Shown piece after piece: positions 1 to 64,000 of a stretch of DNA of 64,000 nt (its first letter is position 1; the number at the start of each line of letters is the position of its first letter). The DNA comes from Candidatus Buchananbacteria bacterium CG10_big_fil_rev_8_21_14_0_10_33_19 (GTDB lineage: Bacteria; Patescibacteriota; Patescibacteriia; 2-01-FULL-39-33), in contig PEZY01000012.1 of NCBI GenBank assembly GCA_002773855.1, forward strand, positions 161,570-225,569, in the 5' to 3' direction. The translations under genes were made by a program, and so were the position numbers. A model generated the notes under the pieces. The model was given only the letters and a program-made list of their open reading frames with translations. It ran no database searches and had not been told where the DNA came from.

Positions 1-2
1 TT

Positions 3-2042
3 TTGGGTGATAATTTTTATCACAGTTTTTGGAGTAATAATGAAAGAAGCGAAGGTCTGCTTTTGTATATTCATTTGTTTGCTTTCTTAGTCATAGCTTC
101 TAGTTTTTTTCGTCAGCTGAAGGATTGGTTAATAGTTTTTGATATCTTTGTGGCCGCTAGTACAGTAGTAGCTCTAGTTGCCTTGGGTCAATTTTTAGAA
201 TTGCCTTGGTTAATGGCTTCCAGTGGTGGCGAACGGTTGGCTGGAACAATTGGTAATGCTGGTTATATGGCTGGTTATTTAATTTTTGGTGTTTTTTGGG
301 CTCTGTTATTATTTGTTTATCGCAAAAATGTATATTTAAAATATTATTATGCCTCAATTGTTCCTTTATTTATTTTTGTGATCATTAATACCCAAACTAG
401 AGGTGGTATTGTGGCTTTGGTTTTGTCTTCGTTTGTTTTTCTGATGTATTTAATTTTTTATTATTTTAAACAAAACAAGTTAGTTAAAAATATTTTAATT
501 GGCTTTTTAGTCGTGTTATTATTGGGCATTGTATTTTTATTCGCTAATAAGAATCAGGCTTTTGTGTCGGAAGATCCATTGCTGTCTAGAGTTACTGATT
601 TTTCGTTTAAATCTAATACTGTTGAAACTCGTTTGTGGACTTGGCAGTCGGCTTGGTCTGGCTTTAAAGAAAGGCCAATACTGGGCTGGGGACAAGAAAA
701 TTTTTATCAGCCATTTAACAAATATTTTAATCCTAATATTTATCGTAAAGCCACTTCAGTGGCGTGGTTTGATCGGGCTCATAATATTATTTTTGATAGA
801 TTATTAACTGGCGGTATTATTGGCTTGGCATTGTACTTGTCATTTTTATTTGTGCCATATTTTTATTTTTGGAAATATTTTTTAACTAAAGAAAAAGATT
901 CAATTAAAGATAAATATTTAATTTTGATTATATTTAGTTTGGTGATGATGGCTTATTTTTTACAAAATTTATTTATTTTTGAATCACTGGTAATTTATAT
1001 ACCTTTGTTTTTAACTTTAGCTTTTGTATCTTTGTTTAATCCAAGTATCAAGTGGGAGGTGATTAATAAACCAATTGTTAAGAAGGTGTTAGTAGTCTTG
1101 GCGGTAGTCTTTATTATGCCAGCTATTTATTTTTTTAATTTAAAACCGCTCCAGGCTAATATGGATTTAGCTAAGGCCTTGGATTCACCTAAATTTTCGG
1201 CTGATCAAAGATTAGATTTAATTAAAGATGTTTTGTCCAGTTCCACAGCTGGTAATCAGGAATATCGTTTGCAGTTATTTAACTTTTTTAATAGGTTATT
1301 AGAATCTGGTTTTAAAGATCAGGCTGTGATAGTAGATTTTGTTAATTTACTAGAGATCGAATTAAATAAACAGGTAGTGGAAAATCCTAATCGAACTATG
1401 AATAATTTAGTTTTGATTAGGTTTAATAATTTTATGTTTAATTCGACTAAACAAATAAAATATTATAATAGTAATGTTGATTTATTTAAGAAAATAAGTG
1501 TCTTGTCACCAAATAGACAGCATATTTATTATGAATCTGGGTATGGTGATTTTTATGTGGCTAATTATTATCGTGATCAAGGACAAGAAGATGTGGCCAA
1601 AGAATATTATAAGTTAGCGATTGAGAAGTTTGAAAAGGCTCTAAGTTTAAATCTTAATAATTTAGAAAGCTATAGGCAGTTATCGATGATTTTAATTTAC
1701 AGTGGTTCTAATAACGATAGAATTAAAGAGCTGTGGAGTGATTTGGATAAGTTAGATGAAATGGTTTATGCTGGTCTTAATCCAGTGCCAACACTTAGTC
1801 AGTTGCTTAATACTGCTGCTACTGCTAAAAATTATGATATCGTAAAATTTTTTGCTGATAAGTTAATAGAAATTGATCCTAATAATCCCGAGTTTCATAT
1901 TCAATCAGCCTTAGCTTTGGCTGGGTTGGGCAGAGATCAAGAGGCTATACTAGAAGCTCAAAAATTATTGGAGTTTGGTGAGGAATATAAAGAACAAGTG
2001 AATGATTTTATAAAACGAGTAAAAAATGGAGAGTTTAAATAA
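3..2042 (+). CDS. Polytopic membrane protein, O-antigen ligase/Wzy-like N-terminal region plus C-terminal TPR-like helical repeat region; TTG start at the window edge, so the 5' end may be truncated
   Basis: About 10 predicted TM helices in the first ~400 aa. The C-terminal ~250 aa have TPR-like repeat character (LAIEKFEKALSLNLNN, YESGYGDFYVANYY). Confidence 0.45.
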   Translation: MGDNFYHSFWSNNERSEGLLLYIHLFAFLVIASSFFRQLKDWLIVFDIFVAASTVVALVALGQFLELPWLMASSGGERLAGTIGNAGYMAGYLIFGVFWALLLFVYRKNVYLKYYYASIVPLFIFVIINTQTRGGIVALVLSSFVFLMYLIFYYFKQNKLVKNILIGFLVVLLLGIVFLFANKNQAFVSEDPLLSRVTDFSFKSNTVETRLWTWQSAWSGFKERPILGWGQENFYQPFNKYFNPNIYRKATSVAWFDRAHNIIFDRLLTGGIIGLALYLSFLFVPYFYFWKYFLTKEKDSIKDKYLILIIFSLVMMAYFLQNLFIFESLVIYIPLFLTLAFVSLFNPSIKWEVINKPIVKKVLVVLAVVFIMPAIYFFNLKPLQANMDLAKALDSPKFSADQRLDLIKDVLSSSTAGNQEYRLQLFNFFNRLLESGFKDQAVIVDFVNLLEIELNKQVVENPNRTMNNLVLIRFNNFMFNSTKQIKYYNSNVDLFKKISVLSPNRQHIYYESGYGDFYVANYYRDQGQEDVAKEYYKLAIEKFEKALSLNLNNLESYRQLSMILIYSGSNNDRIKELWSDLDKLDEMVYAGLNPVPTLSQLLNTAATAKNYDIVKFFADKLIEIDPNNPEFHIQSALALAGLGRDQEAILEAQKLLEFGEEYKEQVNDFIKRVKNGEFK

Positions 2043-2090
2043 TTATTTTGTTAATTAGCTTACGTACTTAATTATTTTTAATTACTACTT

Positions 2091-4274
2091 ATGAATTATC
2101 TTAAGAGTGATTTGATTAAATATTTAATTCTGACAATTTTTGTATTGTCAGGATTTTTTATGTATACAAATCCAGTTCAAGCCATTTATGCTACCACCAC
2201 TAGCCCGGCATTGAGTGGTTACAATTTTCAAAATATTAGTGGTGACTATATAGCTGATAGTAGTTTTTGGTTTGATGGTGAGCATTTTCGCTTTTCTTTT
2301 ACCCCGACCAGAGATTTTTATACGGTTTTTTATCATTATGGTGATCGTATAGCTCATTATCCATATTATTTTACATATTTAACCGCTAGTTATTTTTTTC
2401 AATCTGGAGGTGGCGGTGGTCATGGTGCTTACTTTGTTGAAAATTTAGATGATTTAAATAATTATCAAGCGGGAAATAGTATTTTCTTTTTGTGGGAAGC
2501 TGGTCAGAGGTATGATAGTTATATTATTGATGGTGACATTGCTAGTAGTGGTTTAACCGAAGATAATTTGTACTTAAATTGGCATTTTAAAGATAATCCT
2601 GATGACAAATTGAAATTAGATTATAGCTATGTGAAATTTGCTAGTCGTTATTTTGATTCTATTAATAATACTCATCCTAAAAATTATATTAATTATGATT
2701 ATGTGCCAGAAGATTACAAATTAGACCCAGTGATTATTGTGCCGGGAATTTTGGGGAGTTGGGATTTAGGCGGTGGTTGGCAATTGGATCCGATACTTAA
2801 TACTTATGATAATTTGTGGGAAGCTCTAAAGTTGGCTGGTTATGAGGAGGGAGTGAATTTGTTTGCATTTACCTACAACTGGCGACTATCAAATGTTTAT
2901 AGTGCCATGGAATTCAAAAATAAAATAGATGAGGTTAAAGCTGTTTGTGATTGTGATAAAGTTGATATTGTAGCTCATTCGATGGGAGGATTGGTGGCTC
3001 GAGCTTATGTGGAAATGGGTGATTATGAAAATGATATTGATCAATTAATATTTTTGTCTACGCCCCATAGAGGATCTGTTGTATCTTATTTAACTTGGGA
3101 GGGTGGTGAAGTTGGTTTTAAGAAAAATGAACAATTACAACAAAGAATTTTTAAGGTGGAGGCAGAGTTTAATGGCTATGGCAGTGTCTATGATTATGTT
3201 CGAGAATTGCCTATGAAATCGGTAGAAGAGGTTTTGCCAGTCTTTAATTATTTAAAGGATAAGTCTCTAGATGACAATTGGCAGATTAGGGATTATAGTC
3301 ATAACTATCCTCATAATTTGTTTCTGGAATTGTTGAATAATCCTAGTCAGCTAGATAAACTAAATAATATTGATATTACCAATATTATTGCTAATAGTGG
3401 TGAGGCAACTGTAAATTATTTAAAAGTAATATCTAAGGATTTTATTGATGGTCAGTGGCAGTATGGCTACCCTGATGGTTTTTATAGTGCGTTTGGCGAT
3501 CATGGTATTGAATACGGCCCAGGCGACGGTACTGTGCCATATACTAGTAATAGCAAGTTTTATAATTTTTCTGATGTGATTATCAATAGTTCACATAATC
3601 AAGTAGTAACTGATGCGCAGAAAGTAGTAATCAAAGAGTTAACTGGTAATGAACCGACAGTCGAAGTGCGAAAAAATATATTCTCTAAATATTTGCTGAT
3701 TAGAATATTTTCACCAGCAGATTTTGTAGTGGTTGCACCTGATGGTAAAAGAGTAGGTAAAGATTTTACTAATAATAGCTCAGTGAATGAAATTGATGGG
3801 GCTTTTTATAGTGGCTTTGAGAGTGGTCCGGAGTTTGTGGTTATCCCTGATCCTTTAGAGGGAAAGTACAATGTAGATTTACAAGGTACTGGTACGGGAG
3901 AGTATAAATTGAGTGTGAGTTTAATCGATGATAATCAGGCAATTGATAGTGATTATTCTGGTTTTGTGACGCCAGGCGGTGTAGATAGCTACAATATTAA
4001 TTTATTGGCTAATTCAATATCCAGTTTAACTCCGCAAATTAATACCCTAGAAGAATTATTAGAGGAAATAGATACTATATATCAAAAGGGTTGGCTTAAT
4101 CATTTTGGTAGTAAAAATGCCTTAGTATCTCAGCTTAAAAATGGTTTTAAGAATAATCAGCAGTTTGATCAGTTAAATAAATTTTTGGCTAATATGTTAG
4201 AGAAGAAAAGAATAAATCAACAAGCTTATGGTATAATTACATCAGCCTTAATTAATATTAAAAATAATTTATAA
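2091..4274 (+). CDS. Secreted alpha/beta-hydrolase, lipase class 2-like domain (AHSMGG nucleophile elbow) inside a 727-aa protein with signal peptide and long C-terminal extension
   Basis: N-terminal hydrophobic signal-like segment. VIIVPGILGSW ... DIVAHSMGGLVARAYVE matches the GXSXG motif of Bacillus LipA-type lipases. Confidence 0.6.
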   Translation: MNYLKSDLIKYLILTIFVLSGFFMYTNPVQAIYATTTSPALSGYNFQNISGDYIADSSFWFDGEHFRFSFTPTRDFYTVFYHYGDRIAHYPYYFTYLTASYFFQSGGGGGHGAYFVENLDDLNNYQAGNSIFFLWEAGQRYDSYIIDGDIASSGLTEDNLYLNWHFKDNPDDKLKLDYSYVKFASRYFDSINNTHPKNYINYDYVPEDYKLDPVIIVPGILGSWDLGGGWQLDPILNTYDNLWEALKLAGYEEGVNLFAFTYNWRLSNVYSAMEFKNKIDEVKAVCDCDKVDIVAHSMGGLVARAYVEMGDYENDIDQLIFLSTPHRGSVVSYLTWEGGEVGFKKNEQLQQRIFKVEAEFNGYGSVYDYVRELPMKSVEEVLPVFNYLKDKSLDDNWQIRDYSHNYPHNLFLELLNNPSQLDKLNNIDITNIIANSGEATVNYLKVISKDFIDGQWQYGYPDGFYSAFGDHGIEYGPGDGTVPYTSNSKFYNFSDVIINSSHNQVVTDAQKVVIKELTGNEPTVEVRKNIFSKYLLIRIFSPADFVVVAPDGKRVGKDFTNNSSVNEIDGAFYSGFESGPEFVVIPDPLEGKYNVDLQGTGTGEYKLSVSLIDDNQAIDSDYSGFVTPGGVDSYNINLLANSISSLTPQINTLEELLEEIDTIYQKGWLNHFGSKNALVSQLKNGFKNNQQFDQLNKFLANMLEKKRINQQAYGIITSALINIKNNL

Positions 4275-4278
4275 AATT

Positions 4279-4653
4279 ATGTCTCATAAATTAAAAAATT
4301 TTAGTTTCATAGCTTTTGCTTTTATTTTAATTATTTTATTTACACCGTTATTTGGTAGTTTATATGATAAATATTTTGGTCCAGTTACAAGTGGATTTCT
4401 TGGTCTGTCCCATCCAGAATATTTTGAAGGTTTTTTTATGAGTTATGCTTTTTTTATGACATTAGCTTTAACTTTATTTATTACTAAAAATAAGTATAAA
4501 TTGATTGCAATTTTTTTAGGTTCTCTGTTATTGTTTGATATATTTTTGGGTTCTTGGGAAGGCTTAATAATAGATTTTGGGACAATGGTTATTTCTTGGC
4601 TGTTGGCCCAATTAGGTTTATTTATTTATAAAAGTTTAAAAATTAAAAAGTAA
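4279..4653 (+). CDS. Small integral membrane protein, hypothetical
   Basis: 124 aa, 4 hydrophobic segments. Confidence 0.4.
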   Translation: MSHKLKNFSFIAFAFILIILFTPLFGSLYDKYFGPVTSGFLGLSHPEYFEGFFMSYAFFMTLALTLFITKNKYKLIAIFLGSLLLFDIFLGSWEGLIIDFGTMVISWLLAQLGLFIYKSLKIKK

Positions 4654-4661
4654 ATTAGTAC

Positions 4662-4698
4662 AAAAAAAATCTCCGGAGATATCTCCGGAGATTTTTTT
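4662..4698. terminator. Bidirectional intrinsic terminator between convergent genes
   Basis: A8 - ATCTCCGGAGAT ATCTCCGGAGAT - T7. A 12-nt self-complementary unit is present twice in tandem and flanked by A and T runs. Confidence 0.7.
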
Positions 4699-4701
4699 GA
4701 T

Positions 4702-4802
4702 GTCATTGCGAAGTAGCGGAGCGAATGAAGCAATCCCATGTTTATATCACATGAGATTGTGGAGTTTATTCTAAATAAAATAAGGGATATTCTCGCAATG
4801 AC
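4702..4802. repeat. GC-rich ~100-nt element bounded by a perfect 10-bp inverted repeat (GTCATTGCGA ... TCGCAATGAC)
   Basis: IR arms at 4702-4711 and 4793-4802 with an ~81-nt GC-richer interior and no ORF. It lies in the 3' UTR of the minus-strand GT4 gene. Confidence 0.4.
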
Positions 4803-4814
4803 GATTAAAGTTTT

Positions 4815-5939
4815 CTATTTGTATTGTAAAAAAGTTTGTTTCAGCATTTTGGCTTTAGAGAATTTTGCTGTGACATAATTTTTAGCTTGATTGGCTAGCT
4901 CTAAACTTTCAGTTTTATGATCAATTAAATATTTTATTTTATCGGCCAAGTCTTTATAGTTTTTAGGTTCTATTAAAATGCCGTTTTTATTATTTATCAT
5001 TTCTGGCACGCCACCAACATTAGTAGCGATAATTGGCAGGTTAGCAGTCATCGCTTCTAAAATAGAATAAGGCAGGCCTTCTTTAGTGGAGGTTGATACA
5101 TAGATATCCAAAGCTTTTAAATATTGTGAAGCTTGATCATGTTTACCAAGTAGTAAAAAATTATTTTTTAAATCTAGTTTGGTAATTAATTCTTCTAAAT
5201 CTGGTCTGAGGTTGCCATCGCCAATCACAACTCCAAGAATATCACTATTTTTTAATTCACCAACAGCGCGAATAAAATATTCTAAGCCCTTGGTTTGATA
5301 AAAATTAGCTACGGTACCAATAATAATTTTGTCAGTTGGTAGATTTAATTTTACTCTAGCTTCATCAGAATCTAGAAAATTTAGATTACTGATATCTAAA
5401 CCATTATAAATAACCACTGAATTTTTAATTTTTATGTTATGGTCTTTAGCTGATTGTTTGTCATAGTTTGATAAAAATATAATAGTATCTTTGTATTTGG
5501 CGGTTAACTTCTCAGTTAAATGATAAATTTTTTTATAAAGAAGAGAAATATTTTCATTAAAAGCCCAGCCATGAACCGTGTGAATTAGTTTACTTTTTTT
5601 AAGACCACTTAATCTGAAAGCATAAGAACCTTGAATACTGGGCTTACTGCTACTGGTATGGATAATATCAGGCTTTGTGGTTTTAAATAATCGGCGTAAT
5701 TCCCAAACAGCCAAAATATCATTAATCGGAGATATTGGCCTAACCATATATTTTAATTTAATTGTTTTAATGCCTTTAGATTCTAACTTATTAATTAGAG
5801 TCTCATCATGGTTTTTGCCAACCGCTACACTAATCTCGTAATTTAAAGCCCCAGGACTAGTTACTAGATCGTAGAGGTATTTTTGAGCACCACCCCATTC
5901 GGTTTGGGTAATGACATATAAAATTTTCTGCTTTTTCAT
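4815..5939 (-). CDS. Glycosyltransferase family 4 (GT-B)
   Basis: C-terminal EGLPYSILEAMTANLPIIATNVGGVPEM motif typical of GT4/GT1. Confidence 0.8.
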   Translation of the reverse strand: MKKQKILYVITQTEWGGAQKYLYDLVTSPGALNYEISVAVGKNHDETLINKLESKGIKTIKLKYMVRPISPINDILAVWELRRLFKTTKPDIIHTSSSKPSIQGSYAFRLSGLKKSKLIHTVHGWAFNENISLLYKKIYHLTEKLTAKYKDTIIFLSNYDKQSAKDHNIKIKNSVVIYNGLDISNLNFLDSDEARVKLNLPTDKIIIGTVANFYQTKGLEYFIRAVGELKNSDILGVVIGDGNLRPDLEELITKLDLKNNFLLLGKHDQASQYLKALDIYVSTSTKEGLPYSILEAMTANLPIIATNVGGVPEMINNKNGILIEPKNYKDLADKIKYLIDHKTESLELANQAKNYVTAKFSKAKMLKQTFLQYK

Positions 5940-6004
5940 AATTGACTTTTTAGCCTAAATATATAATAATATTAAGGTATATTTAAGTATTAATCAAGTA
6001 GACA

Positions 6005-6934
6005 ATGAAGTTTTTAGTAACTGGTGGCGCTGGCTTTATCGGCAGTAATTTGGTGGTTAAATTGATAGATATTGGCCATGAAGTGGTAGTAATTGATGAT
6101 TTATCTAGTGGTAATATTAAAAATCTTCAGCTAGTAATTGATCGGATAAAATTCGTTGAAGGTTCAATATTAGATTTAAATTTACTTAAAAAAGAGTTTA
6201 TAGGTATGGATTATGTACTTCATATGGCGGCCATGCCATCAGTGCCAAAATCAGTAGAGAAGCCACTAGAGACTAATGCGGCTAATATTGATGGTACTTT
6301 AAACGTTTTAATTGCTGCCAGAGATAGCGGTGTTAAGCGAGTGGTTTATGCCGCTTCCTCTTCTAGATATGGTAATTCGACAACAGATATTAAATCGGAA
6401 AGTTTACCAACTAAGCCTTTGTCACCTTATGCCTTGCAAAAATTTACTGGTGAAGAATATTGTCGAATTTTTTATAAAATTTACGGCTTGGAAACAGTGG
6501 CGACTATATTTTTTAATGTGTTTGGACCAAATCAAAATCCAGATTCGCCATACTCAGCTGTAATACCAAAGTTTATTAAATTAATGCTAAAAGGCGAGCG
6601 ACCAGTAATTTATGGTGATGGCCAAACTTCTCGTGATTTTACTTATGTTGATAATAATGTCAGTGCGGTTATTGCCGCTGCGACAGCTAAAGAGGCAGTG
6701 GGTCAATCAATTAATATTGCTTTGGGCGAATCTATTTCTTTAATTGAATTAGTTAAAAAAATAAATAAAATTTTAGGTACAAATATTGAACCACAATTTG
6801 AAGATTTTAGAACTGGTGATGTAAAGCATAGTTTAGCCGATATATCTTTAGCTAAAAAAGTGTTAGATTATCAAGTGGATGTAGATTTTAATAGTGGTTT
6901 GGAAAAAACAATTAATTTTTTAAGAAGTAATTAA
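6005..6934 (+). CDS. NAD-dependent sugar epimerase/dehydratase (extended SDR, UDP-sugar 4-epimerase-like)
   Basis: VTGGAGFIGSNL Rossmann motif. YAASSSRYG and YALQK (YxxxK) catalytic motifs. Confidence 0.8.
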   Translation: MKFLVTGGAGFIGSNLVVKLIDIGHEVVVIDDLSSGNIKNLQLVIDRIKFVEGSILDLNLLKKEFIGMDYVLHMAAMPSVPKSVEKPLETNAANIDGTLNVLIAARDSGVKRVVYAASSSRYGNSTTDIKSESLPTKPLSPYALQKFTGEEYCRIFYKIYGLETVATIFFNVFGPNQNPDSPYSAVIPKFIKLMLKGERPVIYGDGQTSRDFTYVDNNVSAVIAAATAKEAVGQSINIALGESISLIELVKKINKILGTNIEPQFEDFRTGDVKHSLADISLAKKVLDYQVDVDFNSGLEKTINFLRSN

Positions 6935-6942
6935 AATATTAT

Positions 6943-7797
6943 ATGGACAATATCAAGATTGGTTTTATTGGTCAGGGGTGGATTGGTAAAAATTATGCTG
7001 ATAATTTTGAGAACCGTGGTTACGAAGTAATTCGTTACGCCCTAGAAGAGCCCTATCTTAACAATAAAGAAAAAATTAAAGATTGTGACATTGTTTATAT
7101 CGCTGTGCCCACACCATCAACTCCTAAGGGTTTTGATAGCAGTATTGTACATGAAGCTATTAAACTAATTGGTGATGGCAAAGTGGCGGTAATTAAATCT
7201 ACTATTTTACCAGGTACTACAGAAACTATTCAAAAAGACTTTCCTAATGTTTTTGTCATGCATTCACCAGAATTTTTAACCGAGCGAACAGCCGCTTATG
7301 ATGTAGCTAATCCGGGTAGAAATTTGGTGGGTATCCCAATTGATAATGATGACTATAGGACAAAGGCTCAAGAAGTTTTAGATACTTTGCCATTAGCACC
7401 ATTGTCTAAAATTATTTCCGCCAAAGAAGCGGAACTGTTTAAATATATTAGGAATTGCTTTTTTTACACTAAAGTTATTTTTATGAATTTAGCTTATGAC
7501 TTGGCTCAGAAGAATGATTGTTCTTGGGAAACCATTCATACTATTATGAGTGCTGATCCTTGGATTGGTAATATGCATATTGATCCAGTTCACAAAAGTG
7601 GTCGGGGAGCCGGTGGACATTGTTTTATCAAAGACATGGCCGCTTTTGATGAGATGTATAAAAAATTAGTTGGCGATGAAGCTGGCCAGCAAGTTTTAAA
7701 AAGTTTACAAGCCAAAAATATTGAATTGTTGTTGTCTAGTCATAAAGATTTGGATTTACTGTCTGGGGTTTATGGCGAGGATATAATTAAAAAATAA
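6943..7797 (+). CDS. UDP-glucose/GDP-mannose dehydrogenase family protein (compact, 284 aa)
   Basis: N-terminal GFIGQGWIGK Rossmann. HSPEFLTERTAAYD resembles UDPGDH NPEFLREG. GGHCFIKD resembles the catalytic Cys region GGSCFPKD. Confidence 0.55.
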   Translation: MDNIKIGFIGQGWIGKNYADNFENRGYEVIRYALEEPYLNNKEKIKDCDIVYIAVPTPSTPKGFDSSIVHEAIKLIGDGKVAVIKSTILPGTTETIQKDFPNVFVMHSPEFLTERTAAYDVANPGRNLVGIPIDNDDYRTKAQEVLDTLPLAPLSKIISAKEAELFKYIRNCFFYTKVIFMNLAYDLAQKNDCSWETIHTIMSADPWIGNMHIDPVHKSGRGAGGHCFIKDMAAFDEMYKKLVGDEAGQQVLKSLQAKNIELLLSSHKDLDLLSGVYGEDIIKK

Positions 7798-7798
7798 T

Positions 7799-7822
7799 TG
7801 TTACGTAACATGTTACGTAATA
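7799..7822 (+). promoter_or_regulatory. Direct repeat of TGTTACGTAA (each copy holds the palindrome TTACGTAA) immediately upstream of the 7830 CDS; candidate operator
   Basis: Repeat copies at 7799-7808 and 7811-7820, separated from the ATG by 9 nt. Confidence 0.3.
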
Positions 7823-7829
7823 ACGGTTT

Positions 7830-8984
7830 ATGGAAAATAACAAGGTGAATGGCGTAGCCAGAGATGGTGGCCTGGGCCAAAAACCAAAAATTTTAATTTT
7901 CTCTTTAGCCTATCATCCTTTTGTAGGTGGGGCTGAAGTGGCTATCAAAGAAATTACTGATCGCTTGGGTGGTGATTTTGAGTTTGATATGGTGACCGCT
8001 AATTTAGATGGTCGTCAAAAGGCCACAGAAAAAATTGGCAATATTAATGTGCATAGAATTGGTAATGGTAAGTTGGGTAAATATTTATTTCCTTGTTTGG
8101 CTTATCGTTATTCTAAAAAACTTCAGGCTAAAAATAGTTATGATATGATCTGGGCGATGATGGCTAATCAGGCTGGCTGGGCAGCGATGCGATTTAAAAA
8201 GAAATTTCCAAAAGTAAAATATTTATTAAGTTTACAAGAAGGTGATAGTGAATGGGATATTTGGCTTAGAACTTTTTTTATTAGACCAATTTATAAATCT
8301 ATTTATCGCCGAGCGGACAAGATTCAGGCGATATCTAATTTTTTAAAGAATAGAGCAGTGAGATTGGGGGCTAAGGGTGATATTGTGGTGGTGCCCAATG
8401 GAGTTAAAGTCCAAAACGTAGAAATTAAAACGCAAAACTATAATTCAAAATTAAAACAAATAATCACTGTCTCTAGATTGGTGAAAAAAAATGGCGTAGC
8501 AGATTTAATTAAGGCTATGACTGATGTTAATGGCAAATTAATAATAATTGGTGATGGAAAATTAAAAAATAGCTTAGAGAGTTTGAGAAATAGATTAAAT
8601 CTAACTGACAAGATAGATTTTTGGGGAAAAATTGATAATCGTCAAGTTTATAATGCTTTAAGAGACACAACTGTTTTTGTACGTCCATCTTTAACCGAAG
8701 GATTAGGCAATGCCTTTTTGGAAGCGATGTCAGTCGGTGTACCAGTAGTCGGGACTAAAGTTGGTGGTATCCCTGATTTTTTGGAAGATAAAAAAACCGG
8801 TTATTTTTGTGAAGTAAAAAATCCCAAAAGCATTGCCAAAAAAATAAATTATATTTTAGCTGAAGAAAATAAGGCAGAGGTAGAGCAAGTTGTAGAAAAT
8901 GCTAAAAGATTAGTAGAAGATAGATATTCTTGGAATAGAATATATATTGATATTAAAAAAATTATAGATAAATTAATAAGTTAA
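7830..8984 (+). CDS. Glycosyltransferase family 4
   Basis: TEGLGNAFLEAMSVGVPVVGTKVGGIPDF GT4 C-terminal motif. Confidence 0.8.
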   Translation: MENNKVNGVARDGGLGQKPKILIFSLAYHPFVGGAEVAIKEITDRLGGDFEFDMVTANLDGRQKATEKIGNINVHRIGNGKLGKYLFPCLAYRYSKKLQAKNSYDMIWAMMANQAGWAAMRFKKKFPKVKYLLSLQEGDSEWDIWLRTFFIRPIYKSIYRRADKIQAISNFLKNRAVRLGAKGDIVVVPNGVKVQNVEIKTQNYNSKLKQIITVSRLVKKNGVADLIKAMTDVNGKLIIIGDGKLKNSLESLRNRLNLTDKIDFWGKIDNRQVYNALRDTTVFVRPSLTEGLGNAFLEAMSVGVPVVGTKVGGIPDFLEDKKTGYFCEVKNPKSIAKKINYILAEENKAEVEQVVENAKRLVEDRYSWNRIYIDIKKIIDKLIS

Positions 8985-8987
8985 GTT

Positions 8988-11300
8988 ATGAAAATTCTAA
9001 TTACTGGCTCTGGTGGAATGTTGGGGAGCTCGATGATTCCAGTCTTAAGAGAGGAGGGGTACGATGTTTATCCGACAGATAAAAATCCAGTTGAGGGGAT
9101 TGAACTATTAGATGTTCGAGAATACGATCAGGTTTTGGCTTGGGCCAGTAGATTACAACCAGATTTTATATTTCATTTGGCAGCTGAGACAGATTTAGAA
9201 ATTTGCGAAAACGATCCAGAGTATGCTTATAGTACCAACACCATTGGTACTCAAAATGTGGCTTTGATTTGTAAAAAGTTGGGTATTAAAATGGTTTATA
9301 TTTGTACGGCGGGAATTTTTGATGGTAAAAAAGAAAGTTTTTATAATGAATTTGATGAAGCAATTCCTTTGTCGATTTATGGCAAAACAAAATTAGAAGG
9401 TGAAAAAATTGTTAAAGAAATGTTGCATGAGTATTTTGTGTGTCGTCCTGGTTGGATGGTGGGTGGTGGAGCTAAAGACAAAAAATTTGTTGGTCAAATT
9501 ATCAAACAAATTAGAGACGGTGCCAAAGAGTTGCATGCGGTTGATGATAAATTTGGCACCTCCACCTATACCAAAGATTTTTGTAAAAATTTAGCAGCTC
9601 TAATTAAGACCGAGCACTATGGTTTGTATCATATGGTGTCTCGTGGTTCAGCTAGTCGATATGATGTGGCCAAAGAAATTGTGAAAATTTTAAATCGCCC
9701 AGATATTACTGTTCATAGTGTCCACTCTGATTATTTTGCTAAGCGTTATCCAGTGACTCGGCCACGTTCGGAAATGTTGGATAATTTAATGTTGGATTTA
9801 CGGGGTTTAAATTTAATGCGTAATTGGCGAGAAATATTGCCAGAATATATTAATGAACATTTTTCTGATGTTATTTTAAAAAACGATATTAATAATATGG
9901 ACAACAGTGAATCAAAAAATAAAAAAAAGTTTATTGTCATTGGTGCTGGCCTCGCCGGACTATCTACGGCTTATAAGTTATTACAGCAAGGGGCTGATGT
10001 GACTATTTTAGAAAAGGCCAAGGAAGTGGGCGGACTAGCTAGAACTATTAAGTATAAGGATTATTATTTTGATTTTTCAGCTCATCGCTTTTCGGCAAGT
10101 AAAAAAGATTTGATTGAGGAAATGAAACAAATAATGGAAGGTAATTTTACTGTTCGCTCAAAAAGATCTCGAATATTGATGTGGAACAAGTGGCTTAATT
10201 ATCCATTTGAATTATTAGATTTGATGTTGCACATGCCTAAGTTGTTGGCTATTAGAGCGGTCTTGGATTATATTTATACTTTAATTAAAGAGAAAATAAA
10301 ACCGACTAAAATTGTTTCTTTTAAGGATTGGTTTATCGCTAGCTTTGGTTATACTTTATATAAAACAAATTGCGAGCCTTATGCTACTAAGCATTGGCGC
10401 ATTGATCCCGGACAAATTTCGTCAGAGTGGGGTGAAGCTCGTTCACCAGCTAGTTTTAATTTAAAAACCATTATTGCGGATTTGATTACCAAGAAATATG
10501 CTAATGAGTTGGGTGCCGATAATCCTTATCCAGATGCGGATAGCTTCTATTATCCCAAGACTGGTGGCGTTGGCTCTATTGCCAATCGTTTTGCAGATGA
10601 AATTAGAAACATGGGCGGCAAAATTTACACTGAAGCAGAAATTACCAAAATTGATTTGTCTGGTGACAAAGCAGTAGTGGAATTTAATAAATATGGCAAC
10701 AGTCAAAAAATTGAAGCCGACAAAGTAGTGTCGACAATTTCAGTTTATATTTTATCAAATTTAGTTACTCCAGCTGTACCAGAAGAAGTCAAGGCTAGAT
10801 TGTCAAAGTTAACATACCTGAATACTATTTTTATAAATGTAATAATTAATCGTCCAAAAATTAGTGATGATTCTTGGTTATACTTTCCACAACCATCAGA
10901 AGAAATTATTTTTAATCGAGCAGTCGAATTTAAGAATTGGAGCGAAGATATGGCACCAAAAGACAAAACTAGCTTATGTTTGGATATATCTTGTACTAGT
11001 AGTGAGAAAATATGGACAGAGGATAATGATGCAGATTTAATTGCTAAAGCTAAAGAAGGACTAGTGAGGTCAAAAATTATTTCTAGTGTTGATGAGGTAG
11101 AAGAAACTTTTGTATTGAAAATTCCTTTCACTTATCCAGTTTATGATTTGGGTTATATTGATAATTTGAGACCAGTTGTAGAATCACTAGAGAAAAATGA
11201 TAAGTTAAAATTAGTGGGGCGTATTGGTAAGTTTAGTTATTCTAATATGGATGACGTTATAGCCGATGGTTTTGCTTTGGCTAATGATTTAATGAAATAA
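8988..11300 (+). CDS. Bifunctional fusion: N-terminal RmlD-like NAD(P)H sugar reductase (SDR) plus C-terminal FAD-dependent Glf/UDP-galactopyranose-mutase-like flavoprotein
   Basis: N-terminus MKILITGSGGMLGSS ... YGKTKLEGE (RmlD-like). After a Lys-rich linker (NSESKNKKK), KKFIVIGAGLAGLSTAYKLL ... EKAKEVGGLARTI ... FSAHRF resembles the Glf FAD-binding N-terminus. There is no internal stop or start. Confidence 0.65.
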   Translation: MKILITGSGGMLGSSMIPVLREEGYDVYPTDKNPVEGIELLDVREYDQVLAWASRLQPDFIFHLAAETDLEICENDPEYAYSTNTIGTQNVALICKKLGIKMVYICTAGIFDGKKESFYNEFDEAIPLSIYGKTKLEGEKIVKEMLHEYFVCRPGWMVGGGAKDKKFVGQIIKQIRDGAKELHAVDDKFGTSTYTKDFCKNLAALIKTEHYGLYHMVSRGSASRYDVAKEIVKILNRPDITVHSVHSDYFAKRYPVTRPRSEMLDNLMLDLRGLNLMRNWREILPEYINEHFSDVILKNDINNMDNSESKNKKKFIVIGAGLAGLSTAYKLLQQGADVTILEKAKEVGGLARTIKYKDYYFDFSAHRFSASKKDLIEEMKQIMEGNFTVRSKRSRILMWNKWLNYPFELLDLMLHMPKLLAIRAVLDYIYTLIKEKIKPTKIVSFKDWFIASFGYTLYKTNCEPYATKHWRIDPGQISSEWGEARSPASFNLKTIIADLITKKYANELGADNPYPDADSFYYPKTGGVGSIANRFADEIRNMGGKIYTEAEITKIDLSGDKAVVEFNKYGNSQKIEADKVVSTISVYILSNLVTPAVPEEVKARLSKLTYLNTIFINVIINRPKISDDSWLYFPQPSEEIIFNRAVEFKNWSEDMAPKDKTSLCLDISCTSSEKIWTEDNDADLIAKAKEGLVRSKIISSVDEVEETFVLKIPFTYPVYDLGYIDNLRPVVESLEKNDKLKLVGRIGKFSYSNMDDVIADGFALANDLMK

Positions 11301-11302
11301 AT

Positions 11303-14300
11303 ATGATTAAAGGTTTAGTCAAAAAACATAAAGTAATAATAATAATTTTTTTGTTGTCTTTGTTTTTGCGACTACTAACCTTTGGGCTTCTAATTGATAA
11401 TTATGGCACCGGTAGTTTTTATTTGGCCAATAATACTGAAGTTTTAGATGGTAATGATACTCAGCATTATGTGATTATTGCCAGTAATATTTCTGAACAC
11501 GGAGTGTATTCTAGATTCATAAATGAACCGTTTGAACCAGATAGTTTGCGTACACCACTTTTGCCATTGTATTTTTTGCCGTTTATTCATTTTTTAGGAT
11601 TTAGCAGTGTTTGGCTAGCAATGTTATTATTAGTAATTATTTTGTCGGCGATACCGGTAGAAGCTTATTATTTGGCAAAATTATTTTTAAGTAACAAGCT
11701 TAGCTTGGTGGCGGGATTATTAGTGGCTTTGCAGCCACTAATGATTTACTTCACTAGTATTACCGAGCCCGATATGCTGATGATTTTTTTGTTCTTGCTA
11801 GTGATTTATCATTTTTGTCTTTATTATATTAATAATACTTCTAAGAATTTATTGTTGTCAGCTCTGCTGTTAGGATTAATGACTTTGGCTAAGCCAGTTG
11901 GTATTTATATCGCGGTCATCTTGGTGATTTTTGTGGCTTTAAAAATTATAAAAAATAAAAAAGTTTTTCTAAATTTATTTTTATTTATTTTTATTTTTGG
12001 TTTGATTATATCGCCCTGGTTGTATAGAAATTATCAAGTTTTTGGCACAGTAGATATTAGTGCTATTAAATCGACCAATCTATATTTGTATTATACTGTT
12101 GGTTTTGAAAAAAATAATGAAGTCTTGCCAGTTGATTTAGGTGAAAGACAGCCAGTTAAAAATATTAAATATCAAAAGGAGTATGTTAGCTTGGCTGTAG
12201 ATAGAATTTTAAATCAGCCGATAGCTTATACCATGCATCATTTAATTGGTACTCTAAGATCGATGTTAGCCGGTGATTTGCAAGAAATTTATCACAAGGG
12301 TCATTCTAATATTTTGCCGTTTAGCTTAGATTTAGAGGGTCGAGTAAATATAACCGACAGCCTACAGTCTGGTAAATTGCTAGTGGTTATAAAATCAATT
12401 TTATTGAATTTTAATTTGTTACTTAGATATTTAATTTTAACCATTCTTTATATTCTGGTAGCTTTTGGCTGGTTGATGTCGTATAAGAGTAATAAAAAAA
12501 CTTTTGTTTTGTTTACCATGTTTGGTGTTTTAATTGCTTATTTCTTTTTGTCTTCTGGACCGTTTGTTTCGCCAAAATATCGTTTGCCAATTATGCCACT
12601 CTTGTTAATTATGTCTTTATATACTTTTTCTAATATGAAAAAAAATAAAATTAATGACAAAAAAATAGTTATTGCATCGGGCACTTATTTACCAGAAATT
12701 TCTGGTCAGTCTACCTTTGTCGATAACTTCAAAAAAAATTTACCAGCTGATTATGAATTAGTAATTGTGGCCTATGGTAATAAAACCGAAGTGGTAAATA
12801 ATAATATTTATTATATTAAACGAAATATATTTAGACATCTTAATTATTATTTAACTATTAGAAATCAGGCCAAGGACGCAGTGATTATTTATGCTCAAGA
12901 TTTGGTGTCATCAGGCTTACCAGCAGCCTTGGCCAAAAGATCAAGTAATTATTTAGTTGTTCGTATTGGTGGTGATTTCTTGTGGGAGAAGATGGTAAAT
13001 ACTGGTAAGACCGAAGTGCCAATTAGTCAGTATTACCAGCAGCCAAAAAGTTTGTTAGAAAAACTTTATTTAAAATTATATCACTATGTTATAAATAAAA
13101 GTGATAAATTAATTTTTAATACACCCTGGCCACAGAAGTGGTATGCTGATTATTTTAATATTAGTATTAATAAAATTAGTGTGATTCAAAATCCGTTTAC
13201 TATTAATAATAAAATTGATGTAAATGATTCAGTAATTGGCGATGAAATTATTTATGCTGGTCGTTTTATACCGCTTAAAAATTTAGAAAGATTGATCGAA
13301 GCTTTTAAAAAAATAAAAACTGATAAAAAATTAGTAATTATTGGTGCTGGTCCACAATATAATGATTTACAAAAATTAGCCGCTAGCGATCAGCGAATTG
13401 CTATTGTTGATAAAATGAATCAGGCACAGTTATGGCAGAGAATTGCCAAATCTTATTTGTTTATTTTGCCAAGTATTTCTGAATTCAATCCTAACGTAGC
13501 TATTGAAGCTCTGAGTTTGCACAAACCAGTTATTTTAACTAAAGAGGTTGGCTTGTCTGATGATTTAAAAAGTAAGTTTGTTTTAGCTGATCCATTAAGT
13601 GTTGATAGTATTGAAAAACAAATTGAATATTTATTGAATGGTGAAAATTATAAAAACTTTTTAGATAATTTGTCTATCGGCGATTTGTCTTATGATTGGT
13701 CAAAGGTGATGAGTGAGCATATTGAGGTGTTTAACTCTATTATTAATCAAATAAATGTATTAAATATTGGCACTGACAGAGGTTTAGCTGGCGGTAAAAA
13801 ATTAGGAGATGCTATAGCTAGACATCGAGCTTATGGCGAACACGTAGATAACTTAGATATCATCACTTATTCTAGTAGTAGAGATAATTTACTTGGCCTT
13901 AAAATATCGGATAATGTTACAGGCTATGCTACTAATTCGCTATTTAAAATATTTTTTGTATTTGATGTTATTAAAATATTTAGAAAAATAAATAAGCAAC
14001 ATAAAATTAATATCGTTGTTTGTCAGGATCCTTTTGTACCAGCTTTGGCCGGATTATTTTTAAAAATATTTTATCATGTTAAATTACAAATTAATTTTCA
14101 TGGTGATTTTTGGCAGAACAAAAATTGGCTTAAGGAAAATCCAATTAATTTTATATTTTTGTTAATATCAAAATTTACTGTTCCCTTTGCTGATGCTATT
14201 AGAGTGATGAGTGATGGTCAAAAATTAAAGTTAGGTTCTTATGCTAAAAAAGCTAGGGTGATATCAACACCAGTAGATATTAAAAAAATTTTAGATTCTA

Positions 14301-14884
14301 GTCAGACAGTGAGTTCAGAAGGGGCCTTGATGGTTTTGCATGTTGGTCGAGATGATAAAGTTAAGGATTATGATACTTTACTAAAAAGCTGGAATATAAT
14401 AAATACTGATTTAAATACTGATAAGAAAAAAAGAGTGATGTTTTATCAGTCTGGGGCTGATCAAGAATTAGATAAGGCTAAAGCCGCTTTAGGTCAAGCT
14501 GGTTTGGATATCAATATTATTAAGTTGGGGCGCAAGGATCATGATTCATTAATTAAATATTATAATCAGGCTAATGTAGTCATGTTGTCTTCCACTTCTG
14601 AAAGTTTTGGTAAAGTGTTAATAGAGGCTAGTGCCGCTGGTAAGCCGGTGGTATCAACCTCTACCACTGGCGCTAAAGAGATTATAGTTGATCAAAAAAA
14701 TGGTTATCTGGTGCCAATTGGTGACGCCAATGGTTTGGCCGAGAAAATTATTTATTTATTAGAAAATAGTGATAAGGCTAAGGCTATGGGCGAGACTGGT
14801 AGGGAAATGGTTGTAAAAAAATATGGTCATAACACTGAAAAAATTATTAAACTTTGGCAAGATATTATAAAAAATAATATATGA
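11303..14884 (+). CDS. Tri-domain protein: N-terminal polytopic GT-C-like membrane domain (~440 aa) plus two tandem GT4 domains
   Basis: About 12 TM segments at the N-terminus. The middle domain begins MKKNKINDKKIVIASGTYLPEISGQ, which is GT4 N-terminus-like. The C-terminal domain ESFGKVLIEASAAGKPVVSTSTTGAKEIIVDQKNGYLV is a GT4 motif. Confidence 0.65.
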   Translation: MIKGLVKKHKVIIIIFLLSLFLRLLTFGLLIDNYGTGSFYLANNTEVLDGNDTQHYVIIASNISEHGVYSRFINEPFEPDSLRTPLLPLYFLPFIHFLGFSSVWLAMLLLVIILSAIPVEAYYLAKLFLSNKLSLVAGLLVALQPLMIYFTSITEPDMLMIFLFLLVIYHFCLYYINNTSKNLLLSALLLGLMTLAKPVGIYIAVILVIFVALKIIKNKKVFLNLFLFIFIFGLIISPWLYRNYQVFGTVDISAIKSTNLYLYYTVGFEKNNEVLPVDLGERQPVKNIKYQKEYVSLAVDRILNQPIAYTMHHLIGTLRSMLAGDLQEIYHKGHSNILPFSLDLEGRVNITDSLQSGKLLVVIKSILLNFNLLLRYLILTILYILVAFGWLMSYKSNKKTFVLFTMFGVLIAYFFLSSGPFVSPKYRLPIMPLLLIMSLYTFSNMKKNKINDKKIVIASGTYLPEISGQSTFVDNFKKNLPADYELVIVAYGNKTEVVNNNIYYIKRNIFRHLNYYLTIRNQAKDAVIIYAQDLVSSGLPAALAKRSSNYLVVRIGGDFLWEKMVNTGKTEVPISQYYQQPKSLLEKLYLKLYHYVINKSDKLIFNTPWPQKWYADYFNISINKISVIQNPFTINNKIDVNDSVIGDEIIYAGRFIPLKNLERLIEAFKKIKTDKKLVIIGAGPQYNDLQKLAASDQRIAIVDKMNQAQLWQRIAKSYLFILPSISEFNPNVAIEALSLHKPVILTKEVGLSDDLKSKFVLADPLSVDSIEKQIEYLLNGENYKNFLDNLSIGDLSYDWSKVMSEHIEVFNSIINQINVLNIGTDRGLAGGKKLGDAIARHRAYGEHVDNLDIITYSSSRDNLLGLKISDNVTGYATNSLFKIFFVFDVIKIFRKINKQHKINIVVCQDPFVPALAGLFLKIFYHVKLQINFHGDFWQNKNWLKENPINFIFLLISKFTVPFADAIRVMSDGQKLKLGSYAKKARVISTPVDIKKILDSSQTVSSEGALMVLHVGRDDKVKDYDTLLKSWNIINTDLNTDKKKRVMFYQSGADQELDKAKAALGQAGLDINIIKLGRKDHDSLIKYYNQANVVMLSSTSESFGKVLIEASAAGKPVVSTSTTGAKEIIVDQKNGYLVPIGDANGLAEKIIYLLENSDKAKAMGETGREMVVKKYGHNTEKIIKLWQDIIKNNI

Positions 14885-15594
14885 GTAAAAAGATATTTAT
14901 CTCCATAGCCACTTATAATGAAAAAGAAAATATTGAAAAATTAATTCAAGATATTTTTGGTGTAGGTTATGACAATTTATCAATTATTATAATTGATGAT
15001 AATTCACCAGATGGTACTAGTGATATAGTTAAGAGACTGCAATCAGAATTTACTAATTTATATTTAATTCAACGGTCTGGTAAATTAGGCTATGGCAGTG
15101 CCCATATTGCGGGTTTTAAATTGGCTATGGAAAAAGGGTCTGAGATTATTATTTCTATGGATGCTGATTTTTCTCATGATCCTAAAAAAATTCCCGAGCT
15201 GGTGACAGCTATGGATAATGGCAGTGATGTGGTTATTGGCTCTAGAAGGGTAGCTGGCGGTAAGGTAGTGGGTTGGGGCTTGTGGCGTAAATTTTGTAGT
15301 GCTGGAGCTATGTTGTCATCGCAAGTAATTTTGGGTATTAAGACTAAAGATTTAACCAGTGGCTTTAGGGCTTATGATGTAAAAGTTTTTAATAAAGTAA
15401 ATTTAGATAGTATTAAAAGTAATGGCTATTCTTTTTTGGAAGAATTAATTTATTTAGTAGAAAAAAATAAATTTACAGTTAAAGAAGTGCCAATAGTTTT
15501 TCATGATCGACAACTAGGTAATTCTAAATTGTCCAAAAAAGAAATTGTAAAATTTTTTATCACTATATTTAAAATTAAATTTGGCAAAAAATGA
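14881..15594 (+). CDS. GT2 polyprenol-phosphate glycosyltransferase (DPM1-like)
   Basis: ISIATYNEKENI ... IIIDDNSPDGT ... SMDADFSHDP motifs. Confidence 0.75.
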   Translation: MSKKIFISIATYNEKENIEKLIQDIFGVGYDNLSIIIIDDNSPDGTSDIVKRLQSEFTNLYLIQRSGKLGYGSAHIAGFKLAMEKGSEIIISMDADFSHDPKKIPELVTAMDNGSDVVIGSRRVAGGKVVGWGLWRKFCSAGAMLSSQVILGIKTKDLTSGFRAYDVKVFNKVNLDSIKSNGYSFLEELIYLVEKNKFTVKEVPIVFHDRQLGNSKLSKKEIVKFFITIFKIKFGKK

Positions 15595-16619
15595 AACTAT
15601 TAATGATCACTAGAAAAGTTGATGATAATGATGCCTTGGCTGGGTTTGCTTATAATTGGGTGAGAAGTATTGCTAATAATTTAGATAAGCTATATGTGAT
15701 TACTTGGCAAAAAAGTGATAACAGTAATCTACCAAGTAACGTAGAATTAATTTCTTTAACTGGTAATAAATTTACAAAAGTTTTATTACTGCAAAAATAT
15801 CTGGTAAATATTTTACCAAAAGTTAATGGTGTGTTTTGTCATATGAATCCGGAGTATACGATTATCACTGCCCCACTGGCCAAAATATTTAGAAAAAAAG
15901 TGGTTAGTTGGTATACTCATAAATCAATTACTTGGCGCCGAAGGTTGTTAGAAATCTTAGCTGACAAAATCGTAACGGCTTCAAATTTGAGTTTTAGGAA
16001 TCCTTGGTTTTCCAAAAAGTTAGAAATAATTGGGCATGGTATAGATGTTGATTTATTTAAGTCGGTAGCAAGAGCTGGTAACTCAGAAGTATTTAATATT
16101 ATTTCGGTTGGCCGGATATCACCTACTAAGGATTATGAATCCATAATTAAAGCCTTAGACATTTTAAAAAATAAAAATATCAGATTAAAGATTATTGGTG
16201 ATGTTATTTTAGAATCTCAAAAAAGTTATTTGACTAGCTTAAAAAAAATGACATCAACTATGGCGTTAGAGGATCAAGTGGAATTCATAGGTTGGGTAGC
16301 CAATAAAAATATGCCGCCTTATTATCAAGCGGCTGATTTATTTATTAATATGAGTGGTACGGGTAGTGTTGATAAGGTAATGTTGGAGGCTATGAGTAGT
16401 GGTTGTTTGGTTTTAACATCTAATGAAGCTTTTGAAGATATAATTAGTAGTCGTTTTATGATAAATAAAGATGATCCTAGTGGACTGGCCTTAAAAATAA
16501 AATTGATAATGGCTATGTCAGACAATGACAAATTAGAAGTTAGAAATAAATTTCGACAGATAGTTATAGCTGATTATGAGTTAGAAAAATTAGCTAAAAA
16601 AATAATTAAACAGTTTTAA
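15591..16619 (+). CDS. Glycosyltransferase family 4
   Basis: GT-B C-terminal motif MLEAMSSGCLVLTSNEA. ATGA overlap with the upstream gene. Confidence 0.7.
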   Translation: MKLLMITRKVDDNDALAGFAYNWVRSIANNLDKLYVITWQKSDNSNLPSNVELISLTGNKFTKVLLLQKYLVNILPKVNGVFCHMNPEYTIITAPLAKIFRKKVVSWYTHKSITWRRRLLEILADKIVTASNLSFRNPWFSKKLEIIGHGIDVDLFKSVARAGNSEVFNIISVGRISPTKDYESIIKALDILKNKNIRLKIIGDVILESQKSYLTSLKKMTSTMALEDQVEFIGWVANKNMPPYYQAADLFINMSGTGSVDKVMLEAMSSGCLVLTSNEAFEDIISSRFMINKDDPSGLALKIKLIMAMSDNDKLEVRNKFRQIVIADYELEKLAKKIIKQF

Positions 16620-16622
16620 CAT

Positions 16623-17666
16623 ATGGTAGTTTGTTATTTTGGATTATACAATCAGAATTACAGTCGTAATAAAATTTTGATTAATGGTTTAAGAAAAAAT
16701 CAGGTTGAAGTAATTGAATGCCATAGCAATAAAAAAGGCTTGGCTAAGTTTTGGGATTTAATTGTCCAACATAATAAAATTAGAAATCAGTATGATGTGA
16801 TGGTGGTGGGTTTCCCTGGTCAGTTGTCAATGATTTTGGCTAGGTTTGTTACCAGTAAGCCAATTGTATTTGATGCTTTTTTATCGTTTTATGATTCTAT
16901 GGTTTTTGATCGTAAAATACATTCGCCAAATAGCTTAAAGGCCTTGTATTTTTGGTTTATTGATTGGTTGTCTTGCCTGCTAGCTAATAAAATATTGTTA
17001 GATACTAATGAACATATTAAATACTTTGTTAAAACATTTAATATAAATAAATCAAAGTTTCATCGGATTTTTATTGGTGCTGATGAGACAATATTTTATC
17101 CTAGAGAAAAAAATAATAAAGAAGATAAATTTGTTATTCATTTTCATGGCACTTACATTCCGCTTCAAGGCATTAAATATATTATTGATGCGGCTAATAT
17201 TTTAAAAAATGAAAATATAGTATTTAATTTAATTGGTAGTGGTCAACAATTTAAAGAGATGGAAAAATATATTACTGATTTAAAAATAAATAATATTAAT
17301 TTAACAAAATTTGTGCCAATTGAAGAGGTGGCTGAATATATTTCTAAATCAGACATGTGTTTGGGGATATTTGGTGATACTGATAAGGCCAAGCGGGTTA
17401 TTCCTAATAAGTTATATGAGTGTATTGCTATGAAGAAGCCAGTGTTGACTGCTAGTAGTGATGCTATTTTAGAAAAATTTGATAATTATGATAATATCTT
17501 ATTGTGTAATATAGCTGATAGCAATGATTTAGCCGCTAAGATATTGGAATTAAAAAATAATCATGATTTACTGGATAAAATAGCAGAAAATGGTTATAGT
17601 CTATTTACCAAAGAATTTAGTTCAGAAGTCTTGGGTAAAAAATTAATTGATATTATTAAACAATAA
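16623..17666 (+). CDS. Glycosyltransferase, GT-B fold (GT4-like)
   Basis: C-terminal PNKLYECIAMKKPVLTASSDAI donor-binding-like motif. Confidence 0.5.
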   Translation: MVVCYFGLYNQNYSRNKILINGLRKNQVEVIECHSNKKGLAKFWDLIVQHNKIRNQYDVMVVGFPGQLSMILARFVTSKPIVFDAFLSFYDSMVFDRKIHSPNSLKALYFWFIDWLSCLLANKILLDTNEHIKYFVKTFNINKSKFHRIFIGADETIFYPREKNNKEDKFVIHFHGTYIPLQGIKYIIDAANILKNENIVFNLIGSGQQFKEMEKYITDLKINNINLTKFVPIEEVAEYISKSDMCLGIFGDTDKAKRVIPNKLYECIAMKKPVLTASSDAILEKFDNYDNILLCNIADSNDLAAKILELKNNHDLLDKIAENGYSLFTKEFSSEVLGKKLIDIIKQ

Positions 17667-17669
17667 AAT

Positions 17670-18674
17670 ATGAAGGAAAAAATAAATGTACTAGTAACTG
17701 GAGGAGCTGGTTTTATTGGATCACATGTCGTTGATGAATTAGTGGCTTTAAATTATCAAGTTGTGGTTTTGGATGATCTAAGTGGTGGTTTTTTAGAGAA
17801 TGTTAATGATAATGCTATTTTTGTTAATGGCAGTATTAATGATATAGAATTAGTTAATTCTTTGTTTAAGGTTTTTAATTTTGATTATGTTTACCATTTA
17901 GCAGCCTATGCAGCCGAGGGCTTGAGTCATTTTATTAAAAATTTTAATCACAATAATAATTTAATTGGCAGTGTTAATTTAATTAATGCCGCTGTTAATT
18001 ATAATGTTAGGTGTTTTGTGTTTACATCTTCGATTGCAGTTTACGGTGCTGGTCAATTGCCCATGCACGAGGAAACAGTGCCTAAGCCAGAGGATTCTTA
18101 TGGGATTGCTAAATATGCTGTGGAAATGGAATTGCAAGTTAGTCATGAAATGTTTGGATTGGATTATATTATTTTTCGGCCACATAATGTGTTTGGTGAA
18201 AGGCAAAATTTGGGTGATAAGTATCGTAATGTAGTGGGCATTTTTATGAATCAAATTATGCAAGATCAGCCAATTACAATTTTTGGTAATGGTGAACAGA
18301 GTCGAGCCTTCACTTATATTCAGGGCGTGGCTAAAACTATTGCTAGTTCAGTTCTAAATAAGCGGGCTTACGGTGAGGTGTTTAATGTGGGGGCGGATTC
18401 AGCAATTACAGTTAACGAATTGGCTAGGTTAGTATTTGAATCTATGGGTAAGTCCACCGATATAAATTATTTACCAGTTCGTAATGAGGTAAAGCATGCT
18501 TATTCTTCACATCAAAAGGTTAAAGATATATTAAATTATCAAGAAGAAATTGATTTAAAAGAGGGAATAAAAAGAATGTCTAATTGGGCGATGATAGCTG
18601 GATCTAAAAAATCAGATTATTTTAATAATATTGAAATAACTAAAAATTTACCACCAAGTTGGAAACAAAAATAA
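17670..18674 (+). CDS. NAD-dependent sugar epimerase/dehydratase (extended SDR)
   Basis: LVTGGAGFIGSHVVDEL Rossmann motif. YGIAKYAVE (YxxxK). Confidence 0.8.
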   Translation: MKEKINVLVTGGAGFIGSHVVDELVALNYQVVVLDDLSGGFLENVNDNAIFVNGSINDIELVNSLFKVFNFDYVYHLAAYAAEGLSHFIKNFNHNNNLIGSVNLINAAVNYNVRCFVFTSSIAVYGAGQLPMHEETVPKPEDSYGIAKYAVEMELQVSHEMFGLDYIIFRPHNVFGERQNLGDKYRNVVGIFMNQIMQDQPITIFGNGEQSRAFTYIQGVAKTIASSVLNKRAYGEVFNVGADSAITVNELARLVFESMGKSTDINYLPVRNEVKHAYSSHQKVKDILNYQEEIDLKEGIKRMSNWAMIAGSKKSDYFNNIEITKNLPPSWKQK

Positions 18675-18677
18675 ATC

Positions 18678-19829
18678 ATGAAATTGCTCTACATTGCTAA
18701 TATTAGAATACCCACCGAAAAAGCTCATGGTCACCAAATAATGACTATGGGTGAAGCTTTTAGTCTGCAAGGAGTGGATACTATTTTGGTGGTGCCGAGC
18801 AGAAAGAATAATGATTTTAAAAATGTTAATCCGTTTGATTTTTATGAAATCAAGAAAAATTTTAAACTTAAAAAAATATTAACTATTGATCCGGTATTAT
18901 TATTAAAATTTCCAGCTGGTATATATATTAAGGTTCAGTCTATAATATTTATGTTTTTTTTGAGTTGGTATTTTCTGTTTATAAATAGAGGAGACTATAC
19001 TGTTTATACTCGAGATGAGTATTTATTACCATTTTTACAAATATTTTTTAAGCGAGTAGTCTGGGAAGCTCATGCCTTGCCTAATAATTTAAACAAGTAC
19101 AGAAAATATTTGAATCGCTGTTACAAGGTTATAGTTTTAACTTCTGAGATTAAAAAACAATTGACTAAATTAGGCATAAATGGTAATAAGGTTCTAGTGT
19201 CTCCGGATGCAGTAGACTTGTCTATATTTGATATTGATATAGATAAACAAGAGGCTCGTCAGTCTTTAAAGTTACCTGCTAATAAAATTTTACTAGGCTA
19301 TACTGGCAGTTTTAAAACCAAGGACATGGATAAGGGGATTAGCGACATATTAAAAGCCTTAAAAAAATTACCAGACAATATTCTATTAGTGGCTATAGGT
19401 GGTAGTGATATTGATATCGAATTTTATAAAAACATAGCCAAGAGTTTGAACATAGAAAATAGAGTGATCTGGGTTAAAAAAGTTGATCAAAAAACATTGG
19501 CAGTGTATCAAAAATCTTTTGATGTATTGTTGATGCCTTTTCCATACACTAAGCACTATGCTTATTATATGTCACCACTTAAAATGTTTGAATACATGGC
19601 ATCGAAAAGGCCAATTGTGGCCTCTAATTTGCCGACTATTAAAGAAGTTCTAAATGAGAATAATTGTATTTTTTGTCGACCAGATGATAACGCTGATTTA
19701 GCTAATAAGATAAATATATTAATAAGTAATAGTGATTTAGCTGCCAAACTTTCTAACCAGGCTTATTTGGATGTTAAAAATTATACTTGGAATAATCGAG
19801 CAAAATTAATAATTGATTTTATAAGTTAA
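18678..19829 (+). CDS. Glycosyltransferase family 4
   Basis: GT-B C-terminal motif SPLKMFEYMASKRPIVASNLPTIKEV. Confidence 0.7.
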   Translation: MKLLYIANIRIPTEKAHGHQIMTMGEAFSLQGVDTILVVPSRKNNDFKNVNPFDFYEIKKNFKLKKILTIDPVLLLKFPAGIYIKVQSIIFMFFLSWYFLFINRGDYTVYTRDEYLLPFLQIFFKRVVWEAHALPNNLNKYRKYLNRCYKVIVLTSEIKKQLTKLGINGNKVLVSPDAVDLSIFDIDIDKQEARQSLKLPANKILLGYTGSFKTKDMDKGISDILKALKKLPDNILLVAIGGSDIDIEFYKNIAKSLNIENRVIWVKKVDQKTLAVYQKSFDVLLMPFPYTKHYAYYMSPLKMFEYMASKRPIVASNLPTIKEVLNENNCIFCRPDDNADLANKINILISNSDLAAKLSNQAYLDVKNYTWNNRAKLIIDFIS

Positions 19830-22681
19830 TGGACACTAGTAAATTGATCAGAAAAATAAAAAGATTTATAAAAATAAGGCGAACAATATTATTGTACAGC
19901 ACAATAATATTATTTTTGTTATTTTTATTCTTGGCAGTTTATGTGGGAAAAGTATATCTAACAGATGGTAAAACAGGTTTAATTAGAACGCCAATTGGCA
20001 GAGCTATATTGGCACCGTATAGATCAATGCGAAAAATGTCAGATATTATGTATCTTGGCTATGCTTTTAAAAAGAATAACTTACCAAAATATAGATTAGA
20101 AATTAATCCCAATGATTTTAAGTTTTTAAACGATAATTTGCCAGAGCCATATCAAGATGATAGACAAAGCCGTTTAACCGATGAATATCGCAAGCCGGTA
20201 CCAGCGAAATTTTATTTTGATGGTCGTGAGTATAAAGTAAAAGTTAACTATCGTGGCTATGTTGGTAATCATTGGTCTAATGCTAAAAAATCATGGGACA
20301 TAAAATTTGATGATGAAAATTTATTTAATGGTTTAACTAGTATTAAATTAATTATTCCAGAGGACAGGGGAATTGTGGCTGAATATATGAATCAATATCG
20401 AGCCAATAAACTGGGGTTGTATCCACTGTTTAGTTCTTACACTACTTTAGTAGTTAATGGTAGAAACAATGGGGTTTATTTTCAGGTTGAGCCTTGGGAT
20501 GAAAGTTATTTGGCCAAGCATGAATTAATAGACCAAACAGATATGTTCGCTTTTTATGAAGATTGGAATAGAAGTGATCGTTATAGTGATTCATTCGAAA
20601 TGTTATCTTATTATGACAAGAAAGCTGATAATCCATTTTATAATTATAAAAATTATGCACCATTAAATTATGTTTTTGATTTGATAAATGATTACTCTAC
20701 CGATTTTGAGGAAAAAATTTCTAATGTTGTTGATATGAATCAGTTTTTAAATTGGCAGGCCGTACATATGTTAATGTCTAGTCCTCATAATCTTTATAGA
20801 AATATTAGATTATTTACTGATAGAGAGACAGGGAAATTGGTTTTTGTGCCGTGGGATGTTGGCTTTACTGAGCCTAGTACTAGCTTAGAAATAAATAGCT
20901 CTAGTTTGTATAATCGTATTTTTATGTCTGACAAATTTTCTTATCAAAGAAACAAAATTCTTTGGAATTACGTTGGTAATGAGGATAATTTAAAAGATGA
21001 TTTAAAATACTATGATGATTCATTTAATAATATTAAAGTAGCTTTGGCTCAAGATCATTTGAAAGTTTATAGTACTAAGTGGTTTTTTAATGAAAATAAA
21101 AAAATCAGACAAGACATTGAAGATAATTTTTATAAAGTTAGAAATATTTTAAAAAATACTAGAGCCTCTATTAGTGTTTATATGTCTGATGATAATCCAA
21201 CTTATTTTGATGTGACAGCTGATATGCTACCAGAGATTGTTTTGGATAAAGTGAGGATCTATTCACCAGAGAACGTTGCTTATAAAATATATTTTGATTC
21301 CAATCATAATAATGAATTTGATATCACGGATGTACTAGCAGGAACTTCCAGTTATGATCTTAATAAAAAATATCACTTAATATTATCTGATAGAAATATT
21401 ATTCTGTCAGCGGCCAAAAAATTAGCTAATGATAATATTAGTTTTGAATATTTTCCAAAAACTTACAGATTTTTTATTCAGTCTAGCGGTTCAGGTAAAG
21501 TAGAAAAAATTAAAATTCAAGTAGATAATGCCATCACTGATAAAAAGGTTGATGATAGAATTCAGTACATTAGTTTAGATGCCTATAAATATTTATCACA
21601 AAAGAATATTTCTATTGATGAGTTTGTAGCAAAATTTCCCATCTTTAGAAAAATAGATAACAACACCGTTGAACTTTATAGAGGTAGTTATAATTTGAAT
21701 ACCGACGTTATCATTCCAGTTGGTAAAAAATTAATTATTAATCCAGGGGTGACGATTAATTTATCTAAAGGAGTATCATTAATAACCTATGGTCCAATTT
21801 TAGCTTCTGGTACGGTTGATAGTCCTATAGTTTTTTCTGGTTATGATGCTTGGGGGTCTGTAGGTATATCTGAGGCCCAGGAAAAAAGTGTTTTTGATCA
21901 TGTTAAATTTAGCAATGGTCAGGATGCTTTAGTTAATGGTGTTTATTATAGCGGTATGTTATCGGTTTATAGGTCTGATGTGGAAATTAATAATTCAGAA
22001 TTTTCTAAGGCACAAGCTGATGATGCAATAAATGTTAAACATGCTAAAGTTTTAATTCATAATTCTGTTTTCTATAATAATTCAGCTGATTCAATTGATC
22101 TTGATTTTATTTCTGATGGCCAGATTAAGAATAATGTATTTTTGAATACTGGTAATGATTCTATGGATTTGAGTGGCTCATCGGTTTTAATAGAGGGTAA
22201 TAAAATTAAAAATTCTGGTGATAAGGGAATTAGTATTGGTGAAAAATCAAATAATGTAATTATTTATAATAATGAAATAATTGCTAATAATATTGGTATC
22301 GAGTCTAAAGATTTATCGCAGGTCTGGACTATTAATAATGTGCTTATTAATAATGGCACCGCTGTTAATGCTTACCAGAAAAAGGGAATATTCGGCGGCG
22401 GTATGCTAGTTGTTTATAATTCTATATTTTATAAAAATGATTTAAATATTAATTTTGATGAATTATCGAAAATAGAAGTATTTAATAGTAATATCGCTGA
22501 TTATTCTGTTGAAAATGGTAATTTTATCGGTGATCCGGAGTTTATTAATGAAAGAGAGGAAAACTTTACAAATAACCCTAAAAATGTTAATATTTCCTTT
22601 ATTAATAGTGGTAATACGGATATTTTAAGTGATAAATTGAATATCAATGTTGAACAGGTGCCTGTTGGTCTAAATAAGTAA
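19829..22681 (+). CDS. Large membrane-anchored CotH-like kinase family protein with C-terminal right-handed beta-helix (pectate-lyase-like) repeat domain
   Basis: N-terminal TM anchor. The central region VVNGRNNGVYFQVEPWDESYLAKHEL ... FAFYEDWN is CotH-like. The C-terminal ~300 aa hold repeated N-x-V/I-x-x-N-S-x-D motifs (NNSADSIDLD, NTGNDSMDLSG, NSGDKGISIG). Confidence 0.5.
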   Translation: MDTSKLIRKIKRFIKIRRTILLYSTIILFLLFLFLAVYVGKVYLTDGKTGLIRTPIGRAILAPYRSMRKMSDIMYLGYAFKKNNLPKYRLEINPNDFKFLNDNLPEPYQDDRQSRLTDEYRKPVPAKFYFDGREYKVKVNYRGYVGNHWSNAKKSWDIKFDDENLFNGLTSIKLIIPEDRGIVAEYMNQYRANKLGLYPLFSSYTTLVVNGRNNGVYFQVEPWDESYLAKHELIDQTDMFAFYEDWNRSDRYSDSFEMLSYYDKKADNPFYNYKNYAPLNYVFDLINDYSTDFEEKISNVVDMNQFLNWQAVHMLMSSPHNLYRNIRLFTDRETGKLVFVPWDVGFTEPSTSLEINSSSLYNRIFMSDKFSYQRNKILWNYVGNEDNLKDDLKYYDDSFNNIKVALAQDHLKVYSTKWFFNENKKIRQDIEDNFYKVRNILKNTRASISVYMSDDNPTYFDVTADMLPEIVLDKVRIYSPENVAYKIYFDSNHNNEFDITDVLAGTSSYDLNKKYHLILSDRNIILSAAKKLANDNISFEYFPKTYRFFIQSSGSGKVEKIKIQVDNAITDKKVDDRIQYISLDAYKYLSQKNISIDEFVAKFPIFRKIDNNTVELYRGSYNLNTDVIIPVGKKLIINPGVTINLSKGVSLITYGPILASGTVDSPIVFSGYDAWGSVGISEAQEKSVFDHVKFSNGQDALVNGVYYSGMLSVYRSDVEINNSEFSKAQADDAINVKHAKVLIHNSVFYNNSADSIDLDFISDGQIKNNVFLNTGNDSMDLSGSSVLIEGNKIKNSGDKGISIGEKSNNVIIYNNEIIANNIGIESKDLSQVWTINNVLINNGTAVNAYQKKGIFGGGMLVVYNSIFYKNDLNINFDELSKIEVFNSNIADYSVENGNFIGDPEFINEREENFTNNPKNVNISFINSGNTDILSDKLNINVEQVPVGLNK

Positions 22682-22682
22682 T

Positions 22683-23432
22683 ATGGTTAAACCAAAACTA
22701 CATTTTCAAAGGTTTGAATTTAAATATTATCTACCTAAGAATACGGCAGATAAGTTAATTCCAACACTTTTGAATTACATGAACTGGGATAGCTATATCC
22801 AAAATACTGGCAGGGATTATTACGAGGTTAATAGTTTGTACTTTGATACTTATAATTTTGATTGTTTTTGGGATAAGGAAGCTGGGGTGTCCAATAGAAA
22901 AAAACTTAGGTTTAGATTTTATGGCCATGACTTATTACCAGAGACGCCAGTTTTTTTGGAGATAAAACAAAAGAATAATGTTTTAGTAACCAAAGATCGA
23001 GTTAAGTTGAAAATGTCAGATTGTGTAAATGAAAATTTGGATTCAGCTTTAATGTCTAATTACGGCAATAATAATGATAAATTTTTAGATAGTTTATTTT
23101 TATTTAAAAATACTAATTTCCTAAAACCCAAACTTTATATCTCCTATAAACGTAAAGCATTGGTTGGCAAGCACGATGATCGTTTTAGAGTGACCTTTGA
23201 TTATGATATTAAAACTAAGTTATCAAGTGATATTAAAGATGGCACCTCTAGTTTAAAGGATGTTTACTTTGATGGCGTTGTTTTAGAGTTAAAATATAAT
23301 AATATTTTACCATCATGGTTTCACGGGATTATTCAATCATATCAACTTGATCGCATAGCTTATTCTAAATATTGTAATTCCTTAAGAATGTGTTTACCAA
23401 ACTTAGACGATAATAATTATTCATTAAGATAA
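22683..23432 (+). CDS. VTC-domain (polyphosphate-polymerase-like/CYTH-like) protein
   Basis: N-terminal FQRFEFKYYLP and internal NSLYFDT motifs typical of bacterial VTC-domain proteins. Confidence 0.6.
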   Translation: MVKPKLHFQRFEFKYYLPKNTADKLIPTLLNYMNWDSYIQNTGRDYYEVNSLYFDTYNFDCFWDKEAGVSNRKKLRFRFYGHDLLPETPVFLEIKQKNNVLVTKDRVKLKMSDCVNENLDSALMSNYGNNNDKFLDSLFLFKNTNFLKPKLYISYKRKALVGKHDDRFRVTFDYDIKTKLSSDIKDGTSSLKDVYFDGVVLELKYNNILPSWFHGIIQSYQLDRIAYSKYCNSLRMCLPNLDDNNYSLR

Positions 23433-23436
23433 AAAA

Positions 23437-24123
23437 ATGTTAGAAAATTTAATAGAACTGCCAAAAATAGTGACCACACTTACTGTATCAACAATTGTAT
23501 TTAATATTGTCTTGGCCTTTGTTCTGTCTTTGATTATAGCTATAGTATATAGAAACACTCACAAAGGCTTGTCGTATTCACAATCATTCACTTTTACCTT
23601 GGTTTTAATTGGTATGTTAATTGCGGTTATTATGATGGTTATTGGCAATAGTTTGGCTATTGCTTTCGGCGCTTTCGGCGCTTTTTCTTTGATTAGATTT
23701 AGAACTGCAATTAAGGATACTAAGGATTTATCATTTATATTACTAGTAGTTTCAATTGGTTTAGCTGTTGGTACTAATAATTATTTAATTGCTATAATTG
23801 TTGCTTTGTTGTCTAGTATCTTTATTTATTTAATGTCTAAATTTAATTTCGGTTCAATTAGAAAATATGACTACTTGCTTAACTTCTCTGCTAATCATGA
23901 AGAATTTTCTAATAACAGGATGAGAGAGATATTTGATGATTTTTTGAAATACGATAATCTATTAAATGTAGTCTCTCATGATAATGGTAGATTATTAGAT
24001 TATAGTTTTAATATTAAATTTATTAAAGAAGACAGTGTTAGTATTTTTGTGGAACGCTTAAGTAAAATGAATGGTGTAAAAAGTGTTAATATTGTAGCTG
24101 CTAAAAATGATATTGAGTATTAG
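23437..24123 (+). CDS. DUF4956-like membrane protein (conserved partner of CotH/VTC)
   Basis: N-terminal ~140 aa with 4 TM segments plus soluble C-terminal domain. The position downstream of the VTC gene matches the known CotH-VTC-DUF4956 neighbourhood. Confidence 0.45.
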   Translation: MLENLIELPKIVTTLTVSTIVFNIVLAFVLSLIIAIVYRNTHKGLSYSQSFTFTLVLIGMLIAVIMMVIGNSLAIAFGAFGAFSLIRFRTAIKDTKDLSFILLVVSIGLAVGTNNYLIAIIVALLSSIFIYLMSKFNFGSIRKYDYLLNFSANHEEFSNNRMREIFDDFLKYDNLLNVVSHDNGRLLDYSFNIKFIKEDSVSIFVERLSKMNGVKSVNIVAAKNDIEY

Positions 24124-24178
24124 TTTGTAGAAAGGTTTTAAAACTAATTGTTTAACCGTAATTATTTATAAAATAATA

Positions 24179-26110
24179 GTGGCTAATCATATAAAAAAAA
24201 TATATTTTCGTTTTCTGTTTTGGTTAGATGGAATATTGCCTAAACACAATATTCCAGTTTTGTTATATCACTCAATAAGTGATGATAATAGTAAAATGTC
24301 TGTCAGTCCAGAAAAATTTGAGCAGCAATTAATACAATTAAAAAAAGCAGGTTATAAATCAATTAGTCTGGCTGAGTTGAAGAGTTGTTTTGATAAAAAT
24401 ATATTTCCTACTAAAAGAGTAATGATTACTTTTGATGACGGCTTTTTGGATAATTATGAAATCGCTCGACCGTTATTAAAACAATATGGTTTTGGAGCGG
24501 TTTTTTTTATCGCTGGAAAATATATTGATTCTACCGCTGATTTTTGTACTAATGATATAGATAGGGTTAAAAAAATGATGTCCGAAGATCAGTTAGGAGA
24601 CTTATCTGGTAATAACTTGGAGGTGGCTAATCATTTCTTTTCTCATAAGATTTTATCTGATATGGATAGTGATGAAATTAAAAATGAGTATTACACTAAC
24701 CGAGATAAATTATTAAAAATAGTGGGTGATATTGAAACTTTGAAGTATGTAGCCTATCCCAAAAATAAAAAAAATAATGTAGCTAGTTTATTAGAAAAAT
24801 GTGGTGTACTTTTAGCATTTGGTGGTCGACCTGGAGTGGTGAAGCAAAATAGTTTGCGTTATGACTTGCCAAGAATTCAAGTTTATAATAACGATTCAAT
24901 TAATAAATTTTTAGCCAAGCTATCACCATATTATTATTTTTTGCCATGGATTGCATTTGTTATTAAACAGGCCATAAGATCACCTTGGTTTTATTTGCTT
25001 TTAGTTCTAGCATTGTCTAGGTTTGCTTTTTTCTGGCTTGGGTTGTTTGGCTTCCCAGCTAATGCATCTTTGGTTGGTGATTGGTGGACACTTTATGGCG
25101 GTGATGAAATAAATTATTTTAAATCAGCTAAAGAAATTATTGATGGAGATGTTATCTCTCGGGCTAGGCCTATCGGATTTCCTTTATTTTTAATTCCGTT
25201 TATTTGGTTTAGTTATTCGGTTAATTTTATTGACGCTTTCCCATTGGTATCTTTTGTTAATGGCGTTGTTCTTTACTCAGTTGCTTTGGTATTAATTTAT
25301 TTTTTAGCTAAAGAGATTCTTGGTTCAAAATTAAAGGCGTATATAGTGGCAGTGATTTTTAATATTTATCCTTATTTATTTTATTTTTTATTTAAAATAT
25401 TTGTTAGAGGTAATAATATTATTAGTCCTTTTGTAGAAAGTCGTTTTAGACAGTTAATGTTTTGGCATTTTGGATCCGATCCTTTGTCTATAGTTTTGAT
25501 ATTGGCTTCTTTATTGTGCTTTATTTTGATAATTAGGAATAAGGTGAACTCTATTTTTATAGCTTCAATAGTTGGCTTAATGTCTTCTTGGTCGGTTATA
25601 GCGAGATTACAAAATTTAATAATTTTACCGATATTTTTCTTGGCCTTTTTATTGTTTAGGAAAATAAAGTTATTAAAATATTTTTTTATCTTTAGTCTAT
25701 TGCCTCTTTTTTTACAATTATATTTTAATTTTATAAGTCAAGATTCAATTTTTTCTACTTCCTATAAATTAAATGGTGGTTCTGGATCGGATATTCCAAT
25801 TTTTAGTTTTTCTTATATTTTTAGAATAGTCACTTATCCTTTGGATTATGGAGCCATTTTGTTAGCGCCAATTATAATTATTTTAGTATTGGCAGTTGTT
25901 GGGTTTTATTATCTAATTAAATTAAATAAAAAAGTTGGATTATTTTTATTTGGTTATGTGATTTTAAATTTACTTTTTATTTTATTTTTGGAACCAACAT
26001 TTAGAAATCCTAGATATTTTTTACCGGTTATTCCTATTTTGATAATAGTTTTATATTTACCAATGGATCAGTTAATAAACAAAATAATTTTATATGTTAA
26101 ATCAAAATGA
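24179..26110 (+). CDS. Fusion: N-terminal polysaccharide deacetylase (NodB/CE4 homology) plus C-terminal polytopic membrane domain (~390 aa)
   Basis: PVLLYHSISDD ... MITFDDGFLDNYEIARPLLKQYGFGAVFF is the CE4 motif set. The C-terminal half has 10 or more TM segments. Confidence 0.65.
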   Translation: MANHIKKIYFRFLFWLDGILPKHNIPVLLYHSISDDNSKMSVSPEKFEQQLIQLKKAGYKSISLAELKSCFDKNIFPTKRVMITFDDGFLDNYEIARPLLKQYGFGAVFFIAGKYIDSTADFCTNDIDRVKKMMSEDQLGDLSGNNLEVANHFFSHKILSDMDSDEIKNEYYTNRDKLLKIVGDIETLKYVAYPKNKKNNVASLLEKCGVLLAFGGRPGVVKQNSLRYDLPRIQVYNNDSINKFLAKLSPYYYFLPWIAFVIKQAIRSPWFYLLLVLALSRFAFFWLGLFGFPANASLVGDWWTLYGGDEINYFKSAKEIIDGDVISRARPIGFPLFLIPFIWFSYSVNFIDAFPLVSFVNGVVLYSVALVLIYFLAKEILGSKLKAYIVAVIFNIYPYLFYFLFKIFVRGNNIISPFVESRFRQLMFWHFGSDPLSIVLILASLLCFILIIRNKVNSIFIASIVGLMSSWSVIARLQNLIILPIFFLAFLLFRKIKLLKYFFIFSLLPLFLQLYFNFISQDSIFSTSYKLNGGSGSDIPIFSFSYIFRIVTYPLDYGAILLAPIIIILVLAVVGFYYLIKLNKKVGLFLFGYVILNLLFILFLEPTFRNPRYFLPVIPILIIVLYLPMDQLINKIILYVKSK

Positions 26111-26954
26111 TAAATTAAGTTTTCTAATTCCAGTTCATAATGAAGATAAGGTGATTTCTAAAACTCTGCGTGAGTGTTATGAAAAATTAAAGTCTTTGAA
26201 TATTAATTTCGAAATAATTGTCATTAACGACGGTTCTACAGATACCACTAAAGAAATATTATCCCAAGTGGATTACGTTAAAGTTTTAAATAACCCGTAT
26301 AATATTGGCTACGGTGCTTCATTAAAACGAGGTATCGCTAGTAGTAGTGGTAATTGGATTATGATTATTGACGCCGATGGAACTTATCCCATTTCTGATA
26401 TTGATAAAATTATAAAGCCAGCCGGTGATTATGATATGGTGGTAGGTAATCGTCAACATGATAAGGATCATTTTGGTCGTAAGCCAGCCAAGTGGTTTTT
26501 GAAAAAGCTGGCTAGTTTTTTGGCTGGTAAAAAAATTCCAGATTTAAATTCCGGCATGAGAATATTTAAGAAAAGTGTTGCTTTAGAATTTTGGCATTTG
26601 TATCCGTCGAGATTTTCTTTTACTAGCACTATTACTTTGGCTTGCTTTGCTAACGATTATTTTGTGAAGTATGTAGATATCCCGTATTATTCTAGAGTCG
26701 GAAGATCAGGTATAAAGCCTCGTAATTTTTTTGACTTCATAGCTTTGATTCTTAAATTGGTTGTTTACTTTAAGCCACTTAAGATGCTTAGTCCTTTGGC
26801 ATTGTTGTTTTTGCTAGCAGGTCTGGCAAAACTAGTCAAAGATTTTGTGGTTAATGGTTATATAGGTACGTTGGCTTTGTTATTAATCTTATTTGCAGTA
26901 CAGATATTTATTATGGCTATTATATCTGAAGTAATAATCAAGAGACAAAAATAA
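26094..26954 (+). CDS. GT2 polyprenol-phosphate glycosyltransferase (DPM1-like) with C-terminal TM helices
   Basis: FLIPVHNE ... IVINDGSTDTT ... IIDADGTYP. Confidence 0.7.
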   Translation: MLNQNDKLSFLIPVHNEDKVISKTLRECYEKLKSLNINFEIIVINDGSTDTTKEILSQVDYVKVLNNPYNIGYGASLKRGIASSSGNWIMIIDADGTYPISDIDKIIKPAGDYDMVVGNRQHDKDHFGRKPAKWFLKKLASFLAGKKIPDLNSGMRIFKKSVALEFWHLYPSRFSFTSTITLACFANDYFVKYVDIPYYSRVGRSGIKPRNFFDFIALILKLVVYFKPLKMLSPLALLFLLAGLAKLVKDFVVNGYIGTLALLLILFAVQIFIMAIISEVIIKRQK

Positions 26955-28046
26955 ATGAATAATACATTTGCAAAATATATTATTGGTGGATTCATTAGCT
27001 ACGGAATAAAAATTATTTTAACTTATACAGTGATTAATTTTTTTGACCTTTGGTATTTTTATGCTTATCTATTTTCTTTGGGAGTGGTTATTTTTATAAA
27101 TTTTGTTATTAATTCATTTTTTATTTTTAAGGTTAGTGATTTTAACGTTATTAGGATTATAAAATATGTAGTATCAATTTTTATATTTAATTCTTTGGAT
27201 GCTGGATTGGTAGTTATTTTAACTGATAAGTTTTTCTTATATTATTTACTATCAATTACTATATCTACTATTGTTATTTTTTTGGTAAAATTTATTATTT
27301 ATAAATATTTTATTTTTAATACTAATTCTAATTATAATTCTAATGTAAATACCGATAACAAAAATATTTTTTCGTCAAAGGCTTATCTAAAAGAACATGA
27401 CAAGCCTTATCTTAAGGGTTATGAAAAAGTAGTAATTGAAAAATATTTTACTTCAAATATGAAGATTTTAGATTTGGGTTGTGGTGCTGGCAGAACTAGT
27501 AAGATTTTAAGTGATATGGGTTGTAGGGTTATTGGTGTGGATATTTCTGACAATCTAATTGATCTAGCCAAACAAAAATATCCCAATCTAGATTTTAGAA
27601 TTGGCGATGCTACTAGTTTAGATTTTGAAGACAATTATTTTGATGCTGTGTTATTTTCTTTTAATGGTATTGACTATGTTCATCCTAGAAAACTTCGCTT
27701 GCAAGTTTTAGAAGAGATTAATAGGGTGTTAAAAAATGGCGGGTTATTTGTTTATTCATCTCATAATGCTTTAAATATTCCTAGAACTAAGATATCGATA
27801 TTAACATTTTTAAATAGTCTATTAACTTTAAGAATTTTTAGTTATTATAGAAATGAAAAACATGATTTAGGAGATATTGTTACTTATTATGGTAATATTT
27901 GGTCTGAGGAAAAAGATTTAAATAAGCATGGTCTAGTTTTAATTGATTGCGTAGGCGTTGGATCTGTATCTAGTATTAAAAATAAATTATTACTTAGTTT
28001 ATTATCTAAGCATATAATGTATGTGGCAAAGTCTAATAATCAATAA
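26955..28046 (+). CDS. Fusion: N-terminal GtrA-like 4-TM domain plus C-terminal class I SAM-dependent methyltransferase
   Basis: GtrA-like KYIIGGFISYGIKIIL ... INFVINSFFIFK. MTase motif I ILDLGCGAGRTSKIL ... VIGVDIS. Confidence 0.65.
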   Translation: MNNTFAKYIIGGFISYGIKIILTYTVINFFDLWYFYAYLFSLGVVIFINFVINSFFIFKVSDFNVIRIIKYVVSIFIFNSLDAGLVVILTDKFFLYYLLSITISTIVIFLVKFIIYKYFIFNTNSNYNSNVNTDNKNIFSSKAYLKEHDKPYLKGYEKVVIEKYFTSNMKILDLGCGAGRTSKILSDMGCRVIGVDISDNLIDLAKQKYPNLDFRIGDATSLDFEDNYFDAVLFSFNGIDYVHPRKLRLQVLEEINRVLKNGGLFVYSSHNALNIPRTKISILTFLNSLLTLRIFSYYRNEKHDLGDIVTYYGNIWSEEKDLNKHGLVLIDCVGVGSVSSIKNKLLLSLLSKHIMYVAKSNNQ

Positions 28047-28048
28047 AT

Positions 28049-28804
28049 ATGATTTTAAAAAAGAAAAAAGCATTTTTAAGTTTAGTTGAAGTGTCTTTGG
28101 ATGATGCTGAAGCTATTAGCGTAATGACTCAAAGAAAAAAATACGATCATATTAATATTGTTAGTTATAATTTTTTGGATCATGATAACAATTTTAAATT
28201 AAAGAAAAAGCAGAGTGCTAGAATTGTTTTGGGTGACGACATCGATAAGTTATTGGCCGCCTTTTCAGATACTTGTCGTAAGCATATCAGGAGAACTTTT
28301 AAAATTGATAATTTATATTTTAAAATGATGGATTCAAATTTTGATAAAACTTATTTAGCTTATTGTAATTTTGAATTAGCTAATGGTAGAACGCCATTTT
28401 CAAAATCAACACTTAATAAGATGTTAATTTTTAATGCTTATTATAATAATGAAATTATTTCTTCTATTTTGTGTTATGATACCAAGCCATCGTTGAAAGC
28501 CCATACTATTTTTTCTAAGCGTTTGGAAATTGATAATAAGGATGAATATAAGATAATAGGTTACGCCTCCAAAAGATTGATATATGAAATTTGTAAATAT
28601 GGAATTTTGAATAATTATACTCATTTTGATTTAGGGTCGGTTAATTTTGATGATGAGTCTAAACGGGGTATAAATAATTTTAAACTAAGTTTTAATCCAT
28701 TAGTGGTCGAAGAGTACCACTATATTTATACTAGTAAGAGATTCATATTATTGAATTATATTAATAAAATTGTTAAAAAAATATTGGCTATTATTGGACG
28801 ATAA
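28049..28804 (+). CDS. Hypothetical protein; weak FemAB/GNAT-like (Acetyltransf_6-like) character
   Basis: No strong motif; weak FemAB/GNAT-like character only. Confidence 0.25.
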   Translation: MILKKKKAFLSLVEVSLDDAEAISVMTQRKKYDHINIVSYNFLDHDNNFKLKKKQSARIVLGDDIDKLLAAFSDTCRKHIRRTFKIDNLYFKMMDSNFDKTYLAYCNFELANGRTPFSKSTLNKMLIFNAYYNNEIISSILCYDTKPSLKAHTIFSKRLEIDNKDEYKIIGYASKRLIYEICKYGILNNYTHFDLGSVNFDDESKRGINNFKLSFNPLVVEEYHYIYTSKRFILLNYINKIVKKILAIIGR

Positions 28805-28853
28805 AACAACGATGTATGATATACTTAATAAAATAGTGTTAACTATAAAATAA

Positions 28854-30185
28854 ATGTTAGTTAGATTAAAAAACTTATTCTCTAAGAAATTCATCAAAGA
28901 TGCCATGGTTTTACAGGTTGGTAGTGTTTTTTCTAGTAGTATATTTTTCTTGGGTTCTGTGGCTTTGGCTAGATTTTTAGGAGTTGAACTTTACGGTCAA
29001 TATGCTTTGATATTTACTTTCATTAGTTTAGTTAATTTGTTTACTAATTGGGGTGAGCAGGGTGTGGCTTTAACAATTGCCCCAGAAGCTTATGCCAAGG
29101 GTGATATTAATAAGTTTCAAGAGGTGATTAAGTATTTCTTTTTTATTACCACTATATCAACATTAATTGTTAATGTTGGTGTATTTTTCTTTGCTCCTAG
29201 GTTAACAGAAATACTTTACCATAATCCGCAAATAGGAAATTTTGCTAGAGTTGTTTTGCTGATGAGCATACTTCAGATAATTTATTTATTTTTTACAGTA
29301 ATTTTACAAATTGTGAGAAATGTAAAATATCTCTCTGTTCTCGATGCTATTAATAAATTTTTACATGTTGGTATTTCTGTCTTACTTGTATTTTTGGGCT
29401 ACGGCCTGTGGGGAGTAGTATATGGTAAATTAATTGTGGCTATTATTTTCTTGATATTCTCAGTGGTAGCTTATAAAATTTTATTTAAAAATAATAGTTT
29501 AATGCCATCAATCAAAGAATTATTGTTTGGGATTAACTATAAAATTATTAAGAAATTTTTTAGATTTGGGATAGCTATTTCTTTGGATAAAAATATCGGT
29601 AGTTTATTTGGAATTTTGCCACTAATGTTACTGGGTTATTATGGTTCTATTGAGCAGGTGAGTTACTATAAGGTGGCTTATGGCTATATATCCTTGCCAA
29701 TGATACTCTTAGGTCCAGTTTCTAGATTACTGTCGGTTCAATTACCACAGTCTAAAGCTTATGGTCTTAATGTTTTAAGACGAGACTTTTGGCGGAGCAC
29801 TTTATTCTCTGGTTTTATTAATATGTCTTTGGTTTTAATATTTTTAATTCCGGCTAAATTTTTAGTGGAGACTTTTTATGGTGCAGATTTTATGGGTAGT
29901 GTGCCAGCTATTTATTTTCTATCAATAGTGGTAATACTTAGTGGTTTTAATATTGGACTAGGGTCAATTATGAAGACAATCAGAAAAATGAAATATTCAA
30001 TTGTCATTAATGTTTCTACTATCGTTGTTCAATTATTAACTTTTTGGATTATGATTCAATATTTACATTTTAGTGCTTTGATTTCAGTAATAGCGTCTTT
30101 GGTTTTTTTGACAATTTTTAATATGATATTTATGTTTGGCTTGTTAATTAGAAATGTTGGTTTAAGTAAAAAAAGTGATTTTTAA
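28854..30185 (+). CDS. Polysaccharide/oligosaccharide flippase (Wzx/MOP superfamily)
   Basis: 443 aa with about 12-14 TM segments inside a glycan cluster. Confidence 0.6.
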   Translation: MLVRLKNLFSKKFIKDAMVLQVGSVFSSSIFFLGSVALARFLGVELYGQYALIFTFISLVNLFTNWGEQGVALTIAPEAYAKGDINKFQEVIKYFFFITTISTLIVNVGVFFFAPRLTEILYHNPQIGNFARVVLLMSILQIIYLFFTVILQIVRNVKYLSVLDAINKFLHVGISVLLVFLGYGLWGVVYGKLIVAIIFLIFSVVAYKILFKNNSLMPSIKELLFGINYKIIKKFFRFGIAISLDKNIGSLFGILPLMLLGYYGSIEQVSYYKVAYGYISLPMILLGPVSRLLSVQLPQSKAYGLNVLRRDFWRSTLFSGFINMSLVLIFLIPAKFLVETFYGADFMGSVPAIYFLSIVVILSGFNIGLGSIMKTIRKMKYSIVINVSTIVVQLLTFWIMIQYLHFSALISVIASLVFLTIFNMIFMFGLLIRNVGLSKKSDF

Positions 30186-30194
30186 ATAAATTTT

Positions 30195-31382
30195 ATGTTA
30201 ACAATTTTTGCCAATATGATGATAAATAGTCCTGTAAGATTACAACATCTTAAGGACTCATTTAATTCATTTGAAAATATTTCTGATAATTGGTTGATTA
30301 ATATTAGAGGGAAATATCGAGATGAGGCCTTGGACTTTTTAGCTGATAGATTAAAAGAAAAAATGATTAGATTTGATCTATTAGATGAAAAACGTGGCTG
30401 GTATACTAATTCACTGGAAATACTAAAGTCTGCAAAGTATGATTATGTTTTATTGTGGCTAGAGGATCATATTAATATTGTTTCTCAAGGGGTATATTCT
30501 GAATTAGTAGCTGAAATGAAAAATAATAATGTAGATTATTTGATGTATTCGTGGTGGATGAATGGTGAAAGTAGAAAGCCATTTGAATTGGATAGTTTAA
30601 AGGCGGGAACGTATATTGATACAGTTGAATTAGATAAAAATAATTGGCAAAAAAGATTAAATGATGGTTATCAGGGACATCTAATATCTTTACTTGGTAT
30701 ATTTAATAAAAATTTTTTAATGAAGATTTTAGAATTAGAAAATGGTTATAAGTTTCCACGTTGGGTAACTACTAACATTTTTAGAGTGATGATTATCTTG
30801 TCTCGGCTGGGTGTTAAGTTTAATCACGGAAAGTTGTTTGATTCTATTAATACAGTGTTAGGTGGTAAACTAATTAAAAACCTCAAAGATCGACCATTTG
30901 AATTTGAAAAATCAGCTTACAGATTGGATGTTTTGCCGATTAATATGGGTTTAACTAAAATGGAATTATTTGTCTGCATAGATGATGATTTGACACTTGA
31001 CGGTAGTCAATTAATTAAGCGTGGTTTATATCCAATTGTTGACAGCATAAGTGTTGACTCAGGACTTAAAAAGGAGTACGATTGGGGGATGGAAGAAATA
31101 TTGTCGGATAATCATTTTTATATAATTACGCGTTATAAATTAAGGGAAAACCAGGTTTTCTCGGAAATTTATTATCAAGATATTCAGAGAATAGATGTAG
31201 TTCCAAGGATGACTATTATTAATAATTCTGGTAAATTAAAAGTTACTATTGGTAATAATATTAATGAGTTATTAAGTGGTCAGACTATGACAGTTTATTC
31301 GAATATTAAGTGTGAATTATTGGCAGTGGATGGTGATTGTGAGTTTATTTTGGTAATTCCATCTGGATTAAAAAAAATGTAA
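30195..31382 (+). CDS. Hypothetical protein, possibly GT-A-like (LLWLEDH acidic motif)
   Basis: Soluble 395-aa protein inside the cluster; no firm family assignment. Confidence 0.25.
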   Translation: MLTIFANMMINSPVRLQHLKDSFNSFENISDNWLINIRGKYRDEALDFLADRLKEKMIRFDLLDEKRGWYTNSLEILKSAKYDYVLLWLEDHINIVSQGVYSELVAEMKNNNVDYLMYSWWMNGESRKPFELDSLKAGTYIDTVELDKNNWQKRLNDGYQGHLISLLGIFNKNFLMKILELENGYKFPRWVTTNIFRVMIILSRLGVKFNHGKLFDSINTVLGGKLIKNLKDRPFEFEKSAYRLDVLPINMGLTKMELFVCIDDDLTLDGSQLIKRGLYPIVDSISVDSGLKKEYDWGMEEILSDNHFYIITRYKLRENQVFSEIYYQDIQRIDVVPRMTIINNSGKLKVTIGNNINELLSGQTMTVYSNIKCELLAVDGDCEFILVIPSGLKKM

Positions 31383-31390
31383 TATATATT

Positions 31391-31930
31391 ATGAGTGATG
31401 ATATTATAATTAAAAAAATTCCTAAAAACTTAATTTTGGATGTGGATGGAGTTTTGACTGATGGCACTTACCACTATACTATTGATGGCAAGGTGGCTAA
31501 GATTTTTGGACCCGATGATAATGATGCTCTGTGTTTATTGAAAAAATATTTAACCATTCATATGGTTAGTGGTGATAAAAGAGGTTTTGATATTACCAAA
31601 AAAAGGATTGATGACATGAAATTTCCTATTGATTTGGTAAGTACTTTTGATAGACTAAAATGGATAACTGATCGATTTAATCCAGAAGAAACAATTTATA
31701 TGGGTGATGGAATTTTTGATGCATCTATTTTTAATGGCGTGATGTATGGTATTGCCCCAGCAAATGCTTTTATCACAACCAAACAACATGCCAATTACGT
31801 AACACCATCCAGAGGAGCTGATAGTGCGGTAGCTGAAGCTTGCTTGCATATACTAGAGAAATTTTTTGAACCATTTGACCCACTTAATTTAAATGTGGAT
31901 AGTGTTGGCGTCTGGCAGAATAAAAAATAA
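31391..31930 (+). CDS. HAD-superfamily phosphatase, KdsC (YrbI)-like sugar-phosphate phosphatase
   Basis: LILDVDGVLTDG motif I. 179-aa size and GDGIFDASIF motif IV-like as in KdsC. Confidence 0.7.
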   Translation: MSDDIIIKKIPKNLILDVDGVLTDGTYHYTIDGKVAKIFGPDDNDALCLLKKYLTIHMVSGDKRGFDITKKRIDDMKFPIDLVSTFDRLKWITDRFNPEETIYMGDGIFDASIFNGVMYGIAPANAFITTKQHANYVTPSRGADSAVAEACLHILEKFFEPFDPLNLNVDSVGVWQNKK

Positions 31931-31944
31931 ATAATTATATTTCT

Positions 31945-32769
31945 ATGAAAATTGATAAAGATACAATTGCCTGTATTTCTATGGCATCTCGACCTGGTGA
32001 TTTGGGCGCCACTATTTTTAATGCTAGTTTTGACCACCTATCTTTGAATTATATTTATAAGCCATTTGGGGTGACCTTGAAAAATTTAGATAAGGGCGTT
32101 AATGGTATTAGGGCTTTTGGCATTAGAGGCTGTGGTGTATCTATGCCACATAAAGTGGAAGTGATGAAATATTTAGATGAGATTGATGACGTTGCTAAAA
32201 AAATTGGTGCTATCAATACTATTGTTAATAATGATGGAAAGTTAACTGGCTATAATACTGATTTTTTTGGTGCTAAAAAAATTATATCTGAAACTTATAA
32301 TTTATCCGGTAAAAAAGTTTTAATAATTGGAGCCGGAGGTGTATCTCGAGCGATTATTATGGCCTTAAAAGAAAATGGGGCTGGTGAAATTTTTATTGCC
32401 AATAGAAATGAATCTAAGGCAGAAACTTTGGCTACAGAATTTGAATTGACTACATTGCCTTATGATAAGATTAATGATTTTTCTGCTGACTTGCTAGTAA
32501 ATGCCACTGCAGTTGGCATGTCTCCAGATGTTGATGAGATGATTATTTTAGAAAGTGCTATTGATAATTTTGAGGCTGTTATGGATGTTGTAATATACCC
32601 CAGTGTTACTAAATTAATGGCCTTAGCCCAGAATAAGGGCAAGGTGGTCATTGCTGGTTTTAATATGGCCCTATATCAGGCGGCTGAGCAGTTTAAGATG
32701 TACACTGGAGTTGAAGCTCCACTAGGAGTGATGAAAGAAAATATGATAAATTTATTTAGTCAAAAGTAA
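31945..32769 (+). CDS. Shikimate/quinate dehydrogenase (AroE) family NAD(P) oxidoreductase
   Basis: S-M-P-H-K substrate motif, YNTDFFG (NTD motif), and IGAGGVSRAI Rossmann motif. Confidence 0.7.
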   Translation: MKIDKDTIACISMASRPGDLGATIFNASFDHLSLNYIYKPFGVTLKNLDKGVNGIRAFGIRGCGVSMPHKVEVMKYLDEIDDVAKKIGAINTIVNNDGKLTGYNTDFFGAKKIISETYNLSGKKVLIIGAGGVSRAIIMALKENGAGEIFIANRNESKAETLATEFELTTLPYDKINDFSADLLVNATAVGMSPDVDEMIILESAIDNFEAVMDVVIYPSVTKLMALAQNKGKVVIAGFNMALYQAAEQFKMYTGVEAPLGVMKENMINLFSQK

Positions 32770-32781
32770 GTTAATAAAATT

Positions 32782-34362
32782 ATGAATTACAAAGTATGTA
32801 TTTTGGCTGCAGGAGTTGGGAGTCGAATGGGAGAATTATCAAATCATGTTAATAAGGCAATTTTACCGGTTAAGTTTAAGGCCGTTATTTCATATATAGT
32901 AGAAAAGTTTTCCGAAAATGTTGAGATAATAGTGGCTGTTGGTCATAAAAGTGATACAGTTATTAATTATTTAACTTTGGCTTATCCTAATCGAAAATTT
33001 ACTTATGTCGAGGTTGATAAATATATGGGTCCAGGTACTGGACCAGGTTATTCTTTGTTGCAGTGTAAAGATAGTTTGCAATCACCATTTATTTTCTTTG
33101 CGGCTGATACTATCGTTTTAGAGGATATTCCAATACCAGATCATAATTGGTTTGGCATAGCACCAGTTAAAGAGACTGAGCCTTATTGTACAATTAAGAT
33201 TAAAAATAATTTGGTCTATCAATTAGATGATAAAATTAAAACCGATAATAAGTTTGCTTTTATTGGTTTAGCTGGTGTTAAGGACTTTGAAGATTTTTTT
33301 GATTCCTTAGAAAAAAATAAAGAAATTGCTAGTGGTGAAATTCAAGTTTCCAATGGTTTTAGAGCCCTAGTGTCAAAAGAATTGAAACCGGTCGGCTTTA
33401 CTTGGTTTGATACTGGTACTATGGAAAGTTATCAAAAAGTTAATAAGAATTTTTCTGGCCAAGCCGAGAAGTTTGATTTTTCTAAAGGTGATGAGTTTTT
33501 ATATTTTGTAGAAAATAGAGTGATCAAATTTTTTGCTGATGAGTCAATAGTTAAAAATAGATATTTTAGATCTAAAAACTCGCTAAAGGGTTTGTGTCCT
33601 GATGTTTTAGAGCCATTAGGAAATTTTTATGCTTATGACAAAATTGATGGCCAAGTATTGTACAATGTTATGAATTCTCAGATTGTTAATGATTTTTTGG
33701 AATGGGCTAGGATAAATATTTGGCAAGAAAATAAGCTGAGCGATGAAGATAAAAAGATTTTTAATGATGCTTGTCATAAGTTTTATTATGATAAAACTAT
33801 GAAGCGAATAGAGTTGGCACAAAATAAGTTGGGAATTATAGATGGTCAGAATGTTATTAATGGTTTAGCTGTGCCTAGCTTAAGCGAATTACTATCAAAA
33901 ATAGATTGGGCTAATATAGAAAGTGGTGTGTCATGTAATTTTCATGGTGATTTACAGTTTGATAATATACTAGTAACTCGTGATAAAATCAGTAATTTAA
34001 ATAAATTTGTACTATTAGATTGGCGTCAGGATTTTGGTGGTTTAAATACATCAGGTGATTTATATTATGATTTAGCTAAGCTTTATGGTGGTTTAACTAT
34101 GTCTTATCAGTTAATTAAGGATGGTATGTTTGATTTTGATAGAAGTGGTGAAAGTGTTTATTATAATTTTTATATTAAGAGTGATTTATTAGAGGCTAAA
34201 GAGGAATATGAAAAGTTTTTGATTAAAAATAATTTTGATTTGAAAAAAATTAAAATTATGACAGCTTTAATATTTTTTAATATGTCACCATTACATCATG
34301 ATCCGTTTGATGTGATGTTATATTTTTTGGGTAAAAATATGTTACATAAATTGTTAAAGTAA
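32782..34362 (+). CDS. Bifunctional sugar-1-phosphate nucleotidyltransferase (N-terminal) plus APH/choline-kinase-like sugar kinase (C-terminal)
   Basis: ILAAGVGSRMG nucleotidyltransferase G-x-G-x-R motif. C-terminal HGDLQFDNILV (Brenner motif) and LLDWRQDFG. Confidence 0.7.
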   Translation: MNYKVCILAAGVGSRMGELSNHVNKAILPVKFKAVISYIVEKFSENVEIIVAVGHKSDTVINYLTLAYPNRKFTYVEVDKYMGPGTGPGYSLLQCKDSLQSPFIFFAADTIVLEDIPIPDHNWFGIAPVKETEPYCTIKIKNNLVYQLDDKIKTDNKFAFIGLAGVKDFEDFFDSLEKNKEIASGEIQVSNGFRALVSKELKPVGFTWFDTGTMESYQKVNKNFSGQAEKFDFSKGDEFLYFVENRVIKFFADESIVKNRYFRSKNSLKGLCPDVLEPLGNFYAYDKIDGQVLYNVMNSQIVNDFLEWARINIWQENKLSDEDKKIFNDACHKFYYDKTMKRIELAQNKLGIIDGQNVINGLAVPSLSELLSKIDWANIESGVSCNFHGDLQFDNILVTRDKISNLNKFVLLDWRQDFGGLNTSGDLYYDLAKLYGGLTMSYQLIKDGMFDFDRSGESVYYNFYIKSDLLEAKEEYEKFLIKNNFDLKKIKIMTALIFFNMSPLHHDPFDVMLYFLGKNMLHKLLK

Positions 34363-34375
34363 ATTATTAAATATC

Positions 34376-35386
34376 ATGAATGATAATCAAATAGAATTAG
34401 GGTTTGGGCCAATGAGTTCAGAATCCATTGAAGCAGTATATCGCTATTCAAATTATAATCGGCGACGATTAATGTTGATTGCATCAAAAAATCAAATTGA
34501 TCATAGTGGTGGCTATGTTAATAATTGGACCACAGATCAGTACGCTGCTTATATTTCTAAGATGAAAGAATTATATCCTCAGGCTGAGGTTTTGGTTTGT
34601 CGAGATCATTGTGGACCTGGTTTTAATGGTAATGACGACTTAAGTGATGTCTATAAGACTATTGATGCTGACATTAAAAATAATTTTGATTTAATTCATA
34701 TTGATTTTTGTCACATAAAAGGTGATAAAGATCATCAATTAAGTGAATCAAAAAAAGTCATTGAATATTGTAAAAAATTAAATCCAAAGATAAAATTGGA
34801 AGTGGGTACTGATGAAAATTTGGGTATAAATTATAGCATTAATAATTTAGACGAAATTGAGAAGGAGGTTGATTATTTTACAGAATTTTGTCAGCCAGAT
34901 TTTTTTGTGGTTCAGACTGGAACATTAATTAAAGAGGTTAATCAGGTTGGTAATTTTAATCAAGAGTTTATTACTGATGCGTCTAAGATTTTACAAAATA
35001 GAAATATCAAATTAAAAGAGCACAACGCTGATTATTTGTCTGAAGATGAGATTAATAAAAGAATCGGTATAGTTGGGGCTATGAATATAGCGCCTCAGCT
35101 TGGAGTGGTGCAGACGATGACAGTTTTAAATAAGTGCTTGATTTATGGCATTGATTTTACTGACTATGCTAATGAAGTATATAATGGTAAAAAATGGTCT
35201 AAATGGTTGAATACGAATACACCAGAAAATAAATTTTTGTGTATAGCTATTGCTGGACATTATCATTTTGCCTCGTCAACCTATCAGCGCTTAATTGAAC
35301 AATTAAATAAACAAGAAGATATAGTAGAGACTATAATTAATAATTTAACAGAAATAATAAATCATTATGCAAAAACACGAGAATAA
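34376..35386 (+). CDS. GatZ/KbaZ (tagatose-6-phosphate kinase/epimerase-like, PF08013-type) family protein
   Basis: Recalled alignment to E. coli KbaZ: [31 protein letters not shown] vs [41 protein letters not shown] vs LILGGDHLGPN; LIHIDFC vs IHLDCS; LEVGTDE vs VIGTEVP. Confidence 0.55.
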   Translation: [336 protein letters not shown]

Positions 35387-35762
35387 ATTTTTTAGAGAAG
35401 TTAAAAAGCCATGGGGTAAGGAAATGTGGATGGCTTTAACAGATAGGTATTGCTATAAGCGAATCTATTTAAATGCTGGGACTCGGACTAGTTTTCAGTA
35501 CCACAATTATAAAGTGGAGACTAATTATATTATATCTGGTGAGGCAGAAATTTGGTTAGAAAATGATGATGGAGTAGTGGAAAAATTTCTTATGAAAGAA
35601 AACGATTTCTTTAATGTTACACCACCAAAGAAGCATCGAGTTATTGCCATTACTGATGTGATTTTGCAAGAAGTATCTACTCCTGAAGTTGATGATGTAA
35701 TTAGAATTGAAGATGATTCTAATCGACCGGATGGTAAAATTGAAAGTGAACAGGTTAAATAG
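35367..35762 (+). CDS. Cupin-domain protein (sugar-phosphate isomerase-like)
   Basis: KPWGKEMW ... YHNYKVETNYIISGEA is a cupin_2 pattern. Confidence 0.5.
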   Translation: MQKHENKFFREVKKPWGKEMWMALTDRYCYKRIYLNAGTRTSFQYHNYKVETNYIISGEAEIWLENDDGVVEKFLMKENDFFNVTPPKKHRVIAITDVILQEVSTPEVDDVIRIEDDSNRPDGKIESEQVK

Positions 35763-35823
35763 TTTAAGTTGTTAATTTCTAGTAGTGAATTAATTTAATA
35801 TTTTGTGTATTTAAAGATTATTT

Positions 35824-37038
35824 TTGGTAGTTATTATGAAAGTATTACTTCTTACTCAAATCTATTCCGATAAGCCAATCTCAGGCGGCGTTAGAATAAT
35901 TTGGAATTATTCTCAGGAATTAGCTCGGCAAGGGATTAAAGTATATGTAGTGGCAAATAGCATTGATACTGATAATTTGCCCCAGCATCCCAACTTAAAA
36001 ATATATAAAGTACCGTTTAGTAGCTACGCCCTAGAGCCAGTTAGTCAAGATGTTTTGAAATCATTTTTTTTCTCGATTCCAATTATTTTATGGCATCGTA
36101 TTAAAATAATTCACATGGTGCCAGTACAAACACCTTGTCCTTTTTCTAAATTTAAATTTGGGGCTAAATTTATTGAGAGCGCTGAAAGAACTTGGAATTA
36201 TGAAGATCGTAGAGTTAAACACGATTTAGCTAGAGATAGAAGAAAGAAAGAGGCTCCAACATTTAATTTTTTTGAAAAAGTTTTTTTGAGATTTTCACGT
36301 TTATTTTACTGGCTATTTAAAATTAATCAGGAATACCCACATGGAGCGGATGCCTTTTTTTGTCGCTCGCAATCTATGTTTGATTATATTAGAAATAATC
36401 ATGGCATTAAATCACCACTATACTATGTGCCAATAGGCGTTAATACAAATGAATTTTCTCCGAAGTCTATTAATAAGGCGGATGACAAGTTTATTTTTTT
36501 AACCACCGGTGCTTTATCATATAGAAAAGGTACTCATTATTTGATTGATGCATATAATGAATTTTCCAGCAAATATAAAAACAAGACAGAACTTTGGTTA
36601 ATAGGTAATTCTAACTCAGAAATTTTGAAAGAATTAAAACAAAGAACTAAGACTGGTTCAATTAAATTTATTGATTCAGTGACACCACAACAAATAGCCG
36701 AATATTACACTAAGTGCCAAGTTTATATTTCTTTGGCTTTAATTGCTGAGCCGGGACCACTTCAGCCAAATGTTTTAGAGGCCATGGCTTCTGGCAAACC
36801 ATTGATTATTAGTGAGTATGGTGATACTAGATATTTTGATAAATCTGGAATTGCTTTAACTTGTCGACCATATAATAAAAAGTCAGTTGTGCTAGCCATG
36901 GAAAGGTTATTTTGTGATGAATCTTTGAGAAATAGGCTGTCAGCTAATTCTCTGAAATACGTACAAAACAATTTTGATTGGCAGGTCGTGACAAAAAATT
37001 GTATTAAGTATTATCAAGAGTTATTAACTAAAAAATAG
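35824..37038 (+). CDS. Glycosyltransferase family 4
   Basis: EPGPLQPNVLEAMASGKPLIISEYG. Confidence 0.75.
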   Translation: MVVIMKVLLLTQIYSDKPISGGVRIIWNYSQELARQGIKVYVVANSIDTDNLPQHPNLKIYKVPFSSYALEPVSQDVLKSFFFSIPIILWHRIKIIHMVPVQTPCPFSKFKFGAKFIESAERTWNYEDRRVKHDLARDRRKKEAPTFNFFEKVFLRFSRLFYWLFKINQEYPHGADAFFCRSQSMFDYIRNNHGIKSPLYYVPIGVNTNEFSPKSINKADDKFIFLTTGALSYRKGTHYLIDAYNEFSSKYKNKTELWLIGNSNSEILKELKQRTKTGSIKFIDSVTPQQIAEYYTKCQVYISLALIAEPGPLQPNVLEAMASGKPLIISEYGDTRYFDKSGIALTCRPYNKKSVVLAMERLFCDESLRNRLSANSLKYVQNNFDWQVVTKNCIKYYQELLTKK

Positions 37039-37040
37039 CT

Positions 37041-37688
37041 ATGTATATTTTTCAACCAGATAGGTATTTGCTTAAAAAACAAATTAAAGAATTCGGCCAT
37101 TATATTGGCGGTAAAACTTTGGATGTGGGAGCTGGTGGCTTTAGTCGTTATGAGCAGTTTTTTAAATCGAGTGAATATATAAAAATGGATATTGGTGACG
37201 ATGATAATTTAGATGTGATTGGTAGTGCCGATAATATTCCACTGGCAGATGCTTCATTTGATTCGGTGGTATCTACTCAGGTTTTCGAACATTTAAAAAA
37301 TCCATTTAAAGCAGCTGATGAAATACACCGAGTTTTAAAATCCGGTGGCGTTTGTCTATTAACTGTACCACAGTGGAATGAATTACATGAGGAACCCCAT
37401 GATTATTATCGCTATACTAAATTTGGTATTGGTGAAATTTTTGAAAGTAGAGGTTTTGAAGTTTTAGTAATTGATCAACGCGGTGGATTTTTTGTATCTT
37501 TATTTCAAATAAAGGTTCGGTATCTATTAGATAGATTTAAGTTGCATAGTCGCCCAGTTGTTGGCAGAATTTTTAGTCGGTTATTTAAAATTGGCACTGG
37601 CTTGGCTATGTGGTTGGATAAAAAAGATAAAAGTCCGGCTAATAAAAAGCATGCTATTGGTTGGTTGTTTATATTAAGAAAAAAATAA
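37041..37688 (+). CDS. Class I SAM-dependent methyltransferase (Methyltransf_11-like)
   Basis: TLDVGAGGFSRY motif I. GGVCLLTVPQ. Confidence 0.7.
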   Translation: MYIFQPDRYLLKKQIKEFGHYIGGKTLDVGAGGFSRYEQFFKSSEYIKMDIGDDDNLDVIGSADNIPLADASFDSVVSTQVFEHLKNPFKAADEIHRVLKSGGVCLLTVPQWNELHEEPHDYYRYTKFGIGEIFESRGFEVLVIDQRGGFFVSLFQIKVRYLLDRFKLHSRPVVGRIFSRLFKIGTGLAMWLDKKDKSPANKKHAIGWLFILRKK

Positions 37689-38942
37689 TTGTTTATTATG
37701 AGAATACTTATTCTGTCTGATGATTTTCCACCTATCAGTTTTGGTGGGGCTGGTATTGCAGCTTATCGCTTGACTAATGAATTACAAGCTAGGGGGCATG
37801 AAGTCGAAGTATTTTCTACTGTTCAGTCTAAAGCGTTAGCTGGTCAATCTGATTATGGTGGATTATTGACGCATTTTTATTATTGTAATTACAAACATTG
37901 TTTAAGTGGCTGGGTCAGCTTGTATAACCCACAAATATTAAGGAGTTTGGAATATAAAATTAAAACTTTTCAGCCAGATGTAGTTCATGCTCATAACATT
38001 CATTATTATATTTCTTATGGGGCTTTAAGGCTGGCTAAGAAATATTGTAATCGAGTTTTTTTGACTGCTCATGATACTAATATTTTTTATCCAGATAAAT
38101 TTAATGAATATATAGATAGGAGCAATTTGGCGATACCGACAACTGTTAATTATAAATTAACGCCAATTTTAAAATTAAAAGTTATTAAAAAAACTTTTAA
38201 CCCGTTTAGACTATTAATTATTAAATATTATTTAAAATCAGCTAATAAGATATTTGCGGTTAGTGATAAATTAACTCAGGCCTTAGAGCAAAATAGTATT
38301 ACAAATGTGGAAACTATATATAATGGTGTGCCACTAAATGATAATTTTAATAATATTGATGCTAAAAACAATTTTAGGGATAAATTTAATATTCCACAGG
38401 ATAAGAAAATTATTTTAATGGCAGGCAGGTTTAATACCTTTAAGGGAGCTAGATTAATTTTGCCTTACATATCAGAACTGGCAAAGCATAGACATGATTT
38501 TTTGTTTGTTTTTGCTGGTCAAAAAAATAATTTAACTAAGGAAATTACCAAACAGGCAGAAGAGTTGGGCTTGAGTCAGTACTTGTTGTTTTCTGATTGG
38601 ATTGAATCAGAAATGATGGAGTCAGCATATGAGGCTTGTGATGTAATAGTGACACCCTCAGTGTATTTAGATGTTTTCAATTTAACCAATATTGAGGCTA
38701 TGAAGCATAAAAAGCCAGTGGTGGGCACTTGCTTTGGTGGTACTTCAGAAATTGTGGTCGATGGTGTAACTGGTTATATTGTTAATCCTTATGATATTAA
38801 AAAAACAGCTGAGCGTATTGTGGAACTGTTAAATAATAGAGAGAAGAGAATTAATTTTGGTATGGCTGGCTACAACAGAGTATTGGAGAAATTTTCTTTA
38901 GATTATTTGATAGATAAAACAGTGATCTATTATAAAAAATAA
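37689..38942 (+). CDS. Glycosyltransferase family 4
   Basis: N-terminal ILILSDDFPPISFGGAGI. C-terminal NIEAMKHKKPVVGTCFGGTSEIV. Confidence 0.8.
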   Translation: MFIMRILILSDDFPPISFGGAGIAAYRLTNELQARGHEVEVFSTVQSKALAGQSDYGGLLTHFYYCNYKHCLSGWVSLYNPQILRSLEYKIKTFQPDVVHAHNIHYYISYGALRLAKKYCNRVFLTAHDTNIFYPDKFNEYIDRSNLAIPTTVNYKLTPILKLKVIKKTFNPFRLLIIKYYLKSANKIFAVSDKLTQALEQNSITNVETIYNGVPLNDNFNNIDAKNNFRDKFNIPQDKKIILMAGRFNTFKGARLILPYISELAKHRHDFLFVFAGQKNNLTKEITKQAEELGLSQYLLFSDWIESEMMESAYEACDVIVTPSVYLDVFNLTNIEAMKHKKPVVGTCFGGTSEIVVDGVTGYIVNPYDIKKTAERIVELLNNREKRINFGMAGYNRVLEKFSLDYLIDKTVIYYKK

Positions 38943-38950
38943 TATAAAAA

Positions 38951-38973
38951 CGCCACCATTATTAATGGTGGCG
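38951..38973. terminator. Stem-loop terminator between convergent genes (9-bp perfect stem CGCCACCAT/ATGGTGGCG)
   Basis: A5 run upstream on the + strand supplies the U-tract for the minus-strand transcript. Confidence 0.6.
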
Positions 38974-38984
38974 TGGTGCTTTAA

Positions 38985-39656
38985 TCAAAGATAGAGATAG
39001 TATTTCCCTGGACTTGAATCAGGGAAGAAATTTCTGCAGGAGTCATGACTACGAAAGAAATATTTAATGACTTCAAAAAGAAAACTACAGTAGTTAAATG
39101 TTGGACTAGTACCATATCTAGCTACAATCTCTTCAATGGTCAGCCACTCTTGATTGTTTACCTCACCATCGGTTTCTTGATGCTGTAGTATGTCCTTTGT
39201 GTAGGCAATGAATAATGTTAAGACAAATGGAGCAGTAGGCTCTGCTTGTTCTTTCAATATGTCCAATATTAATGTGGGGTTCTGTACATCAGTTGGATTG
39301 TCTTTTAGATACATATTTGAGCGATAGAGCTCTGGACCAAACATAGCCACAAATTGTACATCATCTGTGTTAAATGCGAAACCAGTCTCTTCTCTGATTT
39401 CTCGCACTGCTGCTGATTTGGCGTTTATATCTGTGACATCAAAATGACCACCGTGGTGGATCTGGTAGTGGCCTTTGGCCGCACCCTTGACTCTCTGAGT
39501 TACTAAAAATTCAAACGGTAATAAAGGTAATTGAGGATTATTGTTTTTGCCCGTACTTAGTCGATATAAAATAGTAGCTACCACTGAGTGGGCTATTGGA
39601 TTTTTCCAATTTTTAGTTTTTTCATCTTGCATGGATTTCGTCAGTTCTTCAAACAT
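38985..39656 (-). CDS. NUDIX hydrolase with C-terminal extension
   Basis: Nudix box GHFDVTDINAKSAAVREIREETGF. The gene is visibly GC-richer than its neighbours. Confidence 0.65.
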   Translation of the reverse strand: MFEELTKSMQDEKTKNWKNPIAHSVVATILYRLSTGKNNNPQLPLLPFEFLVTQRVKGAAKGHYQIHHGGHFDVTDINAKSAAVREIREETGFAFNTDDVQFVAMFGPELYRSNMYLKDNPTDVQNPTLILDILKEQAEPTAPFVLTLFIAYTKDILQHQETDGEVNNQEWLTIEEIVARYGTSPTFNYCSFLFEVIKYFFRSHDSCRNFFPDSSPGKYYLYL

Positions 39657-39739
39657 TGGAGTATACCTTTCCTTTTGGTTGATTTGTAATGTACACTTTA
39701 TGAAATAATATACACTATGATAGTGTTTCTGTCAATGTA

Positions 39740-40855
39740 TTATAAATTATAATATTTAATATAACTATCTATAGTTTTATTCCAGGTAAAAGTGTTGGCA
39801 AATGATTTGGCTTTTTCTCCCATGGTTTTTCTAAGAGATTCATTGGATATTAAGTAGTTAATTTTTTGAGCTAGTAATTCAATGTTGTTTTGAACAATTA
39901 AATACCCAGTTTGACCGTCAACAATAGCGTCTTCAGCGCCACAATTACTAGAACCGATTGACGGTACACCAAATAGACCAGCTTCGATATAAACCAAACC
40001 AAAACCCTCGTAGTGTTTATTGTCATTAATTGATGAGAGTATTAGTAACTTGGCTTTGGTATATAGAGCTTTTAGATTGTTATCACTGATACCAGATAAG
40101 AATATAATTTTGTCAGACACAGAATGTTTATCGGCTAATTCTTTTAATTCATTGAAATAGTTAGAATTAAATTGATAGCCAACAATAACATAATACAAAT
40201 CCTGGTGGTCTTTGGCTACTTTGGCAAAAGCTGGGATAGATATGTGGTAGCCTTTTCTGGGTTTTAAATCGCCAACACTCAATATAAAATTATATGGAAT
40301 ATCATCGTTGTTTGCTGGTGACGTTTTTAAATCTAAAATATCATGATTGACTCCCATATAAACAACTTCAATATTTGATAAATTAATTTTTGATTTTAAT
40401 TTATCAGCTGTAAATTCACTAATAGAAAAAATTTTCTTAGCCTTGGTGTAGGCTTTTTTTAGTAACCAACCAAAATATATATTGTCGAGGGGGGTAGTAG
40501 TATAAGTGCCAATAGCGGTGATATAAAATTTTTGTTTTCTTCTACCGAGCGATGCTAAATAGGCAATGATGCTATACGGATAACCGTCTAGGGCGTGAAT
40601 TATTTCGCAGTTTTTAGAAATTTTTCTAATATATAAAACATTAGGTATTATGTTTTTTATAAAAGATAGATTGCTATCGATTTTTTTAAATCTGAATTCA
40701 CTAGATTCATCATCAGTAATCACTGTTACATTAATTGATGGTCTAGTTTTTAATTCTTTGTAGACTTCAAGAGAATACCTGGCCCAACCGCCATAGCCCT
40801 CTTTAATAGATGAAGTTAAAATACAAATATTCATGTTCTTATTGTCCTCGACCAT
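39740..40855 (-). CDS. Glycosyltransferase family 4
   Basis: EGFGLVYIEAGLFGVPSIGSSNCGAEDAIVDGQTGY. Confidence 0.75.
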   Translation of the reverse strand: MVEDNKNMNICILTSSIKEGYGGWARYSLEVYKELKTRPSINVTVITDDESSEFRFKKIDSNLSFIKNIIPNVLYIRKISKNCEIIHALDGYPYSIIAYLASLGRRKQKFYITAIGTYTTTPLDNIYFGWLLKKAYTKAKKIFSISEFTADKLKSKINLSNIEVVYMGVNHDILDLKTSPANNDDIPYNFILSVGDLKPRKGYHISIPAFAKVAKDHQDLYYVIVGYQFNSNYFNELKELADKHSVSDKIIFLSGISDNNLKALYTKAKLLILSSINDNKHYEGFGLVYIEAGLFGVPSIGSSNCGAEDAIVDGQTGYLIVQNNIELLAQKINYLISNESLRKTMGEKAKSFANTFTWNKTIDSYIKYYNL

Positions 40856-42173
40856 TAACTACAACTTTAATTGTTTTGAGTATAATGCTTAGATCTAATA
40901 TTAGAGATCTATTTTTTATATAGTATAAATCGTATTTTAATTTTTCTAGTGACTCTTCTTTAGAGCCACCATAAGCTGGTCCATATAATTGAGCCCAGCC
41001 AACTAAGCCCGGTTTGACTAGTAAACGTTCTTTATAGAAGGGTATTTCTTTTTCTAAAATTTCTACAAATTCTGGTCGCTCTGGTCTGGGACCGACAAAA
41101 CTCATTTCTCCTTTGAGTACGTTTATTAATTGTGGTATTTCATCAATCCTAGTCTTCCTCATAAATAATCCAAATTTGGTAACACGTTTGTCATTTTTTT
41201 GAGCCCACTCGGCACCATTTTTTTCAGCATTATCTATCATTGATCTAAATTTCATAGCAGTAAATGTCTTGCCGTTCTTGCTAGTCCTTATTTGTTTAAA
41301 AATAATGGGACCAGGACTTTCTAGTCGTATAATCAAAGAAACAATTGGAGTTATTATTAAAGCGAATAGAAGACCTGTTAAGGCTAAAATAATATCTAAT
41401 ATTCTTTTGGTGACTTCGTATAATTTTTTGGAATGTTCTGATAGATTCTCTAAAAACCAACTATGGTCTATATGCTCGACAGGTATTTTATTGGTAATTT
41501 GCTCATAGAAACTATTGATATTATAAACATCTATTTCTAATGATAGACAGTCAAATATTTTTCTAGATGTTGATTCGTCCTTTAGGCTAATAGCGCTAAC
41601 TAAAATATCGATATCTTTTTCTAAACAGAATGTATTCAAATCATCAGGTAGATTTTCTAAAACAGTAACTTGATAGCCAAGTTGTGGCCTTTTTTTGATT
41701 TGTTCTTCTAATTCCGTGCTTAATTTATTTCTTCCAATAATTAAGACTTTATTAGCAATAGCTGACGATTTTATGAATTTATAAAATATTTTACGCCAAG
41801 TAAATATAAGTATAGCTGCTACAATTAAATTTATGATTAATATTCTTTGAGGCTTTAGATTGGCGATGAAAGGTGATAGAAAATAAAATATAGTAACAGC
41901 AATAGCCCCATTGATGACAAATATTTTGGCTAGTGAGTTAAATAGAGATGAATTATTGTAACTAGTTTTTAGGTCATAGAGGTCATTAATAAAGAAAACA
42001 ATTATCCAGGTTAAAAAAACTACAGAAAACAATAATAAATGCCTTGACCAAGTTTCTTGTTCAATTAAATAGCCATATCTAATGATCAGTGTTAAGTATA
42101 GAGACAAGTAAAAAAAACCAATATCGCCTATTAGTAGGGTTATTTTTTTAGTTTTGGTGACAAAGCTGGACAT
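40839..42173 (-). CDS. Polyprenyl-phosphate glycosylphosphotransferase (WbaP/CpsE-like bacterial sugar transferase), priming enzyme
   Basis: TM N-terminus. C-terminal RILDIILALTGL ... GPIIFKQIRTSKNGKTFTAMKFRSM ... DEIPQLINVLKGEMSFVGPRP. Confidence 0.85.
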   Translation of the reverse strand: MSSFVTKTKKITLLIGDIGFFYLSLYLTLIIRYGYLIEQETWSRHLLLFSVVFLTWIIVFFINDLYDLKTSYNNSSLFNSLAKIFVINGAIAVTIFYFLSPFIANLKPQRILIINLIVAAILIFTWRKIFYKFIKSSAIANKVLIIGRNKLSTELEEQIKKRPQLGYQVTVLENLPDDLNTFCLEKDIDILVSAISLKDESTSRKIFDCLSLEIDVYNINSFYEQITNKIPVEHIDHSWFLENLSEHSKKLYEVTKRILDIILALTGLLFALIITPIVSLIIRLESPGPIIFKQIRTSKNGKTFTAMKFRSMIDNAEKNGAEWAQKNDKRVTKFGLFMRKTRIDEIPQLINVLKGEMSFVGPRPERPEFVEILEKEIPFYKERLLVKPGLVGWAQLYGPAYGGSKEESLEKLKYDLYYIKNRSLILDLSIILKTIKVVVNGRGQ

Positions 42174-42300
42174 ATTTTTATGAGAAAATTATACCATAAA
42201 ACTATATTTTTTTCAAGTCTATACTGGTGGTTGTAATTAACATTTTATTTCTATTAATTTAATTGTTTTGATATAATTACAAAATACTTAAAATGATTTA

Positions 42301-43998
42301 ATGTCTATAAATAACTTTAAAATAATTTTGGCTTTGACTGTCTTGGGGTTTTTAGTGTCAGTAAATTTGGCTTTTGCCTATGTGCCGTCAGATCCAATGT
42401 ATAATCTTCAAAGTGAATATTTAAATTATTTAAATATTCCTAAGGCTTGGGATATTGCTCGTGGTGAAAAAGTAGTGGTGGCTGTGTTGGATTCCGGAGT
42501 AGATATTAATAATCCTGATATTACTTTTAATATTTGGAAAAATCAGAGTGAGGTCGCTGGTGATAATATTGATAATGATCATAATGGTTATATTGATGAT
42601 GTTTCTGGTTGGGATTTTGTGGATCAAGATAATAATCCATCACCAGTAGTAGATGATGGTTATGACAAATCATCTCTTAACCATGGTACGGCTTTAGCGG
42701 GTATTATTGGTGCGGTAGCCAATAATGGCGTTGGCATTACCGGCATTGCTTTCAATTCTAAAATAATGCCGATTAGAATTTTGAAAAGTAATGGCGAAGG
42801 TTTTGTTGACAGTTTAGTTGAGGCTATGGATTATGCAGTTAAAAATGGTGCTGATATTATCAATTTAAGTTTAGTCGGCTTTGAAAAGAGTGCCGCCTTA
42901 GAAGATGCTATTTTGCGGGCACACAGAAATGGGGTGCTAATAGTGGCAGCTAGTGGCAACTCCGAATCAGGTAAAGAGGCTAGAGATCTTGATTTAGAGC
43001 CCGCCTACCCAGTTTGTTATGGTTTAGACTCCGATAATACAGTATTAGGTGTTGCTTCAATTGGCTTAACAGACGAAAAGTCAGTTTTTTCTAATTATGG
43101 GTCTACTTGTGTGGATGTATCAACTTTGGGAGAAAGATTGATTAGTTTGGCTTATTATAATCCTGGTCAAAATTTAAATGATTATTATTCTTATAACTGG
43201 TATGGCACCTCATTTTCAACGGCCATTGTTTCTGGTATGGCTGCTTTGATTAAATCAAAAAATTTATCTTTGGATGCTAGTGATATTATTAACATACTTG
43301 TAGACAATACCACTGACATTAATGATGTAAATAATCAATTTATAGATAAGCTTGGTAGTGGTAAAGTTAATATAATAGAATCATTAAACAATACATCTCA
43401 AACTATTGGTAAATTAATAAAATTAGATAATTCTAATTCTATTTATTATTTAGATCAAAGTCAGACGAGGCATTTATTTTCTAATCAAAACGTCTTCTTT
43501 AGTTGGTATAATGGTAATTGGAGTGATCAGGATATAGAAATCGTTTCTCAGTCTAAATTTGATACATTTACTGTTGGCAATAATATAGTGATTAGACCGG
43601 GTACCAAGTTAATAAAATTTCAAAATAGTGGTCGGATTTATGCGGTATCGGCTCCCAATGTTTTACATTATGTTGATAATGATGTGTTAAAAAAATTGTA
43701 TGGTGAAGATTATGCCTCTAGATTGGTTACTATGCAAAATTCTTTTGAAGCTGATTATTTTTATGGAGGTAAGTTAGATGGTAGTAGTTATCCAAGCAGT
43801 TCTTTGATTCAGTATAGTAATTCTGATACGATTTGGTATATTGATAACGAAAGTCAAAGAGAATTTTTGGACAATTCTTTCTCTTTGAATAGTTTTAGTG
43901 ATCAAGATGTTATTAGAAATGTTAGTTTAGATTTTTCTTATGAGGTGTCTTCACCAATTAAAAATTTAAATTCTAGTTTATTCCCTTATTTTAAATAG
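42301..43998 (+). CDS. Secreted subtilisin-like serine protease (S8) with C-terminal ~190-aa domain shared with the CDS at 59623
   Basis: Signal peptide. Asp VAVLDSGVD, His HGTALAGIIGA, Ser GTSFSTAIVSGMAAL. Confidence 0.85.
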   Translation: MSINNFKIILALTVLGFLVSVNLAFAYVPSDPMYNLQSEYLNYLNIPKAWDIARGEKVVVAVLDSGVDINNPDITFNIWKNQSEVAGDNIDNDHNGYIDDVSGWDFVDQDNNPSPVVDDGYDKSSLNHGTALAGIIGAVANNGVGITGIAFNSKIMPIRILKSNGEGFVDSLVEAMDYAVKNGADIINLSLVGFEKSAALEDAILRAHRNGVLIVAASGNSESGKEARDLDLEPAYPVCYGLDSDNTVLGVASIGLTDEKSVFSNYGSTCVDVSTLGERLISLAYYNPGQNLNDYYSYNWYGTSFSTAIVSGMAALIKSKNLSLDASDIINILVDNTTDINDVNNQFIDKLGSGKVNIIESLNNTSQTIGKLIKLDNSNSIYYLDQSQTRHLFSNQNVFFSWYNGNWSDQDIEIVSQSKFDTFTVGNNIVIRPGTKLIKFQNSGRIYAVSAPNVLHYVDNDVLKKLYGEDYASRLVTMQNSFEADYFYGGKLDGSSYPSSSLIQYSNSDTIWYIDNESQREFLDNSFSLNSFSDQDVIRNVSLDFSYEVSSPIKNLNSSLFPYFK

Positions 43999-44430
43999 AT
44001 GATTAATTTTTTTAGAAAGAAAGCTAATAGCTTTTATTTATTTAACAAATACCCGGTTACCAAGCAGTTTGTAAAATTTGCCTTGGTGGGTTCTAGTAAT
44101 ATGGTTGTTGATTTTGTGGTTTATTTATTTTTAACTAGAAATCTTCATATGTATTACATAGTGGCTGCAGTAATGTCGTTTGTGGTAGCTGTTACTTGGA
44201 GTTTTTTTCTAAATAGGAAGTGGACATTTAGTCATAATGGCAAAAATACTACTAGTCAATATATAAAGTTTTTTGCAGTTAATACGATAGTAATGGTATT
44301 AAACTTGTCATCTTTATTTATTTTAGTCGATTTATTTAATATCTATGATTTAGTGGCTAAGTTGATTGCGGCGGTATTCTTGGCAATATTAAACTTTTCT
44401 TTAAATAAGGTTTGGACATTTAGGAAATAA
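43999..44430 (+). CDS. GtrA-family membrane protein
   Basis: FVKFALVGSSNMVVDFVVYLFL ... LNRKWTF is the GtrA signature. Confidence 0.7.
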   Translation: MINFFRKKANSFYLFNKYPVTKQFVKFALVGSSNMVVDFVVYLFLTRNLHMYYIVAAVMSFVVAVTWSFFLNRKWTFSHNGKNTTSQYIKFFAVNTIVMVLNLSSLFILVDLFNIYDLVAKLIAAVFLAILNFSLNKVWTFRK

Positions 44431-44446
44431 TCATTAAATTTTTTTA

Positions 44447-44475
44447 TTGACAAATTGTATAATATATGATATATG
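44447..44475 (+). promoter_or_regulatory. Candidate sigma70-like promoter (TTGACA at 44447-44452; TATAAT at 44458-44463, or TATATG at 44470-44475)
   Basis: Perfect -35 and -10 hexamers are present but spaced ambiguously. The site lies upstream of the orphan CDS at 44549. Confidence 0.35.
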
Positions 44476-44548
44476 TTAATTGTTAGCTGTACATTAATAT
44501 AGTCTTGAACATAGTGTTTGGGACAGTAAATACCAGAGGAGACTTCCA

Positions 44549-45007
44549 GTGTCTATGGATGAAAGTGTCGAAAGATTTTTTGATGAGTACAAATTTTTGA
44601 ATAGTTGCTTTAAATTGCATGGAATAGGTAGTGTAGAGATTTCTGATATACAGGTAAAAAAAATGGACAGATATGTGTTGTTTGAGTCCATACGTTATCA
44701 TGTACAGGTTTTTTTACTTGATAAACAGGGTCGGATACTCGAGTCAGTGGGAGTAAGTAGCGGCTTTTGGTCTAATATTCGTTATCGTTTATTCGGTCAT
44801 GGATGTCATACGACAGTTGCCAGACTTTTACGTGATTTGGGTGGTAAAGTAAATGATTTGGGTTATATTGTTCGTTTACAACCATATAGTGAAATGTATA
44901 CCACTATAAATGTGGTAGAGTTATATAAAATTCCTGATGATTTTAATTTTCGGGATATGATGGCTGAGATACAAAAAAACACCCGACTGGAAATGGAAAT
45001 TTGCTAA
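44549..45007 (+). CDS. Hypothetical 152-aa soluble protein (GTG start 7 nt after the RBS AGAGGAG), orphan between GtrA and epimerase genes
   Basis: Own promoter-like site and own terminator, no recognisable motif, slightly elevated GC. Confidence 0.4.
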   Translation: MSMDESVERFFDEYKFLNSCFKLHGIGSVEISDIQVKKMDRYVLFESIRYHVQVFLLDKQGRILESVGVSSGFWSNIRYRLFGHGCHTTVARLLRDLGGKVNDLGYIVRLQPYSEMYTTINVVELYKIPDDFNFRDMMAEIQKNTRLEMEIC

Positions 45008-45021
45008 AAATATGAAATTTT

Positions 45022-45050
45022 GAGGATCATAAAATGTGGTCCTCTTTTTA
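45022..45050 (+). terminator. Intrinsic terminator (GAGGATCA ... TGGTCCTC stem plus T5)
   Basis: Stem-loop plus U-tract immediately after the stop of the 44549 CDS. Confidence 0.55.
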
Positions 45051-45205
45051 ATTCATATTTATTTATCAGTTGATAGTAGGTTGTCTTTTGAGTATCAATC
45101 ATATATACTGGTAGTGATACTGTTAGATAATCAATTATTAAGATTTAATGAAAATTTTATTTTTTTTGATTTTAATTTTAAACTTTATTAATTTTAATTA
45201 ATTTT

Positions 45206-46216
45206 ATGGCTGATCAAGCAATTTTTGACAAGAAAAATATACTTGTCGTTGGAGGGGCTGGTTTTGTTGGGTCTCATCTTTGTGATGAACTAGTAAAAGA
45301 GGCTAAAGTAATTTGTTTAGACAATTTTTTAACTGGTAGTGAATCAAATATCACTCATTTGCATCAAAATTCAAGTTTTGAGTTTATCAATCATGATATT
45401 AATACTTCTATTGAGTTAGAAACAAGGCCAGAGCTTAGAGATTTTAAAATTGAGTTTCAGGGTATTCAGGAAATTTATTTTTTGGCTACACCTGGATCAC
45501 CTAAATTTTATAGTGATTATTCCGTCGAGACTATGATGGTTAATTCATTGGGCTTGAATAATGCCTTGCAAATGGCTTTAAAATATAAAGCTAAGTTAAT
45601 TTATGCTTCTAGTCCAGCTGTTTATGGTGACATAGAAGATGGTCAAAGAGTTAAGGAGGATTATGTGGGTAGTGTTGACCAATTGGGACCTAGAGCGATT
45701 TATTCCGAAGCTAAAAGATTTGGCGAAACATTAGTAAACAACTATAGATTAAAATTTGATCTTGATACTAAGATAGTTAGAATTTTTAATTGCTATGGTC
45801 CGAATATGAAATTAGAGGACGGCAGAATGATTCCAGAATTAATTAAATCGGCTTTAAATAATAGAGACTTAGTAGTGTTTGGTCAAGCCGAAGATATTGG
45901 ATCATATCTATACATATCAGATTTAATTCAGGCTTTAGTTGGCACTATGAATGGTAGCGAATCAGGTCCTATTAATTTAGCTTCTGATGCTAAGTATAAA
46001 TTTTCAGAAATAGCCGATAAAATAATAGAATTAACAGAATCCAGATCAGTTATTACTTATCATGATAGAGAAAGCATAATGGCACCTCAATTTTTAGCCG
46101 ATATAACTTTAGCCAAAGAAAGTCTAGGCTGGTTTCCGATTACTTTATTGGATCAAGGACTTAAGAATACTATTGATTACTTAAGCGCTCAAAAGGGTAT
46201 ATTACAGCCAAAATAA
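45206..46216 (+). CDS. NAD-dependent epimerase/dehydratase (UDP-glucuronate decarboxylase/UXS-like SDR)
   Basis: ILVVGGAGFVGSHLCDEL. YSEAKRFGE (YxxxK). Confidence 0.75.
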   Translation: MADQAIFDKKNILVVGGAGFVGSHLCDELVKEAKVICLDNFLTGSESNITHLHQNSSFEFINHDINTSIELETRPELRDFKIEFQGIQEIYFLATPGSPKFYSDYSVETMMVNSLGLNNALQMALKYKAKLIYASSPAVYGDIEDGQRVKEDYVGSVDQLGPRAIYSEAKRFGETLVNNYRLKFDLDTKIVRIFNCYGPNMKLEDGRMIPELIKSALNNRDLVVFGQAEDIGSYLYISDLIQALVGTMNGSESGPINLASDAKYKFSEIADKIIELTESRSVITYHDRESIMAPQFLADITLAKESLGWFPITLLDQGLKNTIDYLSAQKGILQPK

Positions 46217-46312
46217 ATTTTTAACTTTAAAATTACCGTTCGTTTGAGCGGTTTTTTTATTTGTATTTTGTGGTTTTACATGGCATAATTATAGGGAAAT
46301 AATATTAAGATA

Positions 46313-46975
46313 ATGAAAACTTTAGTTTTAATACCTGCCTATAATGAAGACAAAAAAATAGGTGATGTGGTTTCTGATGTTAAGTCCAAGGGGATTGATG
46401 TTTTGGTTGTTGATGATGGTTCAATGGATCAAACTAGTAGCATCTCTTTAAAAAAAGGAGCCATTGTTCTAAAGCATAAAATCAACAGAGGTCAGGGAGC
46501 GGCTATTGCAACTGGTATTGAATATGCTAAGCGAAATCATTATGAGGTAGTAGTTTTTTTTGACGCTGATGGTCAAATGAAATCAGAAGAGATTAGGAAA
46601 TTAATTGACCCAGTAATCAAAAATGAATCAGAAGTGGTTTTGGGTTCTAGGTTTTTGGGTTTAGCTAAAAATATACCAATTTCTAAATTATTAGTTTTAA
46701 AATTAGCCATACTGTTTACCAGATTAACTACCGGTTTAAAATTGACCGATACCCATAATGGTTTTCAGGCTTGGAGCATGCTGGCTTTAGATAAAATTAA
46801 CTTGACTCAGGATCGTCAAGCTTATGCTTCTGAGTTACTCCAAGAGATTTCTGAAAATAACATAAAATACAAAGAAGTGCCAGTTACTATTGAATATACC
46901 GATTATTCCAAACAAAAAGGACAAAGTATTTTTAATGCTATTAACATTGTTTTTAATTTATTAATTAAAAAATAA
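46313..46975 (+). CDS. GT2 polyprenol-phosphate glycosyltransferase (DPM1-like, short)
   Basis: LVLIPAYNEDKKI ... VVDDGSMDQT ... FDADGQ. Confidence 0.7.
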   Translation: MKTLVLIPAYNEDKKIGDVVSDVKSKGIDVLVVDDGSMDQTSSISLKKGAIVLKHKINRGQGAAIATGIEYAKRNHYEVVVFFDADGQMKSEEIRKLIDPVIKNESEVVLGSRFLGLAKNIPISKLLVLKLAILFTRLTTGLKLTDTHNGFQAWSMLALDKINLTQDRQAYASELLQEISENNIKYKEVPVTIEYTDYSKQKGQSIFNAINIVFNLLIKK

Positions 46976-46981
46976 ATAACT

Positions 46982-47323
46982 ATGCCAATTCAATTCATAT
47001 TAGTGATTTTAATTATTTTGGCAGTTTTAAGATTGCTTTATCAATTAAAAAATAAAAATATTGGCTTTAATCAGTTTTTTACTTGGCTAGTTATTTGGTT
47101 GGTGGCTATTGTAATTATTAGTCAACCAAAAATTACTACCTATTTAGCCACAATAGTTGGCATTGGTCGAGGTGTTGATTTGGCAATTTATGTTTCGATT
47201 ATTGTAATTTTTTATTTAATGTTTAGACTTTTACTGAGAATTGAAAAGATTGAAAAAGATATTACTAAAATTGTTAGGACTGATTCTTTGAAAAAAAATA
47301 ACGATCATGAAAATAAACACTAA
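46982..47323 (+). CDS. Small membrane protein (DUF2304-like GT2 partner)
   Basis: 113 aa, 3 TM segments, directly follows the GT2 gene. Confidence 0.35.
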   Translation: MPIQFILVILIILAVLRLLYQLKNKNIGFNQFFTWLVIWLVAIVIISQPKITTYLATIVGIGRGVDLAIYVSIIVIFYLMFRLLLRIEKIEKDITKIVRTDSLKKNNDHENKH

Positions 47324-48173
47324 ACCAATATTAGTCACCGGATCACATCGGAGTGGTAGTACTTGGGTTGGTCAAATGTTATCTTTACCTTATAATATAA
47401 AGTATGTATCTGAGCCATTTAACCCTAGTTACGGTCTGAGAAAGTTTAAATCATGGTTTGTTTATATTAATAGTAATAATGAAAACAATTATAGATCAGA
47501 AATAAATAAATTATTAAAGTTTAGAGGCAATTACCGTTTTAATTTACCAGCTTTGCGATATTGGTCTAATCTAGTGTGGCCGTTTAATAAGAGAGTGGTA
47601 GTTAAAGATCCGATTGCTTGTTTTTCTAGTCAGTGGTTGTCAGATAATTTTGATATGGAGGTGATTGTTTTGTTTCGTCATCCGGTGGCTTTTTACACAA
47701 GTCTCAAGAGATTGGATTGGCATTTTGATTTTGATAATTTTTTAAATCAGTCGGATTTGATGGCGGATCATTTGGGGTTATTTAGCGATTTGATCAAAAA
47801 AGACAATAAAAGTTATGCCGAAGAGGCGGCAATTTTATGGCTTTGTATTTATCACGTGTTAGATAAATATATTACTAGTCATCCAGATTGGATTGTTAAA
47901 AGGCATGAGGATATATCTACCGATCCGATTAAAGAATTTACAGAGATTTATAGTAAATTAAATTTACCGTTTACTAGTAAAGTGAATAAGAAAATTATTG
48001 AATATTCGTCTGGCAAAAACACCGAACCAACTAAAGTACTAGATTTAAAAAGAGATAGTAAAACAGTAGTCGATCAGTGGTCAAAGCACGCAAGCAGTGA
48101 AGAGATAAAAATAATTAAAAATATTACTGGCGACTTAGCCTTGAAATATTATCCAGAGGATAAATGGCATTAA
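47307..48173 (+). CDS. Sulfotransferase-family protein (PAPS-dependent)
   Basis: 5'-PSB-like motif ILVTGSHRSGSTWVGQML. A downstream R-x-x-x-x-x-x-S motif (FRHPVAFYTS). Confidence 0.6.
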   Translation: MKINTKPILVTGSHRSGSTWVGQMLSLPYNIKYVSEPFNPSYGLRKFKSWFVYINSNNENNYRSEINKLLKFRGNYRFNLPALRYWSNLVWPFNKRVVVKDPIACFSSQWLSDNFDMEVIVLFRHPVAFYTSLKRLDWHFDFDNFLNQSDLMADHLGLFSDLIKKDNKSYAEEAAILWLCIYHVLDKYITSHPDWIVKRHEDISTDPIKEFTEIYSKLNLPFTSKVNKKIIEYSSGKNTEPTKVLDLKRDSKTVVDQWSKHASSEEIKIIKNITGDLALKYYPEDKWH

Positions 48174-48174
48174 T

Positions 48175-49224
48175 ATGAATAAAAAAATTACTATAATTAT
48201 TGTTACTCATAATTCTCGGCATTATTTGCCAGACTGTTTTGATAGTTTAAAGCGTCAAGACTATCCAAATAATTTGGTTAAAATTGTGGTGATTGATAAT
48301 AATTCTACTGACAGTACTGTTGGTTACATAAAAGAAAAAATGCCAGCAGTTAAATTGATTACTAATCGGCAGAACATGGGTTTTGCTACGGCTAATAATC
48401 AGGGTTATTATTTGGCGAAGAAAAATAATTCTGATTATATTGTCTTATTAAATCAAGACACTATTGTCGAAAAAAATTGGCTATCTCACATGGTAAAAAT
48501 TGCTGAAAAAGATCAGCAGATAGCTGCGGTTCAGCCAAAATTATTACTACATCCAGATACTAATAAAATTAATAGTTTTGGTAATAGTGTGCATTATTTA
48601 GGTTTTGCTTTTTGTAATTATTATAAATGTAAGGATAATTTAGGGATTGCTGATTATTTTGATATTCCTTACCCATCAGGAGCGGCTGTTTTAATAAAAA
48701 TGTCAGCTTTAGAGCAGACTGGACTCTTTGATAATAAATTATTTATGTATCATGAAGATGTCGATTTGGGTTGGCGACTTAGACTAGCTGGTTATAGAGT
48801 TGTTTTGGATCCTCTCTCAGTTGTTTATCATAAGTATAGTTATAGTAAGGCCAAGTATAAATTTTATTATATGGATCGTAATCGATTTATTGTGTTGTTA
48901 CAAAATTATCGCTTGTTAACAATTTTGTTAATACTGCCAATGTTAATTTTTATGGAATTAGGCATATTATTTTTCTCCATAAAAAATGGTTGGTTCAAAG
49001 AAAAATTAAAGGGTTATGGCTGGATTATTTTACATTTACCATCAATTTTAATGGAGCGTATAAATGTTCAATTTAAAATTAGAAAAGTTAAAGACAGGGA
49101 AGTGATTAAATATTTTATTGGTGTTATTAAATTTCAAGAAATTGATAATCCTATTTTAAAATTTATAGTGAACCCACTGATGCAAATTTATTGGTTTGTA
49201 ATTAAGAGATTAATTTTTTGGTAA
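48175..49224 (+). CDS. GT2 glycosyltransferase (rhamnosyltransferase-like) with C-terminal TM segments
   Basis: ITIIIVTHNSRHYLPDCFDSLKRQDYP ... VIDNNSTDST. Confidence 0.75.
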   Translation: MNKKITIIIVTHNSRHYLPDCFDSLKRQDYPNNLVKIVVIDNNSTDSTVGYIKEKMPAVKLITNRQNMGFATANNQGYYLAKKNNSDYIVLLNQDTIVEKNWLSHMVKIAEKDQQIAAVQPKLLLHPDTNKINSFGNSVHYLGFAFCNYYKCKDNLGIADYFDIPYPSGAAVLIKMSALEQTGLFDNKLFMYHEDVDLGWRLRLAGYRVVLDPLSVVYHKYSYSKAKYKFYYMDRNRFIVLLQNYRLLTILLILPMLIFMELGILFFSIKNGWFKEKLKGYGWIILHLPSILMERINVQFKIRKVKDREVIKYFIGVIKFQEIDNPILKFIVNPLMQIYWFVIKRLIFW

Positions 49225-49263
49225 TTTGATTAAATTACATTGGTACTTTTTTAGAAAAAGTAC

Positions 49264-49495
49264 CACAAAAATCGCGAGCGATGAGAAAATTCAGGTAAGG
49301 CTGTACCGAATCTACGCTAATTTCCGAACTCGCCATTTTCTTCTATTTGTATGTGTAGAAAATGTCTCAAACATGCGGAAATTTTATTTATAGACGATTC
49401 ATAAACGCTTGATTCGCTCCAGCCTTACAACAGAATTTTTCATATGCTCGCACTATTTATGAAGATGCTTTGAAGATATTACACAGATTATTTCA
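49264..49495 (+). ncRNA. Candidate small non-coding RNA or gene remnant: GC-richer ~230-nt ORF-free segment between an inverted repeat and an intrinsic terminator
   Basis: About 38-40% GC against about 30% for the surroundings. No ORF longer than 17 codons. Bounded by a 10-bp-stem hairpin (49242-49264) and the terminator at 49496-49520. Confidence 0.2.
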
Positions 49496-49520
49496 ACTGG
49501 ATAGTAAATCCAGTTTTTTT
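49496..49520 (+). terminator. Intrinsic terminator (ACTGGAT-AGTAA-ATCCAGT plus T7) overlapping the alr stop codon
   Basis: Perfect 7-bp stem plus U-tract. Confidence 0.5.
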
Positions 49521-50649
49521 ATATATAAAATCTTGGTAGGCTTTCTCGTAGTCTAGTAACTATTTCGTAGTTGATGGTATTAGCCCAGTCGGCTAACTGT
49601 TCGACAGTAATTATCTCAGATTGTTGTTGACCAATTAAAACTACCTCATCACCGCTTTTTACGTGACCACAATCAGTAATATCTATAATTGTGACATTCA
49701 TGCAAATACGGCCTAAGACTGGGGCTTTCTTACCGTTCACCAAAACATAAGCTTTATTGCTTAGTTTTCGATCGTAGCCGTCGTAGTAACCAACGGGAAT
49801 AGTGGCGGCGGTGGTAGGGCGAGTAGTTTTGTAAGTACAGCCATAACCAACCAAACTGTTTTCCGGTATGTTCTTTATTTGACCGACAATGGTTTTAAAT
49901 TCTAAGGCTGGTTGTAGAATCATGTTTTTTTCTTTAGTCAATTTGGCAACATCCGGGCCAGGGTAATAGCCGTAAACAGAAATACCAGGTCTAATTAAAT
50001 TACCAATATTATCTCTCGATAGTAATACCGAAGCACTTTTATGGCAGTGAATAATTAAATCATGACCAATGATTTTTTTTAGATTATTGATAGCGATTTT
50101 AAATTTTTCTAATTGTCGGTTGAAATAAGCAGGGTTAAGTGGATCGTCAGAATTGGCAAAGTGTGTCGCTAGGCCTTCGATTTTTATATTAGGTAGTTTT
50201 AATATTTCTTTAGCTAAATTAGATGAGTGCTCTAGAAGAACGCCATGTCGGTGCATGCCAGTATCTATTTTTAGGTGAATATTAGCAGTTTGATTTCTAG
50301 ACTTACCAAGATCTGATAATTTTTTAGCGTAATTAATATTGCTAATAAATAATCTAAGATTTAAATCAAAAATTTTTTCTAATTCATATTCAGCTACAAA
50401 GCCAATAACTAAAATAGGATGATTAATGCCAGCAGATCTAACTCTTTGGGCTTCTTCTGTAGAATTAACAGATAACCATTCAACACCAGATTCAATAAGT
50501 ATTTTAGTAGTTTCTATTAAGCCATGGCCGTAAGCATTGGCTTTAACACAAGGAGAAATTATGGTGTTTGGACCATTTATTTCTCGTATTGTTTTGATGT
50601 TATGCGCTATTTTAGCTTTAGAGATTTCGATCCAGGCTAGGTGGTTCAT
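49519..50649 (-). CDS. alr: Alanine racemase
   Basis: PLP-binding motif VKANAYGHG near the N-terminus; ~376 aa. Confidence 0.9.
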   Translation of the reverse strand: MNHLAWIEISKAKIAHNIKTIREINGPNTIISPCVKANAYGHGLIETTKILIESGVEWLSVNSTEEAQRVRSAGINHPILVIGFVAEYELEKIFDLNLRLFISNINYAKKLSDLGKSRNQTANIHLKIDTGMHRHGVLLEHSSNLAKEILKLPNIKIEGLATHFANSDDPLNPAYFNRQLEKFKIAINNLKKIIGHDLIIHCHKSASVLLSRDNIGNLIRPGISVYGYYPGPDVAKLTKEKNMILQPALEFKTIVGQIKNIPENSLVGYGCTYKTTRPTTAATIPVGYYDGYDRKLSNKAYVLVNGKKAPVLGRICMNVTIIDITDCGHVKSGDEVVLIGQQQSEIITVEQLADWANTINYEIVTRLRESLPRFYI

Positions 50650-50725
50650 GGTTAGTTATAATTTATTTGATTTAAGACAGTCGTTATATTACTCCAAAGT
50701 AATAAAAAATCAATAGGCTAATATA

Positions 50726-50764
50726 TACTTATTTTATAAAATAAACAGCCAAGTATTTTGGCTG
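50726..50764 (-). terminator. Intrinsic terminator for the minus-strand membrane-protein gene (ACAGCCAA-GTATT-TTGGCTGT stem, T-rich tract following on the minus strand)
   Basis: Stem-loop plus U-tract immediately after the stop of the 50792-51307 gene. Confidence 0.5.
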
Positions 50765-50791
50765 TTGATTAAGGGTTAAAGTTATAATTTA

Positions 50792-51307
50792 TTAATTGGT
50801 AGAAAAAAACATGTTAATTAATACACCGGCATAGTAGCTAATGACAATGACCATCGTAGCTGTTAATAAATGCTCAAATACCATTTTTGCCGGACTCATT
50901 TTATTTGATTTAGCAATGATTAAGCTAAGTATTGTTAATAAAAATATTCCCCAAAGACAACTAATCAGTACCGCTGTTTGGAGACTAAATAAAACTATCG
51001 GGATAATAAAAGTGATAGCAAATACAAATTTTGATAAAAAGGTAGCAATAGTGGCTTGCCAAACAGCTCGTGGGTGCTTACCATCAGTAGATTCCTCTGA
51101 GATATGTATACCAAAAGCATCAGACATGGCATCGGCAATAGCAATAGTTAGGACACCGCCTAAAACGGCTAATTTTGAGCCGGTGCTTTCTAATAGACCG
51201 ATCATTAGGCCTAGAGTGGTAATTACCCCAGATGTTAGGCCAAAATTAAGCCCAGATTTTAAAGAGTCGTTTAATTTAATGAAGGTTTTTTTCTTTGACC
51301 AAAACAT
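50792..51307 (-). CDS. Small polytopic membrane protein, VIT1/CCC1-like
   Basis: GLTSGVITTLGLMIGL ... AIADAMSDAFG pattern; 171 aa. Confidence 0.45.
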   Translation of the reverse strand: MFWSKKKTFIKLNDSLKSGLNFGLTSGVITTLGLMIGLLESTGSKLAVLGGVLTIAIADAMSDAFGIHISEESTDGKHPRAVWQATIATFLSKFVFAITFIIPIVLFSLQTAVLISCLWGIFLLTILSLIIAKSNKMSPAKMVFEHLLTATMVIVISYYAGVLINMFFSTN

Positions 51308-51388
51308 AGTTTAATATTAGTTTGTTAAATACATTATATCACATAAATAACAATACTATTGCTATTTATTGAGTTACTAGGTCTTGTA

Positions 51389-51417
51389 TTGACAAAGTTT
51401 TATATATATGTTAATAT
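51389..51417 (+). promoter_or_regulatory. Strong sigma70-like promoter: TTGACA - 17 nt - TAATAT
   Basis: -35 at 51389-51394 and -10 at 51412-51417. The -10 overlaps the six-frame-track start at 51408, so the real start is more likely the ATG at 51480. Confidence 0.5.
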
Positions 51418-51479
51418 ATAAAGTTACTAGAGTAACAATTGTTCATTTCAATGTTATAACTCGAAAGGAATTAATTGAG

Positions 51480-51839
51480 ATGGGTAGACCCAGAAGTCGT
51501 AGAATTTTTTATACCAATTGGCAAGAGGCCAGTGTGGCTACTAGAAAACTTGGTATTACTAGTTATCTGGATTATAAGCGGAGATACAAGGAGGATGCGA
51601 GGTTACCGTCTAATCCCAATACGTTTTATTCAGATTTTCCTGGGCGGCCGATGTTTTTAAGGGGAGAATCTAAGAATATTTATTCAACCTGGCAAGAGGC
51701 CAGTGTGGTTGCCAAAAAACTTGGCATTGTTAAGTGCTTGGATTATAATCGGAGGCATAAGGAGGATGCGAGGTTACCGTCTAATCCCAATACGTTTTAT
51801 TCAGATTTTCCTGGGTGGAAAATTTTTTTGAGTAAATAA
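51480..51839 (+). CDS. Small protein made of two tandem ~50-aa repeats (W-QEAS-V-KLGI-DY-RR-KEDARLPSNPNTFYSDFPGW), resembling the repeat found N-terminal to some phage/ICE integrases
   Basis: Start moved from the track's 51408 to the ATG at 51480 (AAGGA 10 nt upstream). The two repeats are also near-identical at the DNA level, with a 57-nt identical stretch. Confidence 0.5.
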   Translation: MGRPRSRRIFYTNWQEASVATRKLGITSYLDYKRRYKEDARLPSNPNTFYSDFPGRPMFLRGESKNIYSTWQEASVVAKKLGIVKCLDYNRRHKEDARLPSNPNTFYSDFPGWKIFLSK

Positions 51840-51860
51840 GACTGGTAAATAATGACATAA

Positions 51861-51886
51861 CTGAGGTTTTTCGACCTCAGTTTTTT
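51861..51886 (+). terminator. Intrinsic terminator (CTGAGGT-TTTTCG-ACCTCAG plus T6)
   Basis: Stem-loop plus U-tract immediately after the repeat-protein stop. Confidence 0.6.
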
Positions 51887-51961
51887 ATTTTATCTAAAAT
51901 ATTGATCTAGACTTAAATAAGTTTAAAATATATACTTACAAATATTACTATAAATTAAATA

Positions 51962-53119
51962 ATGCATAATATTAGAGACAAAAAAGTAGCCATTGTGGTG
52001 TGTGCTTGGCCGCCTAGTGGTGGTGGGATTGGTAATAATGCTAGTTACCATTTACATTACTTAAAACAACTGGGTTACAAGGCCCAGGCTTTTACGCCGC
52101 AGTATAAAAATATTTCTATTATTAGTGATCCAGCTATTGAATACTTGCCAGTAACTTTGCCAATCGGTAAGGCTGGTTTTATTTTCTCATTGTATAAAAA
52201 ATTAAAAGACTTTGATATTATTCATCTTTATTATCCGTTTTTTGGTACGGACATAATAATTTTGTTTTTTAAATTATTGAATAGGAATAAAAAAATAATT
52301 GTTCATTATCAAATGGATCCAGTAGGACGAGGTTATCAAAAAATTATTTTTAAAATTCACATTAAAATATTTTTACCTTTAATTGTTAAGGTTAGTAATA
52401 AGATATTTGTTTTATCTTGGGATAACGCTAGACATACGTATTTAAATACGTATTTAAATACGTATAATAAAAAATTTATTGAAATCCCAAATGGAATTGA
52501 CACCAGTATATTTAAAATAAAAACAAAAAATATTGATCTAGCTGGCCAATATAACATTACAAGTAAAAATAAATTATTAATTTTTGCTGGCGGTTTGGAT
52601 GACCAGCACTTCTTTAAGGGGGTTGATGTTTTAATTAGGGCATTTGATAAAATATCAAAAAATAATAAAGAGGTTAAGTTAATGATTATCGGTGATGGTA
52701 ATAGAAAGAAATTTTATGAAAGATTAGTTGATGATTTCGGATTGGGTGAGCGAGTTATTTTTACCGGTTGGATTGATAATAAAAAATTGGCGGACTATTA
52801 TAATTTGGGCAGTGTTTTTGTTTTACCATCTACCGAGAGAACTGAAAGTTTTGGTATTGTAATAGCTGAGGCCCAGGCTTGTGGTTTGCCAGCTATTGTG
52901 TCGAACTGGCCGGGTAGTCGTTTAACTATTGAAGATGGCAAAACAGGGTTATTAGTGGAACCTAAAAATGAAAATGATTTGACTAATAAAATTATCAGAT
53001 TATTAAATGATAATGATTTAAGACAGGCTATGAGTAGAAAGGCTATAGTTCGAGCTAACGAAAAATATTCTTGGGACTCTATTATAATCAAAATTGATTC
53101 TGTCTATAAAAATTTATGA
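51962..53119 (+). CDS. Glycosyltransferase family 4
   Basis: ESFGIVIAEAQACGLPAIVSNWPGS. Confidence 0.8.
   Translation: MHNIRDKKVAIVVCAWPPSGGGIGNNASYHLHYLKQLGYKAQAFTPQYKNISIISDPAIEYLPVTLPIGKAGFIFSLYKKLKDFDIIHLYYPFFGTDIIILFFKLLNRNKKIIVHYQMDPVGRGYQKIIFKIHIKIFLPLIVKVSNKIFVLSWDNARHTYLNTYLNTYNKKFIEIPNGIDTSIFKIKTKNIDLAGQYNITSKNKLLIFAGGLDDQHFFKGVDVLIRAFDKISKNNKEVKLMIIGDGNRKKFYERLVDDFGLGERVIFTGWIDNKKLADYYNLGSVFVLPSTERTESFGIVIAEAQACGLPAIVSNWPGSRLTIEDGKTGLLVEPKNENDLTNKIIRLLNDNDLRQAMSRKAIVRANEKYSWDSIIIKIDSVYKNL
52435..52468 (+). repeat. In-frame 12-nt tandem repeat (TACGTATTTAAA x2.8) encoding TYLNTYLNTY inside the GT4 gene
   Basis: Seen directly in the sequence. Confidence 0.6.
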
Positions 53120-53496
53120 AAAAAAATAATTTAAAATTTTTTTATATCATCGCAAGTATTATTTGGATGCTGTTGATTTTTTGGGAATCATCAATTGGTG
53201 ATTATTCGGTGGTGCCAGGTGTTAGCGATGGTCACAATGATGTAATGTCTTCCATTGTTCATGTGCTAACTTATTTGATATTGTGTTTTTTATTTATTAA
53301 ATCTTTTATCGTAAATGGCGTTAGAAGAAATCAGGCTATAATTTATGGATTTTTATTGTCGGCTTTATATGGGGCGACAGATGAATGGCATCAATTTTTT
53401 GTACCCGGTCGTGAGATGCATTTTGGTGATTGGCTACTAGATGTTGCTGGCTCATTGATTGTTTTTAGTTTTTATAAATATAAAATTAAAAAATGA
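53116..53496 (+). CDS. VanZ-like membrane protein
   Basis: DEWHQFFVPGREMHFGDWLLDVAG matches the VanZ family motif; 126 aa. Confidence 0.65.
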   Translation: MKKNNLKFFYIIASIIWMLLIFWESSIGDYSVVPGVSDGHNDVMSSIVHVLTYLILCFLFIKSFIVNGVRRNQAIIYGFLLSALYGATDEWHQFFVPGREMHFGDWLLDVAGSLIVFSFYKYKIKK

Positions 53497-54668
53497 AACT
53501 AGCTATTATTCATTCAATTTATAAACCCTATTCTCGTGGCGGTGCTGAAGTAGTAGTAGAGAATATTGCTAATGGTTTTAAAAAAAACGGTAATGATGTT
53601 TTGGTTATTGCTTTGGGTTATAAAAATGAAATTAAAGATGTAGATGGCGTAAAAGTTTATTATATTAAACCTTTTAATTTGTTTAATTTTTTAGATATTA
53701 ATTCTAAGCCGGCTTGGTTCAGGTTGCCTTGGCATATTATTGATATGATTAATGATGTTCAGACTTGGAGAATTTATAAGATTTTAAAGCAAGAAAATCC
53801 AGATTTAGTATTGACCCATAATCTCAAAGGCTTAGGTTATTATATTCCTTGGCTCTTGAAAATTATGAAGCTAAGACATATTCATACGATTCATGATATG
53901 CAATTAATTCATCCGTCTGGGCTACTGCAAAAAAATCAAAAACTTAATTTGGTTGTGAGTTTTTATGCTTGGCTTAATAAAAAATTATTTAATAAAGTAG
54001 AAAAAGTTATTTTTCCATCTAATTATATAAAAACTGCTTATGAGTCTTATGGGTTTTTTGCTAGTGCTGATAAATTGGTAGTAGCTAACCCTGTAGAAAT
54101 TCATGATTATGATTTCAAGCCAAAATGTAAAAATAGTCAAAATCCGCAGTTATTGTTTTTGGGTCAAGTCGAAGAATATAAGGGAATTCTAGATTTAATT
54201 GCGGCGACTAAAAAAATAAAAATAAATTTTACATTGCATATTGTCGGTGATGGCTCGGCTTTGGCTAAAGCTAAAGATTTAGTGACTAATGATTTAAGAT
54301 TTAAGTTCTATGGTCGTTTGTCACAAGCTGAATTAAAAAATAATATTTGGTCTAAAATTGATTTATTAATTAACCCAACTAAAGTGCCAGAAAGTTTTGG
54401 CCTGGTAGTAGCCGAGGCTTTTTCTTATGGCATACCAGTTTTAGCCTCTGACATTGGAGCGATACCAGAGTTAATCGATGATGGTAAAAATGGCTGGTTG
54501 TTTAAACCGGGTGACATTGACGAACTTAGTTATAAGATTAAGTCTATTACTGGTAGTATTTGTGCTTATGAATCAATTGGTCTTTTAGGGCATCAAAAGG
54601 TTAAAGATATGAGCATTGACCACTATTTGAATAAGCTAGAGGAATTTGCTAAGATAACATCATCTTAA
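53493..54668 (+). CDS. Glycosyltransferase family 4
   Basis: ESFGLVVAEAFSYGIPVLASDIGAIPEL. Confidence 0.8.
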   Translation: MKLAIIHSIYKPYSRGGAEVVVENIANGFKKNGNDVLVIALGYKNEIKDVDGVKVYYIKPFNLFNFLDINSKPAWFRLPWHIIDMINDVQTWRIYKILKQENPDLVLTHNLKGLGYYIPWLLKIMKLRHIHTIHDMQLIHPSGLLQKNQKLNLVVSFYAWLNKKLFNKVEKVIFPSNYIKTAYESYGFFASADKLVVANPVEIHDYDFKPKCKNSQNPQLLFLGQVEEYKGILDLIAATKKIKINFTLHIVGDGSALAKAKDLVTNDLRFKFYGRLSQAELKNNIWSKIDLLINPTKVPESFGLVVAEAFSYGIPVLASDIGAIPELIDDGKNGWLFKPGDIDELSYKIKSITGSICAYESIGLLGHQKVKDMSIDHYLNKLEEFAKITSS

Positions 54669-54685
54669 ATTAAATCTAAATTGTA

Positions 54686-55744
54686 ATGGAAGCTATTTTG
54701 GTAATTTTAATTTTATTCATTGTATTTTTTGCAGTAGCTGTAGGCGGACTGTTTTTATTTTTTAATAAGAAATTTACCGAACTTCAAGCTAGTAAAAAAG
54801 ATGATCAATCATTTTTAATGTTGCAGGAAAGGATTAAAGAACTTAATCAAACAATGGATGTTAAATTGTCTGACTCAACAAGACAAATGCAAACTCAATT
54901 TAGTCATAGCTTAAGTGTGATTAAAGATGTAGCCGAAAAAGCTGCTCAGATTCAAGAAACTAATAAACAAGTTAAAGACTTTTCTCAGCAATTATTTGAT
55001 TTGAAACGAGTCTTAACTTCCCAAAAGCAAAGAGGTAATCTGGGAGAAGCCGGATTACATTTAGTTTTAGAAAATATATTGCCACCATCAGCTTACCAGT
55101 TTCAATATAAAATTAATGATGGCGCAGTAGTAGATGCAGCAATTTTTACCAAAGATGGGGTGATCCCAGTTGATGCTAAATTTTCTTTGGAGAATTATAA
55201 TCGAATTGTTAATGAAGACGATGAAGATCGCAGAAAGCAATTAGAGAAAGAATTTAAAAATGATTTAAAGAAGCGAATTGATGAAACTGCTAAATATATT
55301 CAACCAAATAAAGGGACAATGGATTTTGCCTTTATGTTTATTCCAGCTGAAGCTATTTATTATGATTTATTAGTAAATGAAGTGGGAGCGGTTAAGGTGG
55401 ACACCGGTGGTTTAATTGATTATGCTTTCAAAGAAAAAAAAGTTATAATAGTATCACCAACGACTTTTGCGGCTTATTTACAAACTGTGTTACAGGGTTT
55501 AAGAGCTTTAAAAATTGAAGGTCAGGCTAAAGATATAATTAAAAATGTTGAGAAGTTGCAAAGACATTTAATTTCCTATGATGATCGATTACAGAAATTG
55601 GGTAATAGTTTAAACACCACAGTCAATGCTTATAATATTTCTTACAAAGAATTTAATAAAATTGATAAAGACATTGTAAAAATTACTGATCAAGAATCAA
55701 AGATAGATATTTTAGAAATTGATAATCCAAGATTCGAAAAATAA
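54686..55744 (+). CDS. rmuC: DNA recombination protein RmuC
   Basis: N-terminal TM, long coiled-coil, C-terminal FMFIPAEAIYYDLL motif. Confidence 0.75.
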   Translation: MEAILVILILFIVFFAVAVGGLFLFFNKKFTELQASKKDDQSFLMLQERIKELNQTMDVKLSDSTRQMQTQFSHSLSVIKDVAEKAAQIQETNKQVKDFSQQLFDLKRVLTSQKQRGNLGEAGLHLVLENILPPSAYQFQYKINDGAVVDAAIFTKDGVIPVDAKFSLENYNRIVNEDDEDRRKQLEKEFKNDLKKRIDETAKYIQPNKGTMDFAFMFIPAEAIYYDLLVNEVGAVKVDTGGLIDYAFKEKKVIIVSPTTFAAYLQTVLQGLRALKIEGQAKDIIKNVEKLQRHLISYDDRLQKLGNSLNTTVNAYNISYKEFNKIDKDIVKITDQESKIDILEIDNPRFEK

Positions 55745-56111
55745 CTACAAAAATATGGATTACGCTAAGCAATTTTTGGGAAAAATAGTTTCAGCGAAGA
55801 TAGATAGACCAATGGGGTCTATTCATCCCACTCACGGCTTCGCTTATACGGTTAATTATGACTTTATTCCTAATACTAGTGCTCCAGATGGTGAAGAAGT
55901 GGATGTTTATGTAGTGGGTGTTTTTGAACCAATAGAAAAGTTTACTGGTAAATGTATTGCCGTTATTCATCGAACTAATGACAATGACGATAAGGTTATT
56001 TTGGCACCGGAAGATGTTGATTATACTGATAAACAGATAATGGCTTTGACAGAATTTCAAGAAAGATTTTTTAAATCAAAGGTAATTAAAAAAAATAGAA
56101 AAATAATTTAA
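55719..56111 (+). CDS. Truncated family-I inorganic pyrophosphatase-like protein, lacking the N-terminal ~35 residues of canonical PPase
   Basis: [21 protein letters not shown] against PPase [31 protein letters not shown] against [22 protein letters not shown] against IAHFFEHY. The start overlaps the rmuC 3' end by 26 nt. Confidence 0.45.
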   Translation: [130 protein letters not shown]

Positions 56112-56461
56112 TGAAATTTTATTATATAATAGCTGTATTAGGTATTCCATTTATTTTAGGTGGCTGTAGTAGTCAGACACAGGTGGTTAATACCGATAAT
56201 AATTTAATTATTGCTGATGAGGAATTTTGTATTGCTCACACCGAATCAAATATCAGTAGTGATGAGGCTTATGGTGTAGCTAAAAATAGTGAATGTGCCA
56301 TGGTAGGCACATTTAAAGAAGATTGTAGCTGTGATCCAGAGACATATATTTGCACTTTTGAGATAGAAACTGATAAACCAGATTGTAGTCCTGTTTGTTT
56401 GGTTGATTTAAAAACCAGTGAAGCAAGAGTTGATTGGCGTTGTAATCCTGACTCCCAGTAG
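56111..56461 (+). CDS. Small Cys-rich secreted lipoprotein (lipobox ILGGC, 10 Cys in the mature part)
   Basis: Signal peptide plus LGGCSS; 116 aa. Confidence 0.5.
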   Translation: MKFYYIIAVLGIPFILGGCSSQTQVVNTDNNLIIADEEFCIAHTESNISSDEAYGVAKNSECAMVGTFKEDCSCDPETYICTFEIETDKPDCSPVCLVDLKTSEARVDWRCNPDSQ

Positions 56462-56483
56462 GGATTTAATTTACTTGTCGTGC

Positions 56484-56516
56484 ACCCGGTTTATACTGTG
56501 TAGGCCGGGTTTTTTA
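56484..56516 (+). terminator. Intrinsic terminator (ACCCGG ... CCGGGT stem plus T6)
   Basis: Stem-loop plus U-tract. Confidence 0.6.
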
Positions 56517-56545
56517 TTTTTGGTTTTATTTGTTAAGATGTCACT

Positions 56546-57796
56546 ATGTCATACAATAAATTGATTATCATTTTTTCATTTATTTTGTTTTTATTGTTTT
56601 TGGTGATAAATGTACCAGTACCAATTAGAATCGAAGGCGATGGAGTTTTTTATTATAGTTGGTTAAGATCAGCTATTTTTGATCATGATTTTGATTTTTA
56701 TAATGAGCTTAAATATTTTTCTGATTATGATGTTGGTAGTCGAGCTATACTGCATGACCAGCTTAAAACCTATATTGGTAAAGTGCCCAGTCCCTACGCT
56801 TATGGCACGGCTCTTTTATGGTTACCATTGTTTGTTATAGCTAGTCTGTTGTCATTCATCTTTAATTTACCACTCAATGGTTATTCCTGGTTTTATGTTT
56901 TTTTTGTTAATTTGTCCAGTTGGTTATTTGGTGTTGCTGCATATTTGATTGTTTATTCTAATTTAAAGAAATTTTTTTCCACTAGAATATCTTTTTGGAC
57001 ATCATTAGGAATTTATCTGGCGACACCGTGGTTTTATTATCAATTCTTTGAGCCATCAATGTCGCATTTGGCTTCTTTGTTTATGGTTTGTTGTTTTTTA
57101 CATTTCGTTATTAAATTTTATAAACAAGAAGAGGTTACTTTGTGGCTCTTGTCATTAGTAGTTTTTTTAATGATAGCTACGAGGTGGCAAAATTTACTTT
57201 TTTTAATTATCTTATTACCCATTTTTTGGCAAGAGAGATACAACTGGCAGCTATCTTTGAAGAGACTCTTGGTAGTTATTGGTTCTGTTGCTTTTTTTTG
57301 GTTAACTCAGTCTTTGATTTGGAAGCATCTTTATGGTTATTATTTTTTGCAGCCACAGGGTAGAGGATTTATCAGGTTGGATTTTCATGGTTGGTATGTT
57401 CTATTTTCATCTGATCGCGGGTTACTATTATGGACACCACTTTTGATTTTGGCTTTTTGTGGGTTTTATTATTTGTATAGAAAGTCCAGATTTTTGTTTT
57501 TAGTGTCTTTATTAGCCTTTTTTGTTCAGTGGCTGATTAATGGTTCGGTGCATGATTTAGGTGGCGGCGATGCCTATGGAGCCAGAAGATTTATTGAAAC
57601 ATTGCCATTTTTGGCACTAGCTTTGGCTGCGTTTTTGCAGAATATTAAATTTAAACAGCTTGTTGTTGGTCTAACTATTACATTAGTAATTTGGAATATG
57701 ATTTTAATTCAAAATTATAGACATGGTAATATACCGCATCATGGTGAGTTTAATTTATTGGAGATTAATTATTTAAATGGTATTATTAATAAATAG
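56546..57796 (+). CDS. Polytopic membrane protein, possibly a GT-C-like glycosyltransferase/polymerase
   Basis: 416 aa with about 11 TM segments; no firm motif. Confidence 0.35.
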   Translation: MSYNKLIIIFSFILFLLFLVINVPVPIRIEGDGVFYYSWLRSAIFDHDFDFYNELKYFSDYDVGSRAILHDQLKTYIGKVPSPYAYGTALLWLPLFVIASLLSFIFNLPLNGYSWFYVFFVNLSSWLFGVAAYLIVYSNLKKFFSTRISFWTSLGIYLATPWFYYQFFEPSMSHLASLFMVCCFLHFVIKFYKQEEVTLWLLSLVVFLMIATRWQNLLFLIILLPIFWQERYNWQLSLKRLLVVIGSVAFFWLTQSLIWKHLYGYYFLQPQGRGFIRLDFHGWYVLFSSDRGLLLWTPLLILAFCGFYYLYRKSRFLFLVSLLAFFVQWLINGSVHDLGGGDAYGARRFIETLPFLALALAAFLQNIKFKQLVVGLTITLVIWNMILIQNYRHGNIPHHGEFNLLEINYLNGIINK

Positions 57797-57823
57797 TTTA
57801 TTTTATTATTAATATTAAATATT

Positions 57824-57964
57824 ATGATCGCAGCCAGTTTGGTAATTATAGGTATTGTGTTTTTATTTAAAAATCTAGGCATTATGCCAGAGATTGCCTG
57901 GGATATTGTGTGGCCAGTAATTTTAATTGTTCTTGGTCTGACAATGATTTTTAAAAAGAAATAG
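57824..57964 (+). CDS. 46-aa two-TM small membrane protein (DUF5668/LiaF-TM-like); not in the supplied ORF track
   Basis: MIAASLVIIGIVFLFKNLGIMPEIAWDIVWPVILIVLGLTMIFKKK, followed directly by a terminator. Confidence 0.35.
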   Translation: MIAASLVIIGIVFLFKNLGIMPEIAWDIVWPVILIVLGLTMIFKKK

Positions 57965-57990
57965 TAATTAATTTGGAGATAAAAAGTTGC

Positions 57991-58021
57991 TATGAGAATA
58001 GCAACTTTTTTAATTTTAAAT
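57991..58021 (+). terminator. Intrinsic terminator (AAAAAGTTGCTAT-GAGA-ATAGCAACTTTTT)
   Basis: Stem-loop plus U-tract. Confidence 0.55.
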
Positions 58022-58131
58022 GAACCAGGTGGTGATTTCGTAAAAATTAAAAATTTGTTATACTATATTTAGTAAAGACCTTGTTTTTAAGTAATTGGAT
58101 ATATTGTAAGTATTGAAGTTTTTAATTAATT

Positions 58132-58428
58132 TTGCTAGATTTTAGCTATAAGTATATTTATTTAAATATGAATCAAGAAGTATTAAAATCAACAATTTTA
58201 GATAGGCTTGATTTAAAACATCGAGCTGATTTGCAAATAGAATTAATTAGACAAATGTTGGGTGATAATCCTTCACCAGAAGATGAGTTTAATTGGGTCA
58301 AAGAGTATGGTAAAAAGGTTAGTGACTTAATTGATTATCATGAACACGATGATATTAGAGATTTGTCTTTGAGAGGCGATTATAGTGCTGCTGCTGAGTT
58401 AATATTAGATTTATTAGAAGTAAAATAA
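58132..58428 (+). CDS. Hypothetical small acidic protein upstream of pgk
   Basis: 98 aa, no recognisable motif. Possible extended -10 promoter TGTTATACT near 58056. Confidence 0.3.
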   Translation: MLDFSYKYIYLNMNQEVLKSTILDRLDLKHRADLQIELIRQMLGDNPSPEDEFNWVKEYGKKVSDLIDYHEHDDIRDLSLRGDYSAAAELILDLLEVK

Positions 58429-58435
58429 TAAATTT

Positions 58436-59620
58436 GTGAGAGTCAGATCAATTAGAGAATTAAAGAATATTAAAAATAAGCGTATTTTATTACGCGTTGA
58501 TTTTAACGTTCCAATTTCTAAGTCTGGTAAGATTGATCAAAATGAAGATTATCGAATTGTACAAACTCTACCGACTATAAAATATCTACTCAAAAAGAAA
58601 GCCAAGGTTGTTATATTAGCTCATTTAGGTAGACCAGGCGGTAAGGTTGTGGAAAGTCTAAGATTAGATCCAGTGGCTATTAGATTGTCACAGTTACTTA
58701 AAAAAGACATTTATAAAAGTGACAGTATTATAGACAAAGACACACTTAAAAATATTGATAGCTTAGCAGGTGGTAATATTTTGATGTTAGAAAATATTCG
58801 CTTTGATAAACGTGAGGAAAAGGCTGATAAAAAATTTGCTAATGAGCTAGCTGGTTTAGGTGATATTTATGTCAATGATGCTTTTGCTGTTTGCCATCGT
58901 GATCAGGCTTCGGTGTCTACGATTCAAAACCATTTACCAGCTTATGCTGGGTTGTTGTTAGAAGATGAATTAAAAAATTTAAATTCTGCAGTAATCAAAC
59001 CGTTTAAACCTTTGACCGTGATAATTGGTGGCGCTAAAATTTCTACTAAGATTAAATTAATTCAAAGGTTTTTAAAAATTTCTGACCATGTTTTATTGGG
59101 TGGGGCCTTAGCCAATACAGTTTTGCACGTGATGGGAGTGTCAGTGGGAAAATCTTTGGTAGAGCCAGAAATGTATCCAGTGATTAGAAAGATTAAATTA
59201 ACTGATAATCAATTAAGAGTGCCAGTGGACGGTTTATTGGCTAAAAATTATCAGGCTAAGACTGGTAGATTAGATGCTTTAGCTGATGTTCGACCAGATG
59301 AATTGATTTTGGATATTGGCCCAGATACTATTAAACTATATGAAAAGATTATCAAATCTTCGAAGATGATTGTTTGGAATGGCCCCATGGGTTTAATTGA
59401 AACGCCATTTTTTGCTAAAGGTACAGAGTCTTTAATTAAAATACTGGCCAAAACAAAGGCTTATACGGTAGTGGGTGGTGGTGAAAGTGTCCAAGTTATT
59501 AGACGACTTAATTTAGAAAAAAAATTTAATTTTATTTCGACTGGTGGTGGGGCCATGTTAGAATTTTTGGAGGGCAAAAAATTACCAGGACTTAAAAAAA
59601 TATTATTAACTAATAAATAA
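58436..59620 (+). CDS. pgk: Phosphoglycerate kinase (GTG start)
   Basis: LRVDFNVP, GRPGG, GGGA motifs; 394 aa. Confidence 0.95.
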   Translation: MRVRSIRELKNIKNKRILLRVDFNVPISKSGKIDQNEDYRIVQTLPTIKYLLKKKAKVVILAHLGRPGGKVVESLRLDPVAIRLSQLLKKDIYKSDSIIDKDTLKNIDSLAGGNILMLENIRFDKREEKADKKFANELAGLGDIYVNDAFAVCHRDQASVSTIQNHLPAYAGLLLEDELKNLNSAVIKPFKPLTVIIGGAKISTKIKLIQRFLKISDHVLLGGALANTVLHVMGVSVGKSLVEPEMYPVIRKIKLTDNQLRVPVDGLLAKNYQAKTGRLDALADVRPDELILDIGPDTIKLYEKIIKSSKMIVWNGPMGLIETPFFAKGTESLIKILAKTKAYTVVGGGESVQVIRRLNLEKKFNFISTGGGAMLEFLEGKKLPGLKKILLTNK

Positions 59621-59622
59621 GT

Positions 59623-60603
59623 ATGAAAAGCAAATATCTTTATTTAGTACCTTTGTTTTTATTTATAGTTCTTTTTTCTTTCGGTGGTAGCGTAATAGCA
59701 GCAGACAAAGACTTATTAATTGACAGTGTTGCCTTTGATCCAGTTCAGCCAGTTGTTGGTCAAACCACTAAGATAATAGTTAAAGCTAGATATTATGGTA
59801 CCAATCCGTTGACTATTAATTATGGTGTAGATAATGTTGCTTTTTCTCATAGTGATTTTTGGCAAATAGATAGTTCTAATAATGGGTCATCAATCAAGCC
59901 AGCAAGTTATAATCCGCTTTATTCGGGTGCGGAATTCACATATGTTTTTACTGGCCGGTTTACTGGCGGTGGTGAAAAAATGTTAGTCTTTAAAATTGAT
60001 GGCTATAATCAATTAGCAGAATATAACGAGTACAATAATATTATAAATGTCAATATTAATGTTTTACAAACTGGTGATTTGATTAAATTAACAAATGATC
60101 CAGCTGTTTATATGATTGGCGATGATGGTAAAAAACATCTCTATGTTAATGCTCCAACTTTTTGGAGTTATTATAGAGGTAGTTGGGGTAATTTAATTTT
60201 AGATAATAAAAATGTTTATATTAAAATAATTTCACAGGCAAATTTTGATGAGATAGATATTGGCAAAAACATTACCATGAAGCCAGGTGCTAAGTTGGTT
60301 AAATTTCAAAACAGTCCTAGAATTTATTCAGTATTCGGTTCAGCCAAGCTTCGATATATGTCAGATCAAACAGTTGCAAATTTGTATGGTTATAATTGGG
60401 GTAATAAAGTAATAACTCTTCAAAATGGTTTTGAATCAGATTATTTTTTAGCCAGCCAGGATTTTGTTGATAGTGATGGTGATGGCTTGTCTGATGAAGA
60501 TGAATTTAGTATTTATCGAACTAATCCTTATAATGTTGACACAGATCACGATGGCCACAGAGACGGAGTAGAAGTGATTAATAGTTATAGTCCAATAATA
60601 TAA
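59623..60603 (+). CDS. Secreted protein: CARDB-like N-terminal domain, central domain shared with the S8 protease C-terminus, C-terminal TSP3-like Ca-binding motif
   Basis: Signal peptide. DSVAFDPVQPVVGQTTKIIVKARYYGTNP is CARDB-like. MKPGAKLVKFQNSPRIYSV ... LQNGFESDYF is homologous to protease residues ~420-500. DSDGDGLSDEDE ... DTDHDG. Confidence 0.6.
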   Translation: MKSKYLYLVPLFLFIVLFSFGGSVIAADKDLLIDSVAFDPVQPVVGQTTKIIVKARYYGTNPLTINYGVDNVAFSHSDFWQIDSSNNGSSIKPASYNPLYSGAEFTYVFTGRFTGGGEKMLVFKIDGYNQLAEYNEYNNIINVNINVLQTGDLIKLTNDPAVYMIGDDGKKHLYVNAPTFWSYYRGSWGNLILDNKNVYIKIISQANFDEIDIGKNITMKPGAKLVKFQNSPRIYSVFGSAKLRYMSDQTVANLYGYNWGNKVITLQNGFESDYFLASQDFVDSDGDGLSDEDEFSIYRTNPYNVDTDHDGHRDGVEVINSYSPII

Positions 60604-60650
60604 TAAATTTAATTAAATCAAATCAATTAATAATTAATTAGAAAAAATAT

Positions 60651-61448
60651 ATGGAAGGTCAAATGATGGATAAAAAACACTATATGCCTAAAAAAATTAT
60701 GATAATTTTTTTGAGCGTAGTATTAGTGCTTTTGGGAATTTATTTAATTTCTTTAACTAGAAATTCGTTAAAGAGTTATAGCTATATAGGTAAATCACCA
60801 GAATTTAAAAATATTATAACAGTAGATGGTAGTGGTAAGGTAACTGCTAAATCCGATGTGGCTATAATTAATGCTGGAGTTGTGACTGAGAAATTAACAG
60901 TAGAGCAAGCGCAAAAAGAGAACACCGATAAAATGAATGCTATTGTTAAGGCTTTAAAAGATGAATTTAAGATTGCTGATAGTGATATTAAAACTAATCA
61001 GTATGGTATTAATCCTAGATATGATTGGAGCGATGGCACACAACGAATTATTGGCTATACAGTTAATCAGTCTGTAGAAATTAAAGTGAGAGATTTTAGT
61101 AAAATCGGTGATATTTTGGCGCGGTCCGCTGAACTAGGTACTAATAGTTTGAATGGTCCAAATTTTACTATTGACGATCCAGAAGAGTTTAAGGCTCAAG
61201 CTAGGGAAAAGGCCATAGCACAAGCTAAAGAAAAGGCTAAAGTTTTGTCTGATCAAGTGGGAATTAAATTGGGATCAATCGTTAATTTCTCAGAAAATTT
61301 TAATGGTTCATCTGGACCAATACTTTATGCTAACGATATGGCTTATGGTTTAGGTGGTGGTGGTGAAAAATCATTACCAGTACCAACTATTGAGGTTGGC
61401 AGCGAAGAAGTAGCTGTTAGTGTTAGTATAAGCTATGAAATAAGATAA
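60651..61448 (+). CDS. SIMPL-domain (DUF541/BP26-like) protein with N-terminal TM anchor
   Basis: SIMPL-like layout with GxxxNAGVxTE start; 265 aa. Confidence 0.65.
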   Translation: MEGQMMDKKHYMPKKIMIIFLSVVLVLLGIYLISLTRNSLKSYSYIGKSPEFKNIITVDGSGKVTAKSDVAIINAGVVTEKLTVEQAQKENTDKMNAIVKALKDEFKIADSDIKTNQYGINPRYDWSDGTQRIIGYTVNQSVEIKVRDFSKIGDILARSAELGTNSLNGPNFTIDDPEEFKAQAREKAIAQAKEKAKVLSDQVGIKLGSIVNFSENFNGSSGPILYANDMAYGLGGGGEKSLPVPTIEVGSEEVAVSVSISYEIR

Positions 61449-61471
61449 TTTTAAGAAATAAAATAATTATA

Positions 61472-62722
61472 ATGGCAAAAATAAAATCAGTTAAAGCTCG
61501 AGAAATTTTAGATTCCAGAGGTAATCCCACTGTGGAAGTGGAGATTATTTTGGATAATAATAAAAAAGTTTGGGCTAGTGTACCATCTGGTGCTTCAACT
61601 GGTGTTTATGAAGCCTTAGAGCTACGCGATGGTGATAAAAAGAGATATGGCGGTAAGGGTGTGTTAAAAGCCGTTAAAAATATTAATAAAAAAATAGCCC
61701 CTAAAATTATTGGCCTAGATCCTACTAGTCAAATAGAAATTGATAATCTAATGATTAAGTTGGATGGTACAGAAAATAAATCTAAATTGGGGGCTAATGC
61801 TATTTTGGGGGTTTCAATGGCGGTGGCCAGAGCTGGAGCTCAGGCTACAAATCAACCACTTTATTTATACTTACGCAAAAAGTTTTGGAGCCAACAAAAG
61901 AAATGGCAATTTCCAATGCCAACAATGAATATTTTAAATGGCGGTGTTCATGCTGGCTGGTCTATAGATGTTCAAGAGTTTATGGTGGTACCACAACAAA
62001 AAAATATTCATCAGGCTATTAGGTGTGGGGTAGAAATATTTCATAGCTTAAAATCTATTTTAAAAGATATGAATTACCCAGTGACGGTAGGTGATGAGGG
62101 TGGTTATGCTCCAGCACTAGGCGGTAATGAACAAGCGATGCAATTGATGTCCAAGGCTATTAAAAAAGCTGGTTATAATTTTGGTCGTGATGTAAAAATT
62201 TCTATGGATCCAGCTTCATCAGAATTTTATAAAAATGGTCAATATGAAATGAAAGCTGATAAGAGAAATAGAACATCTGATGAGATGATAGAGATGTATA
62301 AAAAGTGGGTAGCTAAATATCCCATTGCTTTTATTGAAGATGGCTTAGCTGAAGATGATTGGGCTGGTTGGCAAAAATTAACTACCGAACTTGGTAAAAA
62401 AATACCTCTCATAGGTGATGATTTATTTGTGACCAATGTTAAGAGATTACAAGAAGGTATAGATAAAAAAGTTGGCAATGCTATTTTGATAAAATTAAAT
62501 CAAATTGGTAGCGTGTCAGAGACAATAGAAACTATGCTTTTGGCTCAGAAAAATAAATATAAACTAGCCATATCTCATCGTAGCGGTGAGACGGTGGATG
62601 ATTTCATTGCTGATTTGGCAGTTGCCTCAAGTGCCGAGTTTATTAAGACCGGATCATTATCTCGCGGTGAAAGAATTACCAAATACAATAGATTAATGGA
62701 AATTTGGGACGAAGTTAAGTAA
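61472..62722 (+). CDS. eno: Enolase
   Basis: MAKIKSVKAREILDSRGNPTVEVEI and downstream enolase motifs; 416 aa. Confidence 0.95.
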   Translation: MAKIKSVKAREILDSRGNPTVEVEIILDNNKKVWASVPSGASTGVYEALELRDGDKKRYGGKGVLKAVKNINKKIAPKIIGLDPTSQIEIDNLMIKLDGTENKSKLGANAILGVSMAVARAGAQATNQPLYLYLRKKFWSQQKKWQFPMPTMNILNGGVHAGWSIDVQEFMVVPQQKNIHQAIRCGVEIFHSLKSILKDMNYPVTVGDEGGYAPALGGNEQAMQLMSKAIKKAGYNFGRDVKISMDPASSEFYKNGQYEMKADKRNRTSDEMIEMYKKWVAKYPIAFIEDGLAEDDWAGWQKLTTELGKKIPLIGDDLFVTNVKRLQEGIDKKVGNAILIKLNQIGSVSETIETMLLAQKNKYKLAISHRSGETVDDFIADLAVASSAEFIKTGSLSRGERITKYNRLMEIWDEVK

Positions 62723-62736
62723 TAGTTGTTTCAAAA

Positions 62737-62761
62737 GGCGGTCAATTCTGGCCGCTTTTTT
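62737..62761 (+). terminator. Intrinsic terminator (GCGGTC-AATTCT-GGCCGC plus T6)
   Basis: Stem-loop plus U-tract after the eno stop. Confidence 0.6.
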
Positions 62762-62763
62762 AA

Positions 62764-62792
62764 TTGACAAAATAGATTAAATGTGGAATTAT
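62764..62792 (+). promoter_or_regulatory. Candidate promoter (TTGACA - 17 nt - AATTAT) for the downstream oxidoreductase gene
   Basis: Perfect -35 at 62764-62769 and a weak -10. Confidence 0.3.
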
Positions 62793-62866
62793 GTCAGTGA
62801 GTTTGTTCTTTAAATATATAACAAATACCAACAAAGCTAGGCTTATACGCCTCAGGAGGAAGTGTT

Positions 62867-64000
62867 ATGACAATAGACAGGCCTTATGATGCAATTATTA
62901 TTGGTGGCGGACATAATGGGTTGGTTTGTGCCACATATTTGGCTAGAGCTGGTTTAAGGGTGGTAGTTTTGGAGCGTCGCCCGGTTTTGGGTGGTGCCTG
63001 TGTCACTGAAGAAATGGCTGGTTGTCAGGTATCTCGAACCTCTTATGTTTCTAGTTTGTTTCCACCAAAAATTATTCAAGATTTAGATCTTCATAATTTT
63101 GGCTTAGAATTGCTAGAAAGAAATCCACCGTCATTTACACCATACTTAGATGGTCGGTATTTAATTTTACATCAGGATCTGCACAAGACTCAGGCGGAAA
63201 TACTTAAATTTTCTAAAAATGATGCTTACTATTATCCAATATACGAAGCTAACCTTGATCGAGTAGTAGGTTTTGTTGAAGATTTACTTTTTATGACGCC
63301 GCCAGATCCGACCAAGAAAAAAGATTGGTTGAAACTAGCTATGTTAGGCTTAAAAGCTTTAGGCTTGAAACAAGATTTAGTAACTTTATCAGAACTTTTT
63401 AGTTTGAGCGCTTATGATTTTGTTAAAAAGCATTTTGAAAGCGATATTTTGATAGCCACTTTGTGTACCGACGGTATAATTGGGGCGGTGGGCGGACCAT
63501 TTTGTCCTGGTACGGCTTATGTTTTATTACATCATGTGATGGGTGAGATTAATGGTCATCGTGGCCGTTGGGGTTATGTACGTGGTGGTATGGGTGGCTT
63601 AACTAGATCAATTTCGATATCATTGATACGTCACGGCGGATTTTATGATACCAGCTCTGAGGTTGCTAATATTTTAATAGATAATAGCAGGGTCAGTGGC
63701 GTTCTTTTAACCGATGGTCGAGTTTTCAAATCTAAGATTGTTGTTTCTGGCGCTGATTTGCATAACACCTTTGATAAAATGCTACAGGGTGTAGAATTGC
63801 CAGATGATTTTAGAAAAGGCTTAGACGCCATAGACTACAGTAGCGCCACTTCTAAAATTAATCTAGTAATTGAAGGTGAGTTAAAATTTAAGTGTTATGA
63901 TGGTCAGGTGCCAGGTACTTTCCATATTTGTGAAAATGTGGCGTATATGGAACGAGCAGCTGATGTGGCCAAACATGGCGGTATTTCTGATGATTTAGTG
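62867..64000 (+). CDS. FAD/NAD(P)-dependent oxidoreductase, phytoene-desaturase (CrtI)-like family, 3'-partial (runs off the window end); not in the supplied ORF track
   Basis: RBS AGGAGGA. MTIDRPYDAIIIGGGHNGLVCATYLARAGLRVVVLERRPVLGGA is a dinucleotide-binding motif. Open frame of 378 codons to the window edge. Confidence 0.7.
   Translation, partial: MTIDRPYDAIIIGGGHNGLVCATYLARAGLRVVVLERRPVLGGACVTEEMAGCQVSRTSYVSSLFPPKIIQDLDLHNFGLELLERNPPSFTPYLDGRYLILHQDLHKTQAEILKFSKNDAYYYPIYEANLDRVVGFVEDLLFMTPPDPTKKKDWLKLAMLGLKALGLKQDLVTLSELFSLSAYDFVKKHFESDILIATLCTDGIIGAVGGPFCPGTAYVLLHHVMGEINGHRGRWGYVRGGMGGLTRSISISLIRHGGFYDTSSEVANILIDNSRVSGVLLTDGRVFKSKIVVSGADLHNTFDKMLQGVELPDDFRKGLDAIDYSSATSKINLVIEGELKFKCYDGQVPGTFHICENVAYMERAADVAKHGGISDDLV

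Follow-up and report, generated by a model that had tools for sequence, protein, structure and literature searches.

In the GDP-D-glycero-alpha-D-manno-heptose pathway the four enzymes GmhA, HddA, GmhB and HddC act as isomerase, anomeric kinase, distal phosphatase and nucleotidyltransferase, respectively, and in the MurNAc recycling bypass MupP, AmgK and MurU lead from a sugar 6-phosphate to a UDP-sugar without a mutase. For phages, the summary given in PMC13326640 describes AfhE of the E. coli phage HY126 as a sugar-phosphate 1-kinase and UDP-sugar pyrophosphorylase that works together with the HAD phosphatase AfhF, and reports the route from A5P through Ara-1,5-P2 and Ara-1-P to UDP-Ara as experimentally shown. 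According to the same summary, the counterparts of AfhE are RB69 gp52:53, which is called analogous to AfhE, and DLP3 gp82, those of AfhF are RB69 gp51 and DLP3 gp81, and the phage UDP-D-arabinose module is fed by a KdsD-like arabinose-5-P isomerase (PMC13326640). Proteins of the GatZ/KbaZ type are F6P/T6P 4-epimerases whose active site consists of Asp87-His88, His257, Glu171 and a Gln where FBA has its third His, and GatZ has been reported to lack aldolase activity (PMC11907403).

The window, that is, the whole 64,000-nucleotide stretch of DNA analysed here, carries five ORFs on the forward strand at 31391-35762, at exactly the coordinates given by the first-pass annotation, whose family calls, glycan context and co-occurrence could also be confirmed. 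The ORFs encode a KdsC-type HAD phosphatase (31391..31930, 179 aa), an AroE/SdhL-family NAD(P)-dependent dehydrogenase (31945..32769, 274 aa), a fusion of a nucleotidyltransferase with a divergent APH-like kinase, hereafter NTK (32782-34362, 526 aa), a GatZ/KbaZ-type TIM barrel of the class II aldolase superfamily (34376..35386, 336 aa) and a PMI type II-like cupin (35367..35762, 131 aa). Intergenic gaps are 14, 12 and 13 nt, and the GatZ-like and cupin genes overlap by 20 nt. In a Pfam scan of the ORFs of 24.2-46.2 kb, the surroundings were found to encode a Bac_transf initiating transferase, three GT4 and one GT2 glycosyltransferases and a flippase, which confirms that the cassette lies inside a Wzx/glycosyltransferase glycan locus. 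A 251-aa ORF (28049-28804) and a 395-aa ORF have no confident Pfam match. The latter, U395, is encoded on the same strand (30195..31382), 8 nt upstream of the HAD gene, and recurs beside the cassette in 15 cellular loci. It has a weak match to Glycos_transf_2 (E 0.012) and one homologue has a weak C-terminal match to Cupin_2 (E 2e-4); U395 is thus a candidate glycosyltransferase that might use the cassette product.

A general feature of the cassette is its recurrence. NTK, GatZ-like protein and cupin, usually with the HAD phosphatase, are found jointly in 85 cellular loci, from CPR, DPANN, SAR86, SAR11 and Bdellovibrionales, and on 80 sampled phage contigs. NTK is present in 74, and HAD and cupin in 53 each, of the 85 cellular loci, and the corresponding figures for the 80 sampled viral loci are 65 for NTK, 60 for the cupin and 46 for HAD. 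The AroE-like gene occurs in 35 of these viral loci and in 25 cellular ones (given against 71 as well as against 85 loci). Natural fusions join GatZ to cupin (P0256) and NTK to GatZ in either order (NTK+GatZ, P0316; GatZ+NTK, P0363). Since synteny is conserved in cellular and viral loci alike and the genes are also fused, the co-occurrence is far above chance, and the earlier view of the five genes as one functional unit for an activated sugar holds, with the refinement that four genes (GatZ-like, cupin, NTK and HAD) are best regarded as the core and the reductase as an accessory. Other fusions link GatZ-like proteins to an aminotransferase (P0340), weakly to GFO/IDH/MocA (P0335), and to a TylC3-like C-methyltransferase (P0347 and P0388), a family that in 23 cellular loci is also encoded beside the cassette. 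Some loci have ROK glucokinase-like and PfkB kinases next to the cassette, a hint that the substrate could be a hexose.

We consider it somewhat probable (roughly 0.55) that the operon supplies the Wzx-type glycan locus around it with a nucleotide-activated (NDP-) rare sugar. In such a pathway, the GatZ-type enzyme would first invert C4 of a central ketose phosphate by metal-stabilised retro-aldol/aldol chemistry, the likeliest reaction being fructose-6-P to tagatose-6-P, and the PMI-type cupin would then convert the ketose phosphate into an aldose phosphate, which would have the talo or galacto configuration were tagatose-6-P the substrate. The kinase domain of NTK would next phosphorylate the anomeric hydroxyl to yield a 1,n-bisphosphate, from which the KdsC-type HAD would take off the distal phosphate. 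Finally, the nucleotidyltransferase domain of NTK would join the sugar-1-phosphate and an NTP into the NDP-sugar. In the subset of loci that encode it, the AroE-like protein may act as an accessory NAD(P)H ketoreductase adding a reduction at the stage of the ketose or keto-intermediate. We infer the order of the steps from homology and context, the last three being copied from the phage AfhE/AfhF route and from the GDP-heptose route. The gene set had initially been said to match no textbook route. This has to be revised, because the combination of kinase, HAD and nucleotidyltransferase follows the logic of phage AfhE/AfhF UDP-arabinose synthesis, with NTK homologous to RB69 gp52/gp53, and the logic of GDP-heptose synthesis is likewise a match.

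NTK has the architecture of AfhE, its nucleotidyltransferase being N-terminal and its kinase C-terminal, and RB69 gp52:53 served as the stand-in for AfhE in our comparisons. The divergent APH/ELK-fold kinase domain (33457..34362) of the window NTK matches Pfam APH only marginally (E 0.02), yet 31 of 33 family members match it, and K249 and the motifs HGDxxxxN (H388-G-D390...N395) and DWR (D413-W-R415) are invariant. Against RB69 gp52, hhalign gave 92.5% (E 4.8e-7) for the kinase domain and 95.9% (E 5.5e-9) for the viral NTK family, and Foldseek matched the domain to RB69ORF052c with an E of 4e-10 and a target TM-score of 0.62. Based on this homology, the kinase is proposed to be an anomeric (C1) kinase. 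The sugar-1-phosphate-type nucleotidyltransferase domain (32782..33456) matches NTP_transf_3 and NTP_transferase. It is homologous to RB69 gp53, as seen both by hhalign (94.8% with the viral NTK family and 55% with the cellular profile) and by Foldseek (E 1e-8, target TM-score 0.71), sequence identity to the RB69 proteins being only about 20%. PHROG 4098 matches NTK over its full length and PHROG 21938 matches the kinase domain, and full-length two-domain structural matches of NTK were found by Foldseek in phages and giant viruses. In Foldseek, the AF2 model of the nucleotidyltransferase domain (pLDDT 91.7) gave target TM-scores between 0.64 and 0.79 to GalU, RmlA, LicC, HddC and MurU. The phosphocholine cytidylyltransferase LicC equals RmlA as a structural match (TM 0.79 each, with 0.77 for MurU, 4y7u), so that the modelled fold would be compatible with a non-sugar phospho-alcohol as well as with a sugar substrate. 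Phosphocholine activation of the LicC/LicA type was rejected, as neither Choline_kinase nor LicD Pfam models match in the scanned ORFs and the resemblance is limited to the fold of the nucleotidyltransferase domain. Many loci encode a second nucleotidyltransferase paralogue, whose role is not accounted for by the proposed scheme and which counts against it.

The AroE-like protein scores over the cutoffs of Shikimate_dh_N, Shikimate_DH and SDH_C and of TIGR00507 (aroE; 224 bits versus 200.2). The model that it fits best is the SdhL-type NF009202 (245 bits, cutoff 306), and its best PDB match is the SdhL HI0607 (1npy, E 1e-51); 7cok, a 5-ketofructose reductase of the SDH family, is also among the matches and provides a precedent for ketosugar reduction. 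In AroE, Lys65 and Asp102 are catalytic and Asn86 and Gln244 bind substrate hydroxyls. The equivalents of K65, N86, D102 and Q244 are invariant in the 60 cassette members (25 cellular and 35 viral), apart from one viral protein with His at 244. Ser14, Ser16 and Tyr215, which from AroE structures we take to be the carboxylate-binding residues, are replaced: position 14 is A or S (Ala in 23 of the 25 cellular members), position 16 is R/K in cellular and Y/K in viral members, and position 215 is V/I. The gene forms part of the sugar cassette in 60 loci, of which 35 are on phage contigs, no aro genes adjoin the cassette that would link it to aromatic amino-acid biosynthesis, and it alternates with an SDR, which is present in 19 loci, the two never occurring together. 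A function as shikimate dehydrogenase (EC 1.1.1.25) was therefore rejected, since the carboxylate triad is lost, the protein is found in phages and it alternates with SDR. The same observations led us to propose that it is an accessory ketoreductase, presumably acting on a sugar (phosphate) intermediate, and they bear out the first-pass annotation in its claim that the AroE homologue was recruited to a role outside the shikimate pathway.

It had further been suggested that the product is an NDP- or CDP-alditol serving as polyol phosphate donor for a teichoic-acid-like decoration. The AroE-like enzyme would then reduce a ketose phosphate such as tagatose-6-P to an alditol phosphate, HAD and kinase would relocate the phosphate and the LicC-like transferase would form the CDP-alditol. 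The presence of a ketoreductase inside the operon, with 7cok as a ketosugar reductase of its family, speaks for this, as does the LicC match of the nucleotidyltransferase domain. The fusions of the GatZ-like protein to the aminotransferase and, weakly, to GFO/IDH/MocA suggest a C2 keto tailoring hub, and in one related locus (L003) a CDP-alcohol phosphatidyltransferase is encoded in the vicinity. However, the reductase on which the model rests is optional, as many complete cassettes and about half of the phage versions lack it. It alternates with an SDR and is in every case accompanied by an aldose-forming PMI-type cupin, which would have no role in making an alditol. The kinase, moreover, is a homologue of RB69 gp52, which corresponds to an anomeric sugar-phosphate kinase. 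Models of TarI/IspD align with no more than the first 50-67 residues, far under cutoffs, and no polyol-phosphate transferase, whether LicD, TagF or CDP-alcohol transferase, was identified by Pfam among the ORFs of 24.2-46.2 kb, and membership of a CDP-alditol pathway of the TarI/TarJ or AbpA/AbpB type was rejected on these two grounds. The alditol reading is thus not supported and we regard it as unlikely.

The GatZ-like protein (34376..35386) is marginal by sequence, with a PF08013 (GatZ/KbaZ) score of 25.5 bits that narrowly misses the gathering score of 26.7, and many homologues carry a precomputed PF08013 match. Its AF2 model (pLDDT 88) matches E. coli GatZ 2fiq at TM 0.78 (E 4e-14), the matches to 2fiq and 3txv spanning TM 0.73-0.80 (E 1e-13 to 1e-14) compared with 0.47-0.60 for FBA and GatY, and hhalign gave 88.7% to E. 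coli GatZ versus 3% to GatY, so that the GatZ/KbaZ assignment made initially is confirmed. D77-H78, D146/E147, Q180 and H216 align with GatZ Asp87-His88, Glu171, Gln222 and His257. D77, H78, E147, Q180 and H216 are conserved in both the cellular and the viral proteins, D146 being invariant in the cellular set only, and the motifs CRDHCGP, E.Gt.eN and KEHNaDY are conserved in 165 GatZ-like members. The metal site is thus of the GatZ type, two His and a carboxylate with Gln for the third His of FBA, and the protein is proposed, from this site and the modelled fold, to epimerise a ketose phosphate at C4 by metal-dependent retro-aldol/aldol chemistry. A tagatose-type ketose-phosphate intermediate, as had been imagined from the outset, is accordingly plausible, given that GatZ/KbaZ enzymes are F6P/T6P 4-epimerases (PMC11907403). 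Because Ile35 stands where the family-specific Glu44 would be and the chain is shorter than that of GatZ by 85 aa (336 versus about 420 aa), the protein may use a different ketose or catalyse a different reaction.

One such reaction would be that of a true aldolase, or other C-C bond former coupled to C-methylation, which would join a dihydroxyacetone unit to an aldose phosphate to give a higher-carbon or branched ketose phosphate, this being isomerised, activated and in some loci reduced in a Kdo- or heptose-like logic. We think this quite improbable. The fold does lie within the class II aldolase superfamily, HddC is among the matches of the nucleotidyltransferase domain, and the TylC3-like C-methyltransferase is both fused to the GatZ-like protein and found beside the cassette. 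The HAD phosphatase (31391..31930) is likewise of the KdsC type, a type whose members act on the distal phosphate of sugars with 8 or 9 carbons. The metal site, however, is not of the three-His FBA type, and GatZ itself was reported without aldolase activity (PMC11907403). As for the phosphatase, its best match is the KdsC subfamily TIGR01670, at 58.7 bits under a cutoff of 106.95, and a second KdsC model was also missed (49.4 versus 208). No DAHP-synthase-family or CTP_transf_3 match, expected of the KdsA and KdsB of a Kdo context, was found in the scanned ORFs, and identification as KdsC, the Kdo-8-P phosphatase, was rejected. An AfhF/GmhB-type assignment was rejected too, the family giving only 1.9% by hhalign against RB69 gp51, a homology limited to the common superfamily; another small HAD (v11), encoded in some phage cassettes, gave 37%. 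With motif I (DvDGv) and motif IV (mGDG..Da) conserved in 97 cassette members, the enzyme is proposed to take the distal phosphate off a sugar 1,n-bisphosphate, or off a sugar n-phosphate.

The cupin (35367..35762) matches PF01050 at 40 bits over a cutoff of 23.6, and the motifs KPWG.E.W, S.Q.H..K.E, HR and E.ST...DDV.R..D are conserved in 110 members; it is proposed to be a PMI type II-like isomerase of ketose phosphate to aldose phosphate. This resemblance could point to a mutase-independent route to an ordinary NDP-hexose such as GDP-mannose, in which the cupin would convert F6P into Man-6-P, NTK and HAD would lead through Man-1-P to GDP-Man, their kinase, phosphatase and nucleotidyltransferase steps bypassing phosphomannomutase, and the GatZ-like protein would only feed in F6P. 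Such a route seems very improbable, since it leaves unexplained the invariant coupling, even fusion, of cupin and NTK to a GatZ-type enzyme and gives the reductase no role, and since a phage would be less likely to carry a cassette for a sugar that its host makes. That ordinary metabolism is involved, with a genuine AroE (TIGR00507 over cutoff), a GatZ-like protein from tagatose or galactitol catabolism (its homologues being recorded as ‘tagatose-bisphosphate aldolase non-catalytic subunit’) and coincidental adjacency, can practically be dismissed, because the same gene set is kept across domains and phages, the AroE carboxylate-binding residues are lost, no PTS, GatY or aro genes were found beside the cassette among the scanned window ORFs, and identity to the canonical 422-aa GatZ from PTS operons on Listeria contigs is only about 30%.

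Returning to the synthesis of an NDP-rare sugar, it is conceivable, at somewhat less than even odds, that the cassette represents a previously unrecognised pathway of all domains and phages, leading from a central ketose phosphate to an NDP-rare sugar without described biosynthesis and using a C2-keto sugar phosphate, rather than an NDP-4-keto sugar, as the tailoring hub. Isomerase, reductase, aminotransferase and C-methyltransferase would act at this hub, and the products could be, for example, NDP-D-talo-hexose or a reduced, aminated or C-methylated derivative. If so, the phage version may serve to provide a new sugar with which DNA or virions are glycosylated, an activated-sugar route of this logic having only recently been demonstrated in phages.

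Compared with individual known enzymes, the AroE-like protein shares the catalytic Lys and Asp with SdhL (HI0607, 1npy) and 7cok, in both of which the Ser-x-Ser carboxylate motif is likewise lost, whereas the cassette members differ in having R, K or Y at the Ser16 position. Similarly, the GatZ-like protein keeps the fold of E. coli GatZ (2fiq) and the equivalents of its Asp87-His88, His257, Glu171 and Gln222, but is only 12-19% identical to GatZ/KbaZ proteins, about 85 residues shorter and changed from Glu44 to Ile, and its context is biosynthetic rather than PTS/catabolic. At the level of pathways, MupP/AmgK/MurU also combines a HAD phosphatase, an APH-fold anomeric kinase and a short nucleotidyltransferase. 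There, however, the phosphatase acts before the kinase in a free-sugar route, the proteins are separate, and epimerase, isomerase and reductase steps are absent. The GDP-heptose pathway has the same four-step logic, and HddC is structurally related to the nucleotidyltransferase domain, but its isomerase, kinase (HddA is of the GHMP family) and phosphatase belong to other families and it has no GatZ-type step. The AfhE/AfhF module likewise has an N-terminal nucleotidyltransferase and a C-terminal kinase, to both of which NTK is homologous (via RB69), a partner HAD phosphatase and an upstream aldose-ketose isomerase, with a common logic from sugar-n-P through 1,n-bisphosphate and sugar-1-P to NDP-sugar. 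The isomerase is a PMI-type cupin in the cassette and a SIS-domain enzyme in the AfhE/AfhF module, the HAD is of the KdsC type in the former and AfhF/GmhB-like in the latter, and the cassette has in addition the GatZ-type enzyme and the optional reductase. Whereas the AfhE/AfhF module serves DNA modification, the cassette of the window belongs to a cell-surface glycan locus.

The five genes at 31391-35762 form a compact group on the + strand, encoding a KdsC-type HAD protein (31391-31930, 179 aa), an AroE/SdhL-type dehydrogenase (31945-32769, 274 aa), a nucleotidyltransferase joined to a divergent APH-like kinase (hereafter NTK; 32782-34362, 526 aa), a GatZ-like protein (34376-35386, 336 aa) and a phosphomannose isomerase (PMI)-type cupin (35367-35762, 131 aa). 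Since the ORFs are spaced by 12-14 nt and the GatZ-like and cupin genes share 20 nt, the five look like a single operon. The first-pass annotation had recognized five consecutive genes of these families, and both the exact coordinates and the family calls hold. For the GatZ-like protein, a match of 100% identity exists in a Candidatus Falkowbacteria (CPR) assembly (locus tag GW933_01050). The surroundings are those of a typical Wzx-type glycan locus, with a flippase (28854-30185), a Bac_transf initiating transferase (40839-42173, - strand), GT2 and GT4 glycosyltransferases, methyltransferases, a polysaccharide deacetylase and an NAD-dependent epimerase/dehydratase. Within the same locus, one ORF of unusual architecture (26955-28046, + strand) fuses a GtrA-like four-helix membrane domain to a class I SAM methyltransferase. 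A 223-aa NUDIX protein (38985-39656, - strand) belongs to an ORF cluster, c35, found near the cassette in the window and in the loci L076, L077 and L085, which are unrelated loci, and may act in hydrolysis or proofreading of the NDP-sugar. The GC content of the window is 28-37%, GC skew is positive in all 2-kb bins, nearly all genes lie on the + strand, and no tRNA genes were found within the 64 kb.

The GatZ-like family is large, with at least 1589 close homologues in a database clustered at 90% identity and 300 representatives (E <= 1e-30) in a library clustered at 50% identity. Scanning one genome per species gave 80 GatZ-like loci, which together with four from contig look-ups and the window itself make up 85 cellular loci, in which ORFs were called and then clustered; carriers include DPANN archaea, many CPR lineages, SAR86, Pelagibacteraceae, Bdellovibrionales, Omnitrophota, Spirochaetota and others. 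In addition, we analyzed 80 of 160 IMG/VR phage-contig matches, where the cassette occurs at 30-49% identity among neighbors that include DNA polymerase, primase, exonuclease and endolysin genes. Counts rest on simple ORF calling and single-linkage clustering and are lower bounds, because many loci are incomplete: NTK was found in 74/85 cellular and 65/80 viral loci, the HAD gene in 53 and 46, the cupin in 53 and 60, the AroE-like gene in 25 and 35, and a FabG-like SDR in 19 of the cellular loci. The typical gene order is HAD-(AroE)-NTK-GatZ-(SDR)-cupin. Among the 71 non-redundant cellular loci bearing NTK, 25 have the AroE-like gene, 19 the SDR, none both and 27 neither. Thus the core consists of four genes, for the GatZ-like protein, cupin, NTK and HAD, and the reductase is accessory.

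Natural fusions found in the representative library join GatZ to the cupin (protein P0256) and to NTK in either order (NTK+GatZ in P0316, GatZ+NTK in P0363). Together with the conserved synteny, they provide strong evidence that the GatZ-like protein, the cupin and NTK belong to one pathway. Other GatZ-like proteins are fused to a SnoaL-like domain (P0337), a TylC3-like C-methyltransferase (P0347, P0388), a class I/II aminotransferase (P0340) or, by a weak match, a GFO/IDH/MocA domain (P0335). These five are more distant, at about 30% identity and with the motif ERDHGGPGQG; the fusions suggest that tailoring takes place on the sugar phosphate, and a composition rich in N, K and I suggests that these proteins come from AT-rich hosts or from giant viruses. 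One phage lineage (L143, L148, L149, L152, L156 and L160-L165) has the order cupin-NTK-SnoaL-AroE-GatZ and lacks the HAD gene; there the cassette is followed by a carbamoyltransferase, three tandem 247-aa unknown proteins, radical SAM proteins and methyltransferases, in what looks like an elaborate sugar-tailoring island. In isolated phages, only distant cassette relatives were found. Adjoining GatZ-like and NTK genes are present in the single-cell Marine virus AG-345-E15. Matches from Listeria 'phages' were rejected as cassette members, since they encode a canonical 422-aa GatZ beside ORFs of apparently PTS size, on contigs whose phage status is unverified.

The sugar-forming half of the pathway would begin with the GatZ-like protein. 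Its match to PF08013 is marginal (25.5 bits against 26.7), though its AF2 model (pLDDT 88) superimposes on E. coli GatZ (2fiq) with a TM-score of 0.78, versus about 0.5 for catalytic class II aldolases, and hhalign gives probabilities of 88.7% to GatZ and 3% to GatY. Its earlier assignment to the GatZ/KbaZ type is thereby upheld. For a long time GatZ and KbaZ carried annotations as chaperones without catalytic activity, but interconversion of fructose-6-P and tagatose-6-P has been shown in vivo, and the active site proposed for them has Zn on His88, His257 and Glu171 and Asp87 serving as base (PMC11907403). Aligned by hhalign, these four residues pair with H78, H216, D146/E147 and D77 of the window protein, and Gln222 of GatZ (VVQPG) pairs with Q180 (VVQTG); the motifs CRDHCGP, E.Gt.eN, QTG and KEHNaDY are kept across 165 cellular and viral members. 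Because the active-site residues align and the motifs are conserved, the protein is very probably an active GatZ-type retro-aldol/aldol epimerase. Its substrate may differ from fructose-6-P/tagatose-6-P, since the window protein has Ile in place of GatZ Glu44 and is shorter by 85 residues. The cupin is a type II PMI-like domain (PF01050, 40 bits versus 23.6) whose PMI motifs are kept in 110 relatives, and would act after the GatZ-type step, converting a ketose phosphate into an aldose phosphate. With tagatose-6-P as the ketose, the product would be talose-6-P, by analogy with fructose-6-P to Man-6-P, or galactose-6-P. ROK glucokinase-like and PfkB kinases adjoin the cassette in some loci and weakly favor a hexose.

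NTK belongs to the activation half. The AF2 model of its N-terminal nucleotidyltransferase (pLDDT 91.7) matches GalU, RmlA, LicC, HddC and MurU, and its C-terminal 300 residues form a very divergent APH-like kinase (Pfam APH E 0.02 in the window protein, with matches in 31 of 33 relatives), with invariant Lys, HGDxxxxN and DWR motifs. In the PDB, neither sequence nor profile searches found a significant match to the kinase domain; its homology is seen through Pfam APH across the family, through a fold search and through hhalign to gp52 of phage RB69. As summarized in the phage literature, AfhE has an N-terminal nucleotidyltransferase and a C-terminal kinase, AfhF is a HAD phosphatase converting arabinose-1,5-bisphosphate to arabinose-1-phosphate, a KdsD-like isomerase provides arabinose-5-P, and RB69 gp52:53 and gp51 are treated as the AfhE and AfhF counterparts (PMC13326640). 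The cellular NTK kinase profile aligns with gp52 over 248 columns (hhalign 92.5%, E 4.8e-7), with the paired motifs FHGDLQFDN/IHGDPNFSN and LLDWRQDFGG...GDLYYDLAKL/FIDPRGYFGE...GPKLYDEAKV, and the viral NTK family reaches 95.9% to gp52 and 94.8% to gp53. Foldseek searches of viral models gave full-length two-domain matches in phages and giant viruses, as well as RB69ORF052c (E 4e-10, target TM 0.62) and ORF053c (E 1e-8, target TM 0.71). Its two-domain architecture and its homology to gp52 and gp53 of RB69 place NTK in the AfhE-type family.

By analogy with AfhE/AfhF, the NTK kinase would make a sugar 1,n-bisphosphate, the HAD protein would strip its distal phosphate and the NTK transferase domain would make the NDP-sugar. 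The HAD protein matches the KdsC subfamily best, at 58.7 bits and below the cutoff of 106.95, and its catalytic motifs are intact in 97 relatives. Its hhalign probability to gp51 is 1.9%; the window HAD is of another subfamily than AfhF, which would make this a non-orthologous replacement. The same kinase-phosphatase-transferase logic is used in GDP-heptose synthesis (GmhA/HddA/GmhB/HddC). Alternatively, the phosphatase could act first, leaving a free sugar for the kinase to phosphorylate as in MupP/AmgK/MurU, an order that would give an identical product. In many loci (e.g. L001 2967-4394, L004 4348-5529, L003 13328-14032), though not in the window, the NTK nucleotidyltransferase domain has a second paralogue of 41-58% identity, which is free-standing (cluster c7, 23 loci) or HAD-fused and frequently has an inositol-monophosphatase/FBPase-family gene as its neighbor (c11, 16 loci).

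The AroE homologue scores 224 against TIGR00507 (cutoff 200), its best model is the SdhL-type NF009202, and its closest solved relative is H. influenzae HI0607/SdhL (E 1e-51). The PDB matches also include 7cok, a 5-ketofructose reductase likewise of the shikimate dehydrogenase family. Literature searches on SdhL gave nothing relevant beyond one tangential paper, which places an sdhL gene upstream of an E. coli sorbose operon. An alignment with E. coli AroE and HI0607 covered 25 cellular and 35 viral cassette members. Equivalents of Lys65, Asn86 and Asp102 are invariant, and Gln244 is kept in all but one viral sequence. Ser14, Ser16 and Tyr215, which we take to bind the shikimate carboxylate, are replaced: the first by Ala in 23/25 cellular members, the second by Arg/Lys (cellular) or Tyr/Lys (viral) and the third by Val/Ile, losses shared by HI0607. 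Taken together, the kept catalytic residues, the lost carboxylate residues, the occurrence of the gene in phage cassettes and its alternation with an SDR show that this dehydrogenase is active and has been recruited to a substrate other than shikimate. The recruitment proposed in the first-pass annotation is thus supported.

That annotation had also proposed an NDP-alditol as a possible product, which in reductase-bearing loci would arise through reduction of the ketose phosphate by the AroE-like enzyme. The aminotransferase and C-methyltransferase fusions of GatZ-like proteins, and possibly that with another oxidoreductase, point to a role for the GatZ product's keto group as a tailoring hub, which leaves the proposal some plausibility in loci with a reductase. 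However, many complete cassettes do without the reductase, which where present is always accompanied by the aldose-forming cupin, the RB69 homologue of the NTK kinase is the counterpart of an anomeric sugar-phosphate kinase, and no polyol-phosphate transferase was identified among the ORFs scanned at 24.2-46.2 kb, so that we consider an alditol product unlikely. In a DPANN-like locus (L003 10358-11164), genes for a methyltransferase and a CDP-alcohol phosphatidyltransferase come after a cassette that lacks the reductase, and the product might be transferred as a phospho-alcohol head group in some organisms. Kdo-type, LicCA-type, CDP-alditol, cyclitol and GDP-mannose readings were weighed, and Kdo, LicCA, TarIJ and shikimate systems were rejected, defining features of each having been tested and found lacking.

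Two families are candidate transferases for the NDP-sugar expected from the four-gene core. The first is a 395-aa protein, U395 (30195-31382, + strand), encoded 8 nt upstream of the HAD gene and adjoining the cassette in 15 cellular loci; it gave no confident Pfam match, only a weak one to Glycos_transf_2 (E 0.012), and a homologue has a weak C-terminal Cupin_2 match. The second, and candidate cognate transferase, is a family of 360-410 aa with the motif HYDGYSH...PPLF(I/V)PPGF (e.g. L001 1259-2491, L123 8972-10063), without Pfam or PHROG matches, whose cellular (c15) and viral (v4) sets align with an hhalign probability of 100%. Its gene lies directly downstream of the GatZ-like gene in 37/80 viral loci and is present in 10 cellular loci. 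A relationship of U395 to this family was not convincing (hhalign 9.5%).

The cassette is shared by CPR bacteria and DPANN archaea, two groups with very small genomes, by the abundant marine SAR11 and SAR86 and by many uncultured phages. It is of interest because of this breadth and because its core proteins are 58-66% identical between archaea and bacteria (CPR versus DPANN). In its context, annotation as 'shikimate dehydrogenase' or as 'tagatose-bisphosphate aldolase non-catalytic subunit' misleads. Literature searches returned no description of the product. Knowledge of the sugar would bring a further nucleotide-sugar pathway to light, and with it a function for a distinct GatZ/KbaZ branch and a physiological role for SdhL-type 'shikimate dehydrogenases'.

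An NTK-like gene is also present in Enterococcus phage 9183 (NC_055907.1/MT939241.1, 30100-31668) and in phage Planchet (OX422066.1), where the protein is 23-24% identical across 96% of the window NTK length and the gene adjoins genes annotated as HAD hydrolase and phosphoheptose isomerase. This module resembles AfhE/AfhF but differs in its isomerase. The earlier statement that the cassette follows no textbook route stands for the sugar-forming half, a GatZ-type epimerase and PMI-type cupin to which an SdhL-type or SDR reductase may be added, for which we found no described counterpart in the literature. It does not stand for NTK and HAD, which follow AfhE/AfhF and are a new branch of that very recently described kind. 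Knowing the sugar would carry this logic of activation beyond the arabinosylation of phage DNA to the glycans of cells.

Follow-up and report, generated by a model that had tools for sequence, protein, structure and literature searches.

A two-repeat INT_rpt (PF14882) gene, likely acquired as a single-gene insert by a Candidatus Buchananbacteria-like chromosome, and a tentative role for its protein as a small nucleic-acid-binding factor

The 64-kb stretch of Candidatus Buchananbacteria DNA analysed here, referred to throughout as the window, has a GC content of about 31% and carries, between an alanine racemase/membrane-protein block and a glycosyltransferase block, a small gene made almost entirely of two tandem repeats. 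Downstream of it, a GT4 glycosyltransferase gene is followed by a VanZ-like gene, a second GT4 gene and RmuC, and the wider flanks hold genes for envelope and glycolysis functions, including glycosyltransferases, a sugar transferase, GtrA, an epimerase, a subtilase, PGK and enolase. The features of the locus are as follows.

49519-50649, minus strand: alanine racemase gene (alr)
50792-51307, minus strand: gene for a VIT1-like membrane protein, the divergent upstream neighbour
51309-51320, plus strand: AGTTTAATATTA, which matches the start of the ancestral spacer and resembles AGTTTAAAATAT at 51920-51931
51321-51919, plus strand: apparent lineage-specific insert of ~600 bp holding promoter match, gene and terminator, with boundaries placed by eye
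51372-51380, plus strand: first copy of AGTTACTAG, its last base 8 nt 5′ of the -35 hexamer
51389-51417, plus strand: sigma-70-like promoter match TTGACA-17 nt-TAATAT (10/12 matches), with a TG upstream of the -10 hexamer
51423-51436, plus strand: perfect palindrome GTTACTAGAGTAAC, holding the second copy of AGTTACTAG, a candidate operator at the predicted transcription start
51464-51469, plus strand: AAAGGA, a Shine-Dalgarno-like motif read from the sequence, 10 nt 5′ of the ATG at 51480
51480-51839, plus strand: coding sequence, 119 aa plus stop, two INT_rpt repeats
51504-51674, plus strand: INT_rpt module 1, residues 9-65, with the conserved W replaced by R (FPGR)
51588-51644, plus strand: 57-nt run matching 51759-51815 exactly
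51675-51836, plus strand: INT_rpt module 2, residues 66-119
51859-51892, plus strand: intrinsic terminator with a 10-bp stem and a 4-nt loop (hairpin 51859-51882), followed by TTTTTTATTTT
51920-51961, plus strand: 42 nt of retained ancestral intergenic sequence, by comparison with L095, L090, L098 and L009
51962-53119, plus strand: GT4 glycosyltransferase gene, the downstream neighbour

The mechanical open reading frame in the window's ORF list runs from 51408 to 51839 and would encode 143 aa, and its ATG at 51408 is rejected, being situated within the promoter match and backed neither by homologues nor by an independent gene call. The ATG at 51480, proposed as the true start in an earlier note on this DNA, is the better choice because it was also picked by an independent gene call on a 948-bp JGI contig of 100% identity (P0001/L002), agrees with the N-terminal alignment of 34 two-repeat homologues, which start a few residues before repeat 1, and is preceded by the AAAGGA motif. 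We conclude that 51480-51839 is a real small gene. Its 119-aa product has a mass of 14.1 kDa and a pI of 10.1, with 23 K+R residues against 11 D+E and an Arg-rich N-terminus (MGRPRSRR); the median pI among 35 two-repeat homologues is 9.6.

The coding sequence consists of two 57-aa repeats, visible in the DNA as a direct repeat of 154 nt (51508-51661 versus 51679-51832) with 83% identity and a period of 171 nt. The 57-nt run that the earlier note had reported as identical in both copies is indeed exact, and identity between the copies beyond this run is 73%. The same note had called the two repeats near-identical, a description that fits only their C-terminal halves (KEDARLPSNPNTFYSDFPG), since 37 of 52 aligned residues are identical overall. 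Codon differences between the repeats comprise 15 non-synonymous and 4 synonymous changes, and the W to R replacement in module 1, at a position conserved in 82% of repeats, could be a sign of decay; both modules nonetheless keep, where these align, each residue with at least 90% conservation in the 35 two-repeat proteins. Repeat number is dynamic in relatives, judging from their sequences: the homologue P0004 equals P0003 less exactly one 56-aa unit, and the junction falls in an identical segment. The 57 identical nucleotides in the window gene are consistent with such a process, and may reflect recent intragenic gene conversion or unequal recombination.

The protein matches the Pfam family INT_rpt (PF14882) with 51.8 bits (gathering cutoff 26.5; E = 9.5e-14), in two matched stretches, and with a profile derived from 982 repeats each unit scores 93 bits. 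This family is described as ‘Integrase repeat unit’, was formerly named PHINT_rpt, and lends its relatives the NCBI product name ‘integrase repeat-containing protein’; the association with integrases made in the earlier note was therefore correct, as integrase-context proteins do share the repeat and it falls within the integrase repeat family. The window protein has the PF14882 motif Y-TW-EA---LGI-----Y---Y--D-RLP--P---Y-DFPGW--FLG, with its period of 55-57 aa, and shows the tandem units of ~55 aa with a conserved Y/A/Y/D/L/P/Y/F core, save for the W to R change in unit 1. An exhaustive phmmer search of 1.84 billion cluster representatives (50% identity) returned 904 matches at E ≤ 1e-3 and 231 at E ≤ 1e-30, and the source names of relatives point to Candidatus Parcubacteria/Paceibacterota and gammaproteobacteria. 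An NCBIfam scan of the 119-aa protein assigned no family, and literature searches on PF14882, INT_rpt and ‘integrase repeat’ found catalogue mentions only. The window gene is thus a new minimal member of a known family rather than a new kind of system.

Repeat arrays were mapped on 249 homologues with the profile from 982 repeats, and 139 of these homologues were scanned against Pfam and NCBIfam. Three forms dominate: arrays standing alone, arrays C-terminal to SF2 helicases and arrays N-terminal to tyrosine recombinases of the GmtZ/VPA1269 type. Repeat-only proteins make up 155 of the 249 homologues and carry 2-14 repeats, so that the window protein has the smallest array of its class, a size shared by 38 of the 155. 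In the helicase form, 3-11 repeats come after an SF2 helicase of ~400 aa at the N-terminus (ResIII/DEAD plus Helicase_C), which resembles the type I R-subunit, RadD and XPB; the integrase form has 6-17 repeats followed by an Integrase_2/tyrosine-recombinase region of ~800 aa. Among the 139 scanned homologues, ResIII was found in 31, Helicase_C in 39 and Integrase_2 in 25, and rarer partners were sigma-70 (3) and Mrr_cat (3), and in some proteins sigma-70 is combined with a helicase and RNase III as well. RNase III with dsrm, a TnsA-like domain and PD-(D/E)XK were each seen once, and a treble-clef zinc finger was also found.

The integrase connection is narrower than the earlier note had supposed. 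It had linked the repeat to phage and ICE integrases, and the repeats do lie N-terminal to integrases, but these are of the GmtZ/VPA1269 type found in islands, not of phage: both of the two Integrase_2 proteins tested pass the GmtZ equivalog model NF047926, and GmtZ is the integrase of the mobile Gamma-Mobile-Trio (GMT) islands (bioRxiv 10.1101/2023.03.28.534373), whose description contains no discussion of INT_rpt repeats. A subset of GmtZ/VPA1269 integrases (NF047926, PF13009) thus carries 6-17 N-terminal copies of the module present in the window protein, which itself consists of repeats only and has neither an integrase domain nor the ~800-aa recombinase region; no gmtX, gmtY or gmtZ gene lies near it, and the trio with a cargo island that defines GMT islands is absent. 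In sequence, the window repeats are slightly more distant from GmtZ arrays (median identity 42%, 77 bits) than from helicase-fused and stand-alone arrays (median 46%, 92-100 bits). The SF2 helicase fusions, with their C-terminal arrays of 3-11 of the same modules, provide the closest sequences (median 46%, maximum 55.5%); unlike them, the window protein has no helicase domain and no adjoining helicase ORF.

Sequenced phages contribute almost nothing to the family. A tblastn search of 50,697 phage genomes gave zero INT_rpt matches, and IMG/VR held the repeat family at one locus only. Nine plasmid matches were VPA1269-family proteins or short ‘integrase repeat-containing’ ORFs, and the one that was inspected, a stand-alone ORF from Pseudomonas, lies directly beside an IS3 element. 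The ‘phage’ connotation of INT_rpt is unfounded. The further claim that giant-virus proteins carry the repeat was borne out by a structure search, in which the best matches in BFVD were giant-virus DEXDc SF2 helicases, led by that of Bodo saltans virus (E = 7e-5) and followed by those of Terrestrivirus and Catovirus.

Stand-alone relatives lie in ordinary surroundings. Eight short homologues are surrounded by housekeeping genes that differ from case to case, with no integrase adjacent to any of them. Six of the eight are genuine stand-alone genes on CPR-like contigs, with no adjoining helicase or integrase: their neighbours are UDG and Fpg (L001), PBP, MurE and TGT (L003), Wzy_C, RmuC and GyrA (L005), L21, MraZ and RsmH (L008), rpoB/C (L110), and Ddl, UvrC and RmuC (L113). 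The other two lie directly 3′ of Helicase_C ORFs, one of them on a frameshift-ridden contig (L112), and both (L111, L112) are probably split helicase fusions, so metagenomic counts of repeat-only proteins are inflated by such pieces. A functional link suggested by the recurrent proximity of the dcw cluster, RmuC and D-Ala genes was set aside, as it probably reflects small, conserved CPR genomes.

At the locus itself, gene order in relatives is that of the window without the repeat gene. The best genomic relative is a Candidatus Buchananbacteria metagenome-assembled genome (L009, JAUSEE010000033), whose alr is 68% identical; its gene order follows that of the window throughout 42.3-57.8 kb, at 54-82% amino-acid identity. 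The gap between the VIT and GT4 genes is 654 bp in the window, compared with about 50-70 bp in L009 and in the metagenomic relatives L090/L091, L095 and L098, where the two genes are likewise divergent (the figure of 60-70 bp being the distance between tblastn match ends). Relatives read CAT-AGTTTAATATTATACTT in this gap, and the window has the motif beside the VIT start and again past the terminator, so that the 12-bp AT-rich pair AGTTTAATATTA/AGTTTAAAATAT may, on weak evidence, be a short duplication flanking the insert. With 40.3% GC, the gene ranks in the top 1.1% of 360-nt windows, and its GC3 of 38% compares with 20-27% in twelve other ORFs of the window; homologues in eight other loci mostly match the composition of their hosts. 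Because the site is empty in four relatives and the composition is foreign, the gene is likely a recent single-gene acquisition, presumably horizontal; gain is preferred to loss by parsimony, across relatives that are only 62-73% identical in amino-acid sequence.

No mobile element could be recognised around the insert. No integrase, transposase, helicase or phage family was detected in 20 large flanking ORFs within ~12 kb on either side (ORFs 46982-47323, 55719-56461 and 60651-61448 being left out of the scan), and a profile search of the six-frame translation found no second INT_rpt in the 64-kb window. Terminal inverted repeats were not found around the insert, and a comparison of its non-coding flanks with 115 fetched loci and with the remaining window sequence gave no match. 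The hallmarks of an integrative mobile element, namely a recombinase or transposase, terminal repeats or att sites and multiple copies, thus reduce here to the weak 12-bp AT-rich duplication.

The idea that the gene forms an insulated unit between its two neighbouring blocks holds, in that one gene is framed by a promoter-like site and a terminator. The terminator, already regarded as strong in the earlier note, starts 20 nt past the stop codon and has the GC-rich hairpin and U-run of a Rho-independent unit; its hairpin has a dG of -13.7 kcal/mol and a z of -5.4, none of 200 shuffles folds as well, and an Rfam scan gave a sub-threshold match only, on this terminator. The TTGACA-17-TAATAT site upstream of the gene is present as claimed, but promoter-like sites occur in this AT-rich DNA at chance frequency (12 found versus 11.1 expected from shuffled sequence), so it is to be read as a consensus match only.

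Two further elements surround this site. The copies of AGTTACTAG belong to a 17-nt direct repeat with 50-nt spacing, the second copy lying at 51422-51430, just 3′ of the -10 hexamer, and the palindrome that holds it was found once where 0.03 matches were expected. On these sequence patterns, we infer that the palindrome is a candidate operator, and the layout of AGTTACTAG around the promoter match is suggestive of autoregulation. The latter idea is weakened because AGTTACTAG, found six times in the window against 0.21 expected, also occurs at four sites within unrelated ORFs, and because homologous loci have no such motif: a search for a common upstream motif or palindrome among them found none.

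AlphaFold2 modelled the two-module protein, using the 35-sequence two-repeat alignment, with a pLDDT of 88.9, dipping to 77 in the linker, and a pTM of 0.54, and the single module (residues 64-119) with a pLDDT of 95.1 and a pTM of 0.79. Because of the gap between pLDDT and pTM, the protein is read as two autonomous compact modules on a short flexible linker, each predicted to be a compact four-helix unit with the order helix(10)-turn-helix(10)-loop-helix(4)-loop-helix(4). Foldseek searches of the PDB with the two-module and single-module models gave no significant match, and a sequence-profile search of the PDB returned noise only. A consensus triple repeat gave cross-hits in Pfam (DUF3721, SRP19, MTIP_N, NUMOD-like, Myb_7), which were rejected as homology, being short motif overlaps; those to DUF3721, I-HmuI_NUMOD-like and Myb_DNA-binding_7 spanned 15-20 residues or fell below threshold. 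In its small size, its high pI and the helix-turn-helix-like first half of each module, the protein is like small basic DNA-binding or architectural proteins of the HTH, HeH/SAP and NUMOD-like kinds, a functional analogy only, as sequence and fold matches to these are not significant.

Conservation across the 982 repeats is concentrated in the hydrophobic and aromatic core, where the invariant positions are Y2, A8, Y23, L33, P37, Y41 and F50. Basic residues are enriched in helix 2 and before LP, with 41-75% K/R at positions 24-28 and 32, and the mean net charge per repeat is +1.6; no basic residue is invariant.

Taken together, we read the gene as encoding a catalytically inert, two-module INT_rpt protein that serves as a small nucleic-acid-binding accessory factor and was recently acquired as a single-gene insert, a reading to which we give about an even chance of being right. 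The analysis itself shows that the protein belongs to the family, its architecture and predicted fold, the insertion status and atypical composition of its gene, and the expression signals in the form of sequence patterns. Nucleic-acid binding is proposed because a nucleic-acid substrate is the sole feature common to the fusion partners and because the protein is basic, and with it come a regulatory role and the operator. In this scheme, each module would bind nucleic acid, most likely double-stranded DNA, and tandem copies would add avidity or footprint length; the stand-alone protein would be a small accessory factor that binds DNA, with an architectural or transcription-regulating role, and the AGTTACTAG sites on both sides of its promoter may let it control its own expression. 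The gene, together with its own promoter and terminator, would have entered a Candidatus Buchananbacteria-like (CPR) chromosome within a conserved block of cell-envelope and housekeeping genes. Domain-fusion logic is indirect, and the modules could bind protein or RNA in place of DNA.

The most direct rival to nucleic-acid binding is that the modules mediate protein-protein contacts, the small protein being an adaptor or a competitive modulator whose targets, either INT_rpt-bearing helicases and recombinases or RNA polymerase, would have their genes elsewhere in the genome. The mostly aromatic and hydrophobic conservation without an invariant basic residue would suit such a role, as would the existence of sigma-70 fusions, and helicase-INT_rpt genes do occur on CPR-like contigs, so that a partner could exist in this genome. 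The fusion partners, however, are very different enzymes that have only a nucleic-acid substrate in common, the protein is strongly basic, no partner gene is conserved beside it in the eight contexts, and the 64-kb window holds no INT_rpt partner; we regard contacts of this kind as unlikely to be the main function. Decay is a different challenge: the gene might be the trimmed remnant of a larger, horizontally acquired helicase-INT_rpt or GmtZ-type gene, functionless or in the course of being lost. The split helicase genes among supposed stand-alone ORFs (L111, L112), the IS3 element beside the Pseudomonas-plasmid ORF, the W to R change in module 1, the excess of non-synonymous differences between the repeats (15 versus 4) and the absence of the gene from all four relatives can be read in this way. 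Yet nothing interrupts the ORF, which has a Shine-Dalgarno-like motif, a promoter-like site and its own strong terminator, and every position at least 90% conserved in the 35 two-repeat proteins is kept in both modules where aligned; the flanks contain no helicase or integrase fragments, and the upstream neighbour is a conserved VIT gene on the opposite strand. Two repeats are also a regular size among repeat-only homologues (38 of 155), several of these lie on long contigs with no helicase nearby, and AlphaFold confidence is high, all of which makes a remnant rather improbable.

The earlier note had also considered a regulator or remnant of a mobile element; taken as an integrative element seated at this locus (phage, ICE or GMT island), this is the reading that fared worst. 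A repeat family common to the GmtZ integrases of GMT islands (bioRxiv 10.1101/2023.03.28.534373), an insertion of foreign GC content and a possible 12-bp flanking duplication speak for it, but the insert measures ~600 bp and contains one gene, the 20 scanned flanking ORFs include no gmtX/Y/Z, integrase, transposase or phage gene, and flanking gene order is that of relatives. With terminal inverted repeats not found, the non-coding flanks unmatched at other loci, no further INT_rpt in the window and the family absent from 50,697 phage genomes, an origin of this kind is very improbable.

Our preferred reading, of a small nucleic-acid-binding accessory factor, can be extended to the family as a whole. 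INT_rpt could be an unrecognised modular DNA-reading repeat in which a four-helix unit contacts a few base pairs and target length depends on the number of units, 2-17, in the array; two-module proteins would then be autoregulated transcription factors or nucleoid proteins spreading as single-gene cassettes among CPR bacteria, and the AGTTACTAG palindrome would be the operator. We offer this as speculation, with only a slim chance of being correct in full.

Taken alone, the single locus is that of an ordinary accessory gene, and its main value is as a compact model of INT_rpt. PF14882, a widespread repeat, is used by virome pipelines as an ‘integrase’ marker (PMC11502894), a use that is unsafe because fusions to helicases and repeat-only proteins, located on ordinary chromosomes, account for most of the closest relatives and because the family is nearly absent from sequenced phages. 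The 119-aa two-module protein, with its high AlphaFold confidence, is a convenient minimal construct for work on the fold and on nucleic-acid binding, and what is learned from it would bear on target finding by GmtZ recombinases and helicase fusions.

The promoter of the INT_rpt gene (PF14882 repeats; promoter match at 51389-51417, ORF at 51480-51839 on the + strand) is accompanied by short repeated sequence elements, one of which also has copies elsewhere in the window; all positions are given below.

5859, 17691, 33970, 49553, 51372 and 51422: copies of the 9-mer AGTTACTAG
51343-51369: 13-nt inverted repeat ATAAATAACAATA/TATTGCTATTTAT, 92% complementary, with a 1-nt loop

The six copies of the 9-mer compare with 0.21 expected from shuffles, and two of the six bracket the promoter. 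The remaining four lie within unrelated ORFs and have no flanking sequence in common. The inverted repeat is positioned between the start of the VIT-like gene and the INT_rpt promoter.

Among the homologous proteins, the repeat itself varies in number. P0003 and P0004 (L001, 1212-1832) are ENA proteins that are almost the same except that one has a single 56-aa INT_rpt unit more than the other, a repeat-number polymorphism produced by unequal recombination. The repeats are also found in larger proteins, including P0062, P0075 and P0158, in which they are fused to a sigma-70 factor (MzaA-like) and an SF2 helicase, an unusual architecture to which P0158 adds RNase III and a dsRNA-binding motif. 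In loci L111 (6289-7843) and L112 (5075-7294, with numerous fragmented genes), 'stand-alone' INT_rpt ORFs immediately follow ResIII/Helicase_C ORFs and probably derive from helicase fusions that have been split or frameshifted; metagenomic counts of repeat-only proteins are therefore too high. On the Pseudomonas putida plasmid pKF715B (L115, 5986-7618), an IS3-family transposase gene starts at the very point where an ORF annotated as 'integrase repeat-containing protein' (161 aa) stops, which suggests a truncated GmtZ-type gene.

In the window, the INT_rpt region is preceded by a long co-directional run of about 30 + strand ORFs (1-38942) with persistently positive GC skew; the annotation scan, which began beyond these ORFs and covered 38988-62719, found many glycosyltransferase or envelope-polysaccharide genes. 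In the Candidatus Buchananbacteria MAG L009, the gap between alr and the GT2 gene (9128-11086) contains ~1.9 kb of extra DNA compared with the 295 bp of the window (49225-49518), a second indel of an otherwise collinear block. In several CPR-like contigs, INT_rpt genes adjoin mraZ-rsmH-PBP-murE of the dcw cluster (L003, L008 and L112) or have rmuC at a distance of a few kb at most (the window, L005 and L113). This recurrent proximity of INT_rpt genes to dcw genes or rmuC may reflect the conserved macro-synteny of small genomes rather than a functional link.
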